The translations under genes were made by a program, and so were the position numbers. This document shows positions 1-64,000 of a stretch of DNA of 64,000 nucleotides, piece by piece; position 1 is the stretch's first letter; every line of letters starts with the position of its first letter. The notes under the pieces were generated by a model. That model saw nothing but the letters and a program-made list of their open reading frames with translations. It did not search any database and was not told where the DNA came from. The stretch lies in the NCBI GenBank assembly GCA_020279385.1, contig GCA_020279385.1_4762.2; one strand, written 5' to 3'. The stretch comes from a phage.

Positions 1-564
1 TTTAAACCATCCAGACTCTGTACCAAAGTTAATGGTTTTTTGGAACATCCGATCTACTTCTTGTTTGCTGTACACATTCAATTCTGACGGACTAGGCTTA
101 TCACCTTCGTGATACATGCGATATGAATATGCCAATGCACCATCAGCGTTATAACCATAGGTTTTTACAGTCGGAACAACGTTAGAACCATAAGTAAAAT
201 CCAACCCACGAGCATGATTTATACCGCTAGGATGGGGAATATGCAAAGCCAATGCTAGATGACCATCCATATCATTAGTACGAAATGCCCCAAATTTATC
301 AAGATTTCGTGCGGTCGGGTCATCGAAATAGTTTGCGGTATTACTCCACATAAGGTCATCTGCAACCACACGACCTTTTACATTAACGCTCTTGTCATAA
401 ACTGGAGGGCAACTTAAATTAACAATTTGCCCACCATCATTTTTTGTAAGCAGATATTGGTCTGCTAAGTTAATTGCCAACTCTCCCGGATTCATCGTAC
501 CAGCATCCGGTTTACGTCCGGCGGTGCTAGTGCGTTTAAACTGGATTCTGTTTAAATCTGCCAT
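1..564 (-). CDS. 37: Long tail fibre distal subunit gp37, N-terminal 188 codons (partial; continues past window start)
   Basis: Minus-strand ATG at 564..562; translation MADLNRIQFKRTSTAGRKPDAGTMNPGELAINL... resembles T4 gp37 N-terminus as recalled; no stop before position 1; absent from ORF track because truncated. Confidence 0.8.
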   Translation of the reverse strand, partial: MADLNRIQFKRTSTAGRKPDAGTMNPGELAINLADQYLLTKNDGGQIVNLSCPPVYDKSVNVKGRVVADDLMWSNTANYFDDPTARNLDKFGAFRTNDMDGHLALALHIPHPSGINHARGLDFTYGSNVVPTVKTYGYNADGALAYSYRMYHEGDKPSPSELNVYSKQEVDRMFQKTINFGTESGWFK

Positions 565-605
565 TTTATAAAATCCTTAAACGGTTATTAGAATAATATT
601 ATTTA

Positions 606-630
606 GAAAAGCGGGGAGAATCCCCGCTAA
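606..630 (-). terminator. Rho-independent terminator after gene 36
   Basis: Minus-strand GCGGGGATTCTCCCCGC hairpin followed by TTTTCT. Confidence 0.5.
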
Positions 631-632
631 TA

Positions 633-2123
633 TTAGAAAGTACCAAAATCAATTACCGCATTGAGCGGAACCGCGCCAACCTCGCCAGGAGTTGGTTTAT
701 GTCCTTCGTGGTATAATTCAAAGGTATCGGTGTCCTGAGTATTGTCACGAGATTTAACGAAAATAATTTTAGAATCATGTGTGATTCCTAGTTTCTCGTG
801 CGCTTTAATATCACTAACACGATGAATCATTGCTGTACCATTTAAGCTATTAAGTCCAGCATAGCAATTATCACCATTATAGTTAGATTCTGCGGTATGA
901 ACGCCGTTCGCAGCAGGAACCGTCAAAGCGCCAGTCATGGTATCGCCAGTCACATTAACATAGCGAATATCAGCCAATTTACGGTGATCTACATAGTTCC
1001 ATGCAGTCCATGATTCATTAGAACACGAACGCCAGCACATCGGATGGTCAATAGATTCAGGATAATAAACCTGAACAATTCGACGAGTACCGACCGCATC
1101 TTCTGGGCGATATACCATCAAAACGCCGTTATAATAGCTATCAGACGGTTTATTAGTACCTGACCCAGCATTTTCCACACGATAGATACCGCGATTAATA
1201 AGAGTGTTCCAATCAACGTTTCCAATGATGGTTGGATTTGCTACCATTGATTTTTTCTCAAAGTAGCTCAAACGAACCAATTCATTAGGACCAGCCGGAT
1301 CGTTTGTCGCCAACATTCTAGGCGCTTGTAAGTTACCTTCCATAATATCACCAGCACGTTTAACCTGTGCATCATTGGTGACATTGCCTAGTCCAACATC
1401 GGCTTTAGTTGGTTTATTGTTGGTGTGATAAAAACTACCTTCTTTGCCATTAACAAAAATGGTAGGCTCATCTTTACTTCGGAAGACCAACGTGTCAAGA
1501 ACGTTACCATAATAGATCTTAGTCGCATCAAAATTAATTAAATCACGTTCCCTTGCAATTAATTTCGAATCAACCGATAGTTTAACAGTGACAGTGTTTA
1601 AATTATATGTTCCTGTGAGGGTATCACCGCGACGAGACACCAAATCTAAATCATTATTCGTTGGTTTATTAACAGGGCTATAGACGCGTTGACCAGTGTC
1701 TTTAATGGTTGTCCCTTCGATGGTCCCTTTAGTTTTAAAATCACCTGTGGTAGTGTCAATATAAGCCATGATAACATCATCACGAGCATTAACAAAACCA
1801 ATAGATTTCCACGAATGCAACCCCCAACTTACACCGTCAAAGTTAGCCGCATCACTATTGCCTTTAAAGATCCCGTTCTTTTTGGTTTCTCCACCGGATG
1901 CGCTACCTACGCTTAAACCTTCCTCAAAATGGACCAGTTTCTGAAATGTACCCCCTTCGGATGCACTAACAGCATCAAAATCGGCAGCCGAAGGTTTATC
2001 AAAAGCGGTATAGATTTTATGACCTTTGTAGAAAAGCTGATCACCCGCTGGCTGGATCGTCAAGTTTCCTTGCGTCCAAATGGGAGATCCGCCTACAGTA
2101 GATCCATGTTTCAAATCTGCCAT
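633..2123 (-). CDS. 36: Long tail fibre distal-half connector gp36 (enlarged, 496 aa)
   Basis: N-terminus MADLKHGSTVGGSPIWTQGN...FYKGHKIY matches T4 gp36 as recalled (MADLKVGSTTGGSVIWHQGN...LYKSFKIY); synteny between 35 and 37. Confidence 0.85.
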   Translation of the reverse strand: MADLKHGSTVGGSPIWTQGNLTIQPAGDQLFYKGHKIYTAFDKPSAADFDAVSASEGGTFQKLVHFEEGLSVGSASGGETKKNGIFKGNSDAANFDGVSWGLHSWKSIGFVNARDDVIMAYIDTTTGDFKTKGTIEGTTIKDTGQRVYSPVNKPTNNDLDLVSRRGDTLTGTYNLNTVTVKLSVDSKLIARERDLINFDATKIYYGNVLDTLVFRSKDEPTIFVNGKEGSFYHTNNKPTKADVGLGNVTNDAQVKRAGDIMEGNLQAPRMLATNDPAGPNELVRLSYFEKKSMVANPTIIGNVDWNTLINRGIYRVENAGSGTNKPSDSYYNGVLMVYRPEDAVGTRRIVQVYYPESIDHPMCWRSCSNESWTAWNYVDHRKLADIRYVNVTGDTMTGALTVPAANGVHTAESNYNGDNCYAGLNSLNGTAMIHRVSDIKAHEKLGITHDSKIIFVKSRDNTQDTDTFELYHEGHKPTPGEVGAVPLNAVIDFGTF

Positions 2124-2156
2124 AAAGTAACCTCAAAAATTAGTTATAGTTCCGAG

Positions 2157-2164
2157 TATTTATA
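2157..2164 (-). promoter_or_regulatory. T4-type late promoter (TATAAATA) for gene 36
   Basis: Exact TATAAATA on minus strand 34 nt upstream of the gp36 start. Confidence 0.5.
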
Positions 2165-2282
2165 GAATGTTAACAAAATATCGCTTCGCGACGTGCCGTA
2201 GGCACTGACTACTTTTTAACCGAAACAAATTTTTTATTATTCTAAAGATCTTTCTTCGTTTTGGTTATGTTTTAACCAACTG

Positions 2283-2314
2283 TATAAAAATAAAGCCGAC
2301 CACGAGGATCGGCG
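2283..2314 (-). terminator. Rho-independent terminator after gene 35
   Basis: Minus-strand hairpin GCCGATCCTCGTGGTCGGC followed by TTTATTTTTA. Confidence 0.45.
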
Positions 2315-2325
2315 TGTTAAAAATG

Positions 2326-3465
2326 TTAATCAACATCGAACTCTTTAAAGTTGTTGGATGTGACATGTTTATTGTCTCTAGGTAGTTTAAGAAGACTCAT
2401 AACAGGGTTAGTAAAATCACCGTTATCCTGAATATGAGTTGTTCTAACACCATTAACACCAAAGGAAGTAGGACCAGTAGTTTTGACGACTCCACTGATC
2501 GGCGTTATTAGTATGTTTCTAATTTTAACAATACCTTCGTTGGAGTTGGTTGGATATCTGATACAACCAGTTACTACACTATCAACTCCTTCCGGTACGG
2601 TATAGACGGCTTCAAACTTTTCCCATTGATCTTTCTGGCTGGCATTATAACGAACGCCAGTTTTATATTGTCCATCGGTGAAGTAGTTGTGATAGAAACG
2701 CGCTGTTACGTTGGCTGCGGCTGCGGCACTATCACGGAACAATTCAAAGGATATTGATAGTTTGTCACCTGCCTTTATGTTAAAATATTCAAGTGGTGCG
2801 CTGATCTCATCATGAGGCCATTGTATTAGCTCGAAATGTTCGGCATCTTCGCTAACATATTCAACCGGATAATCTAAAAATCGTTGTGGTGTTCCTGTTA
2901 TAGCAAGATCATCTATAGTATCATAGACTTTCTCAATTTGTATAGATGAATCTTGTCCTTCCCCGTGGGTCGCTTGCATCCCTTCGCACACAATTTTACC
3001 CATTTTAGTAGAATAAATTGCTGCATAGGATACACGAGGCATTTGCTGTAACAAAATATGATTCGGGAATGATACAGATCCCATCTTAGAAAACACATCA
3101 TCGCTTATCGGATCTGCAAACAATTCTCCATGCGTTGCCATCGCAATGATATAGTCACCTTTCAGCAAAGAAAGATAATCACGCATTGCCAAAACAGCAC
3201 CGCGACCATAGAATACCTTTTCTTCGTGTAGTTGTCCAGTTGGAGTAAGAACTTTAAAATTTAGGCCATTTTCATAGCCAGTGCCAACGATCTCCACTCC
3301 ATTAAATCTAATTCTTGCTGGTTTGGTAGAATCCGCATTAGATCCGCGCACTTCCAGCTTATACATCACAGAGTTATTTTCTGAAATGCTGGTAAATGTC
3401 GCAGAGTCTTCGTCGAAATGCGCAAACCTAATTCCAGTGTTGCGTAATTCTATCTCTTGTGTCAT
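2326..3465 (-). CDS. 35: Long tail fibre hinge protein gp35
   Basis: 379 aa ORF between gp34 and gp36; size and position match T4 gp35 (372 aa). Confidence 0.65.
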   Translation of the reverse strand: MTQEIELRNTGIRFAHFDEDSATFTSISENNSVMYKLEVRGSNADSTKPARIRFNGVEIVGTGYENGLNFKVLTPTGQLHEEKVFYGRGAVLAMRDYLSLLKGDYIIAMATHGELFADPISDDVFSKMGSVSFPNHILLQQMPRVSYAAIYSTKMGKIVCEGMQATHGEGQDSSIQIEKVYDTIDDLAITGTPQRFLDYPVEYVSEDAEHFELIQWPHDEISAPLEYFNIKAGDKLSISFELFRDSAAAAANVTARFYHNYFTDGQYKTGVRYNASQKDQWEKFEAVYTVPEGVDSVVTGCIRYPTNSNEGIVKIRNILITPISGVVKTTGPTSFGVNGVRTTHIQDNGDFTNPVMSLLKLPRDNKHVTSNNFKEFDVD

Positions 3466-3498
3466 AATAACCCCATAGGGGGCTTTCGCCCCCTTTAA

Positions 3499-6400
3499 TT
3501 AGTCTTCCCAGATAAAATCTACGGTACGAGTCAAATTATTGGCAATAATTTTAACATTACCAACCTTGATCCAATCACGAACCGTCATAGAGTTCATCAA
3601 ACCACCTTCGGCAACCACTGCCCCGATTTCCTGAGCGGTAGGCTTGTTCTGTTTGGTGTAAATTTCGCCCCATGCGGTCCATTGACCATCTGTACCAGAA
3701 CGGATATAATGCTTATGAGTACCATCAGGCGACCAGATTTGGGTAAGGCCGTTTTCGTCAGTACCCCATTGCATCAATGTACCATTTTTCTTTTCTGGGT
3801 AGGTTTCTTTGATGTTTTGGGTAGTTACTCGCATGTTCCAGAAGCCAATGTTACCAATTGCTGGCGCAGTAGTAGCGATCGCTTCATGCTTAACGGATAC
3901 AATAGACGCATTATCCATAATCAATTTACCAGTCATTGTATCACCAGCATTCTTAACAAACTGACGATTAAGAACTTCGTCTGCGTTTCCTGCGTGGACG
4001 ATCTGATATTTCTGTCCGGCAATCTCTGTAGTAAGCGTCTGATAACCTGCTTTGATGTTAACACTTCCACCGTGACCGATATTCAGCATACCATCTGGGG
4101 AACGAGTCATTGCCGGATTAGACTGGTCAACAATGTATAAACCGCCTTGTTTCGCATACAGGTTACGACCTGCAATAAAGTCTCTATATGCTGTCGCGTC
4201 GCCATTGTGTTCCATAGCAAAGGCGTAATGCTCGACTAATCCACCATCATTGATTTTACCGAAAGCGATAGCATTACTATCAACAACTTGAGATGTTCCA
4301 GTGCCACCAACGATAATAGACCATGAGTTTTCCATACCTTCCGATGCGGTTGCGCCATGCAGAGTAATTCCGGTGTGACCGTCAACTCCACGCTCACCCA
4401 ACACCAGATGACCATTACTCGGATCATCAGTCGAGTTCTTAGTCACAAACAGAGTTTCAAAGGAACCTGATTTTAAGCACTCTAAATCGCCCTTCACGTT
4501 AACGTTTTTATTAAACGTGTAATTGCTCTCAATGGTCTGGTCAATGTCTCTACGCGCCCATTTAGCGGCCTCTACGTCACCCAATTTCAAACTATTCTGA
4601 GCGGTTGCCATCTTAGGTAAGAAATTAGCAAGTGCGTAGTTTAATCCTTTAGGGGTAACAGCAATTCCGTCATGCTGGTAGTTTCCTAGTTCTTGAGTAG
4701 AACCTTGCAGATTGTCACCAACAAAACAGTTTTCCTGAGTAGCAACTTTCAAGAAACCACGACGAGCTTCGGTTGCTTTCCATGTATCCTCTGTCTGAAC
4801 AACATATTTGAAGTTCTTCGGAGAAATTGCTACATTAGCCAGTGTACCAGCCACGGTTTCGGCTTGAGTACCAACTCGGATAATACCTTCTTTACCTTCG
4901 GTGGCCTTTTTGCCTTGCAGCTTTTTAGGAGTAATGATCGTAGCGTCATCTTCTCCTGCGTCTGTAAGCTGAGTAGTTGCAACTTTAGCGACACCTTTTG
5001 TATCTTCGGTTGCATCAAGACCGCTGATCATGATACCCTGCCACAAGTCACCAGTAAGGTTAAGCCCCTGAGTCGGGTCTACTTTCAAACGCTGCGCATT
5101 CTCAAAGAAGGTTTTAATCTTCAATGGGGTAGAAATGCGAGCATCGTCAAGACCTGCGTCAAATTCCGGTTGAGTTGCAATTTCTGCTAAACCATGTAAA
5201 GTTTCCGTTGCGCGGCGAGTATGCAGCTTTTTAGGCGTGATGATATGGTTATCACTTTGACCTAAGTTTGTTTCTTCCTGAGTTGCAATTTCAGCGATAC
5301 CAGTGCGCGATTCGGTAGCAGTACGTTTCGTTAGCGTGCGAGTCGTGATTAGTAAAGCATCTTGCGGGGTTGATTCTGTAGCCCCTTGCACTTCCGCGTC
5401 AGTTGCCAGATAACCAACACCACGGGAAGTTTCGGTCGCCTTGACTTCGTTGATGTTTTGTGGCGTAACAATTTTAACATGGTCGTTGATGTTATAGATC
5501 CCTGTACCAGCTTCACCACGTCTAGCGGCAGCACTACCGCCAGCCTGAACAATTTCAGCAATACCAGCGAGATCTTCGGAAGCGCGACGTTCTTCTAATT
5601 TCTTAGGAGTAATAGCGCGGGTATCGTCTAAACCTTCATTGGTTTCTTGCTGGGTTGCAATTTCCATCACGCCACGACGGGCTTCGGTAGCAACACAATC
5701 ATTTAACTTTTTAGGCGTAACGATAACATCATCCAGGAAGCTGGAACCAGTATCTTGATGCGTTTCCGCTTGAGTTGCAATGCGAGCAATACCGCGTCGA
5801 GTTTCGTTGGCTGTTTTGTTAGCCAGAACCTTTGGAGTCACCGCAACTTCGTCGCTAGGATTATCTTCATGGTTTTTGTTTGTTTCATCCTGGGTAGCCA
5901 GTGCAATTACACCAACACGATCTTTACGAGTCGGATCTACTCGTTCTACAATCGGGTGAGCATGTGCCACCAACCAGTATTTCTTACCATCATCACCTTC
6001 TGAATAAGAGAACTCCAGATAAGGTACATAATCATTTGCAGCGTTGAAAGACAATTCAGACACTCCCGTCCATGTATCGGTCCCATTGAATGGGTACTCG
6101 CTACGCTTAGGAAACTGAACCATGTTTTTCTGAATAAGGATTTTTGTATCCTCTGTGGCGGTGATAATACGGCAATTCTGGTTTCCGTGCATATACTGCA
6201 TAGAAACTTGAATACGATCACCCGGCTCGACATTGGTTGGTAAAGTCAAGGTAACATCACGTTCACCAAATACTGCAACATAGCTATTAGGGGATAAGCG
6301 AGTATCACTAATGATAGGATTCAAGCGAACAGACTGATCACCATCCCACAAACGCCATAAGTTTTCCGGTTTGTCAAATATGAATACACCATGACCGCTA

Positions 6401-7239
6401 CGCTTACCAACAATTTCTTTTACCCCGAAAGTACCGATCGATTGTTCTTGTGCACCTTCATGCACTTTTACCGTAACATGGTTGGTTGCAGTCAATCCGT
6501 CAAGATCGGTAGTCTGGATCATATCACCGTTATTAGCAAACTTAGGAAGCATCAAAACAATGTTACCCAAAGAACTACGGCGGAATACCTGATCACCGTT
6601 TTGCATCTGGATCGGGTCGATAGATGGTTGTGCATATACCCCGCGTGGCTCCGTTCCCGTCTGGTAAACGTGCCAGCGATTGCGAACAAAAATGAAGTAG
6701 TTCATTGCATAAGGGGTAGTACAGTACCATTTGCGGTTGTTTACCACACCGTTATGATAGAACTCATGACCAGCCGCAAGGAACGATAACTCATTAACAC
6801 CGCACTTGCCACCGATATCTTTTACTGTTATAGTGTCGCCCTCTGCCGGATTAGTAGGCATTGAGAATGTCAAGTTTGCAAACTGACAGTCCGCTGCGAT
6901 ATAGTCACCGGACTTTAAAGGAGTATCGCCGGAAGTTGCTGCAACATAATCCCAACGTGGGTCCGTGCGCAGTGCTTGCCATTTAGTCGGGTCAAAGTCA
7001 CCTGCTGGTTTTGCGATATCTTCTTTTGCATAATACGGACGGTTTTGATAGATTGTAGTGCCGTATTGATCATAACCGCGAGTTGTGTCATACTGAGTAA
7101 TACCATTATGGTAATTGAAAAATTCAACGTTGACCGCATCGGTGTTGACATTCTTATCAGCCAATGCTACATTGACGACCTTTTCATTACCAGCGTCAAA
7201 GCCAAATGTGGCCTTGAAATGTTGAGAAAAATCTGCCAT
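3499..7239 (-). CDS. 34: Long tail fibre proximal subunit gp34
   Basis: 1246 aa; N-terminus (...VVNVALADKNVNTDAVNV...YDTTRGY) and C-terminus (IRDWIKVGNVKII...VDFIWED) match T4 gp34 as recalled. Confidence 0.93.
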   Translation of the reverse strand: MADFSQHFKATFGFDAGNEKVVNVALADKNVNTDAVNVEFFNYHNGITQYDTTRGYDQYGTTIYQNRPYYAKEDIAKPAGDFDPTKWQALRTDPRWDYVAATSGDTPLKSGDYIAADCQFANLTFSMPTNPAEGDTITVKDIGGKCGVNELSFLAAGHEFYHNGVVNNRKWYCTTPYAMNYFIFVRNRWHVYQTGTEPRGVYAQPSIDPIQMQNGDQVFRRSSLGNIVLMLPKFANNGDMIQTTDLDGLTATNHVTVKVHEGAQEQSIGTFGVKEIVGKRSGHGVFIFDKPENLWRLWDGDQSVRLNPIISDTRLSPNSYVAVFGERDVTLTLPTNVEPGDRIQVSMQYMHGNQNCRIITATEDTKILIQKNMVQFPKRSEYPFNGTDTWTGVSELSFNAANDYVPYLEFSYSEGDDGKKYWLVAHAHPIVERVDPTRKDRVGVIALATQDETNKNHEDNPSDEVAVTPKVLANKTANETRRGIARIATQAETHQDTGSSFLDDVIVTPKKLNDCVATEARRGVMEIATQQETNEGLDDTRAITPKKLEERRASEDLAGIAEIVQAGGSAAARRGEAGTGIYNINDHVKIVTPQNINEVKATETSRGVGYLATDAEVQGATESTPQDALLITTRTLTKRTATESRTGIAEIATQEETNLGQSDNHIITPKKLHTRRATETLHGLAEIATQPEFDAGLDDARISTPLKIKTFFENAQRLKVDPTQGLNLTGDLWQGIMISGLDATEDTKGVAKVATTQLTDAGEDDATIITPKKLQGKKATEGKEGIIRVGTQAETVAGTLANVAISPKNFKYVVQTEDTWKATEARRGFLKVATQENCFVGDNLQGSTQELGNYQHDGIAVTPKGLNYALANFLPKMATAQNSLKLGDVEAAKWARRDIDQTIESNYTFNKNVNVKGDLECLKSGSFETLFVTKNSTDDPSNGHLVLGERGVDGHTGITLHGATASEGMENSWSIIVGGTGTSQVVDSNAIAFGKINDGGLVEHYAFAMEHNGDATAYRDFIAGRNLYAKQGGLYIVDQSNPAMTRSPDGMLNIGHGGSVNIKAGYQTLTTEIAGQKYQIVHAGNADEVLNRQFVKNAGDTMTGKLIMDNASIVSVKHEAIATTAPAIGNIGFWNMRVTTQNIKETYPEKKNGTLMQWGTDENGLTQIWSPDGTHKHYIRSGTDGQWTAWGEIYTKQNKPTAQEIGAVVAEGGLMNSMTVRDWIKVGNVKIIANNLTRTVDFIWED

Positions 7240-7267
7240 TATTGGGTCTCCTTTTATAGTATGTTCA

Positions 7268-7275
7268 TATTTATA
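7268..7275 (-). promoter_or_regulatory. T4-type late promoter (TATAAATA) for gene 34
   Basis: Exact TATAAATA on minus strand 29 nt upstream of the gp34 ATG. Confidence 0.5.
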
Positions 7276-7313
7276 AAATAAGGCTTGATAGAAACAAAAG
7301 AGGATGATATATT

Positions 7314-7499
7314 ATGGTTAAATTTGATTTGTCAGAAGGTGCAAAATGGATAGTTGACAGAATACCTGATAAGGATTATAATTATTTTCGCGCAGAACTA
7401 AACAATGCAATTCTGCGAGTTATGGAGAAATACGGGTATGATCGTGAAGTATCTAGCTCGTTTGATGAGTCTGTTGTTGTGAGAGTGGAGAGAACTTAA
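7314..7499 (+). CDS. Hypothetical small protein (61 aa)
   Basis: ORF just upstream of rnh, separated from its ATG by 2 nt; no recognisable motif. Confidence 0.4.
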   Translation: MVKFDLSEGAKWIVDRIPDKDYNYFRAELNNAILRVMEKYGYDREVSSSFDESVVVRVERT

Positions 7500-7501
7500 T
7501 T

Positions 7502-8449
7502 ATGACGTATAACCCGTTTACAAAAACTACCGCTACACTTAATGATTTCTTCGATGCTCCAGAAGATAAACTGCCGGAAGGTGTGCATTTGATTGATATG
7601 TCGCAGCTTATGATTGCTACTATCTCGCATACCTTTAAACCGGAAGACCCTATTAGTGAAGGCATGATCCGTCATCTTATTCTTGACACCATGCGTTATA
7701 ATATGACAAAATTCAAAGAGCAATACCCAATTACGGTACTTGCCTTTGATTCAAGCAAAGGTTACTGGCGACGTGATATCGCCCCTTACTATAAACGCAA
7801 CCGTAAGGAAAAACGAGACGCAGATCCGCGTGATTGGGAGATGATCTTTGCTGCGATCAATAAGATCACCGAAGAGTTTAAAGAGAACATGCCTTATCAC
7901 GTTATTAAGGTTGACAAAGTTGAAGCGGATGATATAATCGCTGTGTTAACTAAAAAGTTTTCTGTAGAAGGTCGCCAGGTGCTAATCAACTCCGGCGATG
8001 GTGACTACACACAGTTGCACAAATACAAAAACGTGAAACAGTGGGCGCCAGTACAGAAAGCATGGAAGAAATGCAAATATGGTAGCCCTTACAAAGACCT
8101 TATGGTAAAATGTGTTAAGGGTGACGCAAAAGACGGTGTAGCTTCGATCAAGTGCCGTAGTGATTTCATTATCTCACGACTGGAAGGAGAACGAGCTAAA
8201 CCAATTGCAACCAAATGGTTAGAGCAAATTTTCGATGCCGAAGATCCAAAGTCTTTGATGACAGAGGAAGAAGCACGACGCTTTGACGAAAACCGCGAAC
8301 TTATTGATTTTGAATTTATTCCTGATAACATCGAATATGAAATTTTGTTAGCATGGGAAAAATCTAAACCAGCACCACGCGGTAAAATTTATAACTATTT
8401 TGTAACAAATGCGTTAGTTAAAATGTTGCAGAAAATTGGTGAGTTCTAA
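7502..8449 (+). CDS. rnh: RNase H (5'-3' exonuclease, FEN family)
   Basis: 315 aa; GYWRRDIAPYYKRNR, ADDIIAVL, GDGDYTQLHKY, IYNYFV blocks match T4 RNase H as recalled. Confidence 0.9.
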   Translation: MTYNPFTKTTATLNDFFDAPEDKLPEGVHLIDMSQLMIATISHTFKPEDPISEGMIRHLILDTMRYNMTKFKEQYPITVLAFDSSKGYWRRDIAPYYKRNRKEKRDADPRDWEMIFAAINKITEEFKENMPYHVIKVDKVEADDIIAVLTKKFSVEGRQVLINSGDGDYTQLHKYKNVKQWAPVQKAWKKCKYGSPYKDLMVKCVKGDAKDGVASIKCRSDFIISRLEGERAKPIATKWLEQIFDAEDPKSLMTEEEARRFDENRELIDFEFIPDNIEYEILLAWEKSKPAPRGKIYNYFVTNALVKMLQKIGEF

Positions 8450-8459
8450 GGGTTGACAT

Positions 8460-9056
8460 ATGAAAGAACTTGAATTAAAATACTATGCACACTCACAAAT
8501 TGGCGTCGAAACAATCTGTGATTTGTGGGTAGCAATGTATGACGGGTACAATATCGTAGATCATGCTAACACACTAAAACACGAATTTTATTATGATACC
8601 GAAGAACATGCACTGCGTCGAAAAGGAATTTATGCTCGACTTGACGTTAATAGATCATTGATCATGGTCAAAATAGGTGATGGTGAATCTGGACTATTCA
8701 ACCGAGAAGAAATTACTTTTTCAACAATGGATGATTTTTATCACTATGTTGATAGTCTAGGCGTAAACTCCGACCTTATCGTTCCTTTATTGCAAGTAAT
8801 GACATACCGCAAGTCATTGACACTTGACCTTGAGGGTGCTATAGTGGAAATGTGCAAAGACACTTTATATTATTGCAAAGTCGGTGAAGGGATGGGCGAT
8901 GCTCACTATGAACTTGAGTTCGAGTTAAAATCAGGTGACGAAAAAGCACTTGACATTATCCGAGAAATGATGCTAAAATATGTTGGTGACGATTTACGTC
9001 CTAGCGAAATCTCAAAAGCTGAACGTGGTTTTCAATTAATGACTAAAGAGGGTTAA
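8460..9056 (+). CDS. CYTH-like protein (class IV adenylyl cyclase / triphosphate tunnel metalloenzyme-like)
   Basis: 198 aa; N-terminal ExExK (MKELELKYY) and C-terminal acidic YELEFELK patch typical of CYTH domains; not present between rnh and dsbA in T4 as far as I recall. Confidence 0.5.
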   Translation: MKELELKYYAHSQIGVETICDLWVAMYDGYNIVDHANTLKHEFYYDTEEHALRRKGIYARLDVNRSLIMVKIGDGESGLFNREEITFSTMDDFYHYVDSLGVNSDLIVPLLQVMTYRKSLTLDLEGAIVEMCKDTLYYCKVGEGMGDAHYELEFELKSGDEKALDIIREMMLKYVGDDLRPSEISKAERGFQLMTKEG

Positions 9057-9060
9057 TATT

Positions 9061-9336
9061 ATGACTGAACAGAAAAAAGAAAAAGTAGTATTTGATGAAG
9101 CAGTACACGGAAATACCCTGGCACAACTGATTAAAGAAGCCAGCGATCAGAAAACCATTCAAGAAGCATATGGCGATAAGATCAAAGAGATCAAACAGCG
9201 TGCTAAAGAAGAATTAGGCGTAGATGGTAAAATGTGGGGCATTCTGTTTAAACTGTATCACCAGCAACAGCGCGAAACCTTCGAAGCAGAACGCGACGAA
9301 GCGGTAGAACTCTATGATCGGGTGTTCAATGCTTAA
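9061..9336 (+). CDS. dsbA: dsDNA-binding late-transcription protein DsbA
   Basis: 91 aa, lysine/glutamate-rich; size and position (rnh-dsbA-33) as in T4. Confidence 0.7.
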   Translation: MTEQKKEKVVFDEAVHGNTLAQLIKEASDQKTIQEAYGDKIKEIKQRAKEELGVDGKMWGILFKLYHQQQRETFEAERDEAVELYDRVFNA

Positions 9337-9583
9337 TGAACATGCGGTAAAAGCCGCAAACAAAACAGCAAACGGTCTTGCAATCGAAAAACTGGTTGTT
9401 GAAGAGGGATTGACTTATCTTGAAGCGACAACGCAGTTTGTAGAGGAAAACTCTATCGAATATGGTCACTATCAGAAGTATATTCCGGTGTCCATTATTG
9501 ACAAGATCACACAAGAATGTATAGTAAATAGAACGCTCAGGAAGGGAGTGATCGACGAACCGACCAACACTCTCGATATTTAA
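9314..9583 (+). CDS. 33: Late transcription co-activator gp33
   Basis: LTYLEATTQFVEENSI and C-terminal TNTLDI match T4 gp33 as recalled; start could be 9314 or 9329. Confidence 0.75.
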   Translation: MIGCSMLNEHAVKAANKTANGLAIEKLVVEEGLTYLEATTQFVEENSIEYGHYQKYIPVSIIDKITQECIVNRTLRKGVIDEPTNTLDI

Positions 9584-9592
9584 GGGGTATGT

Positions 9593-10270
9593 ATGATCAG
9601 AAACCGTCTTCCTCCAGATCCAGATATGCGAATTAATGCTAAATCTGTGTATATGTTATATTGCATGATGAAAGCTCATATGAACGGGCGTTATGATTGC
9701 GTAAAATATAATTGGAGGATGCGGTTGTCTGATGCCGCATTCAATAAACGCAGAGATAAGTATTATTTCGCAAAATTAGCGGAAAAGTACAATCTAAGAG
9801 AATTATACTTCTTATTCCTAAGCAATCTGGTAGCCAATACCGATGCATGGGTAGGTGAAATCACCGATGTTGACGCATACGGCTTTTATATGGAATACAT
9901 AGGAAAGATAACTGATGCAGCAACACGATTTGACGATGACATTAAAAGTCTGGTATACTTCTCAGAGAAACGCGGGGTTACTCTTAAAGAGCTAATTACA
10001 TACAATCCCGCAACCGAAACTAGCGGTATCTTTAAACTACTGCAAAATCGGATTATATCGTTTGAGTCGTTTATGTTGTTAGATAGCTTTCTAAATATAA
10101 TCGACGAACACGATAAGGTAGCCAAAGACTTGATTTGGCAAACTTATAGTGTTAAAATGAAGGCGTACAAGAAACTACTTGTTATTGACGCCGCAAAAGC
10201 AAGAGCATTATTTGTTAAAGTAGTTAAAGAGTGTAAAGAAATATCGAGGTTAAAAGGTGAAAACATATGA
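9593..10270 (+). CDS. 59: gp59 helicase loader
   Basis: 225 aa; KSVYMLYCMMKAHMNGRYDCVKYNWRMRLSDAAFNKRRDKYYF... closely matches T4 gp59 as recalled. Confidence 0.9.
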   Translation: MIRNRLPPDPDMRINAKSVYMLYCMMKAHMNGRYDCVKYNWRMRLSDAAFNKRRDKYYFAKLAEKYNLRELYFLFLSNLVANTDAWVGEITDVDAYGFYMEYIGKITDAATRFDDDIKSLVYFSEKRGVTLKELITYNPATETSGIFKLLQNRIISFESFMLLDSFLNIIDEHDKVAKDLIWQTYSVKMKAYKKLLVIDAAKARALFVKVVKECKEISRLKGENI

Positions 10271-10853
10271 TCCTGAATTGTATGCTCGTTGTCATGAACT
10301 CTTTAAATATGATAACGGTAAGCTGATTCGCAAGATATCGACAAACCGAAAGCATAAAGTCGGATCTAGAGCGGGTGGAGTTAATCCTAGTCATGGATAC
10401 AGATTGGTGTGTATCGATGGTAAACATCATAAAGAGCATAGAATAATTTTCTTTATGCATCATGGATACATGCCAAAATACGTTGACCATGTTAACCGAA
10501 TTATAACAGATAATCGGATTGAAAACTTGAGAGATGCGAACGAGCAACAAAACTCAAGAAATATGGGTAAACAGAAAGGTCGATCGTCTGAATATATCGG
10601 TGTTAGTCTTTATAAACGAGATGGTAAATATGTTGCCAATATTCAGGTCGAAAGAAAGAAGTTGATATATTTGGGAATATATGTTCATGAGAAAGCGGCA
10701 GCACTTGCGAGAAACTTTGTTGCTGATGCTATAGACCCAAACTTTTTCAACAAAACAGAAGTAGTTGACATTTCTCCCGAAGAGATGTTAGAATTTGAAA
10801 ATAGAAAGCCAAAACTGTTAGATATAATTGATAAAGTATTGACAAGCAATTAA
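10257..10853 (+). CDS. HNH homing endonuclease with AP2-type DNA-binding domain (free-standing, inserted between 59 and 32)
   Basis: GTG start overlapping gp59 end; HNH_3-like GYRLVCIDGKHHKEHRIIF...VDHVNRIITDNRIENLR; AP2-like SEYIGVSLYKRDGKYVANIQ...GIYVHEKAAALA. Confidence 0.8.
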   Translation: MKTYDPELYARCHELFKYDNGKLIRKISTNRKHKVGSRAGGVNPSHGYRLVCIDGKHHKEHRIIFFMHHGYMPKYVDHVNRIITDNRIENLRDANEQQNSRNMGKQKGRSSEYIGVSLYKRDGKYVANIQVERKKLIYLGIYVHEKAAALARNFVADAIDPNFFNKTEVVDISPEEMLEFENRKPKLLDIIDKVLTSN

Positions 10854-10913
10854 GTATCTGATATAGTATAAAACGTAAATTAATCAATAGTTAATGTATA
10901 AAGAGGTATAATT

Positions 10914-11888
10914 ATGAACATGTTTCGTCGTCAAGATAGCTCCAAACTGCAAGCTCAACTGGCCGCACTGAAAGGTGGCAACGGTTTCTCCAAAGAAGAT
11001 CCGAAAGAGTGGAAGATTAAGACTGATGCAGCAGGTAACGGTGAAGCCCTGATTCGCTTCCTGCCGTCTAAGACAGAAGACGGTCTGCCGATTGTGAAAC
11101 TGGTAAACCATTCCTTCAAAGTTAATGGTAAATGGTATTGGGAAAACTGCTCCAGCACCCACGGTGATTTTGATTCTTGCCCTGTGTGCAAATATATTAA
11201 CGAAAAAGATCTGTACAATACCGATAAAACCGAATGGCAACTGATTAAGCGTAAAGCGTCTTACTACGCAAATATTCTGGTACTGAAAGATCCTCAAGCA
11301 CCAGAAAATGAAGGTAAGGTATTCAAATTCCGCTTCGGTCAGAAAATTTATGATAAGATCGTTGCGATGGTGAACGTGAATACCGATATGGGCGAAGTTC
11401 CGGTAGATGTAACTTGTGTGTTCTCCGGTGCTAACTTCCTCCTGAAAGCTAAGAAGGTTGATAAACACCAGAACTATGATGATTCTCGTTTCATGCAGCA
11501 ATCACAGCTTCCGAAAATTGAAGACGAAGCATATCAGAAATATCTGATGGAAAACATGGTTGATCTGAGTGAGATTGTAGCGCCTAGCCAGTTTAAACCG
11601 TTCGATGAACTGGAAACCAAATTTAAGAAAACTATGGGCGTTTCTATGGTAGCTGGTGCTGCGGCTTCCAGTGCCGCGGCAGCGATTAACAGCCAGCTTG
11701 ACGATTTTGACGCACAGATGAATGCATTCGATTCTGGTATGACCGCAGCTAGCACTGTAGTTGGTATTAACGCAGCTAGCACGGCGTTAGATTCTTCCGC
11801 TGATGACCTGATGGCATCTCTGGATCTGGGTGGCGGTACTTCCTCCGCTTCTGATCTGGATGACCTGGATTCTCTGTTAGCGATGTAA
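10914..11888 (+). CDS. 32: gp32 single-stranded DNA-binding protein
   Basis: 324 aa; [61 protein letters not shown] match T4 gp32 as recalled; S/A/D-rich C-terminal tail. Confidence 0.95.
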
Positions 11889-11896
11889 TGAATTTT

Positions 11897-11926
11897 ACAG
11901 CCTCCCTTCGGGGAGGCTTTTTTATT
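11897..11926 (+). terminator. Rho-independent terminator after gene 32
   Basis: AGCCTCCCTTCGGGGAGGCT hairpin followed by TTTTTTATT. Confidence 0.7.
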
Positions 11927-11950
11927 GCCTAAATTTTTATGAAAAAGGTG

Positions 11951-11979
11951 TTGACATGCTGATGTTAGGATGTATAATA
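11951..11979 (+). promoter_or_regulatory. Sigma70-like early promoter
   Basis: TTGACA - 17 nt - TATAAT, then the recurrent ...ACAAACATCGAAACA...AGGAGG leader. Confidence 0.6.
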
Positions 11980-12008
11980 CAAACATCGAAACAAAGGAGG
12001 ATAAAATT

Positions 12009-13187
12009 ATGTTAGTACGTCAAGCACATGAGATTCGTATAGAAATAAAAGGAAACACGAAAACTCCCTTCTATTGGGAAAATGTTGTAAAAAATTCATG
12101 TTTGGAAGTTGGTTATTCTTTCATGGGGTTTGTTGGAGAATGGTCTGGTCTCAAAACAAAAGCTCTTATATTATGTAATAACAAGCATGAATACACATCA
12201 ACTCTAGCAAATATCAGGAAAAAAGTTTCGTGTAAGAAATGTGTGGTTGATTCTCAAAGATTAAACCTAAACCATGTGATAGAAAGAATAAAACAAGAAA
12301 CAAACGATGTATTTGTTGGTTTTGTTGGTGGGGAGTATAAAAATAGCAGAACAAGACTCATTATGAACTGTGCAAACGGACACACATACCAACCAACATA
12401 TACAGATTTCATTCATCAAAAAACAAGATGTCCTTTATGTAACGGTGGCAAGATGTATGATAAAGAAGATTCCTTATCTTATATAAATGAAAATAAAGGA
12501 GATTATAAATTTTTGGGTATAATTGGGGAATGGAAAGGAACAAAAACTAAACTTAAATTTGAGTGTCCTAATAATCACATTTACGAACAAAGTTATGATA
12601 AGTTCAAACTAGGTCGTCGGTGTCACAAATGTAGCGGAACAGCACCAATAACAAAAAGTGACCGATTAAAACAAATTGAAAAAATATGCGAAACCAACAG
12701 ACTAAAATTTATTGGGATTTCAGGAAAGTGGAAAGGTGCATTAACAAGAATACTTCTGACATGCGAACGTAACCATGAATGGGTTGTAACTATTGATAAT
12801 TTTGTTAATCGCGGAACACGCTGCCCGTTGTGTTCTAAGCATGGTTATCAGGCATTAAAGACAGGAACTCTTTATATACAGAAATTAACCAACAATGATT
12901 CCTTTGTTGGCGTGAAATTTGGAATAACAAACAAAGAAACACATGAGCGCATGAGAAACCAATCTCGTGTTTCAAAGTTCGATCACGAGATCTTTTATGA
13001 ATTGACTTTACAAGATGGTCAAAAGATCTTAGAATTAGAAAACAAAATCAAGGAAGCGATGAAAGGTAAAACTTCCTATATCTCGAAAGAAGATATGCCG
13101 GATGGCTGGACAGAGACAGTAGCGCCGTCTGAATTGAGCACTATCATGTATATCGTAAAATCTTTTGAAAAAGAGTTGACAGCGTAA
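12009..13187 (+). CDS. Four tandem zinc-ribbon repeats plus C-terminal GIY-YIG-superfamily (T5orf172-like) domain; putative homing-endonuclease-like or DNA-binding protein
   Basis: Four ~65-aa repeats each with GxxGEWxGxKTK...C..NH.Y...Y..F.....C..C; C-terminus GTLYIQKL...VGVKFGITNKETHERMRNQ...DGWTET; start reassigned to ATG 12009 after AGGAGG. Confidence 0.5.
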   Translation: MLVRQAHEIRIEIKGNTKTPFYWENVVKNSCLEVGYSFMGFVGEWSGLKTKALILCNNKHEYTSTLANIRKKVSCKKCVVDSQRLNLNHVIERIKQETNDVFVGFVGGEYKNSRTRLIMNCANGHTYQPTYTDFIHQKTRCPLCNGGKMYDKEDSLSYINENKGDYKFLGIIGEWKGTKTKLKFECPNNHIYEQSYDKFKLGRRCHKCSGTAPITKSDRLKQIEKICETNRLKFIGISGKWKGALTRILLTCERNHEWVVTIDNFVNRGTRCPLCSKHGYQALKTGTLYIQKLTNNDSFVGVKFGITNKETHERMRNQSRVSKFDHEIFYELTLQDGQKILELENKIKEAMKGKTSYISKEDMPDGWTETVAPSELSTIMYIVKSFEKELTA

Positions 13188-13203
13188 CGCAACAGTGTAT
13201 AAT
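13176..13203 (+). promoter_or_regulatory. Sigma70-like early promoter
   Basis: TTGACA - 16 nt - TATAAT at the 3' end of the preceding ORF, followed by ACAAACATCGAAACAAAGAGAGG leader. Confidence 0.45.
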
Positions 13204-13234
13204 ACAAACATCGAAACAAAGAGAGGATTATATT

Positions 13235-13564
13235 ATGTGGACAGTAGAAAAAATCGTAGACGAATCAACCGAAATTGTCTCATGCGGGACTATTGAAGAA
13301 TGTCTTAACGCCGCTAACCGCGATTGTATTACGGTTTATGAATCTCGTCGCGGGGATGGCAGCTTAATTCAAAGTGATTATCGTTACACCGCACATAAAA
13401 TTGTATTCCGTTTCTGGGAAAACGGTGTTAATGTTGGTGTCAGCTTACTGAAAATGTGGCGTGATTATTCCGAACGCTATTATGTTTCTCCCGATGATGG
13501 TAATGAATTTAAAACCGAGATCACAGAAGAAAATGTAAACGAAAACTTCTTTAAACTGATTTGA
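13235..13564 (+). CDS. Hypothetical protein (109 aa)
   Basis: ORF with RBS AGAGAGG; no recognisable motif. Confidence 0.5.
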   Translation: MWTVEKIVDESTEIVSCGTIEECLNAANRDCITVYESRRGDGSLIQSDYRYTAHKIVFRFWENGVNVGVSLLKMWRDYSERYYVSPDDGNEFKTEITEENVNENFFKLI

Positions 13565-13578
13565 CAGGAGATTATATT

Positions 13579-14148
13579 ATGATTCAATGTGTATTTGCGA
13601 TTGGTAACACTAAAATGTCGGATGAAAATTGGGCTTTTGGTTTTAAAGGTGGCTTACCGTGGGGTCGTCCAATCAAAAAAGATATGGAAAACTTTCAAAT
13701 CCGCACTATTGGTGAGGTTGATTTTTCTGCGGTAGTAATGGGACGCAATACCTTTGAAAGTCTGCCTAAAGCACTTTGGGGACGTTTGAATGTGGTTGTT
13801 AGCACCGATACCAACAAGCCAGAACCGAAAGCTAAAAACGGCGACCAACCTGATGTGTATACTGGAATTGAATTGAAGGATCTGTTAAAAGCCCTAGAGA
13901 AAACGCAAGGTTTGGTAAGTGTTATCGGCGGACCTTCCCTGATTGAAAAAGCGGTTGACTTTGCGGACCGTATTGTGTTAACGTATGTTCAACGTTCAGG
14001 GATCAACGATCCATTTGAATATGATGTTGGAATCTCTAAGGAAATGATTCAGGAATTATATTTTGACTTTGCAACAAAAGAAGAACATAGTTACTTCCTT
14101 GATGATTACCTGATCAGCGAACAAATTTTAGAACGTAAGAAGGCGTAA
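13579..14148 (+). CDS. frd: Dihydrofolate reductase
   Basis: Position between 32 and td as in T4; size ~190 aa; start set at ATG 13579 after AGGAG. Confidence 0.75.
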   Translation: MIQCVFAIGNTKMSDENWAFGFKGGLPWGRPIKKDMENFQIRTIGEVDFSAVVMGRNTFESLPKALWGRLNVVVSTDTNKPEPKAKNGDQPDVYTGIELKDLLKALEKTQGLVSVIGGPSLIEKAVDFADRIVLTYVQRSGINDPFEYDVGISKEMIQELYFDFATKEEHSYFLDDYLISEQILERKKA

Positions 14149-14149
14149 C

Positions 14150-14242
14150 ATGAAAATTCTGACAGATTATGAGTGCAAACATTGTGGTGAATCTTTGATG
14201 TTTGCTGGTAGTCGGTGTTTACACTGCGGACGGGAACAATAA
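14150..14242 (+). CDS. Mini zinc-ribbon peptide (30 aa)
   Basis: MKILTDYECKHCGESLMFAGSRCLHCGREQ; CxxC-x13-CxxC; stop overlaps next ATG (TAATG). Confidence 0.3.
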   Translation: MKILTDYECKHCGESLMFAGSRCLHCGREQ

Positions 14243-14505
14243 TGAAAATCAGTATTATTCGATTATGGTCGGCAACCCATGAAAACTACGCAGTAGCAGA
14301 AGATCTTTACGGGTTGCAATATCTCTATGATGAATCGAAAGCGTCATGGTTTCCTGTACAAGAAAATAGCGATATATCAAGACCTGTTACTGTATTCGGT
14401 CCAGACGATATTTTTATTAACATTAGCGAGACAGTAGCAAAACTGCGTAAGAAAGCAAAGAAAAAGGGGAAGTGGGATGAAAGAATATTTGAAACTGTTA
14501 CGTGA
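14242..14505 (+). CDS. Hypothetical protein (87 aa)
   Basis: Coupled via TAATG to upstream mini-ORF; track ORF 14215..14505 probably starts at this internal ATG. Confidence 0.4.
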   Translation: MKISIIRLWSATHENYAVAEDLYGLQYLYDESKASWFPVQENSDISRPVTVFGPDDIFINISETVAKLRKKAKKKGKWDERIFETVT

Positions 14506-15712
14506 TGTTATTGATAATGGCTGGCCTCGTGAAGACCGCACGGGGGTAGGTACGCTCTCTAAATTCGGCGCAGAGATGCGAATTGATTTAAGCAAGGGTT
14601 TCCCCTTACTGACCACTAAAAAGATGGCTACAGCCTCTGTAATTGGCGAATTGCTATGGTTTATGGAGGGATCACTTGACCGCCGTCGCTTACAGGAAAT
14701 TACACGCGGCAAGTTTGACGAGGAAGCCTTTGATATTTGGCGCGGCAACTGTCTTGATATGAAAGAAAAGAATCCCTTGCGATTCAATGGTTATAATGTC
14801 GGCAATATGTATGGTATGGCGTGGCGACGCAAACCGATTCATCCACACGGTGAAATCAAAATTAAGCGAGTTAAGAGCAAATATGCACATACATTTAAGC
14901 ACCCGTGGGTAGAAGACTTTACGCCAACCAATGAAACAGAAGACCGTTTATGTGCTATCTGGCGTGGTATGCGTTATGAAGAGTTTGATTCTGAATATAA
15001 TCAATTCTTAGTAGCCGATCACTGGAAGACTCAATCTAATTTTGTTAATGATGCATATTGCTTGTGGGGATTCCAGGAATGGGTAGATGATGGTTATTTC
15101 GGTTATCTGCTTGATAGTGATTATCTGGGTGGGGATATTTTAGCACCAGATACCACGATCTTTGCTAGTATGGACGTAGACACATCAAGCACTAAAGACG
15201 ATGAAGAATATGTCTATCGCCCGAAGATTTGGGAAGACCAGTTACAAAAAGTTATTGACATGATCAAGAATGATCCGTATAGTCGTCGTATTATCATTGA
15301 TTCATGGAACGTACAGGAAACGCATAATGCTGTGTTAGGTGTATGTCATCCGATGGTACAGTTTTATGTTTCCAACGACAACAAATTGAGTTGTTTATTT
15401 TTCATGCGTTCGAATGATCTCTTTTTAGGGAATCCGTTCAACGTAGCGAGCTATGCACTGTTAACGCATATCATCGCGAAGATTTGCGGGTTAGAAGTTG
15501 GCGAACTGGTTTATCAGTGTGGGGATTGCCACATTTACAAAAACCATTTTGATCAAGTTATGGAACAGTTAAGCCGTGTTCCGTTTGATAAACCAACAAT
15601 TGAGTTGCCGGAATTTAAGTCTTTAGATGAGGTATTGACAAAGACTCCGAAAGACTTTAAAATTCACAACTATCAAAGCCATCCAGCAATCACCGCTCAA
15701 ATGGCAGTATAA
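14477..15712 (+). CDS. td: Thymidylate synthase with ~130-aa internal insertion
   Basis: TS blocks DRTGVGT, GFPLLTTKK, RRIIIDSWNV, CHPMVQFYV, LFLGNPFNVASYALLTHI, continuous frame; 411 aa versus ~286 in T4. Confidence 0.9.
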   Translation: MKEYLKLLRDVIDNGWPREDRTGVGTLSKFGAEMRIDLSKGFPLLTTKKMATASVIGELLWFMEGSLDRRRLQEITRGKFDEEAFDIWRGNCLDMKEKNPLRFNGYNVGNMYGMAWRRKPIHPHGEIKIKRVKSKYAHTFKHPWVEDFTPTNETEDRLCAIWRGMRYEEFDSEYNQFLVADHWKTQSNFVNDAYCLWGFQEWVDDGYFGYLLDSDYLGGDILAPDTTIFASMDVDTSSTKDDEEYVYRPKIWEDQLQKVIDMIKNDPYSRRIIIDSWNVQETHNAVLGVCHPMVQFYVSNDNKLSCLFFMRSNDLFLGNPFNVASYALLTHIIAKICGLEVGELVYQCGDCHIYKNHFDQVMEQLSRVPFDKPTIELPEFKSLDEVLTKTPKDFKIHNYQSHPAITAQMAV

Positions 15713-15781
15713 ACAAAAGGGGGCGAAAGCCCCCAATATGGAGGATAAACTTGTTCCTGCTAAAATATGAAGTGAGGTAAT

Positions 15782-18025
15782 ATGATTAAAAATGTTGTTA
15801 AGTCTTCCGGTCTGACTGTTCCGTTTGAAAAAGAAAAAGTAATGAAAATTCTGGAAGCGGCAGCCGAAGGTCATAACGTTGATCCATATGAATTGTTTGA
15901 TATGGTTGAACCACTTCTGACAGAAGGTATGTCTACCAATGATATCCAGAAAGTATTGATTAAGGTCGCCGCAGATAACATTACTGTAGAAACTCCTGAT
16001 TATCAATATGTAGCAAGTAACCTTGCAATGTTCGCGCTTCGTAAATCAGTATACGGTCAATTCCAACCTATTGATTTTTATAGCCATATTGAGCGTAATA
16101 TTGCAACCGGAAAATATGATCGCGAAATTCTACAAAAGTATTCCCGTGAAGAAGTGGAATATCTGGAGAAATTCATCGACCATAAACTTGATTTTAAAAT
16201 GACCTATGCTGGTGCGATGCAGTTAAAAGAGAAATATCTTGTTCAGGATCGCAGCACTAAGAAAATCATCGAAACACCGCAATTTGCGTATATGCTGATC
16301 GGTATGTGCTTACATCAAGAAGAGACAGAAAATCGACTTGAACATGTGATTGATTTTTATAATGCTGTTGCGAATAAGCAAATCTCTCTGCCTACTCCGA
16401 TTATGGCAGGTGTGCGTACCCCAACACGCCAATTTAGTTCGTGTGTGGTGATTGAAAGTGATGACTCATTGCAGGGTATTAATGAAACCGCAAATGCAAT
16501 CATTAAGTATATTAGCAAGCGTGCTGGTATCGGTATCAACGCTGGCATGATTCGCGCGGAAGGATCTAAGATCGGGCATGGTGAAGTTCGTCATACTGGC
16601 GTTATCCCATTCTGGAAACATTTTCAGACTGCCGTTAAGTCATGCTCACAAGGCGGTATTCGTGGAGGGGCAGCTACTCTCTATTACCCAATGTGGCATT
16701 TAGAGTTTGAAAGTCTGATTGTGTTAAAGAACAATAAGGGGGTGGAAGATAACCGCATTCGTCATCTTGATTACGGCGTACAGATTAATAACCTGATGGT
16801 AGAGCGATTCCTTAAACGGGATTACATTACTCTGTTTAGTCCAGATGTTGCAGGTGGCTTGTTGTGGGATCTGTACTTCCGAGATGAGGAAGGTTTCCGC
16901 CAGCTTTACGAAAAACTGGAAAAAGATCCGAGTGTTCGTAAAACTCGTGTTAAAGCCGAAGACCTGTTTTTAGCGGTGGCAATTGAACGTTTTAACACTG
17001 GTCGAATCTACCCAACATTCACAGACAACATGAACAATCACGGGGCGTTTATTCGTAATGTAGCACCAATTAAACAATCTAACCTGTGTTGTGAAATTGC
17101 TCTGCCTACTAAACCGATGGGGCGTGATGATTCAGAGATCAGCCTATGTACTTTGGCAGCATATGTTTTAGGTAATTTCGATATCGAAAACATGGAAGAA
17201 GTAGAACGCATTGCTATGGTTATGGTGCGTGCACTTGACAACCTGTTAGATTATCAGGATTATCCTGTAGAACAAGCTCTGACAGCCAAAAAACGTCGCT
17301 CTCTGGGTGTTGGTGTTACTAACTTTGCGTCATATCTAGCGGATAATTTCTTCACATATGAAGACGCTAACGAGTTTACGCATAAAACGTTTGAACGCTT
17401 GCAATATGCTCTGATTAAGGCTAGTGTGCAACTGGCTAAAGAGAAGGGTGCTTGCGAACTGATGCACGAAACACGTTATGGACGCGGTGAACTGCCTATC
17501 GACTGGTACAAAAAGACAGTAGATGAACTGGTTGATCCTGTGTATGAGATGGATTGGGAAGAACTGCGCGAAGACCTGAAAAAATATGGCATTCGTAATA
17601 GTACGCTTTCGGCTCTGATGCCTTGTGAGTCGTCTTCTCAGGTATCTAACAGCACAAACGGTATTGAACCGCCTCGCGGGATTGTATCGGTTAAAGGATC
17701 GAAAGAAGGGCAATTTAATCAGGTTATTCCGAACGTAGAGAATAATGCTGATGTTATTGACCTGCTTTGGACACTGATCAAGAAAGGTAACAAGCCCTAT
17801 CTGACACTGGCAGCGATCATGCAGAAGTTTGTAGATCAGGCGATTAGTTCCAATACATCCTATGATCCAAGCACTTATAAGACTGGTAAAGTCGATATTG
17901 CTGATGTGTTAGATGATATGTTGTTCGCTCAACATTACGGTCTGAAAACCCTGTATTATGCGAACGTTCGCGACGGTGCAGATGGTACGGAAGACGCTAG
18001 CGAGTGCTCATCTTGCAAGCTGTAA
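15782..18025 (+). CDS. nrdA: Ribonucleotide reductase large subunit (class Ia)
   Basis: 747 aa; N-terminal ATP-cone-like region; catalytic SNLCCEIALPT; synteny with T4 nrdA. Confidence 0.95.
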   Translation: MIKNVVKSSGLTVPFEKEKVMKILEAAAEGHNVDPYELFDMVEPLLTEGMSTNDIQKVLIKVAADNITVETPDYQYVASNLAMFALRKSVYGQFQPIDFYSHIERNIATGKYDREILQKYSREEVEYLEKFIDHKLDFKMTYAGAMQLKEKYLVQDRSTKKIIETPQFAYMLIGMCLHQEETENRLEHVIDFYNAVANKQISLPTPIMAGVRTPTRQFSSCVVIESDDSLQGINETANAIIKYISKRAGIGINAGMIRAEGSKIGHGEVRHTGVIPFWKHFQTAVKSCSQGGIRGGAATLYYPMWHLEFESLIVLKNNKGVEDNRIRHLDYGVQINNLMVERFLKRDYITLFSPDVAGGLLWDLYFRDEEGFRQLYEKLEKDPSVRKTRVKAEDLFLAVAIERFNTGRIYPTFTDNMNNHGAFIRNVAPIKQSNLCCEIALPTKPMGRDDSEISLCTLAAYVLGNFDIENMEEVERIAMVMVRALDNLLDYQDYPVEQALTAKKRRSLGVGVTNFASYLADNFFTYEDANEFTHKTFERLQYALIKASVQLAKEKGACELMHETRYGRGELPIDWYKKTVDELVDPVYEMDWEELREDLKKYGIRNSTLSALMPCESSSQVSNSTNGIEPPRGIVSVKGSKEGQFNQVIPNVENNADVIDLLWTLIKKGNKPYLTLAAIMQKFVDQAISSNTSYDPSTYKTGKVDIADVLDDMLFAQHYGLKTLYYANVRDGADGTEDASECSSCKL

Positions 18026-18033
18026 AATAAGTG

Positions 18034-18062
18034 TTGACGCGGGGAGAAATCCCCGCTATAAT
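18034..18062 (+). promoter_or_regulatory. PeSL-type early promoter
   Basis: TTGACG - GCGGGGAGAAATCCCCGC hairpin as 17-nt spacer - TATAAT. Confidence 0.55.
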
Positions 18063-18093
18063 ACAACCATCAAAAACAAGTGAGGATTTTATT

Positions 18094-18261
18094 ATGACCA
18101 AATTAAAATGTGTTGCTGTAGATTTTGAGCTAGCTGATAGCTTTGTTGTCGGTGATGTATATGAGGCTCGATATGATGGGACTTGCTACTACGTTGAGGA
18201 TGAATACGGCGTAGAATGGGCTATTCTTCCCGATGATAAATGTTTTGAGGTTGTAGGATAA
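18094..18261 (+). CDS. Hypothetical small protein (55 aa)
   Basis: ATG after GTGAGG RBS; track ORF start at 18031 lies inside the promoter. Confidence 0.45.
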   Translation: MTKLKCVAVDFELADSFVVGDVYEARYDGTCYYVEDEYGVEWAILPDDKCFEVVG

Positions 18262-18434
18262 TGGCTACTGTATGGTTATTGATTGCAATAAGCAATTCAA
18301 TGTATAATTACGGAAATATGTCAAGCATTGAGTTTGCAACAAAGCAGGATTGCGTTAAAGCTCGCGAGATTATCCGTGAAGACAATAAACGCTTTATGAA
18401 TCTATATTGCGTTGAAAAACAAAAGGTGAACTAA
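18261..18434 (+). CDS. Hypothetical small protein (57 aa), paralogue A
   Basis: MATVWLLIAISNS...; start overlaps upstream stop (TAATG); paralogue of next ORF. Confidence 0.45.
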   Translation: MATVWLLIAISNSMYNYGNMSSIEFATKQDCVKAREIIREDNKRFMNLYCVEKQKVN

Positions 18435-18601
18435 TGGCTACATTATGGTTATTGCTTTCCGTTAGCGTAGGATCATATAATAAAGGAACTGTTACCAGCG
18501 TGGAGTTTTCATCACATCAAAGCTGTTTTGAAGCCGTGCAGGAATTGCAACAGGATAACGAAATAAACAGAAATACTAAGTTCTTTTGTGTTAAAAAGTG
18601 A
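18434..18601 (+). CDS. Hypothetical small protein (55 aa), paralogue B
   Basis: MATLWLLLSVSVG...; TAATG coupling; shares MATxWLL, SxEF, FxCV with previous ORF. Confidence 0.45.
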   Translation: MATLWLLLSVSVGSYNKGTVTSVEFSSHQSCFEAVQELQQDNEINRNTKFFCVKK

Positions 18602-18616
18602 TAGTGAGGTGAATTA

Positions 18617-19804
18617 ATGAGCGTATTTAACCGCGAACATGTTGATATTATGAACGAACCGATGTTTCTGGGTAGTGGGTTGGGTATCGCTCGCTATGAT
18701 ATTCAGCGTCATCAAGTATTTGAAGAACTGATCGAAAAGCAATTGTCATTTTTCTGGCGTCCCGAAGAGATTTCACTTGCAACCGACCGCATACAATATC
18801 TTAATATGGGTGACGTTGAAAAGCGTTTCTTTACCGAAAACTTGAAGTATCAGACATTACTTGATTCTATTCAAGGTCGCGCACCGTCCGCAGCATTTGG
18901 TCCAATTGTATCTGATCCAACTCTCGATACATGGTTGCAAACATGGACATTCAGCGAAACGATTCATAGCCGAAGCTATACACACATTATGCGTAACTGT
19001 TTCATTGATCCGGCTAGTGAGTTCGACCAGATCATCGATAACCCTGCTATCATGAAGCGAGCGGAATCTATCGGGAAATATTATGATGATGTTCTTTATT
19101 GGATTCGTAAGTATGAGAATGCAAAAGAAGATCTCCGCTATTGGGAAGAAGAAGTTCTCCACCACTATTGGGAAGAACGAGACGATCAGACAGAATTAGA
19201 TGATGCAAGAAGATTTTTTGAAGATACAAAACGAGATCTGATGGCTTCGATTTATCTGTGTGCACACTGCGTCAATGCACTGGAAGCAATCCGTTTTTAT
19301 GTGTCCTTTGCATGTACTTTCAGCTTTGCCGAACGTGGTTTACTGGAAGGTAACGCGAAGATCATGAAATTTATTGCGCGTGATGAACAACTTCATTTAA
19401 AAGGCACACAATACATTATTCGTCAATGGCAAACGGGGGGTGATGGTGATGAGTGGAAACAGATTGCGGAAGAACTTGAAGGCGAAGCAACGAAAATCTT
19501 TCTGGATGTTGTCGAGCAAGAAAAAGAATGGGTAGACCACCTATTCGCAATGGGGGCAATTCCTAACCTGTCACCGGAAATTCTGAAAACCTATGTAGAA
19601 TACCTGGCAGATTCCCGTATGCGTGCTGTCGGACTGAAAAGCCCGTTTAGTGTTCGTCGTCATCCGTTACCGTGGATGCGTAAGTGGTTAAACTCTGACG
19701 AAGTTCAAAACGCGGCGCAAGAAGTAGAGATTATGTATCTGGTGTCTCAGGTTAATACCGATTTAACAGACGATGACTACAACCGATTCGGTAAATATCT
19801 ATGA
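18617..19804 (+). CDS. nrdB: Ribonucleotide reductase small subunit
   Basis: 395 aa, position after nrdA; continuous frame. Confidence 0.9.
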   Translation: MSVFNREHVDIMNEPMFLGSGLGIARYDIQRHQVFEELIEKQLSFFWRPEEISLATDRIQYLNMGDVEKRFFTENLKYQTLLDSIQGRAPSAAFGPIVSDPTLDTWLQTWTFSETIHSRSYTHIMRNCFIDPASEFDQIIDNPAIMKRAESIGKYYDDVLYWIRKYENAKEDLRYWEEEVLHHYWEERDDQTELDDARRFFEDTKRDLMASIYLCAHCVNALEAIRFYVSFACTFSFAERGLLEGNAKIMKFIARDEQLHLKGTQYIIRQWQTGGDGDEWKQIAEELEGEATKIFLDVVEQEKEWVDHLFAMGAIPNLSPEILKTYVEYLADSRMRAVGLKSPFSVRRHPLPWMRKWLNSDEVQNAAQEVEIMYLVSQVNTDLTDDDYNRFGKYL

Positions 19805-20277
19805 TATATTTTGTCGATTTAGATTTTACGATCACAGATCCAACACATCGACTAGCAAAGATGCCAACCGAAAATCTTGATAAAGTCGAGTCATGGATCG
19901 AATATAACAAGGCATGTGGGGGAGATTCCCCCATTTACGATGTAATTCGTGTTATTAATGCTCTTTCCGACAACGGGCATTTGATTTACATCCTCACCGG
20001 ACGAAGTTCACATGCTTACATGGAAACAATTGATTGGTTAATTTCTAACGGGGTGTGTTTTGATAAAATCTTTATGAGAGGCCGTACCGATTCCCGTAAA
20101 GATTATCACATCAAATTAGAGGTAATTAAATCCTTTGATAAAGATGAAGTTGTCGGAGTCTTTGAGGATAACCCAGAAGTGATTAAAGTTTTGCGTGAAA
20201 ATGGTTATCGTGTCTTTGACGTAGGAAATCACAAAGATAAGACGCGAGCGGATATTGCAAATCACGGTCATGATTAA
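19801..20277 (+). CDS. HAD-superfamily phosphatase-like protein (putative nucleotidase)
   Basis: N-terminal VDLDFTIT (DxDxT-like), LTGRS, FEDNP. Confidence 0.5.
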   Translation: MIYFVDLDFTITDPTHRLAKMPTENLDKVESWIEYNKACGGDSPIYDVIRVINALSDNGHLIYILTGRSSHAYMETIDWLISNGVCFDKIFMRGRTDSRKDYHIKLEVIKSFDKDEVVGVFEDNPEVIKVLRENGYRVFDVGNHKDKTRADIANHGHD

Positions 20278-20286
20278 TGTTTGTTC

Positions 20287-20314
20287 AAAGTCGCCCATAG
20301 TGGCGACTTTTTTG
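20287..20314 (+). terminator. Rho-independent terminator
   Basis: AGTCGCCCATAGTGGCGACT hairpin followed by TTTTTTG. Confidence 0.7.
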
Positions 20315-20324
20315 TTATTGGGTG

Positions 20325-20353
20325 TTGATAATCGGATCTTGCCATAGCATAAT
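20325..20353 (+). promoter_or_regulatory. Sigma70-like early promoter
   Basis: TTGATA - 17 nt - CATAAT, then CGCACATCGAAACGGAGGAACAT ATG leader. Confidence 0.45.
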
Positions 20354-20377
20354 ACGCACATCGAAACGGAGGAACAT

Positions 20378-20596
20378 ATGGAAACAGAAGAACAAGTCAT
20401 TGCATATTTTCATCGTAAAAAGATGAAACTTAGAATCGAAAAACAGTACATCAATCACTATATTGACCGAGTCCACTTAACAAGTACACCTTACCTATTC
20501 CGGTTGATAAACCCTCGAAAACGGTGGGATAAGTTGGATAGAAACACAAAAATAATTGATAAGCTCACTCAATGGTGGAATGAATACAACAAGTAA
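20378..20596 (+). CDS. Hypothetical protein (72 aa)
   Basis: ORF immediately after promoter/leader. Confidence 0.45.
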   Translation: METEEQVIAYFHRKKMKLRIEKQYINHYIDRVHLTSTPYLFRLINPRKRWDKLDRNTKIIDKLTQWWNEYNK

Positions 20597-20602
20597 AAAG
20601 TA

Positions 20603-20631
20603 GTTGACACTGAATAACGGGGGTAGTAATA
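20603..20631 (+). promoter_or_regulatory. PeSL-type early promoter (copy 1 of near-identical pair)
   Basis: TTGACA - 17 nt - TAATAT embedded in GGGGGTAGTAATATACCCCC stem-loop, then CATCGAAACGAAAC leader. Confidence 0.55.
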
Positions 20632-20665
20632 TACCCCCATCGAAACGAAACAAAGGAGAATCAAA

Positions 20666-20884
20666 ATGAAATTTACTTGCACCGACTCTATCAGCAAACA
20701 CTTTGTAGTAGGAGAAGTATACGAATCTACTACCATTCGCCAGCGTGACCTGATGGGTCGCCTTTACAATCAGCCAGTATTCATTATTGGTGAAGAATTG
20801 TTCTACATTGAAAACCGTCCGTGGGTTGCTTTCAATAAACGAGGACGCAAGGTAGCAAAATTCGAACTTGTCATTAAAAAGTAG
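20666..20884 (+). CDS. Hypothetical protein (72 aa), PeSL-flanked cassette
   Basis: ORF bracketed by two near-identical PeSL repeats. Confidence 0.5.
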   Translation: MKFTCTDSISKHFVVGEVYESTTIRQRDLMGRLYNQPVFIIGEELFYIENRPWVAFNKRGRKVAKFELVIKK

Positions 20885-20913
20885 TTGACAGCATGAAACG
20901 GGGGTAGTAATAT
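20885..20913 (+). promoter_or_regulatory. PeSL-type early promoter (copy 2)
   Basis: TTGACA - 17 nt - TAATAT in GGGGGTAGTAATATACCCCC stem-loop. Confidence 0.55.
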
Positions 20914-20954
20914 ACCCCCATCGAAACGAAACTAACTTACTAAGGAGTATCAAG

Positions 20955-21353
20955 ATGATTAAATTTCAAACTCGCAAAGACGTTCTGGACTTCGTTAAAG
21001 TTTTCGGTTACGCTGCATTGCAACATGCAATGGACAAAATGACCATCTCCCCAGATCAGACTATGCTGATCCGTATGGTTAAAGCAACCGCCTACAAAAA
21101 CGACATTACCCTCTCAGAAATCAACGACGGTAATAATGTCCGCGAGGTAATTGTTTCTTTCGAATCACCGAAAATTGGCGGTTTTCATACCACGATGTTA
21201 GGTGAAATCACTGTCACTGTATACGGGCAAGGTGGCGGAGTGTTTACCGTCAAAGAAGCAATGGAAAACGGAACACTGAACAAAGAAAAACTGGAATTTG
21301 TCCTGAAAATCATCAAGGAGCGTAACGAAGCTCGCGATATTCTGGAAAGTTAA
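20955..21353 (+). CDS. Hypothetical protein (132 aa)
   Basis: ORF with AGGAG RBS. Confidence 0.5.
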   Translation: MIKFQTRKDVLDFVKVFGYAALQHAMDKMTISPDQTMLIRMVKATAYKNDITLSEINDGNNVREVIVSFESPKIGGFHTTMLGEITVTVYGQGGGVFTVKEAMENGTLNKEKLEFVLKIIKERNEARDILES

Positions 21354-21358
21354 TAAGG

Positions 21359-21385
21359 TGGGCGGGAGAAATCCCGCCTTTGTTG
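21359..21385 (+). terminator. Stem-loop / weak terminator
   Basis: GGCGGGAGAAATCCCGCC hairpin followed by TTTGTTGTG. Confidence 0.5.
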
Positions 21386-21403
21386 TGACGTGAGGAAAGG
21401 ATA

Positions 21404-21865
21404 ATGATTAATGAGCTAATAGAAAACTATGGATTCGTTAAATATTCATGTTTAGAGTGTAAAGATGGTGATGTGATTCTACCGCCTCAGAAGAACCGTT
21501 TAAATGTTCTTTACGCTATTGTGGTTGATGATGAACTGGTATATATTGGTCAGACTGTTAATCTCAGAAAGCGGATCAATTATTACCGGACTAGCATTAA
21601 CAGACAGACACCAACGGCGGATACTCGCAAGAGTAAGAATATTCATAAGGCGCTAGAGGAAGGGAAGACAGTAACATTCTATTACCGCCAGTGCTTTGAG
21701 TTATATATTGAGAATCCAACGGGTAAAGATATTATAAGCACTGCCGATATCGAAGAACCTGTTTTGATCACCAAATTTAAACCAGAATGGAACACAAATT
21801 ATGTCAACAAAAGAAAACAACAAAAAAGTTTTAGCATTGTTCAAAAATCTGATGGCACTATGTGA
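21404..21865 (+). CDS. denA: Endonuclease II (GIY-YIG family)
   Basis: YAIVVDDELVYIGQTVNLRKRINYYRTSINR matches T4 DenA as recalled (YAIAINDELVYIGKTKNLRKRINYYRTAINR). Confidence 0.85.
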   Translation: MINELIENYGFVKYSCLECKDGDVILPPQKNRLNVLYAIVVDDELVYIGQTVNLRKRINYYRTSINRQTPTADTRKSKNIHKALEEGKTVTFYYRQCFELYIENPTGKDIISTADIEEPVLITKFKPEWNTNYVNKRKQQKSFSIVQKSDGTM

Positions 21866-22970
21866 CGGATCTGATACGTTCTATTACAAAGATGAAATTA
21901 CGGCGATGCAAACCCGTATGCGCATTTTTAGCTATCTGTACTTGAGCAAACCGGAAATGTGGAATAAACCAGATGCGTTAGAGTGTCGCGGGATCATGTT
22001 TGAAATTGACGATAAAGGTCGTCCGGTCCGCATCGCATCTCGTCCTATGGAGAAGTTTTTTAATTTGGGCGAGAATGATCGCGCTCGCTTTAAGCCGGAA
22101 GATGTGGAAATGGTCATGGACAAAATGGACGGTAGTCTAGTAAGCACATACATTGATAACGGCTATGTTCAGTTGAAGTCTAAAGCGGCCTTGTACTCAA
22201 GCCAGGCAGAGAGAGCAAACGGTCTTCTGTATTCAGAGAAGTATGCGGATCTACGCGCTAAGATTGCTGATATTGGGTCTGATTATACTTTCAACTTTGA
22301 ATATACAGCACCCAGCAACCGAATTGTTGTAGAATATTCTGAACCGTCGCTAACACTTCTGAATGTACGCCATAACGTCACAGGAGAGTACGTACCGCAT
22401 CAAATGCTATTTGCTGACGCAATCCTACGTCCTCATCTGGTAAATGCGTTACAGGTTGATTCAGCGCGTTTTAGCAATATTCTTGATGAAGTTAGGATCG
22501 CAGAAGGTATCGAAGGAATTGTTGCCCGCACTAAAGACGGTCAAATGTTCAAAGTGAAGAGTGAATGGTATATTGGTGTGCACAACATTAAAAACACATC
22601 GATGTTTCCTAATAACCTGATCTACTATGTCGTAGAAAGCGAAACCGATGATTTGCGTGCTGCATATGAAGGCGAACCGGAAGCAATGGAACGAATCGAG
22701 CTATTCGAGGAAGCATTCAGGTCTATTCTTCGCAATGCCTTCACGACAGCAACAGAATTTTATAACGCACACGCGGGAGAAGACAGAAAGACATATGCAT
22801 CAAATGCGACTATCGAATCACGTAAACACGGTGATGCACAAGCATATATTTTCATGTGTCTGATGATTGCATTTGATGGTCTTGATTATGACCGTATTAT
22901 GGATTCAATGAAAACTTACTATCTACGGAATTATAAGAAACTTATTCCGGCTGATAAGATTGATTGGTAA
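21801..22970 (+). CDS. rnlA: RNA ligase 1
   Basis: PDALECRGIMFEIDDKGRPVRIASRPMEKFFNL, FEYTAPSNRIV, NYKKLIP match T4 RnlA (gene 63) as recalled; start may lie later (long overlap with denA). Confidence 0.9.
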   Translation: MSTKENNKKVLALFKNLMALCDGSDTFYYKDEITAMQTRMRIFSYLYLSKPEMWNKPDALECRGIMFEIDDKGRPVRIASRPMEKFFNLGENDRARFKPEDVEMVMDKMDGSLVSTYIDNGYVQLKSKAALYSSQAERANGLLYSEKYADLRAKIADIGSDYTFNFEYTAPSNRIVVEYSEPSLTLLNVRHNVTGEYVPHQMLFADAILRPHLVNALQVDSARFSNILDEVRIAEGIEGIVARTKDGQMFKVKSEWYIGVHNIKNTSMFPNNLIYYVVESETDDLRAAYEGEPEAMERIELFEEAFRSILRNAFTTATEFYNAHAGEDRKTYASNATIESRKHGDAQAYIFMCLMIAFDGLDYDRIMDSMKTYYLRNYKKLIPADKIDW

Positions 22971-22974
22971 TAAT

Positions 22975-23000
22975 AAGCGGGGCTAGTTCCCCGCCTTTTG
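22975..23000 (+). terminator. Stem-loop after rnlA
   Basis: GCGGGGCTAGTTCCCCGCC hairpin followed by TTTTGTCG. Confidence 0.4.
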
Positions 23001-23014
23001 TCGTTGGGGGTAAT

Positions 23015-23338
23015 ATGTCAAAGCTGATATACATTGTTATCATATCTGTATTGCTGGGGGTGGGTGGCAATATGTGGTGGGAAAATAAAAAAGAGGTAGA
23101 TCGACTGAATCAGGAATTTACAGAATATAAGAAAAAGACAGATGAAAAGATGAAGGTCGTAGACTCACTACAAAAGGAGATGTACGGAATAAGAACTAAG
23201 TTTGCAGAAGAACAAAACAAAGCAATGAAAGACGCTACACGAGGCTATGTAGTAGCACAAAAACCCAAGTTGGTAGAGAAACAGCTTAATGATTCATTTA
23301 AGGAGTTTACCGAAGAATTAAAGGAGGCGACTAAATGA
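23015..23338 (+). CDS. Putative i-spanin (Rz-like; PseT.3-like)
   Basis: N-terminal TM helix LIYIVIISVLLGVGG then charged coiled-coil-like region; sits just upstream of pseT; start set at ATG 23015 after GGGGG RBS. Confidence 0.45.
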   Translation: MSKLIYIVIISVLLGVGGNMWWENKKEVDRLNQEFTEYKKKTDEKMKVVDSLQKEMYGIRTKFAEEQNKAMKDATRGYVVAQKPKLVEKQLNDSFKEFTEELKEATK

Positions 23339-23787
23339 GCATAGAAATATTGTCTACGCAAGAGCAGATAAACAATTTTAATCTTGTTGATTATCTGGGG
23401 ATAGGTGCAAGCATTATTATCCTGATGGTGTTTTCAATTTTCGTGATACACTGGATGTTTAAGAAAGCACATAAGAATTTTCAGACCGCCATAATCCATG
23501 TCTTCGCTGTGCCTATTGTATTTGCGCTTTCTTCGTGTACAATGGACCATTATTCACAGGAACCGAAATTACATCCTCCACTACCAGCACCAATAGAAAA
23601 AGTTGACATTGACCTGAAAGTGGATACAATAGACGGTAAACCTAGAGTTTCTATGTCGTGGGAGGACTCCCAAAAATTCAGAGTCTGGCTTGCGGATATT
23701 AAGAGATATACACTTGAAAGTAAGTTGATCATGTGTTATTATCGAAAAGAACTTAATGAGGAACGGTGCAAACCGAAGGAGAAATAA
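23335..23787 (+). CDS. Putative o-spanin lipoprotein (Rz1-like; PseT.2-like); alternative start near 23455
   Basis: Lipobox-like FALSSC after a hydrophobic stretch, then proline-rich PKLHPPLPAP; internal Met (MFKKAHKNF...) gives a canonical lipoprotein signal peptide. Confidence 0.4.
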   Translation: MSIEILSTQEQINNFNLVDYLGIGASIIILMVFSIFVIHWMFKKAHKNFQTAIIHVFAVPIVFALSSCTMDHYSQEPKLHPPLPAPIEKVDIDLKVDTIDGKPRVSMSWEDSQKFRVWLADIKRYTLESKLIMCYYRKELNEERCKPKEK

Positions 23788-24665
23788 TGCCGAAATGTGA
23801 AGTGATTTTAACCGTTGGTTGTTCTGGGTCCGGTAAAACTACATGGGCTATGGAAACATGTAAAAGGTTTAGTAATTATCGTAATGTGAATCGTGATGAC
23901 CTTCGTCTTATGTTGTTTGGTGTTGACTCACTTTTGAAATACAAATATACTAAGGAAAAGGAAAAGCTGGTAGAGTCTATTCAGAGAATGATTGCTCGCG
24001 AGACTCTATCACGCGGATTGAGTATCATTATCTCTGATACCAACCTGAAAGAAAAACATCGTGTATTCTACAAAGAACTTGCAAAAGAATTTAACGCGGT
24101 GTATACTGAACAAGTGTTCAATGAACCGTTTGAGACACTAAAGAAACGTAATTTCTATCGCGGCGAGAAAGCAATTCCACTTTCTCATTTGCGTAACCAA
24201 TTTTATCTGATGCAGGAATATATGGGTCAAGAAGTATACAAACCGAATACTATGCTGCCAAAGGCAGTGATCTTTGATATTGATGGAACATTAGCGGATA
24301 AGGGCGGTCGTCATCCGTTTGACTGGACAAAGGTCAAAGAAGATAAACCACGTCAGCAAGTGGTCGAAATGCTTAAACTGTATCGTGATAATGGTTATCG
24401 TATCATTACATGCTCAGGGCGTGAGGATGTTTGCGAAGAAGATACTCTGCAATGGTTGCGTGAACAGGGTATTGAACCTAGTGATCACTTTCAACGTGAA
24501 ACTAATGATCGTCGTCCTGATCATGAAGTGAAGAAAGAGATCTTCTTCTCTGAAATTGCACCGCGTTATCATGTTGTTTTGGCGGTAGATGACCGTGATC
24601 AAGTGGTTGACATGTACCGCGCAATTGGTGTAGAATGTTTTCAGGTTAACTACGGAGACTTTTAA
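23787..24665 (+). CDS. pseT: Polynucleotide kinase / 3'-phosphatase
   Basis: Walker A GCSGSGKTTW, HAD-like VIFDIDGTLA, C-terminal AIGVECFQVNYGDF match T4 Pnk as recalled. Confidence 0.9.
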   Translation: MPKCEVILTVGCSGSGKTTWAMETCKRFSNYRNVNRDDLRLMLFGVDSLLKYKYTKEKEKLVESIQRMIARETLSRGLSIIISDTNLKEKHRVFYKELAKEFNAVYTEQVFNEPFETLKKRNFYRGEKAIPLSHLRNQFYLMQEYMGQEVYKPNTMLPKAVIFDIDGTLADKGGRHPFDWTKVKEDKPRQQVVEMLKLYRDNGYRIITCSGREDVCEEDTLQWLREQGIEPSDHFQRETNDRRPDHEVKKEIFFSEIAPRYHVVLAVDDRDQVVDMYRAIGVECFQVNYGDF

Positions 24666-24868
24666 TGTTTACCGATAAACTCAAGCAATTAGGCGAAGCA
24701 CTTGCTAAACGTGGTTTTAATGTTGAAATTGAACCCGCACCAGTTAACCCGTTTAGCGATGAGCGTCGTAGTGTATATGTCATTATGAGCAATGGTCATG
24801 GCGTGAATACATTCAATGTAAAACAGTATAGCGACGGATCAGTAGAATACTTTCGCGTATACGGTTAA
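24665..24868 (+). CDS. Hypothetical protein (67 aa)
   Basis: ORF coupled to pseT stop. Confidence 0.45.
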   Translation: MFTDKLKQLGEALAKRGFNVEIEPAPVNPFSDERRSVYVIMSNGHGVNTFNVKQYSDGSVEYFRVYG

Positions 24869-24889
24869 TTAATATGTGAGGATTATATT

Positions 24890-25396
24890 ATGTTGTCACA
24901 AACTTACATGCAGATCGCCTATCTGATCGCAAAGAACTCTAAATGTGTTTCGTGGAAGGTAGGCGCACTGATCGAAAAAGACGGGCGAATCATTTCTACT
25001 GGATTTAACGGAACTCCAGCAGGGCAAGTAAATTGTAGCTGTCATGCACATAAAAACGGTTGGCTGGATGATGACGGCAAAATGATCCCAGAAAAACGAC
25101 CAGAGCATAGTGCATGGTCACAGAAAAACGAGATCCATGCTGAATTAAATGCTATTTTGTTTGCTGCCCGTAGCGGTGTATCGATTGAAGGCGCTAGTAT
25201 GTGGTGTACTGCTTCACCGTGTCCAGATTGCGCTAAAGCAATTGCAAACAGTGGTATTAAACATCTATACTATTGCGATACATACGACCGAAATGGTGGG
25301 CGTGATTGGGCTGATATTTTGGATAAAGCCGACATTACGGTTACGCGTATTCCAAAAGCATTATTGACTGATTTGAAGGGTATTGATAATGACTGA
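24890..25396 (+). CDS. cd: dCMP deaminase
   Basis: Cytidine/dCMP deaminase zinc motifs HAELNAI and PCPDC. Confidence 0.85.
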   Translation: MLSQTYMQIAYLIAKNSKCVSWKVGALIEKDGRIISTGFNGTPAGQVNCSCHAHKNGWLDDDGKMIPEKRPEHSAWSQKNEIHAELNAILFAARSGVSIEGASMWCTASPCPDCAKAIANSGIKHLYYCDTYDRNGGRDWADILDKADITVTRIPKALLTDLKGIDND

Positions 25397-25703
25397 ACAA
25401 ATTGATAATATCGCACTTCGTGAAGCACTAAAGAAAATGCTTGCTGTAGGTACTCACTCTTTACAGTTTACTAAGAAAGATGGTACTGTCCGTGAGATGT
25501 TCGCCACGCGAGATCCGGCACTGATGCCGTTTGAAACATACGAAAAGTGGTTAGTTCCTAATGTTGAAAAACCGCGTAAAGAATCAGAAACATCTTTGCC
25601 AGTATATGAAATTGCAGTTGAAGGTTTCCGTAGTTTTGGGCTTGATAGTCTGATTAATGTAGACGGGCTGACTCCAGCGCAGATCGTCGAAATTTATAAA
25701 TAA
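25383..25703 (+). CDS. Hypothetical protein (106 aa)
   Basis: ORF between cd and 31. Confidence 0.5.
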   Translation: MIMTEQIDNIALREALKKMLAVGTHSLQFTKKDGTVREMFATRDPALMPFETYEKWLVPNVEKPRKESETSLPVYEIAVEGFRSFGLDSLINVDGLTPAQIVEIYK

Positions 25704-25745
25704 TTCATCATTAAACTGTATTGATTTGAAGAGGTAATAAAAATT

Positions 25746-26069
25746 ATGACCGTTAAAACTCCTAAAGCACTTGGTGATTATGTAATTATCGAAGCTAAAG
25801 CAGAAAGCGCAGGGACCGAAGTAAAAAGCTCTATGGGGATCATTATTGAGCAAAAGCGCACTATGGGTGAGATTCCGCTGGTAGGTAAGATTATTGATAT
25901 TGGTGAAACGGTAGATAAAGAATTGCTGGGTAAAACTGTTCTACTGCCACACGGAAAGATGAATAAAGTTCCTCATCCAGACGTTATTAACGGCGTTAAG
26001 AAGGAAGAAGAGATCGACCTGAAATGGACTGTAACACACAAACAGAATATTGTGGTAGTTTACGGTTAA
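25746..26069 (+). CDS. 31: gp31 co-chaperonin (GroES-like)
   Basis: 107 aa; GDYVII...KVPHPDV resembles T4 gp31 as recalled (GEYVIL...NVPHPFV). Confidence 0.8.
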   Translation: MTVKTPKALGDYVIIEAKAESAGTEVKSSMGIIIEQKRTMGEIPLVGKIIDIGETVDKELLGKTVLLPHGKMNKVPHPDVINGVKKEEEIDLKWTVTHKQNIVVVYG

Positions 26070-26078
26070 TGATTTTAA

Positions 26079-26108
26079 ACGGCGGGATTATTTCCCGCCT
26101 ATATTTTG
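26079..26108 (+). terminator. Stem-loop / terminator after gene 31
   Basis: GGCGGGATTATTTCCCGCC hairpin followed by TATATTTT. Confidence 0.55.
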
Positions 26109-26151
26109 GCTATATGATTTTGTAAGTTATTGATTATTAAGGAATTTTATT

Positions 26152-26316
26152 ATGAAAACTATGAATGTAAACATCCACGAAATCCATACCGAAGTATTCA
26201 CCGAAGAAGACCAGTTTGGTGTATGGGTAAATCCTCATTCGATTACTATCGATATTCCTAATGACGATTATGATCCGTTCTCTCTGATTAGCGAGATTAG
26301 TTTCAATGACTTCTGA
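26152..26316 (+). CDS. Hypothetical small protein (54 aa)
   Basis: Short ORF with upstream AAGGAA; overlaps next gene start. Confidence 0.3.
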   Translation: MKTMNVNIHEIHTEVFTEEDQFGVWVNPHSITIDIPNDDYDPFSLISEISFNDF

Positions 26317-26785
26317 AATTGATATCTATGCGGGTGGACCTTATCCATCTGGTGAATTGAGTAATTTCAATAAAAGACCATTCCGTCTATTTGGTTGCGA
26401 TATTAACAGCACAGAAGGATTTTTACAGGGGCTAAGATTTAAGAACCCTCAGAGACAAAGAGAAATCTTTTTGATGCACGGTGGCAAAGCAAAAAGAACC
26501 GGAAGAACTGAAAAGATTGAGAATCACATGTTATATTTTCAGGGTCGCCCGATTCATCGAATGAGTGAGCATTATTACAGACTGGTACATCTGGCATTTG
26601 TTACGATGGCACGGAATAACCCAGAATTTTGTAAAGCATTACTCGCTACCGGAAATAAGAAATTACGTCATAGCATAGGTGGAACTGATCCGTTAAAGAC
26701 TATATTGACTGAATCGGAATTTTGTAGTATCCTCAATGATATTCGTGAACGTTTAACAAAACGAGGTGAAAATGTCAATTCTTAA
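26306..26785 (+). CDS. Hypothetical protein, possibly NADAR/YbiA-like
   Basis: 159 aa; N-terminal IYAGGPYPSGELSNF...FLQGLRF loosely resembles the NADAR (DUF1768) N-terminal block; weak assignment. Confidence 0.3.
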   Translation: MTSEIDIYAGGPYPSGELSNFNKRPFRLFGCDINSTEGFLQGLRFKNPQRQREIFLMHGGKAKRTGRTEKIENHMLYFQGRPIHRMSEHYYRLVHLAFVTMARNNPEFCKALLATGNKKLRHSIGGTDPLKTILTESEFCSILNDIRERLTKRGENVNS

Positions 26786-28268
26786 TATCATTAACCAGCT
26801 TGCAGCGACCGACAAAACATCGCTGAAAGAAAAGATTCTGAAAGAATCCGCGAGCAATGAAACGCTGAAAGAATGCTTTTATCTGGCATATTGCAAACAG
26901 GTTACGTTTGGCGTAAAGAAATACGATAAACCATCGCGCTATTCGTCTGTATTGTCTTTATCCGGTGCATTACAGGTCTTTAAAAATAAACTTGCCACGC
27001 GTCAAGTAACTGGTAATGCAGCATTACAGCTAGTTACCGATACTCTGACTTGCTTGTCAGAGGATGATGCTAAAGTTGCAATGATGGTCCTGAATCGTGA
27101 TCTGGAATGCGGTTGTTCCGCCACCACTGCAAACAAGGTATGGAAGAAACTGATCCCCCAGCAGCCGTGTCACCTTGCATCGTCATATTCTGATAAGGCT
27201 ATTGCTAATATCAAGTATCCGGCGTATGCACAACTTAAAAGCGATGGTGCTCGTGGTATGGCTGATATTGACGGGGAAACATTAGCAATCTATACCCGTT
27301 CAGGTAATACCTATCAGGGACTTGATGATTTGTTTGCGGTTTTAGAGCGTCTACGAGGCCGTGGAATTGTTCTAGATGGCGAATTGGTATATATGCCTAC
27401 CCTTTCGCAAACACCAGCGCAGAACTTCGTTGAGAGCGTTTATGATGGTACTCTGTCATGGATATTTGAAGAAGAGGAAATGCCATTAACGCCAGTAGCG
27501 GAAGCAGTAAAAGAATCCGTTGTTGCAGACCGTCAGACCGGAAATGGTATCCTCAACAAATCACTTAAAGGAACTATTCCAAAAGAAGAAGCCCAATGTA
27601 TTGTTTATACTGTCTGGGATGTTATCGACCGTGATGTGTATTACGGAAACGAGAAAGCAACGAAGCAATATAAAGATCGATTCGAAGAACTAAAACAGAT
27701 TGTTGAAGAACTTAACGATCCTCGTGTTCAGATAATCGAAAATACTGTAGTTAACAATATCGATGAAGCTCGCGAAGTATATCATCGCTATGTAAACATG
27801 GGCTTAGAAGGTATTATCCTTAAAAATTTACATGGTGTATTTGAAGATCGTCGCAGTAAAGATCAGGTTAAATTTAAAGAAGTGATTGACTTCGACGCTG
27901 AAATTGTTGATGTATATCCGCATAGTAAAGATCCTAATAAGGTAGGCGGTTTTACTGTCCGTAGTGCGTGCGGACGAATGATGACTAACACCGGATCGGG
28001 ATTAACCGACACCACAACCGAAAAAGGTGATGATGGTATTGAACGTGTAATTCCGTTCGATCGTCGAAATGAACTCGACCGAGAAATGTTATGGGCTGAC
28101 CGTCATAACCTGATTGGAAAAGTCATTGAGATGACATGCAACGGGTACATTCGCAGCAAATCACGTAAAGAAGATGAACCGGAGTTCTCTTTATTTCTCC
28201 CGATCATCAAACGTATTCGCTACGACAAGACCACTGCAAATACAGTAAAAGAGGTATTCGATGTGTGA
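26772..28268 (+). CDS. 30: ATP-dependent DNA ligase
   Basis: Ligase motif I KYPAYAQLKSDGARG and LDGELVY resemble T4 gp30 as recalled (KFPAFAQLKADGARC, IDGELVY); start set at ATG after GAGGTGA. Confidence 0.9.
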   Translation: MSILNIINQLAATDKTSLKEKILKESASNETLKECFYLAYCKQVTFGVKKYDKPSRYSSVLSLSGALQVFKNKLATRQVTGNAALQLVTDTLTCLSEDDAKVAMMVLNRDLECGCSATTANKVWKKLIPQQPCHLASSYSDKAIANIKYPAYAQLKSDGARGMADIDGETLAIYTRSGNTYQGLDDLFAVLERLRGRGIVLDGELVYMPTLSQTPAQNFVESVYDGTLSWIFEEEEMPLTPVAEAVKESVVADRQTGNGILNKSLKGTIPKEEAQCIVYTVWDVIDRDVYYGNEKATKQYKDRFEELKQIVEELNDPRVQIIENTVVNNIDEAREVYHRYVNMGLEGIILKNLHGVFEDRRSKDQVKFKEVIDFDAEIVDVYPHSKDPNKVGGFTVRSACGRMMTNTGSGLTDTTTEKGDDGIERVIPFDRRNELDREMLWADRHNLIGKVIEMTCNGYIRSKSRKEDEPEFSLFLPIIKRIRYDKTTANTVKEVFDV

Positions 28269-28737
28269 TAATGAAGGGGCGAAAGCCCCTAAACCTAAAA
28301 AATTGTCAAAGAAAGAGCAACGCCAGATCCTGAAAATGAAATACGGTGGACGTTGTGCCTATTGTGGCGAGGAACTAGGGGATCGCTGGCACGCAGACCA
28401 CATCAAACCAGTATTGCGACGCTCAAAAGTAGTCTATGATGAAAATGGACGAATTGCCCGTAATGATGATGGATCGTGGAAGTATAAGGTTGTAGGAATG
28501 CATAAACCGGAACATGATATACTTGATAACATGAATCCGTCGTGTGTGCAATGCAATCTTTATAAAAGCTGTATGGGCTTAGAATACTGGCGTAAGTGTA
28601 TACGCGAGAACTTCCAGAAATACATTCAGCGCAATATGGGGTTGCGAGCGGCTAAACGCTTTGGCTTACTGTCAATCCACGACCAGCCAGTAGAATTTTA
28701 TTTCGAAAAGTATGAGCGCGAGCATCAAGAAAAATAA
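28261..28737 (+). CDS. HNH endonuclease (small, free-standing)
   Basis: CAYCGEELGDRWHADHIKP...NMNPSCVQCNLYK: HNH His-Me finger with Cys pairs. Confidence 0.75.
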   Translation: MCDNEGAKAPKPKKLSKKEQRQILKMKYGGRCAYCGEELGDRWHADHIKPVLRRSKVVYDENGRIARNDDGSWKYKVVGMHKPEHDILDNMNPSCVQCNLYKSCMGLEYWRKCIRENFQKYIQRNMGLRAAKRFGLLSIHDQPVEFYFEKYEREHQEK

Positions 28738-28750
28738 TTCAAAAAAGTTG

Positions 28751-28779
28751 TTGACAGGGGATCACCGATCCCCTATACT
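28751..28779 (+). promoter_or_regulatory. PeSL-type early promoter
   Basis: TTGACA - GGGGATCACCGATCCCC palindrome as 17-nt spacer - TATACT; then ...CGAAACGA...AGGAGAATCAA leader. Confidence 0.55.
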
Positions 28780-28813
28780 ACACACATACCGAAACGAACT
28801 AGGAGAATCAATT

Positions 28814-28993
28814 ATGAACTTCAACGAAATCATCGCTAAAATCCGCTACAACGAAGAAACCATTGAACTGATGCAAAACAATATCACCAATGGTTATATG
28901 ATTGCAGCGTCACAAGAAATCATTGATTTGACGGTAGCAGAAAATGCTCAGTTGAAACATCAACTTTCAACGGCTGGCGTGATTGTTATGTAA
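28814..28993 (+). CDS. Hypothetical small protein (59 aa)
   Basis: ATG after AGGAGAATCAATT; track ORF 28712.. starts inside the previous gene. Confidence 0.45.
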   Translation: MNFNEIIAKIRYNEETIELMQNNITNGYMIAASQEIIDLTVAENAQLKHQLSTAGVIVM

Positions 28994-29010
28994 TAAAGAG
29001 AGGTGACTAA

Positions 29011-29313
29011 ATGGCAAAAGTTAAGGTAGGCGAGGTCTTCAAAATGGAAGACCACACCGTGGAAGAGATGAAAGGCGCAGTATTGAAAGTAACTAATTCA
29101 ATGTGTCGTAGTGTGCTTTACATCAACTTTATAGACGGTGATGTGTGGTGGGCTAGCGATAGCGATAAATGGGATATCAAGTTCTACAAAGGTCATACTC
29201 ACTGGTTAGGAACAGAGGATGTTGTAGAAGTTCTGGCGGTTGATGTTATGCCAGGCGAGATCGAAAGTCTTAGCGGAACCGCAAAAGAAGCATTGACACG
29301 CCATTTTGTGTGA
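29011..29313 (+). CDS. HxHW-motif small protein, paralogue 1
   Basis: ...KFYKGHTHWLGTEDVVEVLAVDV... Confidence 0.55.
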   Translation: MAKVKVGEVFKMEDHTVEEMKGAVLKVTNSMCRSVLYINFIDGDVWWASDSDKWDIKFYKGHTHWLGTEDVVEVLAVDVMPGEIESLSGTAKEALTRHFV

Positions 29314-29370
29314 TATAATATAACAATCATTGGGAGGGGTAATACTCTCCCACAAATTGAGGATAATATT

Positions 29371-29562
29371 ATGTGTGGTCTTAAAATGGTTGCTGAATAT
29401 AAGCGAACTGGTAATATTATTATGTATCGACGCAATGCCAACGAAGACTGGAAACCTTCCAACCGCATTAAATCCATCCAGACGTTTATGAATAACATCA
29501 AAGAAAACCTTTTCGTTAAGCGTGTTGGCGCTGAACATTGGGAAGTTTACGAAGCTGTATAA
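29371..29562 (+). CDS. Hypothetical small protein (63 aa)
   Basis: ORF with AGGATAATATT ATG start context. Confidence 0.35.
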   Translation: MCGLKMVAEYKRTGNIIMYRRNANEDWKPSNRIKSIQTFMNNIKENLFVKRVGAEHWEVYEAV

Positions 29563-29578
29563 TTTTGAGGAAAATATT

Positions 29579-29881
29579 ATGGAACGTACCAATTTGTTTG
29601 TAACCGAACCTTTCGTTGAAGGAAACAAGAACCTTGCTAATACGGTTATTCTTTACGAAGATTGGATCTTTTACATCGATGAGAATTTAGATGTATATTG
29701 TCGTCCAACCCCAAATGACTCATTCTATATCGAAGAAAACGATACCCATAATCATTGGTATGACGGAAACGACGAAACCGATCTTGCTATTGTTCTCGAA
29801 TCCGGCGTAGAATCGGAACATGCCGATGAAGTAGCAGACAAATTTATGAAATACGCATATAAAGATAAAGTTGAAGAATAA
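29579..29881 (+). CDS. HxHW-motif small protein, paralogue 2
   Basis: ...IFYIDENLDVY...NDTHNHWYDGNDETDLAIVLE... Confidence 0.5.
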   Translation: MERTNLFVTEPFVEGNKNLANTVILYEDWIFYIDENLDVYCRPTPNDSFYIEENDTHNHWYDGNDETDLAIVLESGVESEHADEVADKFMKYAYKDKVEE

Positions 29882-29889
29882 AAAAGTTG

Positions 29890-29918
29890 TTGACAGGGGA
29901 TCGGTGATCCCCTATAAT
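29890..29918 (+). promoter_or_regulatory. PeSL-type early promoter
   Basis: TTGACA - GGGGATCGGTGATCCCC - TATAAT. Confidence 0.55.
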
Positions 29919-29951
29919 GCACACATACCAACGAGATATAGGAGAATCAAA

Positions 29952-30119
29952 ATGTTCCAGACTAAAGCAGAATGCGAAGCATACATTGTAGCAAACCACG
30001 GTGAAGACTACCTGAAATTCGATATCGTAGTAGCACAGAAGATCACCGGAATGGTTGCAAAATATCTAGGTGTTAAAGAAGGTTACTATCCAAGCAACGC
30101 ACCAGAAATTAACAAATAA
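29952..30119 (+). CDS. Hypothetical small protein (55 aa), duplicated cassette copy 1
   Basis: MFQTKAECEAYIVANHGEDYLKFDIVVAQKITGMVAKYLGVKEGYYPSNAPEINK; near-identical to 33212..33379. Confidence 0.55.
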   Translation: MFQTKAECEAYIVANHGEDYLKFDIVVAQKITGMVAKYLGVKEGYYPSNAPEINK

Positions 30120-30122
30120 TAG

Positions 30123-30151
30123 TTGACAATGATTAAAGGGAGTAGTAAGAT
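30123..30151 (+). promoter_or_regulatory. PeSL-type early promoter
   Basis: TTGACA - 17 nt - TAAGAT within GGGAGTAGTAAGATACTCCC stem-loop. Confidence 0.45.
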
Positions 30152-30183
30152 ACTCCCATCAAGACAACAAACGGAGAATCAAA

Positions 30184-30363
30184 ATGAAAGCTATCGAAGT
30201 TCAGAAGTACATGGAACTCATCATTGAAGGTAAAGCACATACAGTATTGACTACCAACGTAGGATATGATAAAAATGTGCATATGCTGGTAGACAATATC
30301 GGCTGGATGAAGTTTAATCCTAATGAGAATGTACAAGCTCAAGAAATGACCATCCCTTTCTAA
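30184..30363 (+). CDS. Hypothetical small protein (59 aa)
   Basis: MKAIEVQKYMELIIEGKAHTVL...; ATG after GGAGAATCAAA. Confidence 0.4.
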   Translation: MKAIEVQKYMELIIEGKAHTVLTTNVGYDKNVHMLVDNIGWMKFNPNENVQAQEMTIPF

Positions 30364-30375
30364 GAGGAATATATT

Positions 30376-30654
30376 ATGATGCGAATTACTGCAACGCTGG
30401 ATAAGACACACAAAGAAAGATTTTTCGGTATGATCTTAAAAACGCCGATTTTCGATAATTACCTTTATGTTGACTATGAAGGCCATATTAGCTATAAATG
30501 TAAAAATGATATTCGTGATTCCTTTGGTGATAAATCACAAGCTGATATTCACGATCATTGGTGGACCTTCGACGAACCTTTACGGATTATCGCAGTTGAT
30601 GTAAAAACAATAAAAGAAGCTGATAAGGTAGTTAACGATTATGAGCAAATTTAA
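30376..30654 (+). CDS. HxHW-motif small protein, paralogue 3
   Basis: ...YLYVDYEGHISY...ADIHDHWWTFDEPLRIIAVDV... Confidence 0.55.
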   Translation: MMRITATLDKTHKERFFGMILKTPIFDNYLYVDYEGHISYKCKNDIRDSFGDKSQADIHDHWWTFDEPLRIIAVDVKTIKEADKVVNDYEQI

Positions 30655-30850
30655 AGACTATAAAGCATATCAACAGATCCTGCGAGTATACGCACCAGAG
30701 TTCGCCGAAAAGATGATGGAAGATGCATCAAAATGCCCGTCCTTTTCTGGAAACAAAAACCATTATTCGACTGGTATTGTGTCATGGAAAGAAACCGCAT
30801 ATACTCAACAATGGATAGATGTGTTTTCAAAAACTCTTGAGTGGTGTTAA
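30641..30850 (+). CDS. Hypothetical small protein (69 aa), MSKFKDY paralogue A
   Basis: MSKFKDYKAYQQILRVYAPEFAEKMMEDASKC... Confidence 0.5.
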   Translation: MSKFKDYKAYQQILRVYAPEFAEKMMEDASKCPSFSGNKNHYSTGIVSWKETAYTQQWIDVFSKTLEWC

Positions 30851-30852
30851 TT

Positions 30853-31068
30853 ATGAGCAAATTTAAAGATTATCGAGCATATAAAGCGATCTGCGATATA
30901 TTCGATGAAAAGACCGCTCATGAAATGATGGAAGATGCAGAACAATATGAATCATTCGTCAATTCCAAAGATTGCACAGTAAACGGGATTGTGTGCTGGA
31001 AAGATACAAAGTATGAAGAAAAATGGATTACCGTGTATTACGGAGAACTAGAATATGAAATTAACTAA
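30853..31068 (+). CDS. Hypothetical small protein (71 aa), MSKFKDY paralogue B
   Basis: MSKFKDYRAYKAICDIFDEKTAHEMMEDAEQY...; tandem paralogue of previous ORF. Confidence 0.5.
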   Translation: MSKFKDYRAYKAICDIFDEKTAHEMMEDAEQYESFVNSKDCTVNGIVCWKDTKYEEKWITVYYGELEYEIN

Positions 31069-31375
31069 AAAGATTTTCCCAGAATTGCGTAACTGTCTGT
31101 TATTGGTTACTGAATATAAGCCGTATACGATCTACTTGTATGTTGATGAAAATCTGAAAATCCGTTACTATGATTATACGTCTCCAGTGATGAAATCATT
31201 TGCTCACTCGATAGCAAATAACTGTATGAATCACAATCATTGGGTATCAGAAACGGATGACGATGCGTCAGAAGTTGTAGTGGTTGCATGGAATCTATCA
31301 CCAGCGGAAGCAGATCAAGCACGCATTAAGCATTATGCGAAAAACAATTGGTTTGACCTTATAAGTGAGGACTAA
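31055..31375 (+). CDS. HxHW-motif small protein, paralogue 4
   Basis: ...YLYVDENLKIRYY...NHNHWVSETDDDASEVVVVAWN... Confidence 0.5.
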   Translation: MKLTKKIFPELRNCLLLVTEYKPYTIYLYVDENLKIRYYDYTSPVMKSFAHSIANNCMNHNHWVSETDDDASEVVVVAWNLSPAEADQARIKHYAKNNWFDLISED

Positions 31376-31379
31376 TATT

Positions 31380-31658
31380 ATGTTCAAAGTAGGTGATAAG
31401 TTTATTCTTAGTCGTGATATTCTCCCTAATCTGAAAGGTTGTATCATCAATCCTAGTAAAAATTCATGGTTTTATCTGTTTATCGACGACAAACTGAATG
31501 TACGCGCAGAATATAAAGAAGGTCTTCGTACTGGTCTAGGTTTCTTTCACGATCATGATCATAGCCATTGGTTAAACGGTGGATTCGAAGCAACGGTGCT
31601 AGCGGTTGACGTGACCTACACAAACATCATAGAAAAATATCAAAAAATTATTTTATAA
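31380..31658 (+). CDS. HxHW-motif small protein, paralogue 5
   Basis: ...FYLFIDDKLNVRAEY...HDHSHWLNGGFEATVLAVDV...; ATG after GTGAGGACTAATATT. Confidence 0.55.
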   Translation: MFKVGDKFILSRDILPNLKGCIINPSKNSWFYLFIDDKLNVRAEYKEGLRTGLGFFHDHDHSHWLNGGFEATVLAVDVTYTNIIEKYQKIIL

Positions 31659-31664
31659 AAAGTG

Positions 31665-31693
31665 TTGACACCGGATCGGGGATATAGCATAAT
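31665..31693 (+). promoter_or_regulatory. PeSL-type early promoter
   Basis: TTGACA - 17 nt - CATAAT inside GGGGATATAGCATAATATCCCC stem-loop. Confidence 0.5.
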
Positions 31694-31739
31694 ATCCCCA
31701 TCGAAACGAGATACACTTTCTAACTAGGAGAATCAAATT

Positions 31740-32027
31740 ATGGCATACATTACTATCACTCTGAAAGTTAACAAATTTGCTCACGCTGCACACGAAACAG
31801 ACAATGCAATCCGTAACAACAAGTTCGCACGTCTGGTACGCGATGCAGTAGCTAAAGAGTTCAACTTCAAATTTGCAGACGGTAAAGTTATCACTAAATG
31901 GACTCATGACGGAGAAACTAAAGTAGAACTTGCTGATAACTTCGCAAATCAGGAATATGCACACCGTCGCATTAATGAAATTATCAGCGATGAACTCTAC
32001 TACGGTGTACAGGAAGGACTGTTTTAA
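31740..32027 (+). CDS. Hypothetical protein (95 aa)
   Basis: ATG after AGGAGAATCAAATT. Confidence 0.5.
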   Translation: MAYITITLKVNKFAHAAHETDNAIRNNKFARLVRDAVAKEFNFKFADGKVITKWTHDGETKVELADNFANQEYAHRRINEIISDELYYGVQEGLF

Positions 32028-32030
32028 TAT

Positions 32031-32056
32031 ACGGGGCGTTAAGCCCCACCCCTTTT
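32031..32056 (+). terminator. Stem-loop / terminator
   Basis: GGGGCGTTAAGCCCC hairpin followed by ACCCCTTTTCATCC. Confidence 0.45.
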
Positions 32057-32080
32057 CATCCAACTATTGAGGATAATACT

Positions 32081-32389
32081 ATGAAAGATAATATCTTTGA
32101 ATTTACCCGCGAAAATCTCCCAATGTTCCGAAAGTCTCTGCTTAAACTAGAGAACAGCAATTACAACGTATATTTTTACATCACCGAAGACCTAGAGATC
32201 CTTTACGCAGATTATCCAGGTCCGATCCGTACCTTCGAAGAAGCATCGCAGTATAAAAATGTTCACGGTCATGAGCACTGGTTACGAGAAAACCCAGGTC
32301 GCAAGAAAGCACGCGTTAAAGTGTTGGCGATTGACATAACACCAGCATACGCCGACCGGATTGCACTGAATGATTATTTGTCTAAATGA
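32081..32389 (+). CDS. HxHW-motif small protein, paralogue 6
   Basis: ...YFYITEDLEILYAD...HGHEHWLRENPGRKKARVKVLAIDI... Confidence 0.55.
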   Translation: MKDNIFEFTRENLPMFRKSLLKLENSNYNVYFYITEDLEILYADYPGPIRTFEEASQYKNVHGHEHWLRENPGRKKARVKVLAIDITPAYADRIALNDYLSK

Positions 32390-32395
32390 TTTCAT

Positions 32396-32426
32396 TAGCC
32401 GACCTTAGTGTCGGCTTTTTTATTTC
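32396..32426 (+). terminator. Rho-independent terminator
   Basis: AGCCGACCTTAGTGTCGGCT hairpin followed by TTTTTTATTTCC. Confidence 0.65.
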
Positions 32427-32444
32427 CAAAAATTAAAAAAGTTG

Positions 32445-32473
32445 TTGACACCTGATCACGCCTATAGCACAAT
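32445..32473 (+). promoter_or_regulatory. PeSL-like early promoter (weaker -10)
   Basis: AAAAAAGTTGTTGACA ... CACAAT, then ACACACATCGAAACGAGATACCACTTAGGAGAATCAAACA ATG leader. Confidence 0.4.
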
Positions 32474-32513
32474 ACACACATCGAAACGAGATACCACTTA
32501 GGAGAATCAAACA

Positions 32514-32783
32514 ATGGCACTGACTAAAACCACTACCAACTTTGCAAAACGTCACGGCTTCGACCTTGAAATCAATAGCTTTAACGATTACACCCTTCTG
32601 TGTGTATATGAAATCGAAAATGATTGCGAGTGGATGTTCAGCTATCGCGTAAACGAAGACGGATCTTTCACTTGGAACGGAAATATCTATCTTGCACAGG
32701 AAGTAAAAGAAGAACTTCCGGCGACTATCAAAGATGAGAAACATTTACGTCAAGTTTTAAAATTTATTTCTGAAAATATCTAA
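32514..32783 (+). CDS. Hypothetical protein (89 aa)
   Basis: ATG after conserved leader/RBS. Confidence 0.5.
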   Translation: MALTKTTTNFAKRHGFDLEINSFNDYTLLCVYEIENDCEWMFSYRVNEDGSFTWNGNIYLAQEVKEELPATIKDEKHLRQVLKFISENI

Positions 32784-32791
32784 AAAAGTTG

Positions 32792-32820
32792 TTGACACCA
32801 AAGTAAGAACATAGCATAAT
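32792..32820 (+). promoter_or_regulatory. PeSL-like early promoter
   Basis: AAAAAAGTTGTTGACA - 17 nt - CATAAT, then ACACACATACCGAAACGAACTGGAGAATCAAAA ATG. Confidence 0.5.
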
Positions 32821-32853
32821 ACACACATACCGAAACGAACTGGAGAATCAAAA

Positions 32854-33135
32854 ATGAAATTCATCAAAGCAACCGAAATCCTGAAAAACAAAGAAGCATA
32901 CATCGGAAACATCGTTGGTATGAACATTCGCGGCGCTGGTAGCCAGTGGACCAAACTGGTTGATGTTAAAGCTAAAGGCGATAAAATTGAGTTCACTGTA
33001 AAAATGCTTACTCATAACGCACATATGGGTATCAAGACAAAAACGATGGCCGCAGATAAAAGCATCAACTATCAAGATCTGGGCGATTGGTTGAACTGGT
33101 GCAAAATGCACAACATCGAAACTAATCACGAATAA
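32854..33135 (+). CDS. Hypothetical protein (93 aa)
   Basis: ATG after conserved leader/RBS. Confidence 0.5.
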   Translation: MKFIKATEILKNKEAYIGNIVGMNIRGAGSQWTKLVDVKAKGDKIEFTVKMLTHNAHMGIKTKTMAADKSINYQDLGDWLNWCKMHNIETNHE

Positions 33136-33149
33136 TTTTAAAAAAGTTG

Positions 33150-33178
33150 TTGACGGGGATCGGGAGATCCCCTATAAT
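33150..33178 (+). promoter_or_regulatory. PeSL-type early promoter
   Basis: TTGACG - GGGATCGGGAGATCCC palindrome spacer - TATAAT. Confidence 0.55.
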
Positions 33179-33211
33179 ACACACATAACGAAACGAAATA
33201 GGAGAATCAAA

Positions 33212-33379
33212 ATGTTCGAGACTAAAGCAGCATGTGAAGCATATATCATTGAAACCCACGGCGAAGATTATCTGAAATTTGACATTGTAGTAGCACAGAA
33301 GATTGTAGGGATGGTTGCGAAATACCTCGGAGTTAAAGAAGGTTACTATCCTAGCAACGCACCAGAAATTAACAAATAA
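33212..33379 (+). CDS. Hypothetical small protein (55 aa), duplicated cassette copy 2
   Basis: MFETKAACEAYIIETHGEDYLKFDIVVAQKIVGMVAKYLGVKEGYYPSNAPEINK; ~90% identical to the 29952..30119 product. Confidence 0.55.
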   Translation: MFETKAACEAYIIETHGEDYLKFDIVVAQKIVGMVAKYLGVKEGYYPSNAPEINK

Positions 33380-33393
33380 TTTTATAAAAAGTG

Positions 33394-33422
33394 TTGACAG
33401 GGGAGGATAACTCCCCTACAAT
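33394..33422 (+). promoter_or_regulatory. PeSL-type early promoter
   Basis: TTGACA - GGGGAGGATAACTCCCC spacer - TACAAT. Confidence 0.5.
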
Positions 33423-33462
33423 ACAACCATCAAGACGAGATACCACTTAGGAGAATCAAACA

Positions 33463-33714
33463 ATGGCTAACATCGAAACCGCAAAGAAAATCGCTAAAGA
33501 CCTGAACGTTAAAGGCTTCCGTAAACTGAAATTACAGCGTGTACGCTACACCATCGGCAAACAGTGCTCTTTCATGAGCGAAGAAGTTGCTAACAGCCTC
33601 ATTGATAACCTGATTGCGGCTGGCTGGGAAGTTGCGGATCTGAAAACTTGCCGCGAACTGGCTAACAAAGGTCTTTTAGATTCTGTTACTATCAAACCAA
33701 TGGGGGCAGCGTGA
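33463..33714 (+). CDS. Hypothetical protein (83 aa), first gene of coupled operon
   Basis: MANIETAKKIAKDL...; ATG after TAGGAGAATCAAACA. Confidence 0.5.
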   Translation: MANIETAKKIAKDLNVKGFRKLKLQRVRYTIGKQCSFMSEEVANSLIDNLIAAGWEVADLKTCRELANKGLLDSVTIKPMGAA

Positions 33715-33956
33715 AAAGAAAATTAATTAAACGCAATAAGGAATTTCTTAATAACTGCATTAAGGCCGCTAATGGTTGGCCTTTGTTCCTCTTCCTTTAT
33801 GATTGGTATTCTAAACAATCGGTAGAGGAAACACGACACTATAAGAAGATCAGAAAAGAATCATATACAAAACAAGGCCGCATTAACGGACTTTACTTAA
33901 TGTGGCACGGCAAAGAACCTTCTAAAATCTGTGTTGGATTAAAGGGGCGTATATGA
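33711..33956 (+). CDS. Hypothetical protein (81 aa)
   Basis: GTG start overlapping upstream stop (GTGA); basic N-terminus, hydrophobic WPLFLFLYDWY segment. Confidence 0.4.
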   Translation: MKRKLIKRNKEFLNNCIKAANGWPLFLFLYDWYSKQSVEETRHYKKIRKESYTKQGRINGLYLMWHGKEPSKICVGLKGRI

Positions 33957-34669
33957 AACAAAAATTAATATTCTGCAACTTTGACGGATCGGGGATAATG
34001 GGGCTAGAATGGGCTAAAGCAGGTCATAAGGTGATCTGCTTTAATGCTGACGATGGCGACCACGGCACATACAAAAAGTATAATACCCGATTTGAACATC
34101 CAAACATTACCTATGTAAACACATGGATTGATTTGAACTGGCTGGAAAGAGCAATGGACCTTGAATGGGGGAAACCGGATATTATCTTTGCATTCCCACC
34201 GTGCACCAATTTAGCTGTTAGTGGCGCTGCACACTTTGAACGAAAGAAACGAGAACAAGGACCATTGATTCAAGTTCATGATGTAAGGGCAGCTAAAATA
34301 ACCGCTTATTTGGGTGAATGGCTAGGAGTTCCCTACATGATAGAGAATCCTGTAAGCGTTATCTCTAGCATGTGGCGTAAGCCTGATTATATGTTCCATC
34401 CGTGGGAATATGGTGGTTATTTGCCGGAAGATGATAAGCATCCTACGTTTCCTGAGTATATTGCCGCCCGTGATATGTACCCGAAAAAGACTTGCTTATG
34501 GACCGGACAAGGCTTTATGATGCCAGAAAAGAAACCTTTGCAGATTAATAAAGGGTACAGTAAACAGCATTCTAAGCTAGGCGGGAAAGGAACGAAAACA
34601 AAGACTATAAGGTCACTTACCCCGCGAGGATTCGCAAAGGCAGTATTTGAAGCCAATAAGGATCTATGA
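33953..34669 (+). CDS. Cytosine-C5 methyltransferase-like protein (divergent, no obvious target-recognition domain)
   Basis: FCNFDGSGIMG (motif I-like), FAFPPCTNLAVSGA (motif IV-like Pro-Cys), YMIENPVSV (motif VI ENV-like); 238 aa; ATGA overlap with neighbours. Confidence 0.5.
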   Translation: MKQKLIFCNFDGSGIMGLEWAKAGHKVICFNADDGDHGTYKKYNTRFEHPNITYVNTWIDLNWLERAMDLEWGKPDIIFAFPPCTNLAVSGAAHFERKKREQGPLIQVHDVRAAKITAYLGEWLGVPYMIENPVSVISSMWRKPDYMFHPWEYGGYLPEDDKHPTFPEYIAARDMYPKKTCLWTGQGFMMPEKKPLQINKGYSKQHSKLGGKGTKTKTIRSLTPRGFAKAVFEANKDL

Positions 34670-34998
34670 TGAGATTGTTTAAGTATTCGCTAACGTCAAA
34701 TTACGATAAACAAGGTCATTGCATCCGTTGCCCTGATTGTCATAGCCATAACATCGAAAGCAAGATCACCGATCATATTGATGGACTTTGGTCGCCAGCA
34801 AGTGAAATAGAATACTATTGCTCTGATTGTGGAATTGTAGTAGCATATTGGGCATACGGATCATATGATCCATACTTCCAGATGGGAGAGCGTTCAATCC
34901 CTGCGCTCATCTGGAGAATTAAGAACAATATCCGCCATTCATGGGATGAGTTCTTAAAAGATATTGATTTACGTGATGATCCATTCAGGAGACTATAA
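34666..34998 (+). CDS. Zinc-ribbon protein (110 aa)
   Basis: CIRCPDC ... CSDCG (CxxC-x29-CxxC); coupled to flanking genes. Confidence 0.5.
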   Translation: MMRLFKYSLTSNYDKQGHCIRCPDCHSHNIESKITDHIDGLWSPASEIEYYCSDCGIVVAYWAYGSYDPYFQMGERSIPALIWRIKNNIRHSWDEFLKDIDLRDDPFRRL

Positions 34999-34999
34999 C

Positions 35000-35518
35000 A
35001 TGAACCGTTTAACGCCTAAACGCCGCTACTATACCAATACTAAAAACTTTGTTATCTCTGTTTACGAAGCATGGTTAGAAGATGGCTATATCAACATGAA
35101 CCCAGATTATCAGCGTCCTTTAGTATGGGACACCGAAAACAAACGTATGTTTATTGAAAACCTGATTAATGATTTTCCGGTTGGTGCTATCGCAATGGCT
35201 AAGATTGATGATGGCTCTCGCTATGAGATCGAAATCGTGGACGGTAAACAGCGTTTAAACGCAATATTCTCCTTTATGAAGGATGAGTTTAGCATTGCCG
35301 GTAATGATGATTCTATGTTGTATTACAGTGATTTTACGCCAGCAGAAAAGCGACGTTTCCGAAATCTCGGACTACCCGCGATCATGATGGAAGAGAGCAC
35401 ACGAGAAGACCGATTAGAGTATTTCTACAAAACAAACTTTTTCGGTGTGCCTCAATCGGAAGAACATCGCCAGCATGTGATTGCCCTATTGCAAGATGAG
35501 CAATTAAAAAATAACTAA
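35000..35518 (+). CDS. DUF262 (ParB/GmrS N-terminal-like) domain protein
   Basis: DYQRPLVWDTENKRMFIENLINDFPVGAI...IVDGKQRLNAI matches the DUF262 signature (DxQR...W...DGQQR); ATG after CAGGAGA. Confidence 0.6.
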   Translation: MNRLTPKRRYYTNTKNFVISVYEAWLEDGYINMNPDYQRPLVWDTENKRMFIENLINDFPVGAIAMAKIDDGSRYEIEIVDGKQRLNAIFSFMKDEFSIAGNDDSMLYYSDFTPAEKRRFRNLGLPAIMMEESTREDRLEYFYKTNFFGVPQSEEHRQHVIALLQDEQLKNN

Positions 35519-35525
35519 AAAGTTG

Positions 35526-35554
35526 TTGACAGGGGATCGGTGATCCCCTATAAT
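35526..35554 (+). promoter_or_regulatory. PeSL-type early promoter
   Basis: TTGACA - GGGGATCGGTGATCCCC - TATAAT; same spacer as 29890..29918. Confidence 0.55.
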
Positions 35555-35590
35555 GCACACATACCGAAACGAACTACTAAGGAGTATCAA

Positions 35591-35803
35591 ATGGCTAACA
35601 TCGAAATCATCATTACCGACGTAACTTATGACCGCATTAACGAAATCGGTACTGCATTACTGGAAGATGGAACAACTCGTACCATCAACTACGCAGAATA
35701 CGTTGAAATGCGTGGTTGTATTAAACGAGTAGGAAAATATACCCTGATTGAAAAAGACTATTCAGGATACACCTTAGAGCAATTGCTTGATGGTGCATTA
35801 TAA
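35591..35803 (+). CDS. Hypothetical protein (70 aa)
   Basis: MANIEIIITDV...; first five codons shared with 33463 ORF, so the repeat runs into the coding start. Confidence 0.5.
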   Translation: MANIEIIITDVTYDRINEIGTALLEDGTTRTINYAEYVEMRGCIKRVGKYTLIEKDYSGYTLEQLLDGAL

Positions 35804-35808
35804 TAAAA

Positions 35809-35833
35809 AGGGGGCGTTAAGCCCCGTTTTCAT
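35809..35833 (+). terminator. Stem-loop / terminator
   Basis: GGGGCGTTAAGCCCC hairpin followed by GTTTTCAT. Confidence 0.5.
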
Positions 35834-35871
35834 AAATATAGGTTTATAGGTTATCAACTAGAGGATATAAA

Positions 35872-37923
35872 ATGTTTAACTTAGAAATCGACGATCTAAT
35901 GATTGAATCTTTCGAGAAATGGCTGTTGACGGAAGAGGAAGAAAACTTTGGCAGTATTGCTCCTGTACAGTGCTTAAAGCCTAAGCAGAATCCTAAACAG
36001 CTTTTTGCAGTACAGACACGCGATAAAGATGTGATTGTCCGTCTTTGCAACTTCACCAACAAAACACCTAAAATCATTCGTATGGGCGACAAGACCGCAC
36101 ATGTTGTACTGTGCGAAATGAACAAAAGCGGTCGTATTGTACAGCTTAAAAATGGTCTAGGCGATAACCCGATTGCAGTCATGGCAAGTGCTTTTGATGT
36201 GGTTATGGAAACAGCCCGTAAAGCGCAATTAGACGCTGTTATGTTCCGTTTTAACGTATCCCGCATGAAAGGTAAGACCGAACTGATTAAGCGCGTTATA
36301 GAGCGTTTGGTGCGTCGTACACCGAAGTTTGAAGTATTCCAGCAGGAAGTAATGACCAGCAAAAAGATCGCTTTAGTTGTTGTCAAGCGTCGCGGGATAG
36401 CGATTGATAAGATTAAAGGGATTAAACTTGATGAATCCTTGTTCACTAAAGTAGAAAGTGATTTAGGTGATCGCTGGGTATCTAAGGCTACTGGTGAATC
36501 TCTGACTAAAGATGAAGCGTATGCGGCTAGTCTTGTGTCAGAAGAAGAACGAAACGCGGAAGCAGAACAACGCGTAGCGGCTAAATCTCGTTTGACTAAA
36601 GAAGAAATGCTGAAAACTCAAGCGACCTATAACAGCGACTATGTGAATCATCCAGAAAAAATTAATCTTAAACCGGAAGAAGATATCACCGAAGCCGAAC
36701 CTAAGAAACAGTTTAATACTCTGATTGACCGTCAAGCCTTAGAACGTTCAACCGCCCGTTCTCTGAATGACTGGACAAGTGATATTATCACTCGCTATGG
36801 TTTCATGCGTACTATTTTTGAAAGCGAAGCCGATGCAAAATACGCAGTAAGCGAACTGGTAAAAGTTCAGGATCAATATGATCCGTTGTCTGCGGAAGTT
36901 ATCGCAGCATCAATCAAACGCTTAAAAGAAATCATGAGCGAGGAAGTATTCGAAAACAAGATCACCGCCCTGGCAATGGATCGAGTAGACCAGTCTATGC
37001 CAGCAGATGTAAAAGCTGAAATGCTGCGTAGTCATATCACCCAGATTAAAACCGATGCCCTACGTAATGTTGCTTCCGGTATGTTTGAAGCAATTGCTAG
37101 CAACATGGGTGAAATGATGGCAGATATTGATCTTGATCTGCCAGGTGCGGAAGGTTTTGTGTTGAGCGAATATGCGGATGCAGCATACATCAATATGAAC
37201 AACTTCCTAACCGACCGTAAGCTGGAAGAATTTGATGGTATCGCAGATCCAGAAGAATTGGTCAAGATGTGCGATGCACTGGATAATGCCTTCTCTAACT
37301 ATGGTGTTAAACTTGATCCGGGTACTATTCTGTATCGTGGTATGGACTTCCGGTCTCAAATGTGGGAAACTGCACGTAAGCAAAAAGCGTTTTACTTTAA
37401 AAACTATGTGAGCACTTCCCTTGCACCTAACATTTTTGGCGGCTGGAATGCAAACGTGGCTAGTGCCGTTGCTGGTGTTGATTCTATGGCTGGCTCTCGC
37501 GGTGAAGGTGGCGCTAATGTTGCTTTCTCCATTGCTGGCGCGGAAAACATCCCTGTATTGCCAGTAGGTAACAAAGCATTTGCTTACAAAGAATGCGAGA
37601 TTTTACTTCCTCGCGGTGTTGTGTTATCCTTTGATACGGTAACTCGTGCTACGGCATCGACGGATTCACAAGAAACTTATTACATTGAGGCACATATTAT
37701 GAACAAAAATGAACTGGCAGCATTACAAGAATCTGGCGAGATGATCGCGGACGGTGATGCATTCATCCGTGAAGGTGTTGTTAAACCTGCTTCTGACCTG
37801 TCTTTCTCCAGCTTTATTACCGAAGCTAAAACCGAACGTAAGAAAGCAGATAAGGCAACTCTACGTCAGCTTATCGCTGATCTGGTATCTGTAGACGCAA
37901 TGCCAGATAAATTTAAAATGTAA
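35872..37923 (+). CDS. alt: Alt-like ADP-ribosyltransferase
   Basis: 683 aa (T4 Alt ~682 aa as recalled); ART R-S-E triad LYRG, YVSTSL, KECEILLPRG; position next to gene 30. Confidence 0.85.
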   Translation: MFNLEIDDLMIESFEKWLLTEEEENFGSIAPVQCLKPKQNPKQLFAVQTRDKDVIVRLCNFTNKTPKIIRMGDKTAHVVLCEMNKSGRIVQLKNGLGDNPIAVMASAFDVVMETARKAQLDAVMFRFNVSRMKGKTELIKRVIERLVRRTPKFEVFQQEVMTSKKIALVVVKRRGIAIDKIKGIKLDESLFTKVESDLGDRWVSKATGESLTKDEAYAASLVSEEERNAEAEQRVAAKSRLTKEEMLKTQATYNSDYVNHPEKINLKPEEDITEAEPKKQFNTLIDRQALERSTARSLNDWTSDIITRYGFMRTIFESEADAKYAVSELVKVQDQYDPLSAEVIAASIKRLKEIMSEEVFENKITALAMDRVDQSMPADVKAEMLRSHITQIKTDALRNVASGMFEAIASNMGEMMADIDLDLPGAEGFVLSEYADAAYINMNNFLTDRKLEEFDGIADPEELVKMCDALDNAFSNYGVKLDPGTILYRGMDFRSQMWETARKQKAFYFKNYVSTSLAPNIFGGWNANVASAVAGVDSMAGSRGEGGANVAFSIAGAENIPVLPVGNKAFAYKECEILLPRGVVLSFDTVTRATASTDSQETYYIEAHIMNKNELAALQESGEMIADGDAFIREGVVKPASDLSFSSFITEAKTERKKADKATLRQLIADLVSVDAMPDKFKM

Positions 37924-37940
37924 TTTTTAAGAAATAATGG

Positions 37941-37985
37941 TTGACTCAAACGGGGACTAGTTTTATACTAGCCCCGTTTTCTGTT
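37941..37985 (+). promoter_or_regulatory. Combined terminator / PeSL-like promoter
   Basis: TTGACT - 17 nt - TATACT with -10 inside CGGGGACTAGTTTTATACTAGCCCCG hairpin followed by TTTTCTG. Confidence 0.45.
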
Positions 37986-38001
37986 ATATGGGAGGTTTAA
38001 A

Positions 38002-38826
38002 ATGTTCAAACAATTACAGGATTTTCGTCTTTCAGAAGAATCACGCGAATCAATGATGGAACGTATGGACAATTATATTGAAACATATGACATTGAGGGG
38101 ATTAATGGTTACATGATCACTGAGATGATCAGCGATCAGATTAACTTTGATGATTATGTGAAGGTTATCCGCTTCCTTGAGCGTGAGACACAAGATTATG
38201 GATTTGTCAAGAAAATCATTAATGTGATGTATGAAGTACACTCCGAAGACTTTGGAGATAATGTATTCAAACATTACAAACATAACAACATAACCCCAGC
38301 AGAATATAATGCAATCTGTGATTATGTATCTGAACAATACGAATGGGTAAATGGTGCTCTCTTAGGGGAAGAAGACATGACCGATGAGATATCAGAGATT
38401 GTCGATTTGATGGATTGCGTCATGGATAAAACCGAAAAGTTAAACGGTACTCTTTATCGCGGTCAACATCTTGACATTCAGACAATAGAGCGCATCATTG
38501 AAGATAAGGAGTTTACCTTTAAAAACTTTGTATCGACCAGCATGACACCGATCATCTTTGGAGGATGGCTATCAAACAGCACTAGCCTTTATTGTGAGAA
38601 TCGATATGAATCAATGACCGGAAAGATGCAACATTCTTGTAATGTATCATGGGTAATTGACGTAAAAGATCATAAAGGTTTTGTTGTTGGGTCAATTGCA
38701 TGGAACCCTTGCGAATGTGAAGTAATTTTACCGCGCGGGACTTGCGTCAAGGTAAACGACGTAGTAGAATCTTTCGGCGATGAGAATCGTAGACAATTTA
38801 CAATTTTCGGTGAGGTGACTAAATGA
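38002..38826 (+). CDS. Second ADP-ribosyltransferase (Alt/Mod-like paralogue, 274 aa)
   Basis: LYRGQHL, KNFVSTSMTP, CECEVILPRG: same R / STS / ExE triad and flanking context as the Alt C-terminal domain. Confidence 0.75.
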   Translation: MFKQLQDFRLSEESRESMMERMDNYIETYDIEGINGYMITEMISDQINFDDYVKVIRFLERETQDYGFVKKIINVMYEVHSEDFGDNVFKHYKHNNITPAEYNAICDYVSEQYEWVNGALLGEEDMTDEISEIVDLMDCVMDKTEKLNGTLYRGQHLDIQTIERIIEDKEFTFKNFVSTSMTPIIFGGWLSNSTSLYCENRYESMTGKMQHSCNVSWVIDVKDHKGFVVGSIAWNPCECEVILPRGTCVKVNDVVESFGDENRRQFTIFGEVTK

Positions 38827-39308
38827 AAATGATTAAACTGATTGGTCTTGCGGCTGCATTCATGCTTACTGGTTGTGCCAACATGGAAGCTATGATGAAT
38901 GCTAAATCAGATCCGGTTTTCTTGCTTCGTGAATGTAAAGCAGCATATGCAAGTGATGATCAGATCGAATCGTGCTTTATTTCTAAAATGGAACGTCGAG
39001 ACGTGGATCGCGTTAAAGTTGGTTTAGCACCACAAACGCAGATGTTCAAGGATGCAATCAAAGAAGCGCGGGAAGAGAAAGCACAAGAAGAAAAGAAGCG
39101 TCAAGAAGAATTGCGCAAGCAGAAAGAAGAGTCTATACAACTTGAGAAGATGAAAGCACGGGATCGCTGTATTATCATGTCTGACATGCAGATAGAGCAA
39201 GAAGCAAGAAAGGCAGCATTAAACGGTGATTATGACCGTTATGAAGAACTTAACAGCGCAGAATTTCAAACTAAGGCACTAAAATATTGCAATGATTTAG
39301 CAAAATAA
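38823..39308 (+). CDS. Putative lipoprotein with charged coiled-coil region
   Basis: Signal peptide MKMIKLIGLAAAFMLTGC with lipobox LTGC; K/E-rich EEKKRQEELRKQKEE segment. Confidence 0.6.
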   Translation: MKMIKLIGLAAAFMLTGCANMEAMMNAKSDPVFLLRECKAAYASDDQIESCFISKMERRDVDRVKVGLAPQTQMFKDAIKEAREEKAQEEKKRQEELRKQKEESIQLEKMKARDRCIIMSDMQIEQEARKAALNGDYDRYEELNSAEFQTKALKYCNDLAK

Positions 39309-39336
39309 AAAGGCGGGGGATAATCCCCGCCTTTCG
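39309..39336. terminator. Hairpin between convergent genes
   Basis: AGGCGGGGGATAATCCCCGCCT between plus-strand lipoprotein gene and minus-strand gene 54. Confidence 0.55.
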
Positions 39337-39340
39337 CTTA

Positions 39341-40273
39341 TCAGAACCAGTTAGTGACAGTATTCACCACACGCCCACCAACGCCATTTAGACGCGATAA
39401 AGCATTACCAGCAGCAGATAACCCACTATCAAGTAAATTATTGCCGAAAGTGTTTGTTATTGCGTTTATTGCCTTATCCTCAATCCATTCTCGCGCGGCT
39501 TGCTCTCCTACAGCACCAGTTTGCATAGAACGATATGCGAAAGTAACATCGAATGTTGTGATTTCGTTGTTGTTTTCATAGTTTAATTCCGGTGCACTCA
39601 CACCAACAGGAACACAACCATTAAACATCATGATCGTGTGAGGAACTCCCATTCGGTTATGTAAGTTGACCTGAATATCTGCTTCAACGTCAACAGGAAG
39701 CGCACGAAGCCCTGTAACGGGGTCTTCCACTGAGTTAACCCAATCCTGCATTGCTCTATAGTTTGATGCGCTAGAGTCCATTCTAAAGCTCAATACAAGC
39801 GGATCAAAATCACGTCCGGTAATTCGAATGTTTGGCGCATTGTGGTTACGGTCCATTTCATAATTCAATCTGTTTTCTGGAACCTTAACAGCATACACCA
39901 GAAGACCGCTTGTCTTATATGCCATATTGAACCAGTCAAGAGCATACGTACCAACATCAAATTGCCCCAGAAGAGATTGAACTACGCGGGATGACATTGC
40001 ACCTAAAAGATACTTTTTGACACCGGATGAATCAACAGCACGCCTAACACCCTGTACAGCAAGATTTGTTAATGCGTCAGTATAATCACCACGAGTAATC
40101 CCGAAATAGTCATTTAATGCATTTGGTATAATATCATATACCGCACCGCCCATACTTTCTAGGATCGCTTGTGTCTTATTACTTGGAGTGGTGGCAAATG
40201 CCACACTGAATAAGTTCGATCGCTGAAAGTCAAGGTTAGCGGCTTGTTCGTTAAAGTCATTTAAATCAAACAT
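39341..40273 (-). CDS. 54: Baseplate tail-tube initiator gp54
   Basis: 310 aa; FDLNDFNEQAANLDFQRSNLFSV..., NIRITGRDFDPLVLSFRMDS, YRAMQDWVNSVEDPVTGLRALP match T4 gp54 as recalled. Confidence 0.9.
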   Translation of the reverse strand: MFDLNDFNEQAANLDFQRSNLFSVAFATTPSNKTQAILESMGGAVYDIIPNALNDYFGITRGDYTDALTNLAVQGVRRAVDSSGVKKYLLGAMSSRVVQSLLGQFDVGTYALDWFNMAYKTSGLLVYAVKVPENRLNYEMDRNHNAPNIRITGRDFDPLVLSFRMDSSASNYRAMQDWVNSVEDPVTGLRALPVDVEADIQVNLHNRMGVPHTIMMFNGCVPVGVSAPELNYENNNEITTFDVTFAYRSMQTGAVGEQAAREWIEDKAINAITNTFGNNLLDSGLSAAGNALSRLNGVGGRVVNTVTNWF

Positions 40274-41331
40274 TATGCCGCACTCCCAAATATAGTACCA
40301 CGGGAAAGTGTCAAGATCTCTCTAAATGATACTTCCAGAACAAAGGTACTCGGCAAGTTAGGAGAAATAGCAAGGCCATTAAACTTACCATCAGGCGACT
40401 TGTCCAGACGTACACTTGAGATCTGAGCGGGACCAAATGCATCGCTACGCCCTTCAAACGATGTACGCTTGCCGAAGTTAGAGATCATCCATATTGTCGG
40501 GTTAGATACAGTAATTACGTTTGATAGAAAATCGGTGATCCCTTCAAACAGCGTATCATTTCTCTTTGCCTCGGCTGGAGTGGATTTGCTCAATAGTGTA
40601 TTTTTATACCACGCATCAACTTCCGCTTTTAATTCTTTTGCTGTGCTGGAAATACCACTAGAACCATAAGACAACTCTAAAAACGTTTCGTATATGATCA
40701 GAATATTGCGAAGGTCTTCAATACTACGTGGGGTTAGATGCCATACGTAGTTTTTCGTTCGTGCGTCAGCACCCGCATACATGCTTCGCGCAGTATTATA
40801 AATCTGTTCACCGTGATCGGCAAGGTATCCACCAGTAATACTTTCGATACCACCAAAAACGGCAGTAGATGCCATATTAGAAAGAGCACCGCCTAAAGTA
40901 CCACCGCCGCGAGAAATAACAGATTCACCAACATCATTAAACTTATGGCTGGCAGCGTCAACGTCAGATTGACTACGAGGAAGAAGAATATTAGCAATTG
41001 CCTCGCGGTCAAACGCAGCATTTCTCCCTCCCAAATTTAAATCAAAACCAGCGATATTAACGCTACCGCCAAAACCGCTAGCAACATTTTTCTTTTTCCT
41101 GAAATCACGCAGCGATCCAGTAGTACGAGATGTGTAATCGTATGCAGTGAATAACAGACCATTATTATATAAGTCGTTGATATAATAACCGCTAGCATCA
41201 TTACCGCTAGCACGTTCAGCGGGGAATTGAGCGGTTAATGTTTTCCCTTTATTTTTTGAGGTAAAACCAGCGGAGGTTTTAACCCCCGCTTTAAAGCTAT
41301 CAACGGCATCATTGATAACACTAATTTTCAT
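40273..41331 (-). CDS. 48: Baseplate tail-tube cap gp48
   Basis: 352 aa; position and size as T4 gp48. Confidence 0.75.
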   Translation of the reverse strand: MKISVINDAVDSFKAGVKTSAGFTSKNKGKTLTAQFPAERASGNDASGYYINDLYNNGLLFTAYDYTSRTTGSLRDFRKKKNVASGFGGSVNIAGFDLNLGGRNAAFDREAIANILLPRSQSDVDAASHKFNDVGESVISRGGGTLGGALSNMASTAVFGGIESITGGYLADHGEQIYNTARSMYAGADARTKNYVWHLTPRSIEDLRNILIIYETFLELSYGSSGISSTAKELKAEVDAWYKNTLLSKSTPAEAKRNDTLFEGITDFLSNVITVSNPTIWMISNFGKRTSFEGRSDAFGPAQISSVRLDKSPDGKFNGLAISPNLPSTFVLEVSFREILTLSRGTIFGSAA

Positions 41332-43064
41332 TAAAAGTTCCCCATATTAATTGTACCGGGGGCATCAATTCTAGTTGTTGGTGCACCCTGTTTAATAGTT
41401 CTATTGTTTGTTACAATTTGTGTATTATTTACGTTTGAGGTCTGATTTGTCGTTTGTTGCTGGATTGCAGCTTGTTTCTGCATTTGTTCAGTACGCTCCG
41501 CTTGTTTTGCTGTTTCCGTTTCAGTTGCAGGAACAGGTTTAGCTGGAACCACACCCTTAGTTTTATCGGTATACATCTCATCAAATTTTTCAATAAGACG
41601 CTCTAACTGAGAACGATCACTTTCAACTAATGTAGGATCTTGAACTTGCTCACGGTAAACATCAATATCCTTTTTCAACTCTTCCATTCTTTCTTTGTCA
41701 TAGTCACCGCTCAAATTCTCCATAACTTCATTAATATTATTGATCGCTCCCTCGCTTTTAATTCTAAGTTTACGACTAGCAGATCGTTGTTCAGCAGAAA
41801 CAGACTTATATTCTCCGCGTTTTAATTCTTCTTGTCGTTTCTCTGCGTCAACATCCTTTTGATCTCTCCAGCCCAGACTAACAAGACCTTCGTTAACTTT
41901 ATCCTTAATAGATTCGCCTATGGCCTCGCCAATATCACGGGCTTTTCCGGTCCAGCCAGTACGCTCCCCGTATTTGTCCTCTTCGTGTTCAGACTCGACC
42001 TTATCCATTAATTCGAGTTCTCTTTCATTTGGCGTATAGCCTTGAGCGACAGCAGATTTTAAAGCACCATATTCTAACTTATCGGCATAATCACCCATAC
42101 CAGGGATCATGCGAAGAATTTTAGCAATACCCGTAGTGATAATTCGATCAAGTTGGATAAAGGTTTTATAGAATGCATCACCAATACCCATAACAAGAGA
42201 TTTAATTAATTCTCCATATTCACCTTTAGACCAATAATCTCGAACTTGACGAATAGTTGTTAGAATATCACTAATTGGTCCAGCCCATTCTCCGGCCTTA
42301 TCCATAAATTCATCGAATTTTGTTTCGAATAAATCACTCCAATATCTGAAATGAATCATAAGGGTGTCGATGGCAAAAACAATACCCATCAAAATAGCGC
42401 CCCATTTTGCGGCTTCTGCCATAGCGGTCAAGGTGATCTTAAATAACATCCCTAAGACCTTATTAGAGATACCTATGGTTTCTTTAAATCCTCCACGAAC
42501 AACTTTAAGAAGATTTTCCATAGAATCCGCATTGCGCTTATCTGCGGCGTTCTTCTTCTTCCGTTCCTCAACATCTGGTTTTTTCTTTGGAAGACCTTGA
42601 TAGTTGTCATTATTAGGCTGTTCCGGTACAATAGGCAAAACTGGCTGAGGTGATGGCATTGTTTGCGGTTGTTCCGGTTTTTTCAGTGCTTCTTCAATCG
42701 CACCAATACCGCTAGCCATTTTACTGACAACACCAAATCTACGTTCCATCATAACACCAAAACCACGTAATTTCTCATTCATCTGAGAAGAGAAATTATT
42801 GAGTTTTTGCAATTCTTCATAAGTTTTTTGGGTATTGCCAGCGGTAGATTGGGTATTCTCTGCCGTCAATTCATTGGCTGCGGTGTTATCCTCTACCGCA
42901 CCAACAACTTCATTAGATTTTTGTTCTACTGTCTCCGCCACCAATTCGGTAGCGGCTTGCAAATTATCAATAGAATCAAGTTTATCTAACTTGTTAAGTT
43001 TATCAATCGGATTTTCTTCCGCTTCCTTGCGCATCCCGCGAAATGATGTTAATGCGTCATTCAT
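41331..43064 (-). CDS. 29: Baseplate hub / tail-length protein gp29
   Basis: 577 aa with central hydrophobic segment and charged C-terminal half; synteny 28-29-48. Confidence 0.75.
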   Translation of the reverse strand: MNDALTSFRGMRKEAEENPIDKLNKLDKLDSIDNLQAATELVAETVEQKSNEVVGAVEDNTAANELTAENTQSTAGNTQKTYEELQKLNNFSSQMNEKLRGFGVMMERRFGVVSKMASGIGAIEEALKKPEQPQTMPSPQPVLPIVPEQPNNDNYQGLPKKKPDVEERKKKNAADKRNADSMENLLKVVRGGFKETIGISNKVLGMLFKITLTAMAEAAKWGAILMGIVFAIDTLMIHFRYWSDLFETKFDEFMDKAGEWAGPISDILTTIRQVRDYWSKGEYGELIKSLVMGIGDAFYKTFIQLDRIITTGIAKILRMIPGMGDYADKLEYGALKSAVAQGYTPNERELELMDKVESEHEEDKYGERTGWTGKARDIGEAIGESIKDKVNEGLVSLGWRDQKDVDAEKRQEELKRGEYKSVSAEQRSASRKLRIKSEGAINNINEVMENLSGDYDKERMEELKKDIDVYREQVQDPTLVESDRSQLERLIEKFDEMYTDKTKGVVPAKPVPATETETAKQAERTEQMQKQAAIQQQTTNQTSNVNNTQIVTNNRTIKQGAPTTRIDAPGTINMGNF

Positions 43065-43579
43065 GATAGGCGATCCAATATGTTAATTCCACCATAGATA
43101 GTGCCTTCCGGCGTATCCAGCGCAATAGTTTTTCTTAATCCTGTAGCCCAATCCATAATAAAAGCTGGGAAATCATGGAAGTCTACGCTAGGATCGTGAT
43201 AATGATGACTCAAGAAATCAGCGTCATCGATAATGGGGTCAGAAGTATACATTGGATTTTTAAATTTAAAGACTTTACCATTTAAAGTAAATTCAGTCTC
43301 TGTACAAATATACACATCAGACAGCTTAAGACCATCTTTTTCTTCCAGACACTTACCATTAAACGCACAAAGGTTAAGCATAACCAATTCCGACTCGGCA
43401 GCGTTTAACCCAGGACAGATTGAATCAAGAAGAATCTTTAATGTTTCATCACAGCTACGAACATCTTTTAATAATCGATGTTGCTTAATCCCCATTTTTG
43501 GGATCTTGATATGTTTCCCGTTTATCTCTAAAGTTTTTACAGGAACAACAAATTTTAGCATAGGTTTAGTTTCTGTCAT
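43061..43579 (-). CDS. 28: Baseplate hub distal subunit gp28
   Basis: 172 aa; synteny and size (T4 gp28 ~177 aa). Confidence 0.7.
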   Translation of the reverse strand: MTETKPMLKFVVPVKTLEINGKHIKIPKMGIKQHRLLKDVRSCDETLKILLDSICPGLNAAESELVMLNLCAFNGKCLEEKDGLKLSDVYICTETEFTLNGKVFKFKNPMYTSDPIIDDADFLSHHYHDPSVDFHDFPAFIMDWATGLRKTIALDTPEGTIYGGINILDRLS

Positions 43580-44688
43580 TATATCTTACCTTCAAATTTG
43601 ACTTCCTGTAATTCTTCGCTGTTACCGATCATATACAGGTGAGTTAATGATTGTTCTCGGCTAATTTCATGCACCACTTCATCAACAATAAAATCATTGC
43701 GTGCTTGTTGCTTCTCATCAAAGAATCGAATAACCATACCAGGGCGCAACGAAAAATTACCATGACACACGGCGGTAGCATATGAATCATATTGTTCTAT
43801 TGTGGCAAGTTTAGAACCTTCCAAAAATGCATTCTTATAAGTCAACTCCCCATAAGCGCCACCATGTGCAAAATGAGCAATGTTATCCCCGTTACCAACA
43901 ACAATTTTATTATACTGCTTAGTAACAAAATCAATAGTCGTGTATGTCACATTGTTAAATGAATTTTTAACTTTAGCATTGCTCTTAGTCTGCCACTCGA
44001 AATTAAAAACCATCAGATTAGGTGACATATCAATAAATTGCCCCATGAGTCTAGGCTCACAGATTATAGCTGGTATTGGCTCATTTTTTAATATTGTATC
44101 GTGTCCGGCTATAGTTATACCATCAAAATCTTCCCAGCAATACACGAAAGACTCGGTTTCTACGCTTTGCCCGTATGCCCTCACAAAATCCATATAGTCA
44201 TTTATGGTACTAACCCACGGACAACGAGGAATAACAACGTTATCACCTTTTATGGTTGGTTTCCATAAAGGAACTTCTTTATAGATAGCGTCAATCATGC
44301 TGGTTACGTTATTAACAGCGTTATTTGTCAATGCGCGAGAAAATTTAAGGTTTAGTGTTTCGTGATAGCTCTTTAACTGGAATGTTAAAATGTTGTCGGA
44401 TTTTTGGTCAATCGTTACATTACTATGAGAGATCCCATAGATTCGGTTGAACACTTCATCTGTGTTGGCAGTAGATAACGAAATCTGAATGATCTCCCGC
44501 CCGTTTAATTTTGTATGCATCGCTTTATTATCATAGAATTGCAACAATCCTTCGTTCACCCCACGAATCGAATCACGCAGAGTCATTGTAACAAAGGTAG
44601 CACCCAATTCTATAAAGCGATGATTTAGAAACGCCTCATAATCCTGATAAAGTTTTATTGAGACATTAGGAAACCCCGTTCTTTGCAT
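43579..44688 (-). CDS. 27: Baseplate hub subunit gp27
   Basis: 369 aa; synteny (T4 gp27 ~391 aa). Confidence 0.7.
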   Translation of the reverse strand: MQRTGFPNVSIKLYQDYEAFLNHRFIELGATFVTMTLRDSIRGVNEGLLQFYDNKAMHTKLNGREIIQISLSTANTDEVFNRIYGISHSNVTIDQKSDNILTFQLKSYHETLNLKFSRALTNNAVNNVTSMIDAIYKEVPLWKPTIKGDNVVIPRCPWVSTINDYMDFVRAYGQSVETESFVYCWEDFDGITIAGHDTILKNEPIPAIICEPRLMGQFIDMSPNLMVFNFEWQTKSNAKVKNSFNNVTYTTIDFVTKQYNKIVVGNGDNIAHFAHGGAYGELTYKNAFLEGSKLATIEQYDSYATAVCHGNFSLRPGMVIRFFDEKQQARNDFIVDEVVHEISREQSLTHLYMIGNSEELQEVKFEGKI

Positions 44689-45436
44689 TGTTTGCCTCTT
44701 TTACGTCTTTCTCGACCAGTGTCAGTGCAATGTTTCTCTCGACGGGTAACATTTCCATAAGATCACTGATAGAATAATTTGATTTTGCCAACAGATGATT
44801 TATTCGATAAAATATGAATAACTCATCTGGATTCAACAACAATTTGAATAATGGAAGAAGACCTATGTATTTCAGGTCATGACTTTCACAACAAGATATC
44901 TTTTGTTCGATCTTGATCGTGTGCATTTGTTTAACAACTTCTTCAAATTCAGCAAACGAGATTGAATCGATAACCTGTTCTCTAACTTCTTCCGGTAATT
45001 CGGTCCACAGATAATCATTAACACCATCAGATACACGCTCTATCGCATCTAGAAACGTTTTTGCATAGTCGGTTGATGGTTTCACATACCGGAAAGTTAT
45101 TTTAAGCCCTGCGGCCTCCAGAACGATTGGTTTTAGTGCTTCGACCTGTAAGTTGAGCAACATTTTTCTTTCTTTGTTGCAAGTCGGGCAAGTAAAGCAA
45201 AGCGGTATCTTTGTTTTACCTATTGAGCTAGTAAAAACGTTCAGGAAAATATATTCACGAAATGCAGGGTCTACGTCTGGATATATTTCTTCTAGTAGCT
45301 CATCCAGGATAGTTTGTTCTTCTTCTGGATTCATCTTAATTTCAGTTGACACCAGAAGGAAATCTCTGTAATCTTTAACAGTGAAAGGTTTAAATCGCTG
45401 TACACCTTCCGGTAGTTTTATTCGTATAATATTCAT
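44666..45436 (-). CDS. 51: Baseplate hub assembly protein gp51
   Basis: 256 aa with Cys pairs; divergent from gene 26 as in T4. Confidence 0.7.
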   Translation of the reverse strand: MNIIRIKLPEGVQRFKPFTVKDYRDFLLVSTEIKMNPEEEQTILDELLEEIYPDVDPAFREYIFLNVFTSSIGKTKIPLCFTCPTCNKERKMLLNLQVEALKPIVLEAAGLKITFRYVKPSTDYAKTFLDAIERVSDGVNDYLWTELPEEVREQVIDSISFAEFEEVVKQMHTIKIEQKISCCESHDLKYIGLLPLFKLLLNPDELFIFYRINHLLAKSNYSISDLMEMLPVERNIALTLVEKDVKEANNAKNGVS

Positions 45437-45456
45437 GGTATAATCCCCCTTTCGGG

Positions 45457-45464
45457 TATTTATA
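45457..45464 (-). promoter_or_regulatory. T4-type late promoter (TATAAATA) for gene 51
   Basis: Exact TATAAATA on minus strand in the 51/26 divergent intergenic region. Confidence 0.4.
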
Positions 45465-45506
45465 AAATACTAAATAATTCTATGTGTTTATAAAGGGTGT
45501 TTTATT

Positions 45507-46136
45507 ATGCAATACTTTTTCAAGTTCCAAATAGGCGAAAAGTTGATACACGCCCGTGCTTTCACCTTCGGCGAATTTCAAAAACTAGTAGCAGCAAAAG
45601 AGACTGGCAAGCTGTCAGAGGTTGTTATAGAGATCATACATGAATGTACGGGGATCAATGCATTAGAGCTAGAGAAATGCGAAGCAGAATATATTTTTCT
45701 TCTCTTATGGTGTCACAGCCTCAATAAGATGAAAATTGATGCTACTTGGGTGTGTGGTGTATGCAATAAAGAGAAAGTATACTCTCTTGATGTTTCACGC
45801 ACACAGATACCAGAAGTTGAACCGTATATTCTGGACGTAGGACAAGTAAAAATCAAGTTTCGTCAACCTAAGTTTACAGAAGATGTTGATATTATGCAGA
45901 TGGTAATTGCATGTATCGAATATATCGTGATCGGCGATCAGCAATTCAATATAGACGACCTGAACGCACAGGACTTTGACCGCGTGCTGGATATGCTTAC
46001 CACGGATAAAGTGGAAGAAGTGATCGACGAGCTAACAAGAAATCAAATCACGCTGGCAGTACCGATCAAGTGCGAATGCGGGGAATCTGGTGTATATTCA
46101 TTATCAGGTCTATCCAGTTTCCTTAAAATTCTTTGA
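45507..46136 (+). CDS. 26: Baseplate hub subunit gp26
   Basis: 209 aa (T4 gp26 ~208 aa); synteny. Confidence 0.75.
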   Translation: MQYFFKFQIGEKLIHARAFTFGEFQKLVAAKETGKLSEVVIEIIHECTGINALELEKCEAEYIFLLLWCHSLNKMKIDATWVCGVCNKEKVYSLDVSRTQIPEVEPYILDVGQVKIKFRQPKFTEDVDIMQMVIACIEYIVIGDQQFNIDDLNAQDFDRVLDMLTTDKVEEVIDELTRNQITLAVPIKCECGESGVYSLSGLSSFLKIL

Positions 46137-46531
46137 GGTATAACATGGCAACTATTAATCAGATGTATACCGATTTGGATCTCAATATATCCAGATCGTG
46201 GAATAACGACGTTAAAAAGAACATAGGGATTAAAGCGGTTAAGGATTCTATTCTACTGATCGTTACTACTCGCAAGGGATCTCGTCCATTTGATCCACTG
46301 TTTGGATGCGATCTCAATAAATCTTTGTTTGAGAACATGAACCCACTGACGGTGGATACCTTATCAAAAAACATCAATGAGGCGATCCGAAACTATGAAC
46401 CACGGGTCCGAAACCTGACAGTAGAAGTAACTCCGCAGTACGACGATAACTCAATCATAGTATCAATCTACTTTTCAGTAATAGATAACCCGGATGATCT
46501 TGAACAACTACGCATAAGACTTGCAAAGTGA
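46133..46531 (+). CDS. 25: Baseplate wedge subunit gp25
   Basis: 132 aa; TTRKGSRPFDPLFGCDL and FSVIDNPDDLEQLRIRLA match T4 gp25 as recalled. Confidence 0.9.
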   Translation: MRYNMATINQMYTDLDLNISRSWNNDVKKNIGIKAVKDSILLIVTTRKGSRPFDPLFGCDLNKSLFENMNPLTVDTLSKNINEAIRNYEPRVRNLTVEVTPQYDDNSIIVSIYFSVIDNPDDLEQLRIRLAK

Positions 46532-46578
46532 TTTTGTGTGTGATATGATATAGGTCTTAGTGTGAATAAGGGGATATT

Positions 46579-46986
46579 ATGGACCTAAACGATTTGAAAG
46601 AACAATTAGAAGCTGACATGAAGATCGATGCGACTAAGTTGCAATGGGAGGCGCTGAATAATCCGGTAGTATACTCAAAGTGGTTAAGGATTTACAGCGA
46701 GGCGAAGCGAGAGACGATTGCACTTGAGGCTAAAAAGAAAAAGGCTATGAAAAATCGTCTTGACTTTTACACTAACCGTAGTGATGACTGGTGTCGCGCT
46801 GAATATGAGAAATCAGAATTGAAAGTTGTCATGGCAGCAGACGACGAGATCTTACCGCTTGATACGAAAATTGCATATTACCAGATGGTAATGGATTTCG
46901 CTGGTCGCGCACTTGATATCGTTAAATCTCGTGGATTTGCGATCAAGAATGCTATAGAATTGCGTATGCTGGAATCTGGTCGCTAA
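46579..46986 (+). CDS. uvsY: Recombination mediator UvsY
   Basis: 135 aa; YSKWL, RLDFYT, KSRGFAIKNAIELRMLESG resemble T4 UvsY as recalled. Confidence 0.85.
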   Translation: MDLNDLKEQLEADMKIDATKLQWEALNNPVVYSKWLRIYSEAKRETIALEAKKKKAMKNRLDFYTNRSDDWCRAEYEKSELKVVMAADDEILPLDTKIAYYQMVMDFAGRALDIVKSRGFAIKNAIELRMLESGR

Positions 46987-47006
46987 ATACATGCAGGAGG
47001 AATTTT

Positions 47007-47183
47007 ATGAAAATCTGTATTTGTTGTAAACAACCTGTCGAGGATGCGTTAGCCGTCCAGACAGAAAACGGCGTTGTTCACACTGGCTACTGCTTACAGC
47101 TAGTAACAGAACGTTCGATTAGTGAAGATGCGAACGGCGAAGAACAAGAACAACTCGTAGAGCAAACAATGCTGTTAATGTAA
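47007..47183 (+). CDS. Hypothetical small protein (58 aa, Cys-rich)
   Basis: ATG after AGGAGG; MKICICCKQP...; corresponds positionally to the small ORFs downstream of uvsY in T4. Confidence 0.45.
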   Translation: MKICICCKQPVEDALAVQTENGVVHTGYCLQLVTERSISEDANGEEQEQLVEQTMLLM

Positions 47184-47214
47184 TTTGTTGATAACCGATT
47201 TTAATTGGTTTATT

Positions 47215-47245
47215 TTGCCCCATCATTGATGGGGCTTTTTTATAT
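47215..47245 (+). terminator. Rho-independent terminator
   Basis: GCCCCATCATTGATGGGGC hairpin followed by TTTTTTATATC. Confidence 0.7.
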
Positions 47246-47246
47246 C

Positions 47247-47483
47247 TTAAAAATCCTCTTCCGGCTCCTCTTCTGGCTCGTTGTCCGCTTCCAATTGCTT
47301 ACGGCGTCCAGCGATGGCATCACGGATCGAAATATCATCAGCAGGTTTCAATTCTGTTTCTTTCTTGCGCTTCTCATAATATGCCTCAAGTTCATTTAAT
47401 CCCTCGATAGTATTACAAGAATAAATCTTACGCATGAAACCGTCAATAGCGGCCTCAACCAAAAAACGTTTAAAGCTAATCAT
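47247..47483 (-). CDS. uvsW.1: UvsW.1-like small protein
   Basis: 78 aa ORF immediately downstream of uvsW on the same strand. Confidence 0.55.
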   Translation of the reverse strand: MISFKRFLVEAAIDGFMRKIYSCNTIEGLNELEAYYEKRKKETELKPADDISIRDAIAGRRKQLEADNEPEEEPEEDF

Positions 47484-47499
47484 TTTTAATCTCCGTAGA

Positions 47500-47526
47500 A
47501 TAAAGGGGCATTAAAGCCCCTATTTA
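47500..47526 (-). terminator. Stem-loop / terminator after uvsW
   Basis: Minus-strand hairpin AGGGGCTTTAATGCCCCT followed by TTATTCT. Confidence 0.45.
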
Positions 47527-49044
47527 TTAGATCTCGATTGTTTTCGTGACATATTCGAATCGATCGGTGTTGTAAATTTTTATTCTTTCAAGGGCATGTT
47601 TAAGAGCATAATTAAGGTGGCTAAACTGTTTCTTAGCATTCTTGCTCTTTGTCTTAACCGCCAAATGATCGATAAGATCCCAGACCGTTGCAATGTCTTT
47701 CGAACCATGTTTACGCAATGCACGACCGATACTCTGACGAACGATAGTTGATTCCTTCACTGGATGACCGAAAATAACATGATGCAAATTCTTAATTGAA
47801 ACACCAGTAGAGAATACACCATAAGACGCAACACAAATGATCCCGGTGTCACCCTCCGCCATTTTCTTAAATTCATCACGTTCTTCTGTCTTAACTCCAC
47901 CGTCAATATAATAAACCTTGTCATGTACCTTCTGTAACGCGTCATACATAAGTTTTCCGTGCTTAGTATTGCGGAACATCAGGAATACGTTTTCGCCCTT
48001 CTTAGCGAGTTTTAGCGCCAAATTACAAGCAAACTTATTTCGTCGTGGGTTAGACGTAATATACTTGATCTCTTCCGCATATTCTCTCCCCTTAACCGCG
48101 CTACATTCCTCATCGGTATAACGAAGGAAAAGACAGTTAATTTTCAGTTTTGTCACCTGCCCTTCTTCCATCAGGCGGTCAATACTCACGATCTTAGAAA
48201 TATCACCGAAAAGCCCGACATACTGCATCATGTTAGCTTTCCCATCACGAGGGGAACCAGTCATGCCGATCTTAAATTGGCAATGATCCATATCAGTAAC
48301 GATGTTTAGCAGGTTTTTAGCAGTGGCCTTGTGACATTCATCAACAATTACCATCCCAAATTGCTGGAACCACTCACGAGGTTGTTTACATGCAGATTGC
48401 CACGTACTAACAACGATCAGGCGATCACCTACGTGTTTACTAGTACCGCTCATGATAGTATGAATTGCTTCATAAGGAAACTGGCGATAATCAACAAAGT
48501 CATCACGCATTTGCAGCACTAGCGACGTGGTAGGAACGATGATCAGCACTTTCCCTTCGTAGTTCTCTAAGTACCAGCGAGACAACATACAAGCAATCGC
48601 AGATTTACCAGCGGACGTAGGCAAAACTAACATACGGCGTTTATGATGAATACCTTCAAAGACAGCCTTTGATTGATACCAATGCGGGGTGATCCTGTTA
48701 GCACCGGAATATAATTCTAAGTCATTACACCATTTTGTAATTTCTTCTTCTGTAACTTGTTCTTTTTCGAATAAGCGAGGATCTACCCATACGCTATAGC
48801 CCATATTTTTAGCGAAGATTCCCACGGTTTTAGTTAGGCCGATTGGCAGCTTTCCGTTGTAATCTAAAAGACGAATACGCCCATCCCATCCACCATACTT
48901 AAATCTTTTTTGAAACCGCGCTCTCTCGACTTCAAAACTAAAATAATCTCGCATTTCTAATAAAATTGAATCGCTACATTCAATTTGAACATGGGAGTAG
49001 TTCAGAAAGTGAATTTTAATATCTTGCATAGCGAATAGCCTCAC
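47527..49044 (-). CDS. uvsW: UvsW SF2 helicase
   Basis: 505 aa; Walker A LPTSAGKS, DECH box (VIVDECHKAT), helicase C-terminal motifs; synteny. Confidence 0.9.
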   Translation of the reverse strand: MRLFAMQDIKIHFLNYSHVQIECSDSILLEMRDYFSFEVERARFQKRFKYGGWDGRIRLLDYNGKLPIGLTKTVGIFAKNMGYSVWVDPRLFEKEQVTEEEITKWCNDLELYSGANRITPHWYQSKAVFEGIHHKRRMLVLPTSAGKSAIACMLSRWYLENYEGKVLIIVPTTSLVLQMRDDFVDYRQFPYEAIHTIMSGTSKHVGDRLIVVSTWQSACKQPREWFQQFGMVIVDECHKATAKNLLNIVTDMDHCQFKIGMTGSPRDGKANMMQYVGLFGDISKIVSIDRLMEEGQVTKLKINCLFLRYTDEECSAVKGREYAEEIKYITSNPRRNKFACNLALKLAKKGENVFLMFRNTKHGKLMYDALQKVHDKVYYIDGGVKTEERDEFKKMAEGDTGIICVASYGVFSTGVSIKNLHHVIFGHPVKESTIVRQSIGRALRKHGSKDIATVWDLIDHLAVKTKSKNAKKQFSHLNYALKHALERIKIYNTDRFEYVTKTIEI

Positions 49045-49099
49045 TCAATAAATACAGTATACAAATATTTATACAAACACCCCCAATCAGGAGAATAAC

Positions 49100-49825
49100 A
49101 TGTTTGATAAAGAATATTTCGAAGAACTCCGCGCTATTGCGGCGTCCGACGACAAAGAAGCACAGAAAACAGCTAAAACAGAATTAGCTGACTACGCAAA
49201 ACAATTTGATATTAAGGTCAAAAAGACGCTCTCGTTAGAGAACATGATCGAGTTCGTAGAAACCGAATTAACTAAACTGGCTTCCGAAATGGAAGAAGAA
49301 ACTCCGGCAGAAGGAACCAGTATTAACGATCTTATTCTGGCAGCAGACACCGCAGATGATAAAGTGGTATTCGACGAAGTTGATCCGTCTCTGGTTGAAG
49401 CAATGAAAGAACCTGAGATCGTCATTGAAGAAACAAAAGAAGAATCTCCAGCAGTTGAACCAGTGGTCGAAGAAGTTAAGTCAGATGTTGAAGAAGCACC
49501 GGAAGTTAAAGTGGAATCTCCGGCAGCCAACATTTTCTCTGACGAAGCAGAACATCGTTCTCCAGCACATAACACTGATTCATTTTGCGATCTTACTGGC
49601 TTCCGTCCGACCATTTGCTTGATCGGTGGCGGTCGTGGTTACTACTCCTGCCCGTGGTGGATTTTCGACTGGATCGTTAATACTCCAGATTGGAAGAAGT
49701 ATCCAGAGCGTTTCCCGCACGCGTATGTACACGACACCCTCAAGTCACTGATCTATTATATCAAACGCGATGGGTCTGTCAAGGTGAGAGAGACTAAACA
49801 TAGCCAATTCCACACACTCAAGTAA
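49100..49825 (+). CDS. Acidic capsid-associated protein at the inh position (Inh-like; C-terminus with Hoc-like WW motif)
   Basis: 241 aa, E-rich low-complexity middle; C-terminal YYSCPWWIFDWI resembles Hoc IYIGWWVFDEI; between uvsW and hoc where T4 has inh. Confidence 0.4.
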   Translation: MFDKEYFEELRAIAASDDKEAQKTAKTELADYAKQFDIKVKKTLSLENMIEFVETELTKLASEMEEETPAEGTSINDLILAADTADDKVVFDEVDPSLVEAMKEPEIVIEETKEESPAVEPVVEEVKSDVEEAPEVKVESPAANIFSDEAEHRSPAHNTDSFCDLTGFRPTICLIGGGRGYYSCPWWIFDWIVNTPDWKKYPERFPHAYVHDTLKSLIYYIKRDGSVKVRETKHSQFHTLK

Positions 49826-49921
49826 TTTTTGGGTGATAAAAGTTGTGAAATATTTGTTATAATTTTAATTGTAGTTCCGTTATGCAATTAAAAAGAGGAT
49901 ACTACATGTCTAACAAAATCA

Positions 49922-50119
49922 ATGTATTACATCAAACAGAACAAATACCCAGACGAGATCGATACTATTTCGTCCTCGTTGCATCACTATTCTAATACTC
50001 ATGTATTGGAATCTCGCAATGGTTATCTGGTTGATGGCAATCAACTATTTCAATTAATTAAATTCGGATTTTCTATGGGAGTGGCTTTATATGGCTTTCA
50101 CAGTATCAATACAATCTAA
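49922..50119 (+). other. Short ORF with Hoc C-terminus-like ESRNGY motif (possible remnant)
   Basis: 65-aa ORF containing VLESRNGYLVDGNQL, similar to Hoc C-terminal CMESRNGFMYHSKEL; overlaps hoc start; coding status uncertain. Confidence 0.25.
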
Positions 50120-51305
50120 CAAAAGATGTTTTCTTGCTGGTGATGGTTTCACCTTAACGGCGACTGTAGCGGGTGACGAACCATCACCCAGCAATTTGAC
50201 ATATACATGGACAAAAGACGGCAAACCGCATGAAAATAAGACAGCTACGCTAACTGTAGAAGGCGCAACAAGTGAAAATGCGGGTAGCTATAAAGTAACG
50301 GTACAAGATACCGATACGACGGAATCAGTAGAATCTGAAGTTTTCCTCATGGAAGAAGCGGAATTAATCGTAAATATCACCGAACCGCCGCATTTCTACG
50401 TATCATCACAAAAAGACGTAGAATTACATGCAACAGTAAAATTTTCGGGTGGGAAGACTCCAGCAGACAACTATGAACTACATTATAGTTGGAGTAAGGG
50501 CGAAGAAGTTATAGACACAAAACAGAATATTACAATCCAAAAATTTACAGCAGATAAAAACGGCGTGTATACTGTAAAAGTGTGGGGCGAGTCGGAAAAT
50601 TCAGCCGATAGCGCATCGACTAAAATCATGCTGGCAACAATGAACGTAGATCAGGATGTGGTGGAATCAAAGACCGTGGCACTAGGTAATGAGATCTTAC
50701 TTAATTATGTTGTGTCAGAGGACATTGTAGGCGATTCTAGCGGTATGCCTGAATTGACGATCAAACATAACTGGTATTTGCAGCGCGAAGGGCAACTGTC
50801 ACCGACTCTGATCGGTAATGAGGTCGGCGAAGCACTGGAAGGATTTTCTATCACTCCAGACGGTCATCTGTTCAAAGAGAGTGCTACTTACGATGACACA
50901 GCCAAATTCTGGTGTGTTGCTAAACTATATCAACAGATTGAAGATGAACCAGTAGAAGTTGCAACAAGTACAAGTAGAAAATGTTCAATGGAAGTTGTTA
51001 AAATGTTTCGTTACGTACACCCGATCCCGTGGCGCAAAACTTCATTTATCTACATTGGATGGTGGGTATTTGACGAGATTGTTAAATTCAATGAGGCTGG
51101 GTTAGAGTGGCGTGACCGAGAAGTTTATTCTACCAGCAAGTACGCCAAAGATCTGGAGACAATCGCGGCAGCGGAAGAAAAATATAGTGATTGCACTTGC
51201 ATGGAATCTCGCAATGGTTTCATGTATCATTCCAAAGAGTTACATAAACTGGACCGAGATACGTTAGAGCGAGTTCTACGCATTCGTGAAACGCATCCTG
51301 CTTAA
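50091..51305 (+). CDS. hoc: Hoc outer capsid decoration protein (Ig-like domains)
   Basis: 404 aa; Ig-like repeats (TYTWTKDGKP...SYKVTV); C-terminal YVHPIPWRK...GWWVFDEI...ESRNGF matches the T4 Hoc capsid-binding region as recalled. Confidence 0.85.
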   Translation: MAFTVSIQSNKRCFLAGDGFTLTATVAGDEPSPSNLTYTWTKDGKPHENKTATLTVEGATSENAGSYKVTVQDTDTTESVESEVFLMEEAELIVNITEPPHFYVSSQKDVELHATVKFSGGKTPADNYELHYSWSKGEEVIDTKQNITIQKFTADKNGVYTVKVWGESENSADSASTKIMLATMNVDQDVVESKTVALGNEILLNYVVSEDIVGDSSGMPELTIKHNWYLQREGQLSPTLIGNEVGEALEGFSITPDGHLFKESATYDDTAKFWCVAKLYQQIEDEPVEVATSTSRKCSMEVVKMFRYVHPIPWRKTSFIYIGWWVFDEIVKFNEAGLEWRDREVYSTSKYAKDLETIAAAEEKYSDCTCMESRNGFMYHSKELHKLDRDTLERVLRIRETHPA

Positions 51306-51314
51306 TGAAATCTA

Positions 51315-51347
51315 TCAGCCATCCTTCGGGGTGGCTTTTTTGTTTTT
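51315..51347 (+). terminator. Rho-independent terminator after hoc
   Basis: AGCCATCCTTCGGGGTGGCT hairpin followed by TTTTTTGTTTTT. Confidence 0.7.
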
Positions 51348-51352
51348 AGTGC

Positions 51353-51380
51353 TTGACAGAGCGATTTAGATGCCTATAAT
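51353..51380 (+). promoter_or_regulatory. Sigma70-like early promoter
   Basis: TTGACA - 16 nt - TATAAT. Confidence 0.55.
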
Positions 51381-51507
51381 GACACGCATCGACATGCTAC
51401 TGTCCATAGTGAGGCGAAGAAAATATTATGAATATGGGGTTGAAAATGGCGTTGATAACTGTTACTGTATTATTCGTTGTTGTGTTTATGAATGTATGAG
51501 GTGAAGT

Positions 51508-51705
51508 ATGAATGAGATTGTACGATTGATCAAAGAAGCACCAATCGAGATGTATTTTCTGGCTTTGGTTGCAACAATGGTCTATCAGCTAGTCGCATGT
51601 CATGTGTGGAAGTCGGAAAATGCGTTTATCCGGTTTTTTGGTACTGTCATGATCCAGTTTCCGGTACTGATCACTATCCTGTTAATCGTCAATGGGGCGA
51701 AGTGA
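51508..51705 (+). CDS. Hypothetical small membrane protein (65 aa)
   Basis: Two hydrophobic segments (FLALVATMVYQLVA; VMIQFPVLITILLIV). Confidence 0.45.
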   Translation: MNEIVRLIKEAPIEMYFLALVATMVYQLVACHVWKSENAFIRFFGTVMIQFPVLITILLIVNGAK

Positions 51706-51980
51706 TGGACAAGAAAACAGCGTTAATGGTTTACATGCTACGCGAAGACCACGGTCTTAATTTTGTTGATATTGCTAAGAAGATTGGCGGTATCAGCGGA
51801 CAAGATGCGGCTAAGGCATGGTTGATGGTAAAAGATGCACGCGAGGCTTACGCCAACCGTGAAAAGGTTGTTTATCGTAAACACCACATCAACAAAAAAT
51901 TTAAAAATAAAGTTCAAAAACGTGTTGACAAGCCAAATAACACTGTTATAATGGACGCATTCAAACGGGCAATGTCCTGA
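51705..51980 (+). CDS. Hypothetical protein (91 aa)
   Basis: ATG overlapping upstream stop (TGATG); basic C-terminus. Confidence 0.45.
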   Translation: MDKKTALMVYMLREDHGLNFVDIAKKIGGISGQDAAKAWLMVKDAREAYANREKVVYRKHHINKKFKNKVQKRVDKPNNTVIMDAFKRAMS

Positions 51981-52026
51981 TTTGTAATTAATATTCTGAA
52001 TAACTAATCAATAGAGGTGACTAATT

Positions 52027-52464
52027 ATGAAATTCCGTAAAAACCACGTAGCAATGAAAAAGGCAATGTTCGAAGCATTCAAAGCAGTTGATCAGGGCGG
52101 TGTTACTCTGATTGAGCAAATTAATGTTGATGTTTGGCAATCTCCGGCGATCACCTGCTCCCGTCTTGCTACGGCTGGCCTTCTGAAAGTTCACAGCTCT
52201 ACCGCATACGACGAAGCATTGCAAGTTATTAAGGCTTTTGCTGGAGACGTTACCAGCAAGTGGGTCTATGAGAATAAAGGTGAAATTGCGGTTGCTCACG
52301 TAGGCAACAATATCCAGATGGAAATCAAGATTAAGGAAGGGTCTAAACGCAATCAGATGCTTGTTCGCTTCCAGCCATACAAAACTAACGTAGTGCCGGA
52401 TGATCTGATCATCTCTAAGAGTAATGTTACCATTCGCCGAAATCAGATCGTTATCAACAAATAA
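52027..52464 (+). CDS. Hypothetical protein (145 aa)
   Basis: ORF with GAGGTGA RBS. Confidence 0.5.
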   Translation: MKFRKNHVAMKKAMFEAFKAVDQGGVTLIEQINVDVWQSPAITCSRLATAGLLKVHSSTAYDEALQVIKAFAGDVTSKWVYENKGEIAVAHVGNNIQMEIKIKEGSKRNQMLVRFQPYKTNVVPDDLIISKSNVTIRRNQIVINK

Positions 52465-52470
52465 TTAACA

Positions 52471-52500
52471 TTAGCCGTCCTTCTGGGCGGCTTTTTTGTA
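52471..52500 (+). terminator. Rho-independent terminator
   Basis: AGCCGTCCTTCTGGGCGGCT hairpin followed by TTTTTTGTATC. Confidence 0.7.
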
Positions 52501-52520
52501 TCTGTTATTAACATAATTTT

Positions 52521-52576
52521 AGTTTACATGTGCACAATATTAATACTGTTTGATTAAATTATGATCAAAACGAAGA
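52521..52576 (+). repeat. Intergenic direct repeat copy 1 (TTACATGT...TGATTAAATTATGATCAAAACGAAGA)
   Basis: 26-bp core TGATTAAATTATGATCAAAACGAAGA at 52551..52576 repeated exactly at 52700..52725; both preceded by TTTACATGT. Confidence 0.6.
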
Positions 52577-52686
52577 AAGATCTTTAGAACATAGAAAATG
52601 TATCTTTGGTTAATTATTAATCACTACATATTGTAACACAAATGTTATACTCCGTAGGAGTTCGCGAAGCGATATCCTTTTGTGTA

Positions 52687-52725
52687 GTTTTTACATGTAT
52701 GATTAAATTATGATCAAAACGAAGA
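52687..52725 (+). repeat. Intergenic direct repeat copy 2
   Basis: Exact second copy of the 26-bp core. Confidence 0.6.
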
Positions 52726-52878
52726 CTTATCTTATAGAATAATAAAAATTTGTTTCGAACATTTATTAATCAATTACTGGAAGTGTTTTTATTGCTCGCT
52801 GTGCTCGCTTCCGCTACGCGGATACTTGTATTTGTTATTAACTTGTAGTATGATATTGCTTTCTATGGAGGAAATATT

Positions 52879-53466
52879 ATGTTTGACCAGTTACAAGATC
52901 TATTTGGAGTAAAACCACTTCGTAGATGTGCTTTAATAGGCTCTAGAAAAGCGCCTAGCGACATTTTGATAATGGCTAGTACCATTGGGAGGGTATTGTC
53001 AGAAAATCGCGTTGTAGCGCATTCTGGAGGGGCTTACGGTATGGACAATGCTTTCATGAAGTATTACGATCCAGATTATAGAAAAATTTTCATTCCAAAT
53101 TGGAAGTTTTATGACCACAAGCATAACGGTCATGATGTTATTGCATGGCAAACATTAGAACAAAAAAATCTGGCGATGGATGAATTAGAACATGTTTATG
53201 ATAATCCTCGTTCTATACCGTTATACATGCAAAATCTGTTTTCTAGAAATGTTGCTCAAGTCTTAGGTGAGACACTTGATGATCCTGTAGATTGTGTGAT
53301 ATTCTGGGCGAAAGAAGTTAATGGAATCGTTTCGGGAGGAACTAGAATTGCTGTTTATGTTGCCCGTAGACATGGGATACCATGTTTTAACTTATATCAT
53401 CAAGAAAATAGATCCGCCGTCGAAAAAATCTTGGGCGGATCTGACTTGTCTTGGTTAGATATTTAG
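52879..53466 (+). CDS. SLOG / DprA-like Rossmann-fold protein
   Basis: LIGSRKAPSD, HSGGAYGMDNAF, SRNVAQV, IVSGGTRIAVYVARRHGIPCF resemble DprA/SLOG motifs; sits where T4 has rnlB but lacks a ligase KxDG motif. Confidence 0.45.
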   Translation: MFDQLQDLFGVKPLRRCALIGSRKAPSDILIMASTIGRVLSENRVVAHSGGAYGMDNAFMKYYDPDYRKIFIPNWKFYDHKHNGHDVIAWQTLEQKNLAMDELEHVYDNPRSIPLYMQNLFSRNVAQVLGETLDDPVDCVIFWAKEVNGIVSGGTRIAVYVARRHGIPCFNLYHQENRSAVEKILGGSDLSWLDI

Positions 53467-54708
53467 TTAAGCGTTGTCAATCTCAAGCGGTGGCAGTTCG
53501 ATTCCTAAAATGTAGGACATTTCTGAACGTCCAGCCATTTTACCCCAATCGTCACCCTTGATGACCTGGTGTTCTTCCTGATCAACTTTTGATGTGTATG
53601 GGTTGACAGAGAGTGAATAACGATTCATAATAGCTACATGATGCTGGAAGCTATTGGGGTCAATTACACTCTTATACGCGCCAGCGCCGTCGGCTTCTGT
53701 ATATGGGGAGTAGAACAGAGAACCTACACTCTCCATATCACCGATCATGTGCTTACAACCAACGAGCATATAATCGAAAGGTGTTGTCGTGTCTGCGTAC
53801 ACTTCCAGACCGCAACGTAGACGACCTTCGCTTAGAGCATTGTCGGTTTCTTCCATCCAACCGGAAGATTGCAGGAGGCCAACCACGCGAGAAGACGCCA
53901 AAACGTATGTACCAGCAAAGGAGGAAGTCCGCAACATTTGATTGCTCATTTCGCAAGCATAGCGGTAAAGTTCACGCGCTTGTGCTGGTGCATCCTGAAC
54001 GCTAACGAGAGAAAGTACGCCGTCAGGGGTGATCCCTTTAATTTTATAGCGAGATGATACAGTGATCAACTTCTGAATAATATCTTTGTTGATCTCTTCG
54101 GAAGCGATCGTAGCCAGAAGATCAATTACAGAGTTTTCAGAGTTGATTTGGCTTGCCTCAAGATCCTGCATCAATTCGGTCGTGAATGAGGTTTTCAGTT
54201 TACGAGAACCTACATTAACCTGCCATTTATCAAACTGCATAGAGGTAGACGAAATTTCGGTGTTTTTATCTTCAAAGTATTCTACCGATGCACAATCGCT
54301 ATAGAAACGAATTTTGTTTGTCATTACGCCTTTAAAGATTGCGGCTTCTGGAGTTTCGGCATCTTCACCGACTGTACCAGCGGTCACAACTTCGTATACA
54401 ACATCGCCTGATTTGAATAGTGCGCCTTCGTCATAAGATTTTTCTTTTGAAAACTCTTCAATCTCTGTGCGATCACCAGCCGCGCCACCGTAGGTTGTAG
54501 CAGTTCGGAAAGTCATCTGACCATCACGATTAAGATAACGTAGTCCGTACAATGCAGATACTGGTTGATCCGTTGGCTGGATTGCTACCAGATCAGAGAA
54601 AATCAGGTTGTTTACCGCGCGAGTTAATGATAATAGTTGCGGTCGCGCTGTCTGGTTAGCTACTGAGGAAGTAGATTCCCGCAACAGTTCAGTAAAAATA
54701 TGAGTCAT
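53467..54708 (-). CDS. 24: Head vertex protein gp24
   Basis: MTHIFTELLREST... aligns with T4 gp24 N-terminus as recalled (MAKINELLREST...); start moved to internal Met at 54708 so the late promoter lies upstream; gp23-like fold. Confidence 0.85.
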   Translation of the reverse strand: MTHIFTELLRESTSSVANQTARPQLLSLTRAVNNLIFSDLVAIQPTDQPVSALYGLRYLNRDGQMTFRTATTYGGAAGDRTEIEEFSKEKSYDEGALFKSGDVVYEVVTAGTVGEDAETPEAAIFKGVMTNKIRFYSDCASVEYFEDKNTEISSTSMQFDKWQVNVGSRKLKTSFTTELMQDLEASQINSENSVIDLLATIASEEINKDIIQKLITVSSRYKIKGITPDGVLSLVSVQDAPAQARELYRYACEMSNQMLRTSSFAGTYVLASSRVVGLLQSSGWMEETDNALSEGRLRCGLEVYADTTTPFDYMLVGCKHMIGDMESVGSLFYSPYTEADGAGAYKSVIDPNSFQHHVAIMNRYSLSVNPYTSKVDQEEHQVIKGDDWGKMAGRSEMSYILGIELPPLEIDNA

Positions 54709-54745
54709 GTTTATGAATCCTGTATTTGCCTTAATGGATATATCA

Positions 54746-54753
54746 TATTTATA
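54746..54753 (-). promoter_or_regulatory. T4-type late promoter (TATAAATA) for gene 24
   Basis: Exact TATAAATA on minus strand 38 nt upstream of the proposed gp24 start. Confidence 0.5.
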
Positions 54754-54793
54754 CAAAAAGAAAAAGGAATCCGAAGGATTCCAAAAATAAACT

Positions 54794-54945
54794 TACTTCT
54801 TCCTAGAAACATTATCAACGCTACGGTTAACTTTGTTTACCAGATTAATTGCATGGTCAGAACGAATAATTGCATAAGCTAATGCTAACATCAATTCGTT
54901 GTATTCCTTACGAGTCATAACATAGCTGTTTTCTTTCTTACTCAT
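54794..54945 (-). CDS. Hypothetical small protein (50 aa) between genes 23 and 24
   Basis: Minus-strand ORF MSKKENSYVMTRKEYNELMLALAYAIIRSDH... after strong AAGGAGGAAATGC RBS. Confidence 0.4.
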
Positions 54946-55197
54946 GCATTTCCTCCTTATGGAGAATTTGGGGTTAATTCAGGGAACAGCGTACCAAAAC
55001 CAAAATTACCGCTAGCGTCACGCTGAAATGTCATAACAAGGCAGATCTGTATATCTACCAAATCTATCCGACCTAATATCAACATGAACGCTCATTTCAT
55101 TCATTGGTCCTTTGCCATGCAGTTACTACGAAAATTTGTGGAATTGTTTGTTGTGTGTATCTATTTTCGCTCCCAATAGAATATAGGCTTGCAACCC

Positions 55198-55205
55198 TAT
55201 TTATA
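55198..55205 (-). promoter_or_regulatory. T4-type late promoter motif (TATAAATA)
   Basis: Exact TATAAATA on minus strand just downstream of the gene 23 terminator. Confidence 0.35.
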
Positions 55206-55208
55206 TAC

Positions 55209-55240
55209 GCAAAAAGGGAAGACCCTTTCGAGTCTTCCCT
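55209..55240 (-). terminator. Rho-independent terminator after gene 23
   Basis: Minus-strand hairpin GGGAAGACTCGAAAGGGTCTTCCC followed by TTTTTGCG. Confidence 0.7.
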
Positions 55241-55323
55241 TTGGAATTAACACTTTACACTGTCATAAGGTTTATGATAAGTCGGGCATTGCACCCGACA
55301 GGAGTTTTCAGGAATGGCTTATA

Positions 55324-56910
55324 TTAGCAACCTTTAACCCATACACGACGGAAGTATGCGTTTTTACCTACGCTGTCTTTGCTCAACATACCGGAGGTGA
55401 TGCGAGCGGACGGTGCCTGGGATTTGCTGTCTGCAAACGGGTTAATACCGATGCCGTAGCGAGTCTTGAAGCCCAGAACCGGGTGGAAAGACTGCGGATC
55501 AGTTGCACGCAGCGGAGTCAGAGCAACATACGGAGCATAGTAGATACCAGCATCCATTTCGTTGTCGCCTTTGTAACCTACGGTGAAGTAGTCCTGACGA
55601 GCATACTGGTCGATGAATACTTTGTACTTACCAGCCAGAACACCAGCGAAAACAGCTTTAGTGGTGTCGGTATTCAGACCTTTTGCAGCACCCTGCATAG
55701 CAAGACTGATACCCTGATCAGCAGAAGCCAGAATGTTTACAACGTTACGGGAAGCGATAACAAAGTTACCAGCACCGCGACCAGTCTGACGAGCGATTTC
55801 AGCAGCTTCTTTGTCGATCTGGTAGATCAGAGATTTGAAGGATTCACCAGCCCAACGAGCACCGCGAGTATCGATCGGGTCTTGCAGGTCAAATACACCA
55901 GCTTTAGAACCAACGGTCTGAGTCATACCAGTCTTACCCACCTGAGCGGTAAAGTTGATAACGTCAACGATTTCACGGTTGATTTCCAGCAGAACTTCGT
56001 TAGCTAGGATAGCATTCAGTTCAGCGTCAGCGTCCATACCGTGTACAGCACGCAGATCCTGCGCAACTTCGATAGAATAACGAGCTTTCAGTTGGCGAGA
56101 TTTCGCTTCAACAACCTGTTTGTCAATACGCATTGACATTTCAGCCCACGGGTTATTGCTGGAACCGTTAAAACCTTCCTGAATTTCGGCAATGGAAGTA
56201 GCCATACCATAAGCGATTTCAGCCAATTTACCTTCTTCCATCAGCTTCATAACAGTTTCGTCTGCGGTTTCTTGACCTGCTTTGGTAGGGGTTACTGCGT
56301 CTGCGGTAACGTTTTGCAGATATGCAATACCAGTTTCTGCGAAGGTGTGGTGAACAATATCACCAGCTGCAATCTGAGTACCGATTTCCAGTTTAGCAAA
56401 CGGAGTACCAGTCGGGGAACCAGTGGTTGCACCTTTAGCAGCCAGAGAGCTATGGAACACATCAGGCGCATACATCGGATGGAATGCTTCTTTCGCCTGA
56501 GATGCCAGCGGGTTAGGACCGTATACAGAACGGATTGCAAAGATCTGGCTAGTCGGAGTGCTCATCGGCTGAACGCCACAAATATCAAATGCGATCAGGT
56601 TAGGGATAGCACGGCGAACCATACCGATAACAGCCGGACCTACGTTGGTGATTGCACCAGTAGTCTGACCAGACGCGATATTAGATGCGTCATAACCGTG
56701 GTCGCCAGCAACTTCGGCTTCTGCGATAAAGCCACCGAATGCTTCAACAACTTTTTCATCCTTATAGATCGGGTCTACAGCAAAATCCGCTTCCTGAGAT
56801 TCCAGAATTTTAGCAACCAGTTTCTGCTTAGACGCAGTTGCGATTTCCGGCAGTTTTTCGTTCTCCAGCAGCGGGGACCATTTTTCCATCAGTTCTTTGG
56901 TAGTTTTCAT
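55324..56910 (-). CDS. 23: Major capsid protein gp23
   Basis: 528 aa; long stretches match T4 gp23 as recalled (VRRAIPNLIAFDICGVQPM, RIDKQVVEAKSRQLKA, GIYYAPYVALTPLR, KNAYFRRVWVKG). Confidence 0.97.
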   Translation of the reverse strand: MKTTKELMEKWSPLLENEKLPEIATASKQKLVAKILESQEADFAVDPIYKDEKVVEAFGGFIAEAEVAGDHGYDASNIASGQTTGAITNVGPAVIGMVRRAIPNLIAFDICGVQPMSTPTSQIFAIRSVYGPNPLASQAKEAFHPMYAPDVFHSSLAAKGATTGSPTGTPFAKLEIGTQIAAGDIVHHTFAETGIAYLQNVTADAVTPTKAGQETADETVMKLMEEGKLAEIAYGMATSIAEIQEGFNGSSNNPWAEMSMRIDKQVVEAKSRQLKARYSIEVAQDLRAVHGMDADAELNAILANEVLLEINREIVDVINFTAQVGKTGMTQTVGSKAGVFDLQDPIDTRGARWAGESFKSLIYQIDKEAAEIARQTGRGAGNFVIASRNVVNILASADQGISLAMQGAAKGLNTDTTKAVFAGVLAGKYKVFIDQYARQDYFTVGYKGDNEMDAGIYYAPYVALTPLRATDPQSFHPVLGFKTRYGIGINPFADSKSQAPSARITSGMLSKDSVGKNAYFRRVWVKGC

Positions 56911-56944
56911 GTTCTTTAAACCTTGTTTGTTGTTAACCTAAAGT

Positions 56945-56952
56945 ATTTATTA
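56945..56952 (-). promoter_or_regulatory. Late promoter-like motif (AATAAATA) for gene 23
   Basis: One mismatch from TATAAATA, 35 nt upstream of gp23 ATG. Confidence 0.35.
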
Positions 56953-56968
56953 GTAGATTTGAATTGCA

Positions 56969-57763
56969 TTAGATGAAATTCAGGTAGCGAGATACGCCGG
57001 AATCTACAGTTGCTTTTTTCTCTGATTCTTCGACAGCTTCTGCAATAACATTCAGCTTGTCGGCATCAGTATTTAGTGATTCTTCAATCTTCGCTGGTTT
57101 GTCTTCTTTCTTAGCCACCATTTCGACAATTGTAGTTAATTTCTTATCGAAAGTTTCGCTATATTCCAGACCTTCAATCAGCGCGGTTACTTTTTCTTTC
57201 TGAGTATCGGAAAGATCACGAGTGCTTTCATTGATCGCTTGTTCGCGCTTCATGCCACGAATTTCGCTTTCAAGTTGCAGTTTGGCATCAAAGAGTTCGG
57301 AGGTTTTTTCTTTTTCTTCTTTGAGTGCTTCGTCAAGTTCAGCAACAACGTCTACAGATTCTTCCGGTACTACAACATTGTGAGTAACGAAAACATCTTT
57401 CAGAGAACCAATCAGGGATTCGCACAGATCCGCTTTAATATTACGGGTGACGGCTTCTTTATTTTCTGCCAGCCATTTAGCGCCTAAGTGATTCAGGAAT
57501 TTATCTGCATCTTCGTACAGTTTGGTTTCAATCTCGGTGCGTGCTTCTTCGACCTTTGATTCTACCAGTTCATCGGCTTTAGCGGCGATTTTTTCAATGT
57601 GGCTTTCTGCCAGTGCAACAGCATTAGCTTTTACCGCCTGAGCGTAGATAGTACCAAAATTTTCTTTTACTTCCGGCGACAGTTCGACGGATTCAAACAG
57701 GTCATCGAGAGCAACGTCTACGGTGATCTGTTTTGCTTCTTCGAGCAGCATTTCTTTAAGCAT
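56969..57763 (-). CDS. 22: Prohead core scaffold protein gp22
   Basis: 264 aa, acidic coiled-coil; N-terminus MLKEMLLEEAKQI... and HNVVVPEESVDVVAE match T4 gp22 as recalled. Confidence 0.9.
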   Translation of the reverse strand: MLKEMLLEEAKQITVDVALDDLFESVELSPEVKENFGTIYAQAVKANAVALAESHIEKIAAKADELVESKVEEARTEIETKLYEDADKFLNHLGAKWLAENKEAVTRNIKADLCESLIGSLKDVFVTHNVVVPEESVDVVAELDEALKEEKEKTSELFDAKLQLESEIRGMKREQAINESTRDLSDTQKEKVTALIEGLEYSETFDKKLTTIVEMVAKKEDKPAKIEESLNTDADKLNVIAEAVEESEKKATVDSGVSRYLNFI

Positions 57764-57794
57764 GGTTATAACCTTCTTGTTGATAACGACGTTA

Positions 57795-58490
57795 TTATTT
57801 ATAGCGTTTAGATAACGCTTCTGCGAGCGCCATAAACGCGCTATTATTCGATTCTACGATGTTTTGTTGTGAGACTGTAGGGTTAATCACTTTTTCGGTT
57901 TTATCGCTTTCTGGTGCGTCTGACGCGCTAGAATCGCTATCCGTTGACTCAACCACAGGAGTTACCCACGCATCCGGTGCGCTCGGACCCCAAACAACAT
58001 CAACACCAACCGTCAACACAAAACCTTCCTGTACAATATTGTATCCGCGACCAGAGTCTTTCAACCGACCCAACCCACGGGAGGAAACGCCAGGAATCCA
58101 GCCAGCGCGAATCAGTGCCGCAAGTTTATCACCTGCGCCTTTATCCCCTTCAATAACACGGGCTTTACCCATCACGTTATTACCTTCCCACCATAATTTT
58201 TCAATTATGATGCAAGCATTAGATGGGTCTGGCATTGCTCTTGCTGGGTGATTAAGTTCGCCTAGAGCTTGATGTGTCTCAACTTGTTCATGTATGTATT
58301 TAGTAACCGCATTTTCTAGAACACTGCGAGGATACCAGCGTTTATTGCGGTTTACCGTTTCGGCTTGCAGGAAAATCCCTTGAATATAGAGATTTCCTGT
58401 AGCCTTATCATCAAATGATTCAAGCAATGACGAACTACCGCGAGCACAAGGAACGCCCCATTGTTCGATCAGTAATTCGTTCTTTTCCAT
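57795..58490 (-). CDS. 21: Prohead protease gp21
   Basis: NRNKRWYPRSVLE, QALGELNHP, IRAGWIPGVSSRGLG, VWGPSAPDAWVTP match T4 gp21 as recalled. Confidence 0.93.
   Translation of the reverse strand: MEKNELLIEQWGVPCARGSSSLLESFDDKATGNLYIQGIFLQAETVNRNKRWYPRSVLENAVTKYIHEQVETHQALGELNHPARAMPDPSNACIIIEKLWWEGNNVMGKARVIEGDKGAGDKLAALIRAGWIPGVSSRGLGRLKDSGRGYNIVQEGFVLTVGVDVVWGPSAPDAWVTPVVESTDSDSSASDAPESDKTEKVINPTVSQQNIVESNNSAFMALAEALSKRYK
57796..57803 (-). promoter_or_regulatory. T4-type late promoter (TATAAATA) for gene 22
   Basis: Exact TATAAATA on minus strand 33 nt upstream of gp22 ATG, inside the 3' end of gene 21. Confidence 0.45.
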
Positions 58491-58501
58491 GTTGTTTCCT
58501 G

Positions 58502-58909
58502 TTATAATCCTAACGCCTTACGTTTACGCATTGCTTTTTTGCGCTTACGTTCCGCATGACGTTCGATAGATGGATTTGCGCGTTTGGTTTTTGCAGCACG
58601 ACGGGCAATTTGACGGCGTTTAGCTTTGCTTAGGCCAGTAGTCATGTAAGCATTACGCTCACGGGTTTTGCGATCTTTCTTACGTGCAACTTCCCCGCGT
58701 GCGTTTACATGTTTAACCATTGCTTCATTTACAGTAATTCCGTCGATGATAGACAGCATTGCTACCGCCAGTTCCGGCTCATCCTCGGAGATACCTTCAA
58801 CGATTTTCAATAGTTCTTCTGACTCAAACATAGCCAACATGTCCAATTTTTCCTGTGCTTCCGGCAGAAAAGTTTCTAAGTCAGCTTTAGGAGTAAAATC
58901 TTTAATCAT
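58502..58909 (-). CDS. 68: Prohead core protein gp68
   Basis: 135 aa, basic C-terminus; position between 67 and 21. Confidence 0.7.
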   Translation of the reverse strand: MIKDFTPKADLETFLPEAQEKLDMLAMFESEELLKIVEGISEDEPELAVAMLSIIDGITVNEAMVKHVNARGEVARKKDRKTRERNAYMTTGLSKAKRRQIARRAAKTKRANPSIERHAERKRKKAMRKRKALGL

Positions 58910-58921
58910 GTTGGCTTCCTA

Positions 58922-59164
58922 TTATTCGTCGTCTTCTTTGTCTTTTTTATCGTCTTTGCGATCTTCGTCTTCGTCGTCCTCATCATCCATATCTTTTTCA
59001 TCATCGCGGTCTTTTTCTTCTTCACCTTCGATCATGATACTGGATGCGATTTCGACACGCTGGGATTCGATGATCTGGGCTTTTTTAGCCTCCATGATCT
59101 TATCAAATTCTTTTTCGATCAGCGTTAGATCGCGAGTTTTAATTGCTTCGATAAATTGTTTCAT
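58922..59164 (-). CDS. 67: Prohead core protein gp67
   Basis: 80 aa with highly acidic D/E-rich C-terminus; position after gene 20. Confidence 0.75.
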   Translation of the reverse strand: MKQFIEAIKTRDLTLIEKEFDKIMEAKKAQIIESQRVEIASSIMIEGEEEKDRDDEKDMDDEDDEDEDRKDDKKDKEDDE

Positions 59165-60730
59165 TTAAAAATCCTCTATTTCATCGGGAGTTTGTTTAAA
59201 GCGCGGATCGTTCGCTTCTTCTTCGATCTGTTTCTTCTCGGTGTCCATCTGGTCATCGGTATATTTCAGAATGTCACGCATCACTGTCTGGTTAGAGAAA
59301 TATTTACCAATGTAAGGTGTAATACGTTCGATTAGACCGATTCGACGTTCTAAAATTTCCGCGTCTTTAACTTCTGTATAGTAAGAGTCCCGATGGAAAA
59401 CCACCTTGATATTATTTATTTCACGATCCCAATCGTCTTCCGTAATTACATTTTTGAGAATCAGATTATATTTCAGAGGATCGCGCAATACTTCCGAAAA
59501 CTGTGATTGCAGAGTTCTAATGAATTTCGAAAATTCCAACTCATCGCGAGTAATTTCTGAACCGTCACCACCGATCACCATATTAGCATCGGAGAGATTA
59601 CTGCGTGACAATGGTACACGCAACGCTTCATACAATTTACGGTTAAAGTAGCGAATATCATCGATATCACTCATACCGGATGCACCGGGTAAAGTAGTAA
59701 CGTCGGTGATTGCTTTACCATCTCGACGCTGTAACCAGTAGTCCTCTGTCATTGATAGATTTGCTTGCTGGTTTTTAAGTTTACCAGTCGATGCATCATA
59801 AACAACGCGGTTTTTAAAAGACTGTGCCACTGAGTTCATGTGCTGTGCAGCCTTGCGGTTGTTCATGTTTCCGGTATCAATAAAGAACACTCGGCGTTCC
59901 GGTGCACGCGTGATACGATAAACGACCATTGCGTCTTCCAACAATTTAAGCTGGTTTGCTGGCTTAACAGCCCGATGCAAATAACCAATGATATATTTAT
60001 CATCACAATCCATCAAGCCGCTGTGAGCGTATGTAATAGCACTACGCGGGATTTTAACGCGACTATTAGGAGAGAATACTTGACCACCCGCGCAATAAGA
60101 ACTATTGCCTACGGTGTAAATGAAATATTCTTTCGTTGCTTTATAAATTTTACCTTCCGGTGTGTCTTCTGTAATGATCTCGCGAACATATTCAAGATTA
60201 CGTGGGTCAAGCTGGCGTAATTCTACGATACCATCTTTTGGATTTTTGCCGATGATTTTATGGAAGAAAATACGCGAATCGACATACCAGCGACGGAACA
60301 TATCCTGACCGCGCCTATCAAACTGGATAGTGTTTAAAAGATCTTTAAATTCTTCATGAATGCGCTCTTTTACAGATTCACTAAAGCCAGTCGCCTCAAG
60401 ATTTAATGAAACAACTTCATGACCTTCTTCAAATACAATCGCATCGTTAACGATATTTTGTACAGCGTTTTCGACTTCATGGTTATTCATCAAACCGCGA
60501 TATGTGTTAACTAATTGCTTAGTTGTGCTGATTTTCTGGTCGGTGCTGTAAAATTGCTGGGTAAGAGAGTTCCACGAGCTAGCCGGAGAATTATCATTAA
60601 TTTCTACTTCCGTAGCACCATCATTGTTTTTAGGTGCGGCGATAGACTCTGCTTTATCTTTAATTTGTTCTTCGTATTTGTCGTTGTCAAAATCAGCCCA
60701 ACGCGCAAGCATTTTTAATCTACTAAACAT
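59165..60730 (-). CDS. 20: Portal vertex protein gp20
   Basis: 521 aa; FRRWYVDSRIFFHKIIG, GYLHRAVKPANQLKLLEDA, MTEDYWLQRRDGKA match T4 gp20 as recalled. Confidence 0.95.
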   Translation of the reverse strand: MFSRLKMLARWADFDNDKYEEQIKDKAESIAAPKNNDGATEVEINDNSPASSWNSLTQQFYSTDQKISTTKQLVNTYRGLMNNHEVENAVQNIVNDAIVFEEGHEVVSLNLEATGFSESVKERIHEEFKDLLNTIQFDRRGQDMFRRWYVDSRIFFHKIIGKNPKDGIVELRQLDPRNLEYVREIITEDTPEGKIYKATKEYFIYTVGNSSYCAGGQVFSPNSRVKIPRSAITYAHSGLMDCDDKYIIGYLHRAVKPANQLKLLEDAMVVYRITRAPERRVFFIDTGNMNNRKAAQHMNSVAQSFKNRVVYDASTGKLKNQQANLSMTEDYWLQRRDGKAITDVTTLPGASGMSDIDDIRYFNRKLYEALRVPLSRSNLSDANMVIGGDGSEITRDELEFSKFIRTLQSQFSEVLRDPLKYNLILKNVITEDDWDREINNIKVVFHRDSYYTEVKDAEILERRIGLIERITPYIGKYFSNQTVMRDILKYTDDQMDTEKKQIEEEANDPRFKQTPDEIEDF

Positions 60731-60754
60731 TATTCACCTCGAATTGGGAGAAAT

Positions 60755-60777
60755 TAGGCGGGGAACTTCTCCCCGCA
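60755..60777 (-). other. Stem-loop between genes 19 and 20
   Basis: GCGGGGAGAAGTTCCCCGC hairpin on minus strand. Confidence 0.35.
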
Positions 60778-60788
60778 TGATAATATAT

Positions 60789-61283
60789 TTATTCTACCCA
60801 ATCGATAGCAAAAGTAACTTCAAACGTTTCAACTTCGTTGTTTTGTTCCCAATCGAGGGTTACTTCACCAACGTTGGTCGGGAAAATACCGTACAATGTT
60901 TTTTCGCTAGTTGATTCGGTGTTACGGTTAAGTTGACGAACAATAGCTTGTTTCTTATATTGTGCAGGAGTTGCACCAGTGATTGCCGAACCAGTGCCAT
61001 GTGTCTGATCGCTCCATGCAACGATAGCATCACGGATCTTGTGTGCGTCATCGTTGAATACAGTGATGGTCCAGTCGTCGTATACACGGTCGCCAGCGAT
61101 GTTAATTTTACGGTTTTGATAGCCTACAGCAATTTTTTCTACGGTAGCAGCCGGGACAGTAGCAGCCTTACACATCAGCTTAAAGTTTTGCCCCAGATAT
61201 GGGATCTCAACTTCAAACAGGTTAGGACGAGCAAAATCGCCAGACTCGAAACCGCGTGTAATATCATTCAAATCGAGTGCCAT
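60789..61283 (-). CDS. 19: Tail tube protein gp19
   Basis: 164 aa; FESGDFARPNLFEVEIPYLGQNF and C-terminal TFEVTFAIDWVE match T4 gp19 as recalled. Confidence 0.93.
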   Translation of the reverse strand: MALDLNDITRGFESGDFARPNLFEVEIPYLGQNFKLMCKAATVPAATVEKIAVGYQNRKINIAGDRVYDDWTITVFNDDAHKIRDAIVAWSDQTHGTGSAITGATPAQYKKQAIVRQLNRNTESTSEKTLYGIFPTNVGEVTLDWEQNNEVETFEVTFAIDWVE

Positions 61284-61309
61284 AATTGATATTCCTTAAT
61301 AGAGCGGGG

Positions 61310-61330
61310 ATTTTCTCCCCGCTTGATTTA
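61310..61330 (-). other. Stem-loop between genes 18 and 19
   Basis: GCGGGGAGAAAATCCCCGC hairpin on minus strand. Confidence 0.35.
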
Positions 61331-61356
61331 ACTTTTAATCTATGCTAATTTACTGA

Positions 61357-63366
61357 TTATGCCTGGTTAGCTGGACCGATAATTTCGTCAAAGTCAGCAC
61401 CAGTTGCAACAGCAGTGAAATTGAGCATGATATAGTTGATCGATTTTGCTGGTTTGATGAACATACTAGCAACAAATTCATTACGATCAATTACATCCGG
61501 CGTGTTGTTCGTGGTGTCGCATTGTACTCGGAAGTCATAAATGCCGCCCAGAGAGCGAATCGTGCTGAGATATTGCGAAACCTCCATACGGAAGGAAGCG
61601 CGAGTAAAGTTATCGTTGTTTTCAAACAGTTTGTATTTGCTTGAATCGCCGATATTCTTTTTCAGCATGTTAAACAGACGACGAACGTTAATTCGGTCAA
61701 ACGGGCTAGGAACAGTCGTAGCGGTTTTATCACCCATCAGGATAAACCCTTCACCACCAGCACCGATCACCGGGTTAATTGCGGCCTGATACAGACGATC
61801 GCGGTGCGCCTTGCGAGGCTCAATTGCCAGTTTAACCACGTTCATGATCTGACCACGGTTATAACCTGCCGGACTCATCCACGGCTGGGATACAGCATCA
61901 GTACGAGCGCACAAACCAGCAATATCAGCAGCCAACGGAACCCAACGGTTTACGTCGTTGTATTTGTCATACTGATATTTGTAGTTACCATCAATAACCG
62001 CGTAAGTGGTATTAATGTTCATGTTGTTTTCATTATAGTTTCCTGAACCTTCGCGCCATGCAATCAGGTTATCAATTGCGGTAGTCACCGGAATATTAAC
62101 AACAGTGCTACGCGGCGGAGAAACCATTACTAAGCAATCCTGACGCTCATCACCGATGGAAACAGCATGTTTCTGTACGGTAGAGAACGCATCGCCTTCG
62201 CCAGCACATGCACCAGCGATCAACAGGTTTACGTGAATAGATTCACGTTCAGCAAACAGATCCCAACCTTGCATCATCGCACCGATGAACGGATCAGCAC
62301 CAACTCCACCAGTCGTTGCTTCGTTAGCAGAAACACCACCAGCAAGAGAGATAATACCACTGAAACCATCTACCCACCCTTGAGCGGTTGCATAGATGTA
62401 CTGGCTAGAACCACGAGCAAAGAAGTCGTCCATGTAGATAGAATTTCCGTATACGTCTTTATCCCCTTTCAGAGTAGACAGTACATAGGATTCTACCACA
62501 ACACCATCGCGACGAACAATAAATGCATATTGATTATCATTCTGCGGTGCATATGGAATCAGGTTGCGTGCTGCGGCACGAGTTCCGCCGAACGGATACA
62601 TAGTTAATTCAGGTGCTACCGCGCCACTGAACGCGCTACGTGCCAGAATTTCAACTTCCAGCGAGTTGCCAATCTCACCAGCATAGATCGCGCTTACCGC
62701 TGGCATATCATACTTCTGGAGTTTAGTCAAGAAAGTCTGATTTGTGATATTGGCGCGGGAAGTTTCCAGATCCGTTAACAGAAGACCGGAATCAGTAACA
62801 ATTTTAGTTACTGACAGCGCCGCACTACCGTTACCTGACGAAGAAGTGAACTCTGCCGTCCAACCGCCATCAAGTTCTGGATATACACCGATTGCTTTAG
62901 CGTGAGCGATAATTTTACCAGTTGGGATAAATACGCCCTTAACTTTACCATCACCATCACCATCAACTTTAGTTACTTTACCAGCCGTTTCAATATCTTG
63001 ACGGTTATGTTTAATCTTGATGGTATCGCCTACTTCATAGTTTGAACCTTCGTTTGTGATTTCAAACTCTACGTTACCAGCTAGGGCAGTTGCGTTTTTT
63101 GCTTTTTCTTTATTGAGTACACGAACAACACGCAGGTCATTGCCATACTGGAGGAAGTTAGCCCCGCTCATGAAATAGTCTGCGGTGTTATTATCCGGCT
63201 GACCAAATTTATTAACTAATTCAACTTCATTAGTTACTTGAACAATCTGGAAAGCTGGACCCCATTGAAATTTACCTACCAGCGCCGCGCGACCAGTCGC
63301 AGATTGCACAATGGTAGTGGAGAGAGTAGTTTCTTTCGTTTCGAAACCCGGTGATAATAGAGTCAT
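61357..63366 (-). CDS. 18: Tail sheath protein gp18
   Basis: 669 aa; MTLLSPG..., GKFQWGPAFQI, YKYQYDKYNDVNRWVPLAADIAGLCARTD, SPFDRINVRRLFNMLK match T4 gp18 as recalled. Confidence 0.96.
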   Translation of the reverse strand: MTLLSPGFETKETTLSTTIVQSATGRAALVGKFQWGPAFQIVQVTNEVELVNKFGQPDNNTADYFMSGANFLQYGNDLRVVRVLNKEKAKNATALAGNVEFEITNEGSNYEVGDTIKIKHNRQDIETAGKVTKVDGDGDGKVKGVFIPTGKIIAHAKAIGVYPELDGGWTAEFTSSSGNGSAALSVTKIVTDSGLLLTDLETSRANITNQTFLTKLQKYDMPAVSAIYAGEIGNSLEVEILARSAFSGAVAPELTMYPFGGTRAAARNLIPYAPQNDNQYAFIVRRDGVVVESYVLSTLKGDKDVYGNSIYMDDFFARGSSQYIYATAQGWVDGFSGIISLAGGVSANEATTGGVGADPFIGAMMQGWDLFAERESIHVNLLIAGACAGEGDAFSTVQKHAVSIGDERQDCLVMVSPPRSTVVNIPVTTAIDNLIAWREGSGNYNENNMNINTTYAVIDGNYKYQYDKYNDVNRWVPLAADIAGLCARTDAVSQPWMSPAGYNRGQIMNVVKLAIEPRKAHRDRLYQAAINPVIGAGGEGFILMGDKTATTVPSPFDRINVRRLFNMLKKNIGDSSKYKLFENNDNFTRASFRMEVSQYLSTIRSLGGIYDFRVQCDTTNNTPDVIDRNEFVASMFIKPAKSINYIMLNFTAVATGADFDEIIGPANQA

Positions 63367-63397
63367 TAGAATTTCCTCATCTTTTTATGCATTATCG

Positions 63398-64000
<603 letters not shown>

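Follow-up and report, generated by a model that had tools for sequence, protein, structure and literature searches.

The gene examined here lies within a 64,000-nucleotide stretch of phage DNA (the window). On the + strand, an ATG-to-stop open reading frame (ORF) of 159 amino acids (aa) was found at 26306..26785, exactly the coordinates given in a preliminary description of this DNA, and the two blocks quoted in that description were present in the translation, IYAGGPYPSGELSNF as residues 7-21 and GFLQGLRF as residues 38-45. The description had also correctly placed the ORF between genes 31 and 30. A gene 31 co-chaperonin homolog (25746..26069; a weak Cpn10 match, gp31 in the RB49 annotation) lies on one side, and gene 30, encoding an ATP-dependent DNA ligase (26772..28268, + strand; PF01068, E=4.3e-22, and RB49 annotation), lies on the other. 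The ORF is the phage gene 30.3 and is preceded by a small + strand gene of 54 aa, named 31.-1 in RB49 (26152..26316; PHROG 15277, E=3.7e-42, unknown function). The 3' end of 31.-1 overlaps the start of 30.3 by 11 nt, which suggests that the two genes share a transcription unit and are probably translationally coupled. At its other end, 30.3 contains the ligase ATG (26772) 14 nt inside its own 3' end, and a GAGG ribosome-binding site for the ligase was found at 26763-26766. Directly 3' of the ligase gene, and overlapping it by 8 nt, is a + strand ORF of 158 aa (28261-28737; PF01844, E=1e-5; HNH endonuclease in the RB49 annotation) that looks like a free-standing homing-endonuclease-type insertion beside gene 30.

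Promoter and terminator scans around 30.3 yielded numbers of sites that were not above those of shuffled sequence. A G+C-rich, terminator-like hairpin on the + strand at 26081-26099, with a 7 bp stem that includes 6 GC pairs and is followed by TATATTTT, is plausibly the sole element from these scans that looks credible; it is positioned directly 3' of gene 31 and ahead of the 31.-1/30.3/30 block. No ADP-ribosyltransferase (ART) or toxin gene adjoins 30.3, its neighbors being 31.-1 and the DNA ligase gene. When the window was searched for a second NADAR copy, the single gp30.3 ORF was found, and a search of the window for a homolog of T4 AdfA (gp61.2) gave no match better than E=0.6.

The 2.6-kb region around the gene was 98-99% identical at the nucleotide level to that of 60 RB49-like phages (genus Krischvirus, family Straboviridae). 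The window protein is 100% identical to RB49 gp30.3 (CAD79437, record AJ550428), which is named 30.3 with the product "hypothetical protein" in the RefSeq record of RB49, and the 30.3 protein is kept at at least 95% identity in 60 Krischvirus records. We compared the interval between genes 31 and 30 in the window (25746-28268) to that of T4 (positions 1-5429 of the T4 record). The T4 interval holds ten annotated ORFs, a lysis-inhibition gene (presumably rIII) and nine others that include 30.3, whereas the interval in the window phage is strongly compressed and holds only 31.-1 and 30.3. Of the genes in the T4 variable block between rIII and 30, only 30.3 is matched by a gene in the 31-30 interval here, and the Krischvirus 30.3 abuts the ligase gene directly, without the 30.2 and 30.1 genes that intervene in T4. 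That 30.3 is the sole gene of the T4 block kept in so compressed an interval suggests selection for this gene. Among the close nucleotide matches of the window were TB34 and SAP, two Krischvirus phages that are described in a 2026 report (PMC13390438) as more than 99.9% identical yet differing in DNA chemistry. In that report, the cytosines of one phage are canonical and those of the other fully modified, and neither phage carries a known gene for an hmC synthase or a glucosyltransferase.

The protein was readily assigned to a family. It matched PF08010 (Phage_30_3) with 132.5 bits, compared to a cutoff of 36 (E=1.2e-38), over positions 2-138 of the 138 in the profile, and it matched PHROG 652 with E=2.5e-45. 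Homologs were detected by tblastn in 1510 of 50,697 phage records, many of them, judging from their names, T4-like phages of Escherichia, Klebsiella, Acinetobacter, Aeromonas, and Vibrio hosts, and when 1.84 billion cluster representatives were searched with a profile, 1665 matched at E<=0.001. The closest phage proteins outside Krischvirus, from Acinetobacter phages, were approximately 50% identical, and T4 gp30.3 was 38% identical over its full length (151 columns; E=3e-30 by BLASTP). The Shine-Dalgarno sequence upstream of 30.3 is weak (GAG), and this was the only point in favor of a chance ORF that is not a gene, a reading to which we give no credence in view of the PF08010 match, the homologs in 1510 phage records, and the confident fold prediction described below.

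The preliminary description had called attention to a loose resemblance to NADAR proteins and had called it weak. The resemblance is real, and at the level of the single sequence it is weak: the match to PF08719, the NADAR family proper, covered residues 14-120 with E=0.021 and 15.5 bits, which is under the gathering threshold of 35.1 bits for membership in that family and explains why the resemblance had felt weak. The window protein is thus a member of PF08010, the sister family, rather than of PF08719. The similarity became clear when family profiles were compared, which was the check that the description had proposed. A profile built from 12 family sequences matched Escherichia coli YbiA in hhalign with 90.7% probability (E=1.3e-6), and a profile of 68 sequences did so with 93.3% probability (E=2.8e-7) over 129 columns. 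Individually, 14 of the 68 family members matched PF08719 at E<=0.01, the best with E=1.1e-6. A clear alternative family, which the description had set against its NADAR reading, does exist in PF08010, but since this family forms the phage branch within the NADAR superfamily, the assignment confirms the NADAR idea.

Several other matches were obtained during these searches. A single-sequence search of the PDB gave a match to the D-alanine carrier-protein ligase DltA (7vhv; E=3.8e-4, residues 45-151), and a weak NCBIfam DltA match was also seen. This reading was dropped: the match was absent when the family profile was used, where YbiA was the only match (E=0.12), and structural searches gave it no support. 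The NCBIfam model "DS32_2 NADAR family anti-phage protein" was matched with 13.8 bits, compared to a threshold of 240, which fits the NADAR fold and not membership in that family. Weak matches to PF22075 (DUF6939) were obtained from 4 of the 68 members of the gp30.3 family (best E=8.8e-4), and PF22075 may be another unrecognized relative with a NADAR fold.

The predicted structure led to the same assignment. An AlphaFold2 (AF2) model made from the family alignment, the second check proposed at the outset, had a mean pLDDT of 94.2 and a pTM of 0.89, and its only significant neighbors in the PDB were NADARs: YbiA, the Phytophthora NADAR, and the Geobacter lovleyi DarG1 NADAR, the same three structures that have been reported as neighbors of T4 AdfN (PMC11825919). 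When the model was searched against the PDB with Foldseek, a probability of 1.00 was reached only by YbiA (2b3w, E=2.5e-6) and by the Phytophthora NADAR with ADP-ribose (8bau, E=1e-3), and the other 23 matches listed all had E>3. These results demonstrate that the window protein has the NADAR fold, as a stand-alone domain that belongs to the phage subfamily. In the model, residues 136-155 (26711..26770, + strand) form a C-terminal alpha-helix, which is encoded here with no premature stop, whereas the allele of RB69, which is DarTG1 sensitive, lacks the corresponding helix.

NADARs have been sorted into three groups according to one residue of the last beta-strand, which, as set out in two reports (PMC11543638, PMC11125620), is Glu in the YbiA type, Asp in the BC4488/DarT-associated type, and His in the phage type, whose members are also called gp30.3 proteins. 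Schuller et al. (2023) found that NADARs hydrolyze the guanine-N2-ADP-ribose made by DarT1 and defined the active-site set as E, K, and D/E/H. We located the corresponding residues in the window protein. Glu37 (codon GAA, 26414..26416, + strand) aligned pairwise with the catalytic Glu36 of T4 AdfN and was present in all of the 68 family members aligned; its equivalent, E43 in the Phytophthora NADAR, contacts the distal ribose. His122 (codon CAT, 26669..26671, + strand) lies in the last beta-strand (about residues 119-122 in the model), was likewise invariant in all 68 members, and was aligned by hhalign with the Glu of "LVEH" in YbiA. The idea of a NADAR/YbiA-like protein is therefore supported by profile, predicted structure, and catalytic residues together, and the protein is, with near certainty, a phage-type NADAR orthologous to AdfN.

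His122 also bears on whether the protein could be a housekeeping N-glycosidase of the YbiA type that acts on riboflavin-pathway intermediates and has no role in defense. E. coli YbiA, which is annotated "N-glycosidase YbiA," was the top structural match, and PMC11125620 cites a riboflavin role for some NADARs. However, the last-strand Glu by which the YbiA subfamily is defined is replaced by His122, which excludes assignment to that subfamily; the gp30.3 family occurs mostly in phages of the T4 superfamily (PMC11825919 and the tblastn matches); and the phenotype of the T4 ortholog is specific to DarTG1. We consider a housekeeping role extremely unlikely. YbiA differs as well in its setting, a LexA-controlled host operon in the dinG-ybiB neighborhood, and the window protein's PF08719 score falls below the threshold for the family of YbiA and the Phytophthora NADAR. 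The window protein also differs from DarG1, the NADAR antitoxin of DarTG1 (E. coli C7; Geobacter lovleyi, PDB 8bat). The last strand of DarG1 carries Asp where the window protein carries His, the N-terminal extensions of DarG1 form a positively charged DNA channel whereas the window protein is a 159-aa core domain only, and the DarG1 gene adjoins darT1 whereas the window gene is an orphan. The features that characterize DarG1 as a BC4488-type NADAR, namely Asp, an N-terminal extension, and an adjacent darT1, were thus all lacking.

Compared to the catalytic Glu and the last-strand His, the third active-site position was less typical. Seven residues past the Glu, at the position of the phosphate-coordinating Lys (K43 in T4, K95 in the E. 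coli C7 NADAR, and K50 in PnNADAR), the window protein has Arg44 (codon AGA, 26435..26437, + strand). Arg44 is likewise basic, and the difference is one of catalytic detail, by which homology is not decided. Among 170 aligned domains, 159 had K in this column, 6 had R, and 5 had a gap or another residue. The only R44 rows that kept both Glu37 and His122 were the window protein, the Krischvirus cluster representative P0001, P0002 (69% identical to the window protein), and P0144; the remaining two R-bearing rows were second-copy domains that also lacked the catalytic Glu. Over the whole protein, a residue shared by at least 80% of the family was replaced at just three positions: T36 and F78, where 61 of 68 members have Met and Trp, respectively, and R44, where 65 of 68 have Lys. 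In the E. coli C7 DarG1-NADAR, a K95R change kept in-vitro hydrolysis but abolished in-vivo rescue from DarT1 (PMC11543638), from which it follows that the in-vivo efficiency of the R44 enzyme could be reduced or altered.

Taken further, the K95R result would make the Krischvirus gene an attenuated or decaying allele, akin to the truncated allele of RB69, in which the K44R difference cripples function in vivo and leaves RB49-like phages sensitive to DarTG1 or reliant on another factor. The rarity of R in this column, in 6 of 170 domains of which two are second copies also without the catalytic Glu, points the same way. Such decay is nevertheless difficult to reconcile with an ORF that is full length and at least 95% identical in protein sequence across 60 Krischvirus records, with the sharing of R44 by the 69% identical P0002 together with E37 and H122, a sign that an enzyme with Arg at this site is under purifying selection, and with the retention of 30.3 alone from the T4 rIII-30 block between 31 and 30. 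We regard an attenuated allele as quite improbable. Since R44 is kept with E37 and H122 in a 69% identical relative and 60 genomes carry an intact ORF, this residue would, judged from these alignments, be a tolerated or adaptive variant of the lineage and not a sign of decay. More tentatively, and as an idea that we consider unlikely, R44, as a fixed and selected change, and T36, which is unique to this lineage, could mark an AdfN that has been retuned in Krischvirus, for instance to another variant of DarT1, to ADP-ribose on another base or another nucleic acid, or to the DNA modification state of these phages, which is reported to be unusual and variable. If so, the Krischvirus AdfN would be more than a plain equivalent of the T4 protein, and R44 would be a natural counterexample to the laboratory K95R result in DarG1.

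Departures at the active site were also seen in metagenomic relatives of a different architecture. P0014, P0022, P0031, P0058, and P0087 contained two or three tandem gp30.3 domains, or fusions to other regions, with lengths of up to 559 aa, and in P0014, P0031, and P0058 one copy had its catalytic Glu replaced (by A or Q), with the Lys sometimes lost too. These Glu-less tandem copies may be pseudo-enzymes or DNA-binding copies.

The function of the T4 ortholog has already been published. Purified T4 gp30.3 removed ADP-ribose (ADPr) from guanine in vitro but not from thymine (PMC11125620, Toxins 2024). The T4 30.3 ORF (positions 2498-2956 of the T4 record) encodes 152 aa, whereas the construct in that report is given as "residues 1-208," a mismatch that may reflect a different start, a tag, or a typographical error. 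Johannesman et al. (Nat Commun 2025, PMC11825919) mapped the DarTG1 resistance of T4 and T2 to 30.3, renamed the gene adfN, for "anti-DarT factor NADAR," and found it both necessary and sufficient for T4 counter-defense against DarTG1. In the same study, AdfN was impaired by E36A, by K43A, and by an RB69-like truncation that removed the C-terminal helix; T4 AdfN de-ADP-ribosylated DNA, did not bind DarT1, and did not counter DarTG2; and its full function was obtained only during T-even infection. A partner factor may be required by T4 AdfN. Transposon sequencing, in an independent preprint (bioRxiv 10.1101/2025.11.20.689424), likewise showed that adfN is conditionally essential when the host carries DarTG1. 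The window gene is thus the long-annotated 30.3, with an ortholog whose function was already in print, which the preliminary description had missed. Its proposal of a candidate counter-defense enzyme that reverses DNA ADP-ribosylation nonetheless agrees with the published function of this ortholog (PMC11825919, PMC11125620), by analogy to which the window protein is probably such an enzyme; the published experiments on the T4 ortholog also bear out the third check that the description had proposed, protection against a DarT-type toxin.

The window protein and T4 AdfN share orthology, the gene 31-30 locus, a core-only NADAR fold, the catalytic Glu, the phage-type His, and the C-terminal helix. 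They differ in R44 for K43 of T4, in Thr36 for the Met before the catalytic Glu, and in a C-terminus that is 7 aa longer in the window protein. By analogy to the T4 protein, we consider it likely that the window protein carries out the same reaction in the same role; the identity of 38%, R44, T36, and the dependence of T4 AdfN on T-even infection are caveats to this claim. The main substrate could instead be something other than DNA modified by DarT1, such as guanine-ADPr in RNA, adducts made by pierisin-, ScARP-, or YarT-like toxins, or soluble ADPr-derived immune signals. Guanine-ADPr in RNA is also removed by every NADAR family tested so far (cited in PMC12945103), a separate ART-YbiA toxin-antitoxin pair (YarT) exists (PMC11125620), and the atypical R44 and T36 beside the catalytic Glu could reflect an altered substrate. 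Set against this, counter-defense against DarTG1 is the only genetic phenotype known for the gp30.3 family, and E37 and H122 are identical to those of the T4 enzyme, and we think another main substrate unlikely.

By homology to the T4 protein and DarG1, the window protein would be an early-expressed, stand-alone glycohydrolase. Early in infection, it would bind ADP-ribose that had been placed on guanine N2 in replicating phage DNA by a DarT1-type ADP-ribosyltransferase of the host. The distal ribose would be flanked by Glu37 and His122 and the diphosphate held by the basic residue at position 44. Hydrolysis of the N-glycosidic bond between ribose and guanine would then return the DNA to its unmodified state and allow replication to proceed. 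The protein would thereby act as an "orphan antitoxin" whose target is the product of the toxin, the toxin itself being left unbound. As for the T4 protein, thymine ADP-ribosylation by DarT2 should not be reversed.

Two other phage-encoded NADARs, AdfN(Bas32) and AdfN(Bas60), likewise counter DarTG1 (PMC11825919). As described in that study, they were acquired independently and lie on other branches of the NADAR tree, and they are set apart from the window protein here on the basis of that description. Unlike the T4-type protein, they neutralize DarT1 even without infection (PMC11825919). RB49 and Krischvirus are not mentioned in the AdfN paper (PMC11825919) and were not among the phages tested there on DarTG1, Bas46/47 in that study being relatives of RB69, and our literature search joining DarTG or AdfN with Krischvirus or RB49 returned nothing relevant. 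The gene itself was already known: its family, fold, chemistry, and counter-defense role were published between 2023 and 2025, and the exact protein is in GenBank (AJ550428). As both family and role are in print, nothing conceptually new comes from this gene. The assignment means that the NADAR-type "orphan antitoxin" with which T4 counters DarTG1 is also present in RB49-like phages, which bears on predicting which therapeutic or model phages escape E. coli strains that carry DarTG.

Follow-up and report, generated by a model that had tools for sequence, protein, structure and literature searches.

PeSL repeats and gene cassettes in the hyperplastic region HPR3 of an RB49-like coliphage

A known hyperplastic locus and its genes

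The window analysed here, 64,000 nt of phage DNA, carries 22 small ORFs (55-238 aa) on the plus strand between positions 28814 and 35803 (Table 1), in agreement with the more than 20 counted in an earlier sequence-only reading. That reading had placed them between gene 30 and alt, which is correct as to location, with the correction that a gene for an HNH endonuclease precedes the first repeat. Each of the 20 ORFs that were scanned matches an existing PHROG family along all or almost all of its length.

Judged by its sequence, the window derives from a Krischvirus (RB49/phi1 group), an RB49-like and hence T4-like coliphage. Krischvirus genomes match the region at about 96%, and a single alignment with phage Skers runs across 26766-35573 at 96.2% identity. 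The 7-kb region has the same gene order, ORF for ORF, as phi1 ORF209-ORF185, and is likewise syntenic with RB49. On this sequence evidence it is the hyperplastic region HPR3 of RB49/phi1, the locus at which Arbiol et al. 2010 (PMC2839356) defined and tested the PeSLs. The repeats and the genes are therefore already known: the assignment of the repeats to the PeSLs was right, whereas the suggestion that the gene content might be new is contradicted by the Skers alignment and the PHROG matches. In fact, promoters and terminators are already annotated at the homologous sites in the GenBank record of GEC-3S.

Table 1. Positions of the repeats, hairpins and genes of the region.
Feature	Position	Strand	Details
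HNH endonuclease gene	28261-28737		between gene 30 and first PeSL
PeSL copy 1	28738-28813	+	A-tract; -35 TTGACA 28751-56; spacer hairpin GGGGATCACCGATCCCC 28757-73; -10 TATACT 28774-79; leader; GGAGAATCAA 28802-11
ORF209 homolog (phi1)	28814-28993	+	59 aa; phrog_14803, unknown function
ORF208 homolog	29011-29313	+	100 aa; HxHW paralog family
Divergent promoter-like site	29293-29350	+	TTGACA-N17-TAATAT; overlaps ORF208 stop; 10 of 12 promoter match; hairpin GGGAG...CTCCC at about 29331-29350 (z = -2.5)
ORF207 homolog	29371-29562	+	63 aa
ORF206 homolog	29579-29881	+	100 aa; HxHW family
PeSL copy 2	29882-29951	+	-35 29890-95; spacer hairpin GGGGATCGGTGATCCCC 29896-912; -10 TATAAT 29913-18; 12 of 12 promoter match
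ORF205 homolog	29952-30119	+	55 aa
PeSL copy 3	30120-30183	+	-35 30123-28; -10 TAAGAT 30146-51; hairpin 30138-30157 over -10 (z = -4.5); nhmmer E = 3e-11
ORF204 homolog	30184-30363	+	59 aa
ORF203 homolog	30376-30654	+	92 aa; HxHW family
ORF202 homolog	30641-30850	+	69 aa; tandem paralog of ORF201 homolog (E = 1.6e-18)
ORF201 homolog	30853-31068	+	71 aa
ORF200 homolog	31055-31375	+	106 aa; HxHW family
ORF199 homolog	31380-31658	+	92 aa; HxHW family
PeSL copy 4	31659-31739	+	-35 31665-70; -10 CATAAT 31688-93; hairpin GGGGATAT..ATATCCCC 31678-31699 over -10 (z = -2.7)
ORF198 homolog	31740-32027	+	95 aa
Terminator-like hairpin	32033-32047	+	GGGGCGTTAAGCCCC then ACCCCTTTTCA; z = -2.4; without promoter
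ORF197 homolog	32081-32389	+	102 aa; HxHW family
Intrinsic-terminator-like hairpin	32397-32416	+	AGCCGAC..GTCGGCT and T-run; upstream of A-tract of PeSL copy 5
PeSL copy 5	32425-32513	+	-35 32445-50; -10 CACAAT 32468-73; nhmmer E = 6e-16
ORF194 homolog	32514-32783	+	89 aa
PeSL copy 6	32784-32853	+	-35 32792-97; -10 CATAAT 32815-20; hairpin absent (z = +0.8)
ORF193 homolog	32854-33135	+	93 aa
PeSL copy 7	33136-33211	+	-35 TTGACG 33150-55; spacer hairpin GGGATCGGGAGATCCCC 33156-72; -10 33173-78
ORF191 homolog	33212-33379	+	55 aa; paralog of ORF205 homolog at 29952 (E = 5.5e-34)
PeSL copy 8	33380-33462	+	-35 33394-99; spacer hairpin GGGGAGGATAACTCCCC 33400-16 (z = -3.7); -10 TACAAT 33417-22
Five-gene block	33463-35518	+	without internal PeSL
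ORF190	33463-33714	+	in five-gene block
ORF189.1	33711-33956	+	in five-gene block
DNA methyltransferase	33953-34669	+	in five-gene block
ORF188	34666-34998	+	zinc-ribbon; in five-gene block
ORF187	35000-35518	+	GmrSD_N/DUF262; in five-gene block
PeSL copy 9	35519-35590	+	-35 35526-31; spacer hairpin GGGGATCGGTGATCCCC 35532-48; -10 TATAAT 35549-54; GGAGTATCAA 35581-90; 12 of 12 promoter match
ORF185 homolog	35591-35803	+	70 aa
Hairpin	35811-35825	.	GGGGCGTTAAGCCCC, as at 32033; T-runs on both strands; terminator-like region end, before alt
alt	35872-37923		beyond terminator-like end of HPR3 region

The repeat family and its hairpins

Nine full PeSL copies of about 75-95 nt each occupy 28738-35590, all on the plus strand, and each precedes a small ORF. 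With the divergent copy at 29293, whose stem-loop follows the -10 hexamer as in one subclass of PeSLs, the count becomes ten, fewer than the dozen or more first proposed. The eight positions listed in the sequence-only reading all start with TTGAC and have a 17-nt spacer, but the copy at 32445 had been missed. The order of elements is an A-tract, TTGACA, the spacer, the -10 hexamer, a CA-rich leader, GGAGAATCAA and the ATG. That the copies should align as one family had been set beforehand as a test; the nine do so, with 26 invariant columns and a mean column identity of 66%. Scored with an nhmmer profile they reach E = 3e-11 to 6e-20, and the profile has 15 matches with E < 1e-3 in the window, all on the plus strand. 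In the window there are 25 occurrences of TTGACN-N17-TANNNT (24 of them on the plus strand), where shuffles give 3.4 +/- 1.7, and an independent promoter scan of 28000-36500 gave seven matches with a score of 11 or more out of 12, every one a PeSL. The copies lie 0.2-2 kb apart in direct orientation and have longest exact runs of 7-47 nt in common, compared with a mean of 6.6 nt and a maximum of 13 for random 90-nt pairs from the region. As had been noticed before, the repeat can extend into coding sequence: ATGGCTAACATCGA (MANIE) is common to 33463 and 35591, where the proteins are unrelated apart from this start.

The orthology to published PeSLs is direct. Copies 1 and 2 are identical to RB49 PeSL210/209 and PeSL206/205, respectively, and copy 7 has about 2 nt changed within the element relative to PeSL192/191. 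For the HPR3 locus, reporter assays of promoter and terminator activity have been published, in which a clone of PeSL206/205 gave about 13,000 Miller units, and the stem-loop of PeSL211/210, placed after a strong promoter, reduced lacZ about as much as rrnB T1 (Arbiol 2010, PMC2839356). By analogy with these orthologs, the copies of the window would have promoter and terminator activity. The predicted early-promoter consensus of RB49 agrees with the 5'-end mapping of early transcripts (PMC1524935).

The hairpin is less uniform than the G+C-rich spacer stem-loop that had been described for the repeat. Folding places it in the spacer in five of the nine copies (28751, 29890, 33150, 33394 and 35526). 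The other four differ: in two it overlaps the -10 hexamer (30123 and 31665), the copy at 32445 has none in its spacer and is accompanied by the separate T-tailed terminator upstream, and the copy at 32792 has none. Stems are 6-8 bp long in the seven copies with the hairpin in the spacer or over the -10, and pairing is kept while the stems differ (GGGGATC/GATCCCC, GGGGAG/CTCCCC, CGGGGA/TCCCCG). Moreover, the hairpin of copy 4 differs from its ortholog in relatives (GGGTGTAT..ATACACCC) by two compensatory pair changes. At sites homologous to the hairpins at 32033 and 35811, a terminator is annotated in GEC-3S and G2494.

Cassette gain and loss among relatives

Comparison of the window with 11 relatives (12 genomes) yielded 11 distinct structural differences, seven of which have their junctions inside PeSLs, which make up about 10% of the region. 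This enrichment has P = 4e-5 under uniform placement and is borderline (P = 0.049) under the stricter null of indels at any gene boundary. In five of the seven cases at PeSLs, 24-95 nt are covered by both flanking alignments, and three-way alignments reveal single PeSLs as left/right chimeras of two flanking PeSLs. The earlier proposal that the elements are linked to modular shuffling of small genes is thus reproduced in this set of relatives.

More specifically, in eight relatives the ORF210 and ORF211+210 cassettes have their junction in copy 1; copy 5 is the junction for the 502-nt ORF195/196 cassette (RB49, Brandy, UPWr_E1 and MIZ4) and copy 9 for the 247-nt ORF186 cassette, present in eight of the 11 relatives. 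Copy 7 served for the insertion of ORF192 (RB49 and G2494), the loss of ORF191 (Brandy and UPWr_E1) and a 2.4-kb deletion in MIZ4, where recombination between copies 7 and 9 removed ORF191 together with the five-gene block. In addition, a PeSL and ORF205 were duplicated as a unit at 33139-33380 (242 nt, 84%). The other four indels map to gene boundaries that have no PeSL, and in three of these the flanking overlap is only 6-17 nt.

Probable early transcription units and cassette recombination

Taken as a whole, the region is very probably an HPR3 in which PeSLs head early transcription units, supply hairpins and offer homology for cassette recombination. The 22 accessory genes would form about ten short early units, one PeSL heading each. 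The A-rich tract, which also holds the stop codon of the upstream gene, may act like an UP element, and the near-consensus sigma-70 promoter (TTGACA, 17 nt, TATAAT) would be recognised immediately on infection by the host RNA polymerase in its unmodified form. The rest of each PeSL consists, in most copies, of a G+C-rich hairpin, and always of the conserved CA-rich leader and the ribosome-binding site GGAGAATCAA. If transcription starts at the usual distance from the -10 hexamer, the hairpin lies 5' of the likely start of its own cassette; in RNA it could then fold only in transcripts that come from upstream, and these it would terminate or attenuate.

It is unlikely that the hairpins have instead a role other than termination, either at the DNA level in promoter action (a supercoiling-sensitive cruciform, or Dam acting at two GATC sites) or in stabilising the 3' ends of upstream mRNA. 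The spacer hairpins do lack a T-run and are left unflagged by a generic terminator scan, a terminator would not normally lie between -35 and -10 as they do, and four of the five stems hold two GATC sites each. However, the lacZ result with PeSL211/210 speaks for termination, and the hairpin has no fixed place relative to the promoter, being found upstream of it, in the spacer, across the -10 or further downstream, which fits a role in RNA from upstream better than one in promoter geometry.

The recurrence of PeSLs in direct orientation provides homology for the general recombination system of the phage, by which PeSL-plus-ORF cassettes would be deleted, inserted and duplicated. Alternatively, the PeSLs could be solely strong early promoters kept alike by function; indels would then cluster since only those at gene boundaries are viable, and any short translation-start repeat would suffice. 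The four events away from PeSLs are in line with this, for instance the loss of ORF207 in UPWr_E1 by deletion between 18-nt ribosome-binding-site repeats (TTGAGGAWAATAYTATG at 29356 and 29564), as is the borderline enrichment under the gene-boundary null. We nevertheless consider it quite improbable, in view of conservation far past the -35 and -10 into the leader and first codons, the long exact runs, the chimeric junctions with their overlapping homology and the duplication of PeSL and ORF as a whole unit. Furthermore, published inverse-PCR mini-circles at ORF192 and ORF210 were joined inside PeSLs at the HPR3 locus (PMC2839356). Integron-like site-specific movement, a possibility raised by Arbiol et al. 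(PMC2839356), would make the GGGG...CCCC hairpin a site for a dedicated phage recombinase or structure-specific nuclease. The compensatory changes that keep the hairpin, a loop whose orientation, ACC or GGT, varies among copies and among orthologs, and the HNH endonuclease gene adjoining the region would suit such a mechanism. It is very unlikely, however, considering that the crossover zone varies within the element, being the A-tract/-35 in the MIZ4 deletion but the stretch from the -10 to the leader in the ORF210, ORF186 and ORF191 events, and that the PeSL at 32445, without spacer hairpin, is also a junction. Moreover, Pfam gave no integrase or recombinase match among the 20 region ORFs scanned, and short homologies suffice for T4-type recombination.

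To the picture of PeSLs as promoter, hairpin and recombining homology, their ribosome-binding block may add a further function. Of the 11 positions of the strong RegB/S1 consensus GGAGRAYARAA, GGAGAATCAAA agrees at 10, and an active regB is present in RB49 (PMC3014915). The invariant block is thus probably also a RegB/S1 cleavage site, at which the early transcripts would be cut. Because the GGAG block belongs to the homologous repeat, its nine occurrences do not count as independent evidence for RegB. The consensus match constitutes one small addition to what is known of the PeSLs.

HPR3 and its repeat family

The interval from DNA ligase gene 30 and the adjoining HNH gene to alt matches 59 phage records, all of them Krischvirus (the RB49/phi1 group), at about 95-97% identity, the best identity over the region in the phage collection being about 96-97%. 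The gene order is that of phi1 ORF209 to ORF185, and likewise that of RB49; window homologs carry the phi1/RB49 gene names here. The locus is the hyperplastic region HPR3 of RB49/phi1, at which promoter-early stem-loops (PeSLs) were defined (Arbiol, Comeau, Kutateladze, Adamia & Krisch 2010, Genome Biol Evol 2:140; PMC2839356). The published element consists of an AT-rich tract, a sigma-70 consensus, a G(n)/C(n) stem-loop in five possible positions, a Shine-Dalgarno sequence and a start codon (PMC2839356). We found the same features in the window, namely the AT tract, the promoter, the stem-loop and the Shine-Dalgarno/ATG, together with a hyperplastic setting, orthology and an association with indels. 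More specifically, positions 29882-29951 are identical to RB49 PeSL206/205 and 28738-28813 to RB49 PeSL210/209, whereas about 2 nt within the element distinguish 33136-33211 from RB49 PeSL192/191. Moreover, the GenBank record of GEC-3S annotates promoters and terminators at the homologous sites. The sequence-only reading was therefore correct in taking the repeats for PeSLs, considering their orthology to named RB49 PeSLs and the synteny with phi1 and RB49. Feature, locus and genes have all been described before: genus, locus (ligase/HNH to alt), gene order, element anatomy and the association with ORFan indels are all shared with the RB49/phi1 HPR3 PeSLs, and only the cassette complement differs.

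Work on the orthologous copies provides the functional background. PeSL206/205 is a strong promoter (~13,000 Miller units), terminator-like activity was published for the stem-loop of PeSL211/210 only, and mini-circles joined within PeSLs were described around ORF192 and ORF210 of RB49/phi1 (PMC2839356). According to the part of PMC1524935 that draws on Desplats et al. 2002, the predicted RB49 early-promoter consensus agrees with the 5'-end mapping of early transcripts. Promoter activity, terminator activity and mini-circles are known from orthologous copies; in this phage the individual copies are inferred to act early and to terminate transcription. The window lacks both the ORF192 and the ORF210 cassette.

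Features of the gene 30 to alt interval and junctions of the cassette changes (PeSL copies by start of TTGAC; size changes as seen in the relatives)
Feature	Position	Size change	Match	Remark
DNA ligase gene 30	26766-28268
HNH endonuclease	28261-28737		phrog_2118	overlaps 3' end of gene 30 by 8 nt; abuts first PeSL
PeSL copy 1	28751
PeSL copy 2	29890
Divergent tenth promoter-like site	29293			hairpin downstream of -10, ~29331-29350
PeSL copy 3	30123
PeSL copy 4	31665
PeSL copy 5	32445			element 32425-32513
PeSL copy 6	32792			element 32784-32853
PeSL copy 7	33150
PeSL copy 8	33394
PeSL copy 9	35526
DNA methyltransferase	33953-34669		phrog_757
GmrSD_N/DUF262 (ParB-like nuclease) protein, ORF187	35000-35518		Pfam 4e-20
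alt	35872-37923
ORF211+210	28718-28738	+742 to +762 nt		junction
ORF210 cassette	28738-28798	+397 nt		junction
ORF195/196	32398-32492	+502 nt		junction
ORF192	33131-33136	+535 to +542 nt		junction
ORF191 loss	between 33211 and 33372	-250 nt
ORF186	35550-35573	+247 nt		junction
MIZ4 deletion	PeSL 33150 to PeSL 35526	-2380 nt		ORF191 and entire methyltransferase block gone

Between the HNH stop codon and alt lie 22 ORFs of 55-238 aa, all on the + strand, with 12 intergenic gaps longer than 50 nt. Nine of these gaps hold a full repeat copy, which amounts to nine PeSLs within 7.1 kb of hyperplastic region; the gaps 32028-32080 and 35804-35871 hold a hairpin, GGGGCGTTAAGCCCC, only. The eight TTGAC positions listed in the sequence-only reading were all accurate. 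Its estimate of at least a dozen copies was too high, as there are nine full copies and the divergent site at 29293, and it had overlooked copy 5.

Each repeat is composed of an A-tract, (G)TTGAC(A/G), a spacer, a -10 hexamer (TATAAT, TATACT, TACAAT, TAAGAT, CATAAT or CACAAT), a CA-rich leader similar to ACACACATACCGAAACGA, the Shine-Dalgarno sequence GGAG(A/T)ATCAA and the ATG. All nine have a 17-nt spacer and the Shine-Dalgarno sequence 0-3 nt 5' of the ATG, and the sigma-70 consensus is matched at 12 of 12 positions in two copies, at 11 in five and at 10 in two. Eight copies begin directly after the upstream stop codon with an A-tract of the AAAAAGTTG type; at copy 5 a terminator (32397-32416) intervenes between the stop codon and the element. 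The pattern TTGACN-N17-TANNNT occurs at 25 sites in the 64-kb window, 24 of them on the + strand, versus 3.4 +/- 1.7 in shuffled sequences. A neutral promoter scan of 28000-36500 returned seven sites that match at least 11 of the 12 consensus positions, and all seven are PeSL repeats.

The nine copies align as one family, as had been supposed, with 26 invariant columns and a mean column identity of 66%, and a profile built from them scores its own members at E = 3e-11 to 6e-20 (nhmmer). Exact runs common to pairs of copies measure 7-47 nt, versus a mean of 6.6 and a maximum of 13 for random 90-nt pairs taken from the region. The proposed extension of the repeat into the first codons was also borne out: at 33463 and 35591 it enters the coding sequence (ATGGCTAACATCGA, MANIE in both), and the proteins are otherwise unrelated. 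Rfam gave no match at E <= 1 in 28000-36500, the element being without an Rfam family.

Elsewhere in the window the profile detects weaker members on the + strand at 11938, 13164, 18022, 20322, 20594 and 20874 (nhmmer E = 1e-12 to 5e-4), and the other hyperplastic regions of this genome probably work alike. Just past alt, at 37941, lies a promoter whose -10 falls inside a strong hairpin (-18.6 kcal/mol); this promoter shows no significant match to the repeat profile (nhmmer E = 9).

Hairpins and the ribosome-binding block

The spacer had been described as being itself a GC-rich hairpin, which holds for five of the nine copies (1, 2, 7, 8 and 9), where a 6-7-bp G+C-rich stem fills the 17 nt and the spacer by itself folds at about -10 to -11 kcal/mol. 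It does not hold for the other four: in copies 3 and 4 a 7-8-bp stem overlaps the -10, copy 5 lacks a spacer hairpin and is preceded by the terminator, of the classic T-tailed kind, and copy 6 is the only one of the nine without any hairpin. Hairpin folding energies are about -10 to -14 kcal/mol, and the hairpins in the spacers have no T-run and were not flagged by a generic terminator scan.

The stems vary among the copies and the pairing is kept (GGGGATC/GATCCCC, GGGGAG/CTCCCC, CGGGGA/TCCCCG). In addition, two compensatory pair changes separate the 31678-31699 hairpin (GGGGATAT..ATATCCCC) from the orthologous one of Skers and other relatives (GGGTGTAT..ATACACCC). Pairing that is retained in spite of such differences indicates that the hairpin structure is under selection. 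Assuming a start 6-8 nt past the -10, the spacer and -10 hairpins lie upstream of their own start, and their RNA form would therefore exist only in transcripts derived from upstream.

Two spacer hairpins, GGGGATCACCGATCCCC (28757-28773) and GGGGATCGGTGATCCCC (29896-29912 and 35532-35548), are exact reverse complements; the loop is ACC in the one and GGT in the other, and each stem has two GATC (Dam) sites. The same flip is seen in the orthologous PeSL206/205, with ACC in phi1 versus GGT in RB49 and the window. Gene conversion between copies or inversion of the loop could cause it. Furthermore, the promoterless hairpin GGGGCGTTAAGCCCC occurs in two identical versions, at 32033-32047 and 35811-35825. 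The latter closes the region before alt and has T-runs on both strands, and judging from these it could terminate transcription in both directions.

The 3' block of the PeSL, GGAGAATCAAA, is invariant. It falls within the ribosome-binding site of whichever gene comes first after an early promoter, and is unpaired in most predicted folds. The strong RegB/S1 cleavage consensus of T4 is GG*AGRAYARAA, found in early translation-initiation regions, and RB49 encodes an active but divergent RegB (review PMC3014915). The block agrees with this consensus at 10 of 11 positions where AAA follows, as in six of the nine copies, and shares with the T4 sites its place in the ribosome-binding site. The consensus is T4's, however, and the preference of the divergent RB49 enzyme beyond GGAG/U may differ. 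As the exact 10-mer GGAGAATCAA(A), the block is present nine times in the window, each time at a PeSL 3' end, occurrences that are not independent as evidence for RegB. Of the 13 genes lacking a PeSL, 11 have GAGG-type or other ribosome-binding sites with no GGAG. The PeSL cassette may thus also carry an early shut-off signal, as far as sequence agreement can suggest; Arbiol et al. 2010 (PMC2839356) make no mention of RegB.

Cassette gain and loss

We compared the ligase-to-alt interval with that of 11 relatives (phi1, GEC-3S, Skers, PHB13, Brandy, UPWr_E1, ECD7, ELT4, G2494, MIZ4 and RB49). BLAST alignments were chained by overlap-tolerant dynamic programming, since the repeated PeSLs make neighbouring alignments overlap and greedy or strict-overlap chaining misplaced the junctions. 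The cassette gain and loss that had been anticipated was found: there are 11 distinct structural differences, seven of which have their junctions at PeSLs. The PeSLs occupy about 10% of the region, which gives P = 4e-5 under uniform placement but only a borderline P = 0.049 in this 11-genome test with indels restricted to gene boundaries. The four other events are at gene boundaries that have no PeSL, three with a flanking overlap of 6-17 nt and the fourth being a replaced segment. Among the three is the loss of ORF207 in UPWr_E1, by deletion between the first two of the 18-nt repeats TTGAGGAWAATAYTATG. This shorter second repeat is located at 29356-29373, 29564-29581 and 32066-32083, in the ribosome-binding region of genes that lack a PeSL. 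An extra ORF211 follows the HNH gene in RB49, PHB13 and G2494.

The flanking alignments overlap by 24-95 nt at five of the seven PeSL junctions, and three-way alignments show that, where one genome has a single PeSL, it is a left/right chimera of the pair on either side of the cassette in the other. Such chimeric junctions were seen for ORF210, ORF186, ORF195/196, ORF191 and the 2.4-kb MIZ4 deletion. Duplication is found as well: PeSL plus ORF205 (29879-30120) recurs as a unit at 33139-33380 (242 nt, 84% identity). The published PeSL model is the best-supported reading of these data. Each PeSL would head a short early transcription unit read by the host sigma-70 RNA polymerase, its hairpin would insulate the unit from upstream transcription, and the direct repeats would offer homology to the phage recombination system, by which PeSL-plus-ORF cassettes are added, removed and duplicated. 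Strong promoters that merely converged, with no part in recombination, are an unlikely explanation considering that the junctions are chimeric and that conservation reaches the leader and the first codons.

Crossovers of the ORF210, ORF186 and ORF191 events map between -10 and leader, that of the MIZ4 deletion to the A-tract/-35, and this variation favours general homologous recombination over a fixed site. It also makes integron-like, site-specific recombination at the hairpin very improbable; moreover, a PeSL without a spacer hairpin is likewise a junction, and a Pfam scan of 20 ORFs of the region gave no integrase or recombinase. As a rival reading of its role, the hairpin may act at the DNA level or stabilise mRNA, in line with spacer hairpins that have no T-runs. 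A further reading, which we consider rather doubtful, is that hairpin DNA starts the recombination, the PeSLs being active hot spots, with GGAGAATCAA recruiting RegB/S1 so that the early unit limits itself. Cruciform extrusion or fork stalling, cleavage by a structure-specific nuclease and template switching could then be the route. If true, the PeSLs would be active rather than passive homology, and the ACC/GGT flip of the loop would be its footprint.

Gene content and relation to other systems

The gene content is not new, contrary to what the sequence-only reading had thought possible. A single alignment of 96.2% with Skers covers 26766-35573, and all 20 ORFs scanned match existing PHROGs over the whole or nearly the whole length. 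Only three proteins have a functional label, i.e. the methyltransferase, the GmrSD_N/DUF262 protein and the flanking HNH endonuclease. Pfam has no family for 17 of the 20 ORFs; its cut-off was passed by GmrSD_N in ORF187 only, PROCT and zinc-ribbon matches being below threshold. Downstream of PeSLs, the ORFs are without a Pfam family and their PHROGs are all of unknown function. The G+C content of the region (0.37-0.42, vs 0.37-0.43 in the flanks) does not point to a recent foreign origin. The window lacks ORF211, ORF210, ORF195/196, ORF192 and ORF186, and has ORF191 and ORF189.1. It has the smallest cassette set among the 12 genomes and corresponds to Skers minus ORF186 or ECD7 minus ORF210, a combination that none of the 11 relatives shares.

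More than a quarter of the region's genes form one paralogous group, of six ORFs of 92-106 aa (29011-29313, 29579-29881, 30376-30654, 31055-31375, 31380-31658 and 32081-32389), in which an invariant H-x-H-W precedes a (V/I)LA(V/I)D(V/I)-like strand; the six belong to five PHROGs, all of unknown function. The tandem paralogs 30641-30850 and 30853-31068 both start with MSKFKDY (phmmer E = 1.6e-18) and are homologous to phi1 ORF202 and ORF201. At 33463-35518 there is a block of five genes whose stop and start codons overlap, with no PeSL inside it, encoding ORF190, ORF189.1, the DNA methyltransferase, a zinc-ribbon protein and the GmrSD_N/DUF262 protein. This block, which recombination between two PeSLs removed as a whole from MIZ4 together with ORF191, may be a modification or anti-defence module.

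Outside the genus, the PeSLs of T4/PST and KVP40/nt-1 (Comeau, Arbiol & Krisch 2014; PMC4122927) are likewise composite promoter/terminator motifs in hyperplastic regions, 5' of variable ORFs. They combine TTTACW..TAYWAT with AGNA-loop-TCNT stems or TTGYVH..TAWWAT with A3-4G3-loop-C3T3-4 stems (PMC4122927), whereas the window has the near-perfect sigma-70 consensus and the GGGG/CCCC stems of the RB49 type. Integron cassettes, set in an array, and lambdoid morons resemble the present cassettes as small accessory genes gained or lost as units. Integrons, however, require an integrase and attC/attI sites; the 20 ORFs scanned here include no integrase, and the crossover positions at the PeSLs vary. 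Morons, which Hendrix et al. are said to have described in 2000 as small accessory genes with their own promoter and terminator, have no conserved linker repeats at their flanks and are thought to be inserted by illegitimate recombination.

The window thus presents no new kind of element, being a further Krischvirus copy of the locus that defined the PeSL. Its contribution is confirmation, with 12 genomes instead of the original pair, in which most of the HPR3 cassette changes have chimeric PeSL junctions, and with hairpins that were kept through compensatory changes. PeSL cassettes are among the few concrete mechanisms proposed for the way in which large lytic phages shuffle their accessory genes and leave the core genome undamaged.

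Follow-up and report, generated by a model that had tools for sequence, protein, structure and literature searches.

The six open reading frames located between positions 29011 and 32389 of the phage DNA analysed here, a stretch of 64,000 nucleotides that we call the window, all encode versions of a single small protein domain (about 90-105 aa) that go back to ancient duplications. As judged from comparison of the sequences, their homology exceeds chance. Each product is a small cytoplasmic alpha/beta domain, with the fold predicted by modelling for two of them, and its occurrence is confined to Krischvirus and a few uncultured T4-type sister phages. Five families that are kept separate in PHROGs are united here into one six-member HxHW domain family, and newness is claimed for the protein family and its fold alone.

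The six genes and their genomic setting

The window belongs to Krischvirus, that is, to an RB49/Phi1/ECD7-like T4-type coliphage whose host is E. coli, and the six-gene array is placed between the DNA ligase gene (gene 30) and alt. This is a hyperplastic region (HPR), in agreement with the accessory region assumed in the original prediction, and all six ORFs were present at the starts predicted there, on the plus strand, with products of 92-106 aa. The first gene, p1 (29011..29313), encodes 100 aa with HTHW at residues 62-65 (nt 29194-29205). Gene p2 (29579..29881) also encodes 100 aa, from an ATG at 29579 in an ORF that opens with a GTG at 29522; its motif is HNHW (nt 29747-29758), and its product is the most acidic of the six copies (pI 4.15). 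They are followed by p3 (30376..30654; 92 aa; HDHW at nt 30550-30561) and p4 (31055..31375; 106 aa; HNHW at nt 31232-31243). Gene p5 (31380..31658; 92 aa) starts at an ATG at 31380, its ORF opening with a GTG at 31365, and carries HDHDHSHW, of which HSHW lies at nt 31560-31571. The last gene, p6 (32081..32389), encodes 102 aa with HEHW at nt 32270-32281. These versions of the motif are exactly those that had been listed for p1 to p6. The orthologues in Phi1 are ORF208, ORF206, ORF203, ORF200, ORF199 and ORF197, respectively, and a ribosome-binding site (GAGG/AGGA) lies 6-9 nt upstream of every one of the six genes.

The PeSL element, a strong sigma-70 promoter with a GC-rich stem-loop, was described for the HPRs of RB49 and Phi1 (Arbiol et al. 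2010, PMC2839356). Seven repeats of this type were found between 28741 and 33443, and consensus promoters TTGACA-17-TATAAT with GC-rich stems stand at 28741, 29880 and 31653, each in an early cassette of the PeSL type on the plus strand. The cassette at 28741..28811 consists of an AT-rich tract, TTGACA, a spacer stem GGGGATC..GATCCCC and TATACT, and heads a unit made of a 59-aa ORF at 28814, p1, a 63-aa ORF at 29371 and p2. The one at 29880..29950 matches the sigma-70 consensus at 12 of 12 positions and precedes a 55-aa ORF, an ORF at 30184, p3, the tandem pair 30641/30850, p4 and p5. The third, at 31653..31714, heads a 95-aa ORF at 31740 and p6. Directly 3' of p6 there is a hairpin with a T-run resembling an intrinsic terminator (32397..32416, plus strand), a terminator being annotated at the matching position in Makalu_003, and the next PeSL follows at 32433-32494. 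Since the genes lie in three cassettes of the sigma-70 type, immediate-early transcription by the host RNA polymerase is predicted.

The region thus has the setting of the PeSL-flanked ORFan cassettes of the RB49 and Phi1 HPRs (PMC2839356): location in the gene 30-alt HPR, a repeated promoter with stem-loop between the genes, and small ORFs with no homologue. In that work such ORFs were regarded as ORFans that have no relationship to one another and are shuffled through recombination at PeSLs, whereas the six genes studied here are stable and unshuffled across the genus. Neither the RB49/Phi1 genome papers, including PMC2839356, nor a literature search for 'HxHW' yielded any mention of these ORFs or of their paralogy.

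Evidence for a single family

The original prediction took the six to be paralogs, and this was borne out when each was left out in turn and an HMM built from the other members was searched against the 342 ORFs of the window. The omitted member was always the best non-training match, with E-values of 9.3e-5, 2.7e-4, 3.2e-5, 1e-10, 3e-8 and 1.6e-13, and the ORF ranking next had E 0.09-1.2. Moreover, a direct match joins p4 to p6 (E 3e-13), and metagenomic relatives bridge the subfamilies at 17-31 bits. The motif is equally concentrated: H.HW was observed six times against 0.25 expected from composition (342 window ORFs of at least 40 aa, 36,430 residues), and every occurrence in the window is confined to p1-p6, at residues 57-64.

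Two other sequence elements had been proposed as common to all copies, and both stood in part. The Y-x-Y-[IV]-D-E element is present as an aromatic hairpin, located at about residues 30-45 and not at the N-terminus. The strand [VL][LV]A[IV]D[VI] is strict in four copies, p2 having VLESGV and p4 VVAWNL in its place.

As had been supposed, the family has no name. Searches of Pfam, NCBIfam and PADLOC gave no match to p1-p6, and PHROGs holds these very proteins in five separate families of unknown function (each E 1e-48 to 1e-65): p1 in phrog_16486, p2 in phrog_15965, p3 in phrog_15972, p5 in phrog_17255, and p4 and p6 together in phrog_9345. Otherwise PHROGs keeps the families apart, their relationship being hinted at only by weak cross-matches of E 7e-5 to 0.06. 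No homologues were found outside the clade.

Predicted fold and comparison with known proteins

The AlphaFold models of p5 (pLDDT 86.5, pTM 0.81) and p6 (pLDDT 87.9, pTM 0.82) have an identical order of elements: a strand, a helix, three strands, a variable loop, a short helix that starts at HxHW, a strand and a C-terminal helix. With Foldseek, the p5 model matched (TM 0.63-0.73, identity 18-25%) independent models from BFVD, which represent Krischvirus proteins similar in length to the paralogs (88-106 aa). The structure models thus agree with a shared fold, and this fold matches no known one. The structures of Tis1 (6ox6_B), AcrIIA7 (8kbi_A) and Tad2/DUF2829 (9eib_A) came out at Z below 5 and 7-11% identity, which is below significance; on these overall measures the likeness appears to be one of class, with small inhibitor, immunity or sponge proteins of phages or bacteria, rather than one of membership. 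As for Tad2, the anti-Thoeris sponge, the family has no Pfam DUF2829 match, and Foldseek against a BFVD DUF2829 model gave E of about 1.

Metal sites with an H-x-H pair are known from JAB/MPN proteins (JAMM: E...HxH...S..D) and from the 'HFHW' zinc site of alpha-carbonic anhydrase. The family resembles them in having such a pair with an aromatic residue after it and, on a later strand, an acidic one. Assignment to JAB/MPN (JAMM), including PROCT, was rejected: the weak PROCT match of one member (E 0.0017) is below significance, and a domain match above the Pfam gathering score together with an invariant E...HxH...S..D motif was not recovered. The same applies to cysteine peptidases of the papain-like, NlpC-P60 and transglutaminase-like types, for which a conserved catalytic Cys on a helix with His and Asp/Asn on the sheet, combined with significant similarity of fold, was not recovered. 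The Pfam family T4_Y03C (PF25721) reached 13.4 bits against a cut-off of 27 bits in one of 20 members. The family HMM was also run against dexA.1 and dexA.2 of T4, which by UniProt naming may be Y03C, and against nine further small T4 proteins from the 39-to-61.1 region; none of the eleven scored above 2.4 bits or contains HxHW. The encapsidated internal proteins of T4-type phages share a conserved N-terminal capsid-targeting sequence; the six N-termini differ (MAKVKVGE, MERTNLF, MMRITAT, MKLTKK, MFKVGDK and MKDNIFE) and sigma-70 early promoters precede the genes, so that this identity was discarded as well.

Conservation and loss of the array

About 59 phage records matched the region. Six copies in the same order were present in eight of the nine Krischvirus-type loci scanned, and each paralog is 80-100% identical among relatives. 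Pairwise dN/dS between orthologues from seven genomes was 0.11-0.31, which indicates purifying selection on each paralog; for comparison, the ligase gave 0.04 and the region's other small ORFs gave 0.04-0.52. The highest value is that of p6 (0.31), and deeper allelic divergence was seen in p2 (dS 0.64) and p6 (dS 0.34); in p1, p3 and p6 the alleles differ from one another in the loops and indels beside the motif. Divergent metagenomic relatives already sort into p1-, p2-, p3-, p4- and p5-like subfamilies. Thus, the identity of 20-25% between paralogs reflects an old duplication, and the subfamily splits are, as read from these sequences, older than the genus. The original prediction of fast-diverging copies under diversifying selection is not supported, in view of the dN/dS values, the fixed set of genes and the age of the subfamilies, and the variation in copy number that was to be looked for did not appear at these eight loci.

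Some copies can nevertheless be lost. Gene p6 is frameshifted and shortened in phages JSE and kvi, and in a 150-kb IMG/VR contig p6 is absent and p5 cut short owing to a deletion of about 2.4 kb; losses of at least these two genes do occur in nature. A sister lineage has two copies only, both p2-like, while a 2.1-kb contig (L002) carries at least five family domains. Two family domains are fused in P0077 (203 aa), found on one metagenomic contig of 2.1 kb, which could reflect a lost stop codon. The search of IMG/VR with the p2-subfamily alignment returned two loci.

The Krischvirus phages TB34 and SAP are 99.96% identical and modified cytosines are present in SAP only (PMC13390438). In TB34, a 1-nt insertion causes a frameshift in p5 at codon 53, just 5' of HxHW. 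The variant table of the same paper contains about 40 single-base 'frameshifts', including some in the DNA polymerase, the clamp, the topoisomerase, RNR and a recombination protein. Frameshifts in such genes indicate assembly errors, so the difference in p5 carries no weight, and its loss was dropped as a cause of the difference in cytosine modification.

Possible function

Our preferred reading, of low confidence, is that the six proteins act early as accessory factors that are not enzymes but bind components of the host or of its defences. A binding site for a metal ion or small ligand, common to all six, would be provided by the invariant patch of His and Trp (in most cases His-x-His-Trp). 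Specificity would differ from paralog to paralog, being set by the loops on both sides of this patch, which are hypervariable and prone to indels, and by surfaces particular to each subfamily. A role in host interaction or counter-defence is plausible, given the predicted early expression and the genomic context. Six anonymous genes become one tractable target, and a function for this narrow family (one genus and uncultured sisters) would cover about 2% of the genes of a genus whose phages are employed in therapeutic cocktails.

Invariance in the wider family is limited to the second His and the Trp; at the position of the first His, p2 of the ECD7 type has Ser and P0083 has Asp. As neither the first His nor the Asp of the LAVDV strand is universal, the case for metal or ligand binding by the paired His and Trp is weakened. 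It is unlikely that the domain is a minimal enzyme, for example a hydrolase or phosphodiesterase that depends on His, or one with a metal-dependent activity. In such an enzyme the conserved His would be catalytic, assisted by Asp/Asn on the next strand, and the six copies would serve different substrates.

Somewhat less probable still is that the paralogs are subunits of one hetero-oligomer, or obligate dimers with the His site at the interface, so that the set of six would reflect stoichiometry. This would agree with the fixed number and order of the genes, with the P0077 fusion as a hint of the Rosetta-stone kind, and with the two His per chain, which might suit a metal site between subunits. 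Against it, however, JSE and kvi carry p6 as a pseudogene, the IMG/VR contig has lost p5 and p6, the sister lineage does with two p2-like copies, and the fusion stands on a single contig where a stop codon may have been lost. Of a similarly low probability is a more specific idea, namely that the HxHW domain is an unrecognised fold class of counter-defence protein, a small binder or 'sponge' that would be oligomeric and would capture, in its His/Trp pocket, a nucleotide-derived immune signal or a metal that serves a defence effector as cofactor. The six paralogs would then form a panel with which one phage neutralises several host systems.

A model in line with the original prediction is that of an arms-race family, which would duplicate and diverge rapidly under diversifying selection and so keep up with changing targets among host defences or receptors. 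The PeSL-shuffled, hyperplastic location, the variable loops beside the motif, the allelic divergence of p2 and p6, a copy number that differs between distant lineages (six, at least five domains in L002, two) and a possible degenerate seventh member in eight phages only would all fit. Nevertheless, dN/dS taken over the whole gene falls far short of 1 in each of the six, the composition and order of the array are uniform across the genus, the subfamily splits predate it, and the divergence between paralogs is saturated and unreadable as a rate, which makes this model improbable. That the ORFs are functionless passengers of PeSL cassettes with the motif as a relic is scarcely credible: all are ORFans without a known homologue and phages survive the loss of some copies, but they are under purifying selection, frames and ribosome-binding sites are intact in nearly all genomes, the His and Trp are invariant at a depth where the ligase is only 72% identical, and the fold predicted for p5 and p6 is confident.

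Other candidate members

The expanded family HMM found nothing further in the window at E up to 1. P0081 (1034 aa) was rejected as a member, its E of 3e-12 being an artefact that arises from summing over repeated units; taken singly, the best of its domains reaches 12.5 bits and leaves the Trp unaligned. The ORF 46133-46531, with E 0.1-0.3 in family HMMs and no HxHW, was put down to noise; from its sequence and position we read it as a putative gp25-like baseplate protein.

A paralogous family of small proteins

All six HxHW ORFs named in the original prediction were recovered on the + strand at the coordinates it gave (p1 to p6: 29011-29313, 29579-29881, 30376-30654, 31055-31375, 31380-31658 and 32081-32389), with the motif variants HTHW, HNHW, HDHW, HNHW, HSHW and HEHW, respectively. 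Each is preceded by a GAGG/AGGA ribosome-binding site; in p2 and p5 the annotated ATG (29579 and 31380) lies downstream of the first in-frame GTG. Among the 342 window ORFs of at least 40 aa the pattern H.HW occurs six times, against 0.25 expected, always in p1-p6 and at equivalent positions. Of the proposed architecture, the LAVDV strand is strict in just four copies. The copies share no more than 21-25% identity in pairs, and phmmer with single sequences gave mostly weak E-values (1e-5 to 1), except for p4-p6 (3e-13). However, in leave-one-out HMM searches the omitted copy was every time the top non-training match (E 2.7e-4 to 1.6e-13; next ORF 0.09-1.2), which demonstrates that p1-p6 are a real six-member family of paralogous domains. 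A separate pair of tandem paralogs, both phrog_8471 (unknown function), occupies the adjacent ORFs 30641-30850 (69 aa) and 30850-31068 (72 aa) between p3 and p4; a homologue lies at 9451-9657 of the sister-lineage contig L008.

AlphaFold2 with family alignments gave models of p5 (pLDDT 86.5, pTM 0.81) and p6 (87.9, 0.82) that show one and the same predicted order: strand, helix, three strands, loop, short helix from HxHW, strand and C-terminal helix, the p6 model having an extra helix in the pre-HxHW loop. In BFVD, the only Foldseek matches with E of 0.03 or lower were Krischvirus proteins (88-106 aa, paralog-like; TM 0.63-0.73, 18-25% identity), and the best match of the family profile among all PDB sequences had E 0.73. 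The modeled fold is thus predicted confidently and has no significant known relative. As proposed, this is not a named family: Pfam, NCBIfam and PADLOC gave no significant match, no weak Pfam match recurred among 20 members, and PHROGs spreads p1-p6 over five families of unknown function. Neither the RB49/Phi1 genome papers searched nor a full-text motif search yielded a description of it. As every available membership test failed to place it in a known family or fold, we consider it new at the protein-family level.

Genomic context and expression

By megablast, 59 GenBank phage records match positions 28000-34000 at 90-99% identity. Their organism names begin with Escherichia, Enterobacteria, Shigella or Krischvirus, plus one 'Phage ELT4' (ELT4, ELT3, ECD7, Makalu, kvi and JK32 are among the matches listed), and all records opened are assigned to Krischvirus, the 'pseudo-T-even' genus of RB49/Phi1 type. 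Annotated relatives show the order cd, 31, 30.3, DNA ligase (30), HNH endonuclease, about 20 small 'hypothetical' ORFs, Dcm-like methyltransferase and alt; p1-p6 lie inside the small-ORF block between the endonuclease and the methyltransferase, and correspond in order to Phi1 ORF208, 206, 203, 200, 199 and 197. The HNH endonuclease gene (28261-28737) overlaps the ligase 3' end by 8 nt and stops just before the first PeSL, the early cassette of sigma-70 promoter and GC-rich stem-loop (Arbiol et al. 2010, PMC2839356). The endonuclease is present in the Krischvirus loci opened: in Phi1 (ORF212), in PHB13 and, as ORFs of its size, in Makalu_003, AV108, kvi, UPWr_E1 and TB34.

Seven PeSL-type repeats (28741-28811, 29880-29950, 31653-31714, 32433-32494, 32782-32852, 33140-33210 and 33382-33443) consist of an AT-rich tract, TTGACA, a GGGGATC..GATCCCC stem within the promoter spacer and TATAAT, an architecture that fits the RB49/Phi1 cassettes. 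The six genes are split among three PeSL-headed units, with a terminator-like hairpin after p6, and early transcription of p1-p6 is therefore predicted. A 242-nt direct repeat of 84% identity (29879-30120 and 33139-33380) holds a PeSL and a 55-aa ORF (MFQTKAECEAYI... and MFETKAACEAYI...) and is a duplication of a whole cassette. Many relatives begin to match the window at 28725-28742, the site of the first PeSL; there Phi1, kvi, PHB13 and TB34 have an extra ORF210 cassette, missing from the window, consistent with insertion or deletion through PeSLs.

Conservation and selection

The original prediction took the low identity among copies as fast divergence under diversifying selection. This was not borne out. 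Across seven genomes (Nei-Gojobori), dN/dS for p1-p6 was 0.149, 0.163, 0.150, 0.138, 0.110 and 0.312, each copy being under purifying selection (ligase and HNH endonuclease, 0.041; other small ORFs, 0.04-0.52). With the expanded HMM, exactly six members in constant order were found in the window, Makalu_003, Phi1, AV108, PHB13, kvi, UPWr_E1 and the ECD7-like locus L011. Given these ratios and this constant array, the paralogs are old, individually constrained and largely fixed, and their low identity reflects age, not speed. Orthologues vary mostly at the extreme termini and in two loops beside HxHW, with indels in p1, p3 and p6, whereas the hairpin, motif and strand 5 are constant.

The array is not intact in every phage. 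p6 carries a frameshift in both JSE and kvi. A 150-kb IMG/VR contig (UViG_3300045988_033703; L012, about 7684-8120) has naturally lost some 2.4 kb equivalent to window 31581-33954; p5 breaks off there directly behind HSHW, and p6 is gone together with another six ORFs, as far as the Dcm-like gene. p5 and p6, at least, are dispensable. Two p2-like genes are present in the 20-kb contig L008, likewise between ligase and alt, where the ligase is 72% identical to that of Krischvirus.

Distribution

A profile search of a word-indexed collection of 5.8 billion proteins returned 76 clusters, all of them orthologues that share 57% identity or more with a member of the p1-p6 set; their longest contigs, where long, are phage-sized (up to about 176 kb), and many clusters have short contigs only. 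When 1.84 billion cluster representatives were scanned exhaustively with HMMER, just 19 matched at E up to 1e-3. One of these, P0081, was rejected as a repeat artefact; the other new members, P0077-80 and P0082-88, are metagenomic proteins of 84-111 aa, plus one two-domain fusion of 203 aa. These distant members sort cleanly into p1-, p2-, p3-, p4- and p5-like subfamilies and are tied into one family by cross-subfamily scores of 17-31 bits. Across all members, no residue but the second His and the Trp is invariant; 90% or more keep the first His, and the post-motif Asp position holds Asp, Asn or Gly. Among isolated phages the p2-like P0086 matched Krischvirus p2 orthologues only, and IMG/VR yielded just two Krischvirus-type loci. 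The family is confined to one phage lineage, Krischvirus and its sisters.

An 88-aa ORF directly upstream of p1 in UPWr_E1 (L007, 2014-2277), absent from the window, occurs in eight Krischvirus phages (also JSE, FL20, FL15, pEJ01, G37-3, G2248 and G2494). It has the family hairpin (IIYVTEDDV) and strand (VHLLAHSV), with HPGNGH where HxHW is expected, and aligns to the family with hhalign P = 0.004. Probably it represents a seventh member that has degenerated and that only some phages carry. C4MZ33, an 88-aa JSE protein in BFVD with TM 0.63-0.66 to the p5 model, is probably its JSE copy.

Possible function

The proteins are probably cytoplasmic, judging from their acidic to neutral pI (4.15-6.9) and the lack of an N-terminal hydrophobic stretch. 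Tentatively, we infer non-enzymatic binding proteins, in which the invariant His/Trp patch at the loop-to-helix junction would form one metal- or ligand-binding site common to all copies, and the subfamily surfaces would give each paralog its own specificity. This reading rests on the patch, the flanking variable loops, small size, acidity, the predicted early timing and the retention of several differentiated copies, a combination typical of phage early accessory binders. A minimal His-dependent enzyme is unlikely. Somewhat less likely still is a hetero-oligomer of p1-p6, at which P0077 hints: this fusion (823-1434 of metagenome contig SRR8048117_15661, L002) joins two family domains, and lies back to back with p1-like, p3-like and p4-like genes (four genes and five domains on 2.1 kb, three genes directly abutting). 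The arms-race model of the original prediction is improbable, diversifying selection not being supported, and functionless passengers are very improbable.

Neighbouring genes and DNA modification

The Dcm-like C5-methyltransferase gene (33953-34669) is so annotated in relatives and has no Pfam match at E up to 0.01; the product of 35000-35518, two genes further, contains a GmrSD_N (DUF262/ParB-like) domain (E 4e-20). Both are of note in view of a 2026 study (PMC13390438) that reports no known pathway for the cytosine modification of some Krischvirus phages: according to it, SAP DNA contains glucosyl-hydroxymethyl-cytosine, which the 99.96% identical TB34 lacks, and no pathway genes are known. 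TB34 has a frameshift in p5, a lead that did not hold. The variant table of that study contains about 40 such single-base 'frameshifts', essential replication genes included; these are assembly errors, and the p5 difference is therefore not evidence. Between TB34 (L013) and SAP (L014), the only differences in the 9.5 kb from ligase to alt are five indels of 1 nt and, in SAP, a PeSL duplication of 79 nt. Almost every base substitution in the published table is a C>T or G>A change in a Pro (CCN) codon, and the indels fall mostly in essential genes (PMC13390438). The variants look like base-calling or assembly error, perhaps at modified cytosines, rather than biology.
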